A stretch of 10,523 bases of DNA from Candidatus Eiseniibacteriota bacterium (lineage in GTDB: Bacteria > Eisenbacteria > RBG-16-71-46): NCBI GenBank assembly GCA_044222065.1, contig JBGAOA010000013.1:56524-67046 (forward strand), written 5' to 3'. The notes beneath the pieces were generated by a model. The model searched no databases. It saw only the letters and a list, made by a program, of their open reading frames with translations, and was not told where the DNA came from. Each line of letters begins with the position of its first letter. The first letter of the stretch is position 1. A program made the translations under genes and the position numbers. Below, one piece after another: positions 1-10,523 of the stretch.

Positions 1-717
1 CACGTGATTCCGCGCGTGCTCGCCGACATCGGGACGCAGGAAGCGGCGCGCGCCCTCGAACGGCTGCGCGAGCGCCACGACGTGCGCCTCGCGTACCGCG
101 TGCTCAAGGCGCAGAACAAGATCCGCGTGCGGTCGCCCGAGGTCGAATTCGACCGGCGGATCGTGCGCGAGCAGCTCGAGGCCGACGTCCGCGCCTGCCT
201 GTTCGCGTTCGTGCACTACCGCGCCTGTCCGATCGGCGAGCGCGCGAGCGCGGAGCGGCTGTTCTGCGTCGCGCTGAGCGAGCGCGAGGAGCAGGCGCTG
301 AACCGCGTGTTCCGCCGACTCGCGCTCGTCTATCCGCCCGGCGATCTGTTCGCGGCGTACCGCGGCGTGACCTCGGACTCGCCGCGCCTGCGCGGCAGCG
401 CGCTCGAGTTCCTCGAGAACGCGCTGGACGCCGAGGACCGCGCGCTCGTGCTGCCGCTCGTCGAGGGCGGGGGCGACGAGGCGCTGATGCGCCTCGCCGC
501 GCAGCGCTTCGGCCTGCGCGGCGCGGGATTCGAGGGCGCGCTGGCGGCCGCGCTCGAAGGAGACGACCAGTGGCTGCGCGCGTGCGCGCTCTACGTCGTG
601 GGTTCGAGGCGCGAGCGCTCCCTCGCGCAGTCCGTCGTGAGCGCGCTGTCGGCCGCGGACCTCCGCGTGCGCGAGACCGCGAACTGGGCCACGCTCGCGC
701 TCGGCACGTCGAGCTGA
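1..717 (+). CDS. HEAT-repeat protein, C-terminal part (5' truncated by window); resembles the C-terminus of NTT/TLC-HEAT transporter fusions
   Basis: Frame is open from base 1 to TGA at 715-717. HEAT-like units are present: SDSPRLRGSALEFLENAL, GDDQWLRACALYVVG, AADLRVRETANWA. It is followed directly by a cNMP-domain gene, the usual arrangement for NTT-HEAT proteins. Any transporter domain would lie outside the window. Confidence 0.75.
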   Translation, partial: HVIPRVLADIGTQEAARALERLRERHDVRLAYRVLKAQNKIRVRSPEVEFDRRIVREQLEADVRACLFAFVHYRACPIGERASAERLFCVALSEREEQALNRVFRRLALVYPPGDLFAAYRGVTSDSPRLRGSALEFLENALDAEDRALVLPLVEGGGDEALMRLAAQRFGLRGAGFEGALAAALEGDDQWLRACALYVVGSRRERSLAQSVVSALSAADLRVRETANWATLALGTSS

Positions 718-729
718 CCGGAGGATGCC

Positions 730-1260
730 TTGAAGGAAACGCTGACGCTCATCGAGAAGACCGCGGTGCTGAAGAGCGCACCGATGCTGTCCGCCGTTCC
801 GACGGAGGCGCTCGCCGAGATCGCCTCGCGCGCCCACGAGCAGCACTACGACGCGGGCGACCCCGTGCACCGCGAGGGCGAGCCGAACCGCGGTGCGTTC
901 ATGGTGCTCGACGGCGCGGTCGAACTGCGCCGCGGCCGCGCGCTCGTCCGCATGATCACGACCGGGCAGGCGTTCGGCGAGCTGTTCCTGTCGGAGGGCG
1001 AGCCGCACCGCTTCAGCGCGATCGCGAGCACGCACACGCACCTGCTGAACATCACGGCCGAGGACACGTTCGAGGCGATGTTCGACCATCCCGAGTTCGC
1101 GGTCGGCATGGTGCGCTCGATCGCGCGCCGCAACCTGGAGCTGGTGGAACGGCTGCTCGAGCTCGAGACGCTCCTCTCGCGCTTCCACGCCGCGCTGCGC
1201 GAGGCCGGCATCGAGCCTCCGGGCGTGCGCGAAGCGGAGCTGGCGCCGAGCGTGGACTGA
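730..1260 (+). CDS. Cyclic nucleotide-binding (CAP_ED/cNMP) domain protein without HTH
   Basis: TTG start with RBS GGAGGA at 720-725. cNMP barrel motifs: YDAGDPVHREGE..AFMVLDGAVEL..GQAFGEL. N-terminus LTLIEKTAVLKS is typical of HEAT-associated cNMP proteins. The C-terminal helix is coiled-coil-like and there is no Crp HTH. Confidence 0.85.
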   Translation: MKETLTLIEKTAVLKSAPMLSAVPTEALAEIASRAHEQHYDAGDPVHREGEPNRGAFMVLDGAVELRRGRALVRMITTGQAFGELFLSEGEPHRFSAIASTHTHLLNITAEDTFEAMFDHPEFAVGMVRSIARRNLELVERLLELETLLSRFHAALREAGIEPPGVREAELAPSVD

Positions 1261-1275
1261 GGATCGCGGGCGCCG

Positions 1276-2634
1276 TCAGGCGCGATCGCGCGCCGCGGCG
1301 GCCTCTCGCGCGTCGAGCGCGGCGAACTCCGCGCGCGAACGGCCGCGCAGCCACGCGACCTGCGCGATGAGCCCGAGGCCGAGCGCCGCGAACGCGACGT
1401 GCAATCCGGGCCCGCGCCACGCCGCGACGCCGGCGGCGAGCACCGCGATCATCACGCCGAGGTTCAGCGCGATGGACTCCGTGATCGCGCGCGTCGCGCG
1501 GCCGTGCACGATCGCGCCCTGATAGGCGCTCTGGAGCGCGGACAGCGCGGGCAGCGGCACGCCGACCCACGCGCCCGCGATCGCGAGCGGCAGCACGGTC
1601 GTGGGCAGCGCCGCGACGTGCGCGAACCACCACGCGCCGAGCGGCGTCGCGGCGAACGCGAGCAGCCCGAGCGACGTCGCCGCGGCGAGCAGCACCGTGA
1701 AGCGGCGCAGCGCGCGCACGGCGCCCGGGCGGTCGAGCAGCGACACGACGACCTCGCTGAGCGCGAATCCGACGCTGCGGAACGCGAACACGAGTCCGCC
1801 GAGCGCGGGCCACGCGGCGAGCGAGTCGAGCGCGACCGGCATGCGGCTGATCGCCGCCGAAGACAGCGGCATCGAGAGGAAGCCGATGAGCGGCGTGAGC
1901 GCGAGCGGCACGTAGAAGCGCCAGAACGCGGGCGGGGTGAGCGGCGGCTCGACGCGCGGCGCGACGCGCACGACGTCGCGCAGCACCGGCCGCACCGCGA
2001 ATCCCGCGAACGCCGCCTCGCTCACGACGCCCGCGGCGACCGCGAGCGCTCCGGCCGCGATGCCGGGGCCGGCGCCCGTGGCGAGCGCGGCGCCGATCAC
2101 GAGCGCGTTCGCGGCGAGCCGCACCGCCGTGCCCGCGCCGACCGCCCAGCCGCGGCCGTGGCGGATCATCACGCCCTGCTGGCAGCGCCGGTAGGCGATC
2201 GAGATCGTCCACGGCACGAGGATCCGGAACCCGAGGCGCGCGGGCTCCACGACGTCGGCGGGCACGCCGAGCACGCGCGCGGCGACGACGTCGAACAGCG
2301 GCGTGAACGCGACGAGCGCGTGCAGCGCGGTGAACGTGAAGCCGAGGCCGAGCGTCGCGCGACGCACGAGCCGGTACGACGCATCGTCGCGCGCGAGCGC
2401 GGTCGAGGCCGAGAGCAGCAGGATCACGGGCGACTCGATCAGCAGCGCGAGCGGGAACACGACGCCGCCGTAGGCCGCGAGCGAGACGCGCGGCTCGGCG
2501 AGGCGCGCCATGCCGGCCGAGACGAGCGGCAGCTCGAGCCCCATGAGGAGCCAGCTCGCGGCGAGCGGCGCCCACTGGGCGGCCACGTCGCGCACGCGCA
2601 GCGGCGCGGCGGCGGGCGACGCGGCCGCGCTCAC
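1276..2634 (-). CDS. MOP/MATE-superfamily multi-pass membrane transporter, ANKH-like (452 aa)
   Basis: GTG start at 2634 overlaps the upstream TGA (GTGA). About 12 hydrophobic segments fall in two similar halves (QWAPLAASWLLMGLELPLVSAGMARL..SLAAYG and FYVPLALTPLIGFLSMPLSSAAISRM..SLAAWP). The ORF-track extension to 3375 is a shadow of the methyltransferase gene. Confidence 0.8.
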   Translation of the reverse strand: MSAAASPAAAPLRVRDVAAQWAPLAASWLLMGLELPLVSAGMARLAEPRVSLAAYGGVVFPLALLIESPVILLLSASTALARDDASYRLVRRATLGLGFTFTALHALVAFTPLFDVVAARVLGVPADVVEPARLGFRILVPWTISIAYRRCQQGVMIRHGRGWAVGAGTAVRLAANALVIGAALATGAGPGIAAGALAVAAGVVSEAAFAGFAVRPVLRDVVRVAPRVEPPLTPPAFWRFYVPLALTPLIGFLSMPLSSAAISRMPVALDSLAAWPALGGLVFAFRSVGFALSEVVVSLLDRPGAVRALRRFTVLLAAATSLGLLAFAATPLGAWWFAHVAALPTTVLPLAIAGAWVGVPLPALSALQSAYQGAIVHGRATRAITESIALNLGVMIAVLAAGVAAWRGPGLHVAFAALGLGLIAQVAWLRGRSRAEFAALDAREAAAARDRA

Positions 2635-3461
2635 GTTCGCGGCTTTCGGCCCTCGGCCCACGAGATCGCGAACCACAGCGCGGCGTCCGGCCGCTCGCCC
2701 CACGCGCGCAACTCGCGCAGCGCCTCGCCGAAGGCGATCGCGTCCACGAGGCCGGGGTCCACGATCGCGCCGCGCGCGCCCTCGAGGATGCGCGCCATGT
2801 TCGCGACGAGCGGCGCGAACGACGGCTGTCCCGCGCAGCTGCCGAAGAAGATCCACGTGTTGCGAAGCGGCTCCGCGCCGGCCTCGTAGAGCAGCGACAC
2901 GAGCCGCCGGCCGACGATCGGGTCGTTGCCGAGCCGGTCGTAGGTGCGCTGGTAGGCGTGCCACACGGCGCCGAAGCCCGGCGGCTCCGGCCACAGCCGG
3001 AGCACGTCGTGATCGTCGTCGGCGAGCACGATCCGGCCGCCGGGCTTCGCCGCCCGCACCATCGCGCGAACGGCCGCCTGCGGATCGGCGAGGTGCTCGA
3101 GCACGAAGCGCGCGTGCACGACGTCGAAGCCGTCCCATTCGTCCTCGGCGAGCGGCGGTGCGAGCGCATCGCCCGCGCGCAGCTCGACGAGCGCGCCCTC
3201 GCCGTCGGCCTCGGCCTGCCGCCGCGCCTCGGCGAGCTGCTCGGCGCTGCGCTCGATCCCGACGACGCGCCCGGAGGGGCCCGCGGTGCGTGCGAAGTCG
3301 CGCGTGAGCTGGCCGAGCCCGCAGCCGACGTCGAGCACGGACTCGCCGCCCGCGAGGCCGAGTTCGCGCACGCACGCGGCATTCATGAGCGCGTTCAAGT
3401 CGGAGAGCCGCCGCTGTTCGGAGGGGCTCGTGCCGTGGACGTATCGGGAGTCGGAAGTCAT
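2631..3461 (-). CDS. Class I SAM-dependent methyltransferase (276 aa)
   Basis: ATG at 3461 (MTSDSRYVHG) with AGGT 5 nt upstream. Motifs: VLDVGCGLG (motif I), VVGIERS, FDVVHARFVLEHL, KPGGRIVL. Confidence 0.9.
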   Translation of the reverse strand: MTSDSRYVHGTSPSEQRRLSDLNALMNAACVRELGLAGGESVLDVGCGLGQLTRDFARTAGPSGRVVGIERSAEQLAEARRQAEADGEGALVELRAGDALAPPLAEDEWDGFDVVHARFVLEHLADPQAAVRAMVRAAKPGGRIVLADDDHDVLRLWPEPPGFGAVWHAYQRTYDRLGNDPIVGRRLVSLLYEAGAEPLRNTWIFFGSCAGQPSFAPLVANMARILEGARGAIVDPGLVDAIAFGEALRELRAWGERPDAALWFAISWAEGRKPRT

Positions 3462-3498
3462 TCGGAACCTGCGGGGCCGGGGCCGCGGACGCACCCGC

Positions 3499-3527
3499 GA
3501 AACTCGCGGGCCGCTCCGGCCGATAAT
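3499..3527 (+). promoter_or_regulatory. Putative alternative-sigma promoter (sigma28-like GCCGATAA -10) for the lipoprotein gene
   Basis: Perfect GCCGATAA at 3519-3526, with GAAA at 3499-3502 and a 16-nt spacer. It lies in the divergent intergenic region. Confidence 0.4.
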
Positions 3528-3647
3528 GGACAGGACGTTGACACCCCGGAGCGCGGTCGCGGAGTACTTATAGCGCACCCGCAGCACGCGCGCCCGACAC
3601 CGCTCCCTGCCGCTCACGCGACTCGCTCGCGTCGAAGGAGATTCCGT

Positions 3648-5018
3648 ATGAGGCCGCGTCACACGCCGTGGTTCGTGCTCGCACTCGCGCTTGCGCTCGT
3701 GTCCTGCGCCGGGCCGACCGAACTCGCCCGCCGGAGCAACGTCGCACTGCAGGGCGGCGATCCCGAGAAGGCCTATCAGCTCGCCCGCAAGGCGCTCGAC
3801 AAGGAGCCGCAGAACGCCGCGGCGCGCGAGGCCATGAACTCCGCCGCGCGCACGCTCGCCGACGACTGGCGCGAACGCATCCGCAACCTCGCGCTCTCGG
3901 ACACGCTCGGGGCGGCGAAGCTCACGCTCGACTTCGAATCGCTGCGCTCCGAGTTCCGCGCCTACCGCGTGACGCTCGCGCCGGACCCCGACTTCGATCG
4001 CGCCGAGGTCGCGCTGCGCGCGGCCGCAGGGCAGATCTACTACCGCCTCGGATCGAGCGACCTGAAGGACGGACGCCCGAAGCGCGCGTACAGGCGTTTC
4101 GCCGAGGCGACGCGCTACGTCGCCGCCTACGCCGACCTCGACCGCAAGATGCAGCGCGCCTGGGATCTCGCGCAGTCGCGCGTCGTCGTGCTGCCCGTGC
4201 GCGACGAGAACGCCGGCCCGGCGTTCGCGCGCGAGCTGACCGACCGGCTCTACGAGGATCTCGACTCGCGCATCCGGAGCGACCGCTACCGCTTCACGAA
4301 GCTCGTGCCCGAGAGCGAGGTGTGGAGCGTCGTCACGGTGCGCCAGCTCGATCGTCTCGACCGCGAAGGGGCGCTGAAGATCGCGCGCAAGCTCGGCGCG
4401 GACCGCGTCGTGTGGGCGCGCACGTTCGGCCTCACGACCGACACGCGCACCGACAACTTCCACGGACCGATCTGGAAGAAGGGCAGCGTGCGCGACAGCT
4501 CGGGCCGCAGCGTGACGACGTGGACCGAGGTGCCGTTCGAGATGCGCAGCCGCCAGCGCACCGTGCGCGTCCAGTGGGACGTCGAGGTGCTGTCGGCCGA
4601 CGACGACGCCGTGCTCGCGCGCGATCGCGACGCACGCGAGGCCGTCGCGCGCGCGGTCTGGACGTCGTTCCAGCCGCAGGGCGGCGCCGACGAGTACGCG
4701 CTCTATCCGTCCGACTGGCGCGACCGCGATAGGGAGCGCTGCGACTCGATCGACCGCCGCTGGAAGTCCAACTGCGAGGGGCTCACGCTGCCGCGCTTCC
4801 TCGAGCGCGCGAAGCGCGACCGCTCGCGCGGCGAATACCGCCGCGATTACCGCGGCGAGTTCGCCGGCGGCTCGCCGGTGTTCCTGAACGACCTGCCGCC
4901 CGCGGTGGATCTCGCGTACATCGCGCTCGCCGACTTGTGGAAGCCGGTGGACCAGGCGCTCGAGCGCCTCGACGCGCTCGACGACGCCGACGTCCCGGTC
5001 GTGAGCGACGACCTGTAG
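3648..5018 (+). CDS. Lipoprotein with N-terminal TPR-like helices and a CsgG/LpoB/TolB-N-like domain (456 aa)
   Basis: RBS GAAGGAG at 3634-3640 and ATG at 3648. The signal peptide ends in lipobox L-V-S-C20. TPR-like segments: GDPEKAYQLARKALDKEPQN and YYRLGSSDLKDGRPKRAYRRFAEA. Then VVVLPVRD..ELTDRL..ALKIARKLGADRVVW. Confidence 0.75.
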   Translation: MRPRHTPWFVLALALALVSCAGPTELARRSNVALQGGDPEKAYQLARKALDKEPQNAAAREAMNSAARTLADDWRERIRNLALSDTLGAAKLTLDFESLRSEFRAYRVTLAPDPDFDRAEVALRAAAGQIYYRLGSSDLKDGRPKRAYRRFAEATRYVAAYADLDRKMQRAWDLAQSRVVVLPVRDENAGPAFARELTDRLYEDLDSRIRSDRYRFTKLVPESEVWSVVTVRQLDRLDREGALKIARKLGADRVVWARTFGLTTDTRTDNFHGPIWKKGSVRDSSGRSVTTWTEVPFEMRSRQRTVRVQWDVEVLSADDDAVLARDRDAREAVARAVWTSFQPQGGADEYALYPSDWRDRDRERCDSIDRRWKSNCEGLTLPRFLERAKRDRSRGEYRRDYRGEFAGGSPVFLNDLPPAVDLAYIALADLWKPVDQALERLDALDDADVPVVSDDL

Positions 5019-5095
5019 GGCCGGTTCGCGCGATCGAGCCTTCGAACGGCGGCCGGGTCCGAACGCGCGACGTTCCGCCCGCGCGCGGGTGCCGG

Positions 5096-5104
5096 TGGTA
5101 GAGT
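5096..5104 (+). promoter_or_regulatory. Putative extended -10 promoter element (TGnTAGAGT) for the oxidoreductase
   Basis: TGGTAGAGT lies 52 nt upstream of ATG 5157 in otherwise GC-rich intergenic DNA. RBS GGAG is at 5148-5151. Confidence 0.4.
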
Positions 5105-5156
5105 GCGGCCCGCGCGTGGGTGAGGCGATGGGGCCGGCCCCGCGCCCGGAGACCGC

Positions 5157-6383
5157 ATGTCATCCCGCTACCTGATCGTCGGCGGCGGCGGCGCCGCCGC
5201 GTCCGCGATCGAGGGCATTCGCGCGCACGATCGCGACGGTGCGATCACGCTCGTCTCGCGCGACAACCACCTGCCGTACCGGCGCCCGCTGCTGTCGCGC
5301 GACCTGTGGTTCGGCCGCGCGACGCTCGACGATCTCGCGCTCCACGACGAAGCGTGGTACCGCGAACGCGGCGTCGAACTGATGCTGCGGCGCGAAGCGG
5401 TCGAACTCGACACCGAGCGCCGCCTCGTGTGGGACGACCGCGGCGCCGAGCACGGCTACGAGAAACTGCTGCTCGCGACCGGCAGCCGCGCACGGCTGCT
5501 CGATGCGCCCGGCTCGGCGCTCGAGGGCGTGCATTACTTCCGATCGCTCGAGGATTGCCTGTTCCTGGAAGAGCGCGCGAGCCGCGTGCGGCACGCGCTC
5601 GTCGTGGGCGGCGGCTTCATCGCCATGGAGCTGTCGGCGGCGCTCCGGCACCGCGGGCTCGACGTGACGCTGCTGCTCCCCGAGGAGTATCCGCTGCGCC
5701 GCCTGCTGCCGCGCGACCTCGGCCTCCACCTCGCGAGCGCCTATCGCGCGCGCGGCATCGAGGTCATCAGCGGCGAGACCGTCGTCGCGATCGAAGAGCA
5801 CTCCGGCGCTCTCGTCGCGCGCACGCCCGGCGGCAACTACGTGGACACCGAGCTGATGCTCGTCGGCGCCGGCGTCGTGCCGCACGACGAACTCGCCGAG
5901 GCTTCGGGCCTCGAGGTGGACATGGGCATCGAGGTGGACGAGTTCGCGCGCACGAGCGACGCGAACGTCTATGCCGCCGGCGACGTCGCCGAGTTCCCGT
6001 GCCCGCCGCTCCAGCGCCGCATGCGCTGCGAACACTGGCGGCACGCGCTCGAACACGGTTACGCCGCGGGCGCGAACATGGCGGGCGCGAACCTGCCCTA
6101 CGACGCGGTCCCGGCGTTCGACTCGGCGTTCTTCGAGCACGCCTGGGAGGGCGTCGGCGAGCTGGACGCGTCGAGCGTCGTCGAAGAGGTGTGGGACGAG
6201 ACGTTCCATCGCGGCGTGTTGTTCTACCTGCGCGACGAAGTCGTGCGCGGCGTGCTGCTGTGGAACCGGCCCGGGCTCGTCGAGTGGGCGCGCGGACTCG
6301 TGCGCGAGGGCCGGCCGACGACGGTCGAGGAGCGCGCGAAGGCGATTCCGCGCGCCCAGGCCGAGGCGCTCGCGGGCCGTTAA
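5157..6383 (+). CDS. NAD(P)/FAD-dependent oxidoreductase, AIF/ferredoxin reductase family (408 aa)
   Basis: FAD site YLIVGGGGAA, plus PYRRPLLS and LLLATGS. NAD site VVGGGFIAMEL. Also TSDANVYAAGDVA, EHWRHA and C-terminal RGVLFYLRDEVVRGVLLWN. Confidence 0.92.
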   Translation: MSSRYLIVGGGGAAASAIEGIRAHDRDGAITLVSRDNHLPYRRPLLSRDLWFGRATLDDLALHDEAWYRERGVELMLRREAVELDTERRLVWDDRGAEHGYEKLLLATGSRARLLDAPGSALEGVHYFRSLEDCLFLEERASRVRHALVVGGGFIAMELSAALRHRGLDVTLLLPEEYPLRRLLPRDLGLHLASAYRARGIEVISGETVVAIEEHSGALVARTPGGNYVDTELMLVGAGVVPHDELAEASGLEVDMGIEVDEFARTSDANVYAAGDVAEFPCPPLQRRMRCEHWRHALEHGYAAGANMAGANLPYDAVPAFDSAFFEHAWEGVGELDASSVVEEVWDETFHRGVLFYLRDEVVRGVLLWNRPGLVEWARGLVREGRPTTVEERAKAIPRAQAEALAGR

Positions 6384-6412
6384 CGGTTCCGCCGCGGGCC
6401 GCGTCCTTCCCG
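6381..6412 (+). promoter_or_regulatory. Putative autoregulatory ECF sigma promoter (-35 TAAC, 17 nt, -10 CGTC)
   Basis: TAACGGTTCcgccgcgggcCGCGTCCTTCCCG sits directly before the sigma gene. It is 26/32 identical to 8026-8057 and fits the general ECF AAC/CGT consensus. Confidence 0.8.
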
Positions 6413-6414
6413 AA

Positions 6415-6985
6415 GTGGCGACCGATGCGATCGCGCTGGACTTGGACGTCGTCGGGACGGACGACGGGGGATCGCCGGTGACGGCCGACGAAACGACCCG
6501 GCTCGTCCGGGCCGCGCAGTCGGGCGCGACCGAAGCGTTCGGGGCGCTCTACGAGCGCTTCCGTCCGATGGTGCACGGCGTGCTGCTCGCGCGCGTGCCG
6601 CGGGCCGAGGCGCGCGATCTCGCGCAGGACGTGTTCCTCGCCGCCTACGAGCGCCTCGGCGCGCTGCGCGACCCGGCCGCGTTCCCGGGCTGGCTCGCGA
6701 CGATCGCGCGCAACCGCGCGCTCGACTGGCGGCGGAGCACGCGCGAGACGGTCGAACTGCCCGACGACGTCGCGGCCGAGTCGCGCGCGACGGAGGAGGG
6801 CGCGCGCGTGATGGCGCTGCTGCGCGAGCTGCCCGAGGCGTACCGCGAGACGCTCGTGCTGCGGCTCGTCGAGGGATTGAGCGGGCCCGACATCGCCGCG
6901 CTCACCGGGCTCACCGAGGGCTCGGTGCGCGTGAACCTGCACCGCGGAATGAAGCTGCTCAGAGCGGCTGGGAGTCGTGGAATGA
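6415..6985 (+). CDS. ECF RNA polymerase sigma-70 factor (apparent frameshift at about 6961, near the 3' end)
   Basis: Region 2: DLAQDVFLAAY..FPGWLATIARNRALDWRR. Region 4: LPEAYRETLVLRLVEGLSGPDIAALTGLTEGSVRVNLHRG. Start is GTG 6415, or GTG 6478 with GGGGGA upstream. The natural end ERLGVVE-TGA (6962-6985) is in the adjacent frame. Confidence 0.88.
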
Positions 6986-8014
6986 CGCGACGACTATCTG
7001 TGGGACCGCTCGGGCGAACCCGACCCCGAGGTCGCGAAATCGAGGCGGCGCTCGCGCCGCTCGCGGACGCCGGCGCCCCGCTCGACCTCGAGGCCGCGCG
7101 CGCGCGGGACGCGATGCGCGCGGCAGGCGCCGGCGCCGCGCGCGCCGCGCCGTGCCGCGTGGCTCGTGCCCGCGCTCGCCGCGGTGGGCTTCGTCGCCGC
7201 GACCGCGTGGTACCTGGGCCGCGGCGACTCGGCGGGCTACGCCGTCGAAGCGCTCGACGGCGCGCCGACGATCGCGAACGCGCCGCTCGGCGCGAACGGC
7301 CGGCTGCGGCCGGGCGAACGACTCGTCACCGACGGTGCGTCGCGTGCGCGCGTACGCGTCGGCGGCATCGGCTTCGCCGAGATCGAACCCGGCTCGCGGC
7401 TCCGGCTCGTGCGCACGGGCGGCGAGGAGCACCGGCTCGCGCTCGAACGCGGCGCGCTGCACGCCGTGATCGTCGCGCCGCCGCGGCGCTTCTTCGTCGA
7501 GACGCCGTCGGCGACGGCCGTGGACCTCGGCTGCGCCTACCGGCTCGAGGTGGACGCGGCGGGCCGCGGGCTCGTGCGCGTGACGTCCGGCTGGGTGAGC
7601 TTCGAGTGGCGCGGCCACGAGGCGTTCATCCCCGCGGGTTCGGGCTGCGAGACGCGCCCCGGCGCGGGGCCCGGCACGCCGTGGCGCGACGAGGCGCCCG
7701 AACGCTGGCGCGCCGCGCTCGCCGCGGTGGATTTCGAGGGCGACCGCGGCGCTGCGCTCGACACCGTGCTCGCCGGCGCCTCGCGCGCCGACGCGCTCAC
7801 GCTGTGGCACCTGCTCGCGCGGCTCACGGGCGGGGCGCGCGCGCGCGTCGTCGACCGGCTCGCGCTGCTCGCGCCGATACCGGCGGGCGTGACGCGCGCG
7901 GCGATCCTCGAGGGCGACCGCCGCGCGCTCGACCGCTGGTGGGAGGCGCTCGGCTACGGCGACGTCGAGTGGTGGCGGATGTGGCAGCGCTCGTGGGGCG
8001 AGCCGCGGAGCTGA
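6982..8014 (+). CDS. FecR-like transmembrane anti-sigma factor (5' part disrupted by apparent frameshifts)
   Basis: ATG 6982 overlaps the sigma TGA (ATGA), with GGGAG at 6970-6974. N-terminal DDYLWDRSGEPDPEV / EIEAALAPL; TM helix WLVPALAAVGFVAATAWYL. FecR-like beta domain: LVTDGASRARVRV..IEPGSRLRL..LALERGALHA..FFVETPSATAVDLGCAYRLEV..VRVTSGWVSF. Helical C-terminal domain. The intact ORF is 7166-8014. Confidence 0.8.
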
Positions 8015-8025
8015 GGCCGCGTTGC

Positions 8026-8057
8026 TAACGGTTCGCCGGTGCGGCGCGTCCTTCCCG
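8026..8057 (+). promoter_or_regulatory. Second copy of the ECF promoter motif, upstream of the secreted protein gene
   Basis: TAACGGTTCgccggtgcggCGCGTCCTTCCCG has the same two blocks and the same 17-nt spacer as 6381-6412. Confidence 0.8.
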
Positions 8058-8123
8058 GCAACCGCGCCGCGAGGCGCTTCGCTCACCCCGCGGGCTCGCG
8101 CCCGCGCACCGAGGAGGTTCGCC

Positions 8124-8513
8124 GTGAAGCTCCGTTCCGCGCTCGCCACGATCGCGCTGCTCGCCCTCGCCGCTCCGTCGTTCGCCGGCGGCCACGCCAC
8201 GATCCGCGTGGGCGCGCTGCCCACGCCGCTCGTCGCCGGCCGCGACGTGCCGGTGACGTTCACGGTGCACGACGCGGTGTCGTCTCCGCTCAACGACCTC
8301 AAGCCCGTGCTCGTGCTCCAGTCGGGCGCGCGCACGGTGAAGCTCGGCGCGCGGCGCGCGAAGGCGGCGGGCGCGTACGAAGCGCGCGTGAAGTTCCCCG
8401 CGGCCGGCGAGTGGACGCTCACCGTGGAGAGCGGCTACTGCGGGAACACCGCCGTCGTGCGCGGCCTCGCGGTCGCGGACGAGAAGGTGGCGGCGAAGTC
8501 GGCGTCGCGCTGA
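8124..8513 (+). CDS. Small secreted YtkA/FixH-like Ig-fold protein (129 aa)
   Basis: RBS GAGGAGGT at 8111-8118 and GTG at 8124. Sec signal peptide MKLRSALATIALLALAAPSFA. Beta-rich body with GAYEARVKFPAAGEWTLTV. Confidence 0.75.
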   Translation: MKLRSALATIALLALAAPSFAGGHATIRVGALPTPLVAGRDVPVTFTVHDAVSSPLNDLKPVLVLQSGARTVKLGARRAKAAGAYEARVKFPAAGEWTLTVESGYCGNTAVVRGLAVADEKVAAKSASR

Positions 8514-8521
8514 CGCGCGAA

Positions 8522-8563
8522 CGCACGGGCGCGCGGCGGAAGGTCTCGCCGCGCGCCCGTGCG
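8522..8563. terminator. Perfect 17-bp hairpin between convergent genes; probable bidirectional terminator
   Basis: CGCACGGGCGCGCGGCG-gaaggtct-CGCCGCGCGCCCGTGCG lies between the stop codons at 8513 and 8571. There is no U-tract on either strand. Confidence 0.7.
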
Positions 8564-8570
8564 GCGCCCC

Positions 8571-9467
8571 TCAGTTCACGTCCCGCCGGTCCTGGGGATC
8601 GAGCGCGTCGCGCAGTCCGTCGCCGAGGAAGTTGAACGCGAGCAGCGTCAGCGACAGCGCGAAGCCGGGGAACACGACGAGCCACGGGAACAGCGCGAGC
8701 ACGCGCGAGCCATCCGAGACGAGCGTGCCCCACGAGGCGGCGGGCGGCTGCACGCCGAGGCCGAGGAAGCTCAGGAACGCCTCCTGCAGGATCACGGCGG
8801 GCACGGTGAGCGTCGTGTACACGATCACGGGGCCGAGCGTGTTCGGCACGATGTGGCGGAACACGATGCCGGCGTCGCTCACGCCGAGCGCGCGCGCGGC
8901 CTCGACGAACGTCTGCTGCTTCAGGCTCAGCACCTGCCCGCGCACGATGCGCGCCATCGTCAGCCACTGCACGAGCCCGAGCGCGACGAACAGCATGACG
9001 AGGCTGCGCGAGAAGAACACGAGCAGCAGGATGACGAGGAAGATGTAGGGCAGCGAGTACAGCACGTCCACGACGCGCATCATCGCCTCGTCGGTCTTGC
9101 CGCCGCGGTAGCCCGCGATCGCGCCCCACGACACGCCGATCACGATGCTCACGAGCGTCGCGACGACGCCGACGAGCATCGAGATGCGCCCGCCGTACAC
9201 GACGCGCGCGAACAGGTCGCGGCCGAGGTCGTCGGTGCCGAACCAGTGCGCGGCCGACGGCGGCACGGCGCCGAGCGACAGGTCCTGCGCGGTCGGATCG
9301 GGAAACCCGGGAATCCACGGCGCCGCGAACGAGAACAGCGTCATCACGGCGAGGAACGCGCCCGCGGCGACGGCGGCGCGGTTGCGCGCGAGCCGCCGCC
9401 ACGCGTCGGACCACAGGCTGCGCGGCGGCCCCGCGAGCGCTTCACCGGCCGCGAGCGCCGCGCTCAC
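8571..9467 (-). CDS. oppC: Oligopeptide ABC transporter permease OppC (298 aa)
   Basis: GTG 9467 overlaps the oppB TGA. Motifs: SLWSDAWRRLARNR, HWFGTDDLGRD, EAA loop FVEAARALG, EAFLSFLGLG, NFLGDGLRDALDP. Confidence 0.93.
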   Translation of the reverse strand: MSAALAAGEALAGPPRSLWSDAWRRLARNRAAVAAGAFLAVMTLFSFAAPWIPGFPDPTAQDLSLGAVPPSAAHWFGTDDLGRDLFARVVYGGRISMLVGVVATLVSIVIGVSWGAIAGYRGGKTDEAMMRVVDVLYSLPYIFLVILLLVFFSRSLVMLFVALGLVQWLTMARIVRGQVLSLKQQTFVEAARALGVSDAGIVFRHIVPNTLGPVIVYTTLTVPAVILQEAFLSFLGLGVQPPAASWGTLVSDGSRVLALFPWLVVFPGFALSLTLLAFNFLGDGLRDALDPQDRRDVN

Positions 9468-10381
9468 TTCAGCTCCACGCGCGGATCGAGCAGCGGGTAG
9501 GCGAGATCGATCAGCAGGTTGAGGGTCATCAGGAACGCGGCGTAGAACAGCACTTCGCCGAGCACGAGCGTGTAGTCGCGGTTGAACGCGGCGTTCACGA
9601 GATAGCGGCCGAGTCCCGGCACGCCGAAGATGCTCTCGACCACGATCGAGCCCATCACGATGCGCGCGGCGGCGGGCCCGAGGTACGACACGACGGGCAG
9701 GATGCCGAGCTTCAGAGCGTGCTTGAACACGACGACGCGCTCGGACAGCCCCTTCGCGCGCGCCGTGCGGATGTAGTCCTGCCGCAGCACCTCGAGCATG
9801 CCCGCGCGCGTGAGCCGCGCGATGTACGCGACGTACGCGGTCGCGAGCGTCAGCACCGGCAGCACGCGGCTCGACGGTCCGGTCCACAGCGCCGGTGGCA
9901 GCAGGTAGAACGTGAGCGCGAACGCGAGCACGAGCACGGGCCCGAGCACGAAGTTCGGCACGGACACGCCGGCGAGCGCGACGCCCATCGCGGCGAAGTC
10001 CGCGGAGCGGTTCTGCTTGAGCGCCGCGAGCACGCCGATCGGCACGCCGACCACGAGCGCCAGCAGCAGCGACCAGCCGCCGAGTTCCACGGACACCGAC
10101 AGTCCCTCGCGCAGGATCTCGCGCACCGGGCGCCCCGGGTAGCGGTAGGAGGGGCCGAAGTCGAAGCGCGCCGCGTTCCACAGGAAACGGCCGTACTGCT
10201 CGATCAGCGGGCGGTCGAGGCCGTACTGGTGCAGGAGCTGCTGCTTCGCCGCCGCCGGGATTTCGCGTTCGGCGAGGAACGGCCCGCCGGGCGCCGTGCG
10301 GATCAGGAAGAACGTCAGCGTGCCGATGATCCACAGCGTCGGCACGAACAGCAGCAGCCGCCGGACGACGAAGCCGATCAT
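9464..10381 (-). CDS. oppB: Oligopeptide ABC transporter permease OppB (305 aa)
   Basis: Motifs: APGGPF, YGLDRPL..QY, DFGPS, DYIRTARAKGL, VESIFGVPGLG, RDY, LLDPRV. Confidence 0.93.
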   Translation of the reverse strand: MIGFVVRRLLLFVPTLWIIGTLTFFLIRTAPGGPFLAEREIPAAAKQQLLHQYGLDRPLIEQYGRFLWNAARFDFGPSYRYPGRPVREILREGLSVSVELGGWSLLLALVVGVPIGVLAALKQNRSADFAAMGVALAGVSVPNFVLGPVLVLAFALTFYLLPPALWTGPSSRVLPVLTLATAYVAYIARLTRAGMLEVLRQDYIRTARAKGLSERVVVFKHALKLGILPVVSYLGPAAARIVMGSIVVESIFGVPGLGRYLVNAAFNRDYTLVLGEVLFYAAFLMTLNLLIDLAYPLLDPRVELK

Positions 10382-10523
10382 CGCGCGCCCTCGCGCCCGA
10401 GCGCGGCGGCGGGCGCCGCGGCGAGCGCGGGCGGGAGCGCGCCGCGCGCCGCCGCCGGGCGCGGCGCGTTCACGCCGTGCGGATCGATCGAGACGCCGGT
10501 GAGCGGGTGGATGTCGAGCGCCG
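10378..10523 (-). CDS. oppA: C-terminus of probable peptide ABC transporter substrate-binding protein OppA (5' truncated)
   Basis: The minus frame from 10521 reads ALDIHPLTGVSIDPHGVNAPRPAAARGALPPALAAAPAAALGREGAR-TGA, with the TGA overlapping the oppB ATG (ATGA). LDxHPL..V.ID resembles OppA C-termini. Confidence 0.65.
   Translation of the reverse strand, partial: ALDIHPLTGVSIDPHGVNAPRPAAARGALPPALAAAPAAALGREGAR

Follow-up and report, generated by a model that had tools for sequence, protein, structure and literature searches.

An ECF sigma factor module in an Eisenbacteria genome with two copies of its likely promoter, a FecR-like predicted anti-sigma factor and a secreted target

The window (the whole stretch of DNA that was analysed, 10,523 nucleotides) contains a compact module in which the genes for an ECF sigma factor, a predicted anti-sigma factor and a small secreted protein follow one another, with a candidate promoter before the first and the third. 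The features of the locus are the following.

5157..6383, + strand: FAD/NAD oxidoreductase (Pfam Pyr_redox_2, E=6e-56)
6379..6405, + strand: candidate promoter P1, with -35 GTTAAC at 6379-6384, a 17-nt gap after AAC and -10 CGTC at 6402-6405; 27.0 bits, rank 1 in the genome; predicted transcript start ~6415
6415..6985, + strand: ECF sigma factor, start GTG 6415 or GTG 6478, stop TGA 6983-6985
6982..8014, + strand: predicted anti-sigma factor with an N-terminal DYLWD segment, one membrane helix (~7160-7219), a FecR-type beta domain and a helical C-terminal domain
7529..7534, + strand: Gly-Cys codons (Cys 7532-7534) where FecR has its self-cleavage site, Gly181-Thr182
8024..8050, + strand: candidate promoter P2, with -35 GCTAAC at 8024-8029 and -10 CGTC at 8047-8050; 24.2 bits, rank 2
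~8060, + strand: predicted transcript start of P2
8058..8123, + strand: P2 leader with two GC hairpins and the ribosome-binding site GAGGAGG at 8111-8117
8124..8513, + strand: secreted Ig-fold protein, YtkA/FixH-like, 129 aa, GTG start, single copy in the genome
8522..8563, no strand assigned: 18-bp hairpin between the secreted gene and convergent ABC permease genes (-49.3 kcal/mol for 8514-8575)

The oxidoreductase is probably not a member of the module, because among all the fetched loci that were compared it adjoins the module only in the closest relative (L135). At the other end, the hairpin is likely a transcript boundary, although it lacks a T-run and the scan did not report it as a terminator.

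The initial annotation had described a repeat identical at 26 of 32 bases, with every mismatch in the central 10 nt and each copy directly upstream of a gene. Direct comparison of 6381-6412 with 8026-8057 bears this out, and the two copies precede the sigma gene and the gene for the 129-aa protein, respectively. The gap from AAC to CGTC is 17 nt in both, and the shared -35 element reaches one position further left, reading G(T/C)TAAC at 6379-6384 and 8024-8029. The TAA of P1 also ends the reading frame of the oxidoreductase upstream, and the transcript start predicted near 6412-6415 agrees with the in-frame GTG at 6415, a start that would make the sigma transcript leaderless. The first 40 nt of the P2 leader in the window are as stable as their shuffles (z 0.2), and the mean folding z is -0.91 over 32 P2 leaders versus 0.04 over 41 P1 leaders. 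A sigma-70 promoter scan of 5000-8700 found no site, and six RNA runs contain small shares of the locus (0.07-0.23). The motif is missing from the 20 largest families of the repeat finder because GC-rich chance repeats dominate there. Since ECF modules that regulate themselves are common, the repeat by itself is ordinary. Both copies are probably -35/-10 promoters recognised by the neighbouring ECF sigma factor, and the evidence that bears on this comes from scans of this genome and its relatives.

The search string that had been put forward for a genome scan, TAACGGTT-N13-CGTCCTT, occurs at exactly 2 sites in the 4,210,817-base genome, both in the window. The extensions GGTTC and CTTCCCG, which had been thought conserved enough to search with, are not features of the family, and the long string finds only the window locus. 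The conserved core of the family is G(T/C/A)TAAC(A/G)-N16-CGTC(T/C). A weight matrix was built from 38 sites, all from other genomes and all with A or G after TAAC (38/38); on this genome it ranks the two window copies first and second, followed by a site with 18.8 bits. Sites of at least 21 bits number 2 in the real genome and 1, 0 and 1 in three shuffled genomes, and a search for further targets found sites below 21 bits to be no more frequent than in the shuffles. A third pattern match in this genome, on C104, scores 16.4 bits. The predicted regulon of the sigma factor in this genome consists of P1 and P2 only.

Across relatives the motif lies on the module strand in 29 of the 31 discovery loci, and 10 of the 31 have it both before the sigma gene and after the anti-sigma gene. 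The same gene order, in which one promoter precedes the sigma and anti-sigma genes and another the secreted gene, is also seen in relatives labelled Ca. Eisenbacteria as well as in Acidobacteriota and Pseudoxanthomonas. The secreted gene varies among them, and the conservation of the motif is position-specific across phyla. Given that the training sites of the matrix were chosen by the pattern, the independent evidence consists of the scans of the own genome and of the held-out loci only. The latter (20 loci of the same phylum, which are close kin) carry P1 in 16 of the 17 that have at least 190 nt upstream and P2 in 17 of the 18 that have downstream DNA; their sole other match of at least 13 bits is an extra copy that precedes a target gene present in duplicate. 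The pattern count per genome is 2.9 in 28 genomes with the module versus 0.8 in 61 without it, and in 9 of 41 sigma promoters a start codon in frame lies exactly 9 nt past CGTC. P2 is not universal: among 12 metagenome loci with matches it was seen in L135 only, and at least 5 of them have no motif after the anti-sigma gene. The TAAC form was found upstream of more distant sigma factors in none of 50 loci. Absence of the motif upstream of orthologous sigma genes was to have counted against the reading given in the initial annotation; instead it is present there, as the P1 count in the held-out loci shows. Taken over the own genome, the discovery loci and the held-out loci, the comparative evidence favours an autoregulated ECF promoter together with a separate promoter for the secreted gene, as had been proposed.

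Recent duplication was considered as the source of the two-copy pattern of the family and rejected, with a within-locus identity outside the core of 10.2 of 24 positions versus 9.2 when permuted (22 loci, p 0.014). The window copies agree at 17 of these 24 positions, the highest value among the 22 loci, which is equalled by 1 of 462 between-locus pairs. Local copying in the window is therefore possible, yet it would not explain the family-wide pattern.

The sigma factor is a short protein with regions 2 and 4 only. Pfam Sigma70_r2 and r4_2 both match above their cut-offs, and among the best 25 of 80 NCBIfam families the superfamily TIGR02937 alone passes its cut-off (76.8 bits, cut-off 42.9), with no named ECF subfamily doing so. 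Its nearest paralogue in this genome shares 34% identity with it, and the orthologues come mostly from records labelled Eisenbacteria, Acidobacteriota, myxobacteria and Planctomycetota, with one from Pseudoxanthomonas. The stop codon overlaps the ATG of the anti-sigma gene (ATGA-type coupling). About four frameshifts at this junction (6960–7165) had been overlooked in the initial annotation: one after 6960 in the sigma gene and, in the anti-sigma gene, one after 6988, one near 7038 and one within ~7075-7165. As assembled, the sigma frame continues to 8028, and the end of the sigma factor and the N-terminus of the anti-sigma factor lie in another frame. A sigma/anti-sigma fusion was rejected, as the FecR domain is read in a different frame from the long ORF 5971-8028. 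Public contigs from four studies, otherwise 0-4 letters away from the window, restore three of the breaks, and the frameshifts are therefore probably assembly errors; the depth of the correcting contigs is 2.5-4.5, and the fourth break is bridged by none of the listed contigs. One could argue instead that in this strain the module is a genuine pseudogene with relic promoters, given four or so breaks within 200 nt, one of them unbridged, and correcting contigs that could stem from sister strains. We consider this very improbable, as the near-identical contigs do restore three breaks, the remainder of both genes is free of stops, and P1 and P2 both lie close to the consensus.

The predicted anti-sigma factor, which is the component that makes the module unusual, matches Pfam FecR with 25.6 bits (cut-off 24), and the profile of its family matches 3,875 of 8,000 scored candidates, more distant FecR proteins included. 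The Pfam FecR search of the genome missed the window protein and thus says nothing about its paralogues. The Cys that follows DLG aligns with FecR T182 in a profile alignment whose overall score is weak (probability 8.7, E 0.004), and it is present in 24/24 aligned sequences and in 119 of the 120 top homologues. A second Cys, which might form a disulfide with the first, occurs in 87 of the 120, and the zinc-finger motif HxxxCxxC in none. In a structure model of the intact orthologue from L011 (pLDDT 88.5), residues 103-231 superimpose on PupR (Z 15.8, rmsd 2.4, 126 aligned) and on BDI_1681 (Z 14.8, rmsd 2.6, 127 aligned), the match ranked after these two reaching a Z of 6.2. The PupR match ends at residue 231, and residues 231-331 are all-helical at high pLDDT. 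A fold search of the whole model found no specific family for this helical cap (best Z 6.2). Searching PDB sequences with the anti-sigma profile returned designed helical repeats and noise only and no FecR-type chain, and there is no TPR Pfam match in two full-length anti-sigma factors. In the model, the helical domain appears to stand in place of the STN subdomain, which in FoxR is described as needed for receptor binding (PMC11637429).

The N-terminal segment of ~35 residues is predicted to bind the sigma factor. It gives no score on E. coli FecR and stays with the same sigma factor when the outer domain is swapped. A co-model of the sigma factor with residues 1-45 of the anti-sigma factor reached 0.34 versus 0.00 for the best control, with a contact agreement of at least 77% and a partner pLDDT of at least 57, which is weak support on a scale where passes of up to 0.60 were obtained for 18 of 157 solved complexes and for 2 of the 2 mismatches that passed.

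The initial annotation was right that no TonB-dependent transducer adjoins the module: position +2 is taken by the small secreted protein, and the nearest plug domain is 42 kb away. Canonical cell-surface signalling could still run through an unlinked transducer, for which one may cite the FecR-type domain, the 15 plug-domain receptors in the genome and, at one related locus (L109), a TonB-C-like gene (judged by eye) inserted after the anti-sigma gene. This too has very little probability. The model has no STN subdomain, the two STN matches in the genome both lie on contigs without a plug match, and FecI-type operons are described as not being autoregulated. Additionally, 34 of the 39 candidate ORFs around modules that are at least 450 aa long were scanned, and none of the 34 matches a receptor family; one of them is a kinase.

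The secreted target scores below the cut-off of YtkA (PF13115, E=4e-4, 21.3 bits, cut-off 25.9), and its orthologue from L016, 58% identical, reaches 32.4 bits. Judged by eye, its signal peptide spans residues 1-21 and the mature protein starts with Gly-Gly-His; there is one Cys. The alignment of target orthologues has no conserved His or Met and no lipobox Cys. At other loci the driven genes encode YtkA-like, YceI, NHL, FG-GAP and dioxygenase-like proteins as well as unnamed families, with DUF4252 in 1 of 20 target proteins scanned; what they have in common is export, not a single function. The earlier proposal of a YtkA-like secreted target is supported as regards a second promoter for the secreted gene and needs amending in that a YtkA-like protein is one of several interchangeable secreted targets.

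The nature of the target bears on two further readings. With the same wiring, the signal could be copper or another metal and the target a chaperone or buffer for respiratory-enzyme assembly, which would suit a YtkA/FixH-like protein, B. subtilis YtkA (CtaK) being described as acting in CuA assembly (PMC9145763). H. pylori CrdA ties for the best fold match (Z 11.0, rmsd 2.2, 89 aligned) and is a weak sequence match as well (E 0.059), but the tie includes complement, filamin and invasin Ig domains. CxxCH occurs in 55 of the best 150 family representatives, and Pfam cytochrome c matched 3/3 scanned. The Gly-Gly-His start, which we take to be an ATCUN-type motif, would also fit; however, its His is not conserved (R, Q, A, P or L in orthologues; GGH in 6 of 150 representatives), the mature target has no Met, and the same sensor drives unrelated targets at other loci. 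We regard a metal signal as unlikely. Still less probable is that the target acts as a co-sensor which binds the helical cap in a feedback loop and so replaces the TonB-dependent receptor. The cap does occupy the place of the receptor-binding STN subdomain of FecR-type proteins, HEAT-like folds usually bind proteins, and all the driven genes examined look exported. A specific partner, however, would forbid what is seen across loci, namely one conserved sensor with structurally unrelated targets.

The reading we prefer, and consider probable, is an autoregulated two-promoter envelope-response switch in which the sigma factor, released by proteolysis, drives its own operon from P1 and the secreted Ig-fold protein from P2. 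At rest, the N-terminal segment of the anti-sigma factor would keep the sigma factor at the membrane. An N-to-S acyl shift would let the outer FecR-type domain cleave itself at Gly-Cys, in the way that FecR and FoxR do at Gly-Thr, and the fragments would remain together. Periplasmic stress on this domain or on the helical cap could loosen the fragments, Prc/CtpA- and RseP-type proteases would complete the cut (the genome has one M50 and seven S41 matches), and the released sigma factor would activate P1 and P2. The weakest step is the trigger, for which we tentatively favour damage to the envelope, or an insult that is oxidative or attacks thiols, over an iron carrier; this choice may well prove wrong. 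The missing receptor-binding part and the Cys at the self-cutting site suggest an unstudied mode of sensing trouble at the cell surface. A more far-reaching version, which we hold to be doubtful, is that this is an unclassified multi-phylum ECF group that has reused the self-cleaving FecR domain as a receptor-independent thiol switch. The invariant Cys nucleophile would form a thioester or leave a free N-terminal Cys, the periplasmic oxidation or modification of which would gate proteolysis, and the sigma-binding segment would be a portable plug for varied sensors (FecR-helical, CpaB pilus domain and others) and secreted targets.

In a large family for which we found no studied member, the module offers a promoter that is defined, a regulon of two sites and a host in culture (Pseudoxanthomonas mexicana, L036). 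It makes testable the route by which a signal reaches FecR-like anti-sigma factors that have no TonB-dependent receptor, as well as the role of the self-cleavage site when the nucleophile is a cysteine. With no close paralogue and a promoter that is rare, such a sigma factor might also be put to use as an orthogonal switch.

Among known systems, FecI/FecR, FoxI/FoxR and PupI/PupR (ECF243; also ECF239, 240 and 242) likewise pair a sigma factor with a coupled single-pass regulator, which has a periplasmic beta-solenoid after one membrane helix, as the PupR match indicates, and a Gly at the turn of self-cleavage. They differ in having Thr at the cleavage site, where the module here has Cys and a predicted cleavage, in the STN subdomain, where the model has a helical cap, and in the TonB-dependent receptor at +2 of ECF243, where a small secreted protein is found here with no linked receptor. 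The N-terminal segment of the module does not score on E. coli FecR, and in contrast to FecI-type operons a conserved motif lies upstream of the sigma gene. The target shares a small exported Ig-fold beta-sandwich with YtkA (CtaK), FixH and CrdA but has no conserved His/Met metal site and stays below the Pfam cut-off; the conserved His/Met ligands and the lipoprotein nature of CtaK-type copper chaperones are both missing from its alignment.

Of the ECF groups, as far as their published descriptions were available, ECF267 likewise has a FecR-like anti-sigma factor without a TonB-dependent receptor, but is described from Sorangium and Chondromyces with FecR-TPR proteins, kinases nearby and no conserved promoter, whereas here the promoter is conserved, two full-length anti-sigma factors have no TPR match and one of the 34 long neighbouring ORFs is a kinase. 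ECF46 is similar in its FecR-like anti-sigma factor with no receptor described and differs as a FecR-LamG protein without a conserved promoter. ECF120 (PG0985 type) is likewise described as autoregulated from a TGTAAC-like -35 and a CGTC -10, with a secreted DUF4252 protein at +2, and the orthologous sigma factor in L024 also has DUF4252 at +2. It is, however, reported from Bacteroidetes only, with zinc-finger or DUF3379 anti-sigma factors. In the portion of the 2021 ECF classification available to us no group description fits the window module. Literature searches on Eisenbacteria sigma factors, ECF with YtkA, GTTAAC/CGTC and cysteine FecR self-cleavage, with subscription journals mostly outside coverage, gave nothing on this family. 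Compared by published description, the closest system in logic and promoter is SbrI/SbrR/MuiA of Pseudomonas aeruginosa (ECF35s1), in which a sigma factor with TAACCCG and CGTCT elements and a one-TM anti-sigma factor drives muiA and is tied to envelope stress (PMC7826278; PMC10418997). ECF35 is described for Proteobacteria only, with TPR-type anti-sigma factors, DUF3520 neighbours and no FecR domain mentioned there, whereas the family here is found mostly in other phyla. The promoters have the core TAAC and CGTC in common, with A or G following TAAC in the family described here.

The repeat reported in the initial annotation was confirmed: 26 of 32 bases are identical between the two copies, the mismatches all lie in the central 10 nt, and AAC stands 17 nt before CGTC. 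Each copy does lie upstream of a gene, the first of an ECF sigma factor and the second, which lies 10 nt past the stop of the FecR-domain gene, of a 129-aa protein whose N-terminus resembles a signal peptide. The long form of the motif occurs only twice in the host genome (4.21 Mb, 94% complete), and we consider it very probable that the two copies are promoters of the neighbouring ECF sigma. The features of the window are as follows.

1276-2631 (-), multi-pass membrane protein with no Pfam match
3648-5018 (+), predicted lipoprotein with TPR; synteny kept in the related metagenome locus L135
6379-6405, P1, promoter copy before sigma; its TAA is the stop codon of the upstream gene, mirroring the overlap of anti-sigma stop and P2 in relatives
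8024-8050, P2, promoter copy before the secreted target; its TAA is the anti-sigma stop codon in the related loci L011, L016, L018, L027, L033, L115, L127 and L128
8124-8513 (+), secreted target, 129 aa, YtkA/FixH-like Ig fold

The pattern G(T/C/A)TAAC-N16/17-CGTC is found on the module strand in 29 of the 31 discovery loci (the misses are L038 and L049). It stands both before sigma and directly after the anti-sigma in 10 of the 31, with a degenerate second copy in 2 further loci, and 5 have a single copy before a secreted gene placed ahead of sigma. Of 50 loci whose sigmas are more distant, none has the TAAC form and 4 show a loose AAC...CGT match. A weight matrix built from 38 of the discovery sites ranks the window copies first and second in their own genome (27.0 and 24.2; next 18.8), the training sites having been chosen by pattern, so that scores on them are no test in themselves. 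When the matrix was applied to 20 held-out loci of the same phylum, which are kin, P1 was found in 16 of the 17 having at least 190 nt upstream. P2 was found in 17 of the 18 with downstream DNA, once 1 kb on, past an inserted gene; the sole other match of at least 13 bits was a second copy ahead of a duplicated target. At L128:457-1700 P2 and its target gene are duplicated together in tandem. In 12 metagenome loci, several of them incomplete, P2 occurs only in L135 and is missing in at least 5, and 2 have a promoter before an upstream target. The proposal that the sigma is autoregulated and separately drives a secreted target is thus supported by the motif and by the layout in relatives, but the GGTTC and CTTCCCG extensions, which the initial annotation took as conserved, vary among orthologues and are local, the target gene varies and the assembled locus is frameshifted.

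In the 28 family genomes that carry the module the strict pattern averages 2.9 sites per genome, against 0.8 in the 61 that lack it, an excess of about 2. Five genomes of other phyla have a few distant sites with high scores ahead of exported FG-GAP, NHL and dioxygenase-like proteins, the FG-GAP gene occurring in two of these genomes. In 9 of 41 sigma promoters, the window's with its GTG at 6415 included, an in-frame start codon follows CGTC at exactly 9 nt, and offsets of 7-10 nt account for 12 of the 41, against 1-6 in other four-base bins. This offset points to leaderless sigma transcripts and locates the predicted start. As to the surroundings, a gene that by eye resembles the TonB C-terminus lies between anti-sigma and P2 at L109:515-1231 (-), and Rieske-like and cytochrome b/c genes directly follow the anti-sigma at L130:4950-6910, which has no P2. 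Some Acidobacteriota loci have another ECF sigma close downstream (L020 ~6650, L025 ~6329, L026 ~7715), preceded by a conserved CCTAAC-N16-CGTCTAAAGAACAGGA that resembles the module promoter; a sigma cascade is possible there.

A search of 206 genomes of the phylum found the module in 29, of which 28 belong to the window's family; it also occurs in records with the titles Acidobacteriota, myxobacteria, Planctomycetota, Gemmatimonadaceae and Pseudoxanthomonas mexicana. Anti-sigma proteins of same-family genomes carry the source label Candidatus Eisenbacteria, and P0016 matches the protein of L011 exactly.

Past region 4 the window's sigma frame runs on without a stop. The next frame encodes the last sigma residues and the first anti-sigma motif; the helix after these is read in the first frame again, and the second frame encodes both the membrane helix and the FecR domain. 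Public contigs are longer than the window by two bases after 6960 (X2, X6, X7), by two after 6988 (X2, X4, X6, X7) and by one near 7038 (X7), which restores the overlap of sigma stop and anti-sigma start seen in orthologues. These contigs, from 4 of the 8 runs compared (the remaining 4 do not reach these positions), are of shallow depth and show 0-4 other differences over 150-840 nt; none bridges a fourth break, located somewhere between ~7075 and ~7165. The breaks are likely assembly errors. Since the window gene is frameshifted as assembled, full anti-sigma analyses were run on the intact L011 orthologue.

A profile of the anti-sigma N-terminal segment recognises 9 of the 10 genes next after related sigmas at 23-59 bits, among them CpaB fusions of Myxococcaceae with SAF and RcpC domains, whereas E. 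coli FecR does not score; 280 shuffles reach at most 5.5, and the window's genome has one match. Complex prediction of sigma with this segment gave 0.34 against 0.00, a kind of pass oftener wrong than right unless binding is likely beforehand, and offers slight support for the segment binding sigma. At the Myxococcaceae loci L039-L046 (~5500-6520) a related sigma (48-52% identity) precedes a gene that joins this segment to Flp pilus CpaB, three loci having the promoter variant GTTAACACTTT...GCATC; sigma control is possibly coupled to the pilus there.

The L011 model (pLDDT 88.5, pTM 0.76) begins with a pair of short helices (4-27), which a membrane helix (51-76) follows; next come a beta domain that matches PupR (Z 15.8) and BDI_1681 (Z 14.8) over residues 103-231, and a helical C-terminal domain with only generic HEAT-like matches (Z at most 6.2). 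FoxR needs its C-terminal STN subdomain for binding to the signalling domain of the receptor (PMC11637429); in our model the helical domain replaces it. No receptor lies within 42 kb of the module, in keeping with the claim that no TonB-dependent transducer adjoins it, a scan of 34 long ORFs from module neighbourhoods in relatives found none, and the genome's two STN matches are on contigs without plug matches. The cysteine of a D-L-G-C motif is invariant in 24 of 24 aligned proteins and 119 of 120 homologues, and aligns with Thr182 of E. coli FecR, an alignment that is weak by sequence and leans on the fold match. A cysteine can drive an N-S shift, as in inteins and Hedgehog. FecR and FoxR cut themselves at this Thr by an N-O acyl shift (PMC12036975, PMC9249621), and Gly-Thr stands at the self-cleavage position in one distant FecR-like protein, L201, of a module-bearing genome. 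We lean towards a full receptor-independent proteolytic mechanism, and consider it rather unlikely that the cysteine is a thiol switch.

The target model is an Ig-like sandwich (pLDDT 87.9) with tied matches to complement, CrdA, filamin and invasin domains (Z 10-11.5). Its family numbers 1,695 representatives (E <=0.001); invariant residues are limited to a Gly-Gly mature start and a P-x-x-G-x-W motif. CxxCH in a cytochrome c-like tail occurs in 55 of the best 150 representatives, and many members join the Ig domain to a monoheme cytochrome c (e.g. P0155, P0159, P0171). Elsewhere the slot is filled by unrelated exported proteins (YceI, NHL, DUF4252 or unnamed), which argues for the target being an output rather than a sensor component, and for a response directed at the envelope in general. 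A secreted 213-240-aa family with GPPLxCxPFxIG after the signal peptide (L023:6592-7230, L036:6651-7310, L138, L139) has the module promoter ahead in several phyla, with no Pfam match in two scanned; a secreted ~400-aa family with HEWGTFTS (L022:3653-4819, L034:3665-4933, L035, L042, L137), likewise without Pfam match in three scanned, is co-transcribed with the module.

The nearest system in working is SbrI/SbrR/MuiA, a small envelope-stress regulon with a TAAC/CGTC promoter, whereas the module here is built from a FecR-type domain. It departs from FecI/FecR signalling in four defining features, and it matches none of the group descriptions consulted for ECF35, 46, 120, 229, 239-243 and 267 (PMC7826278).
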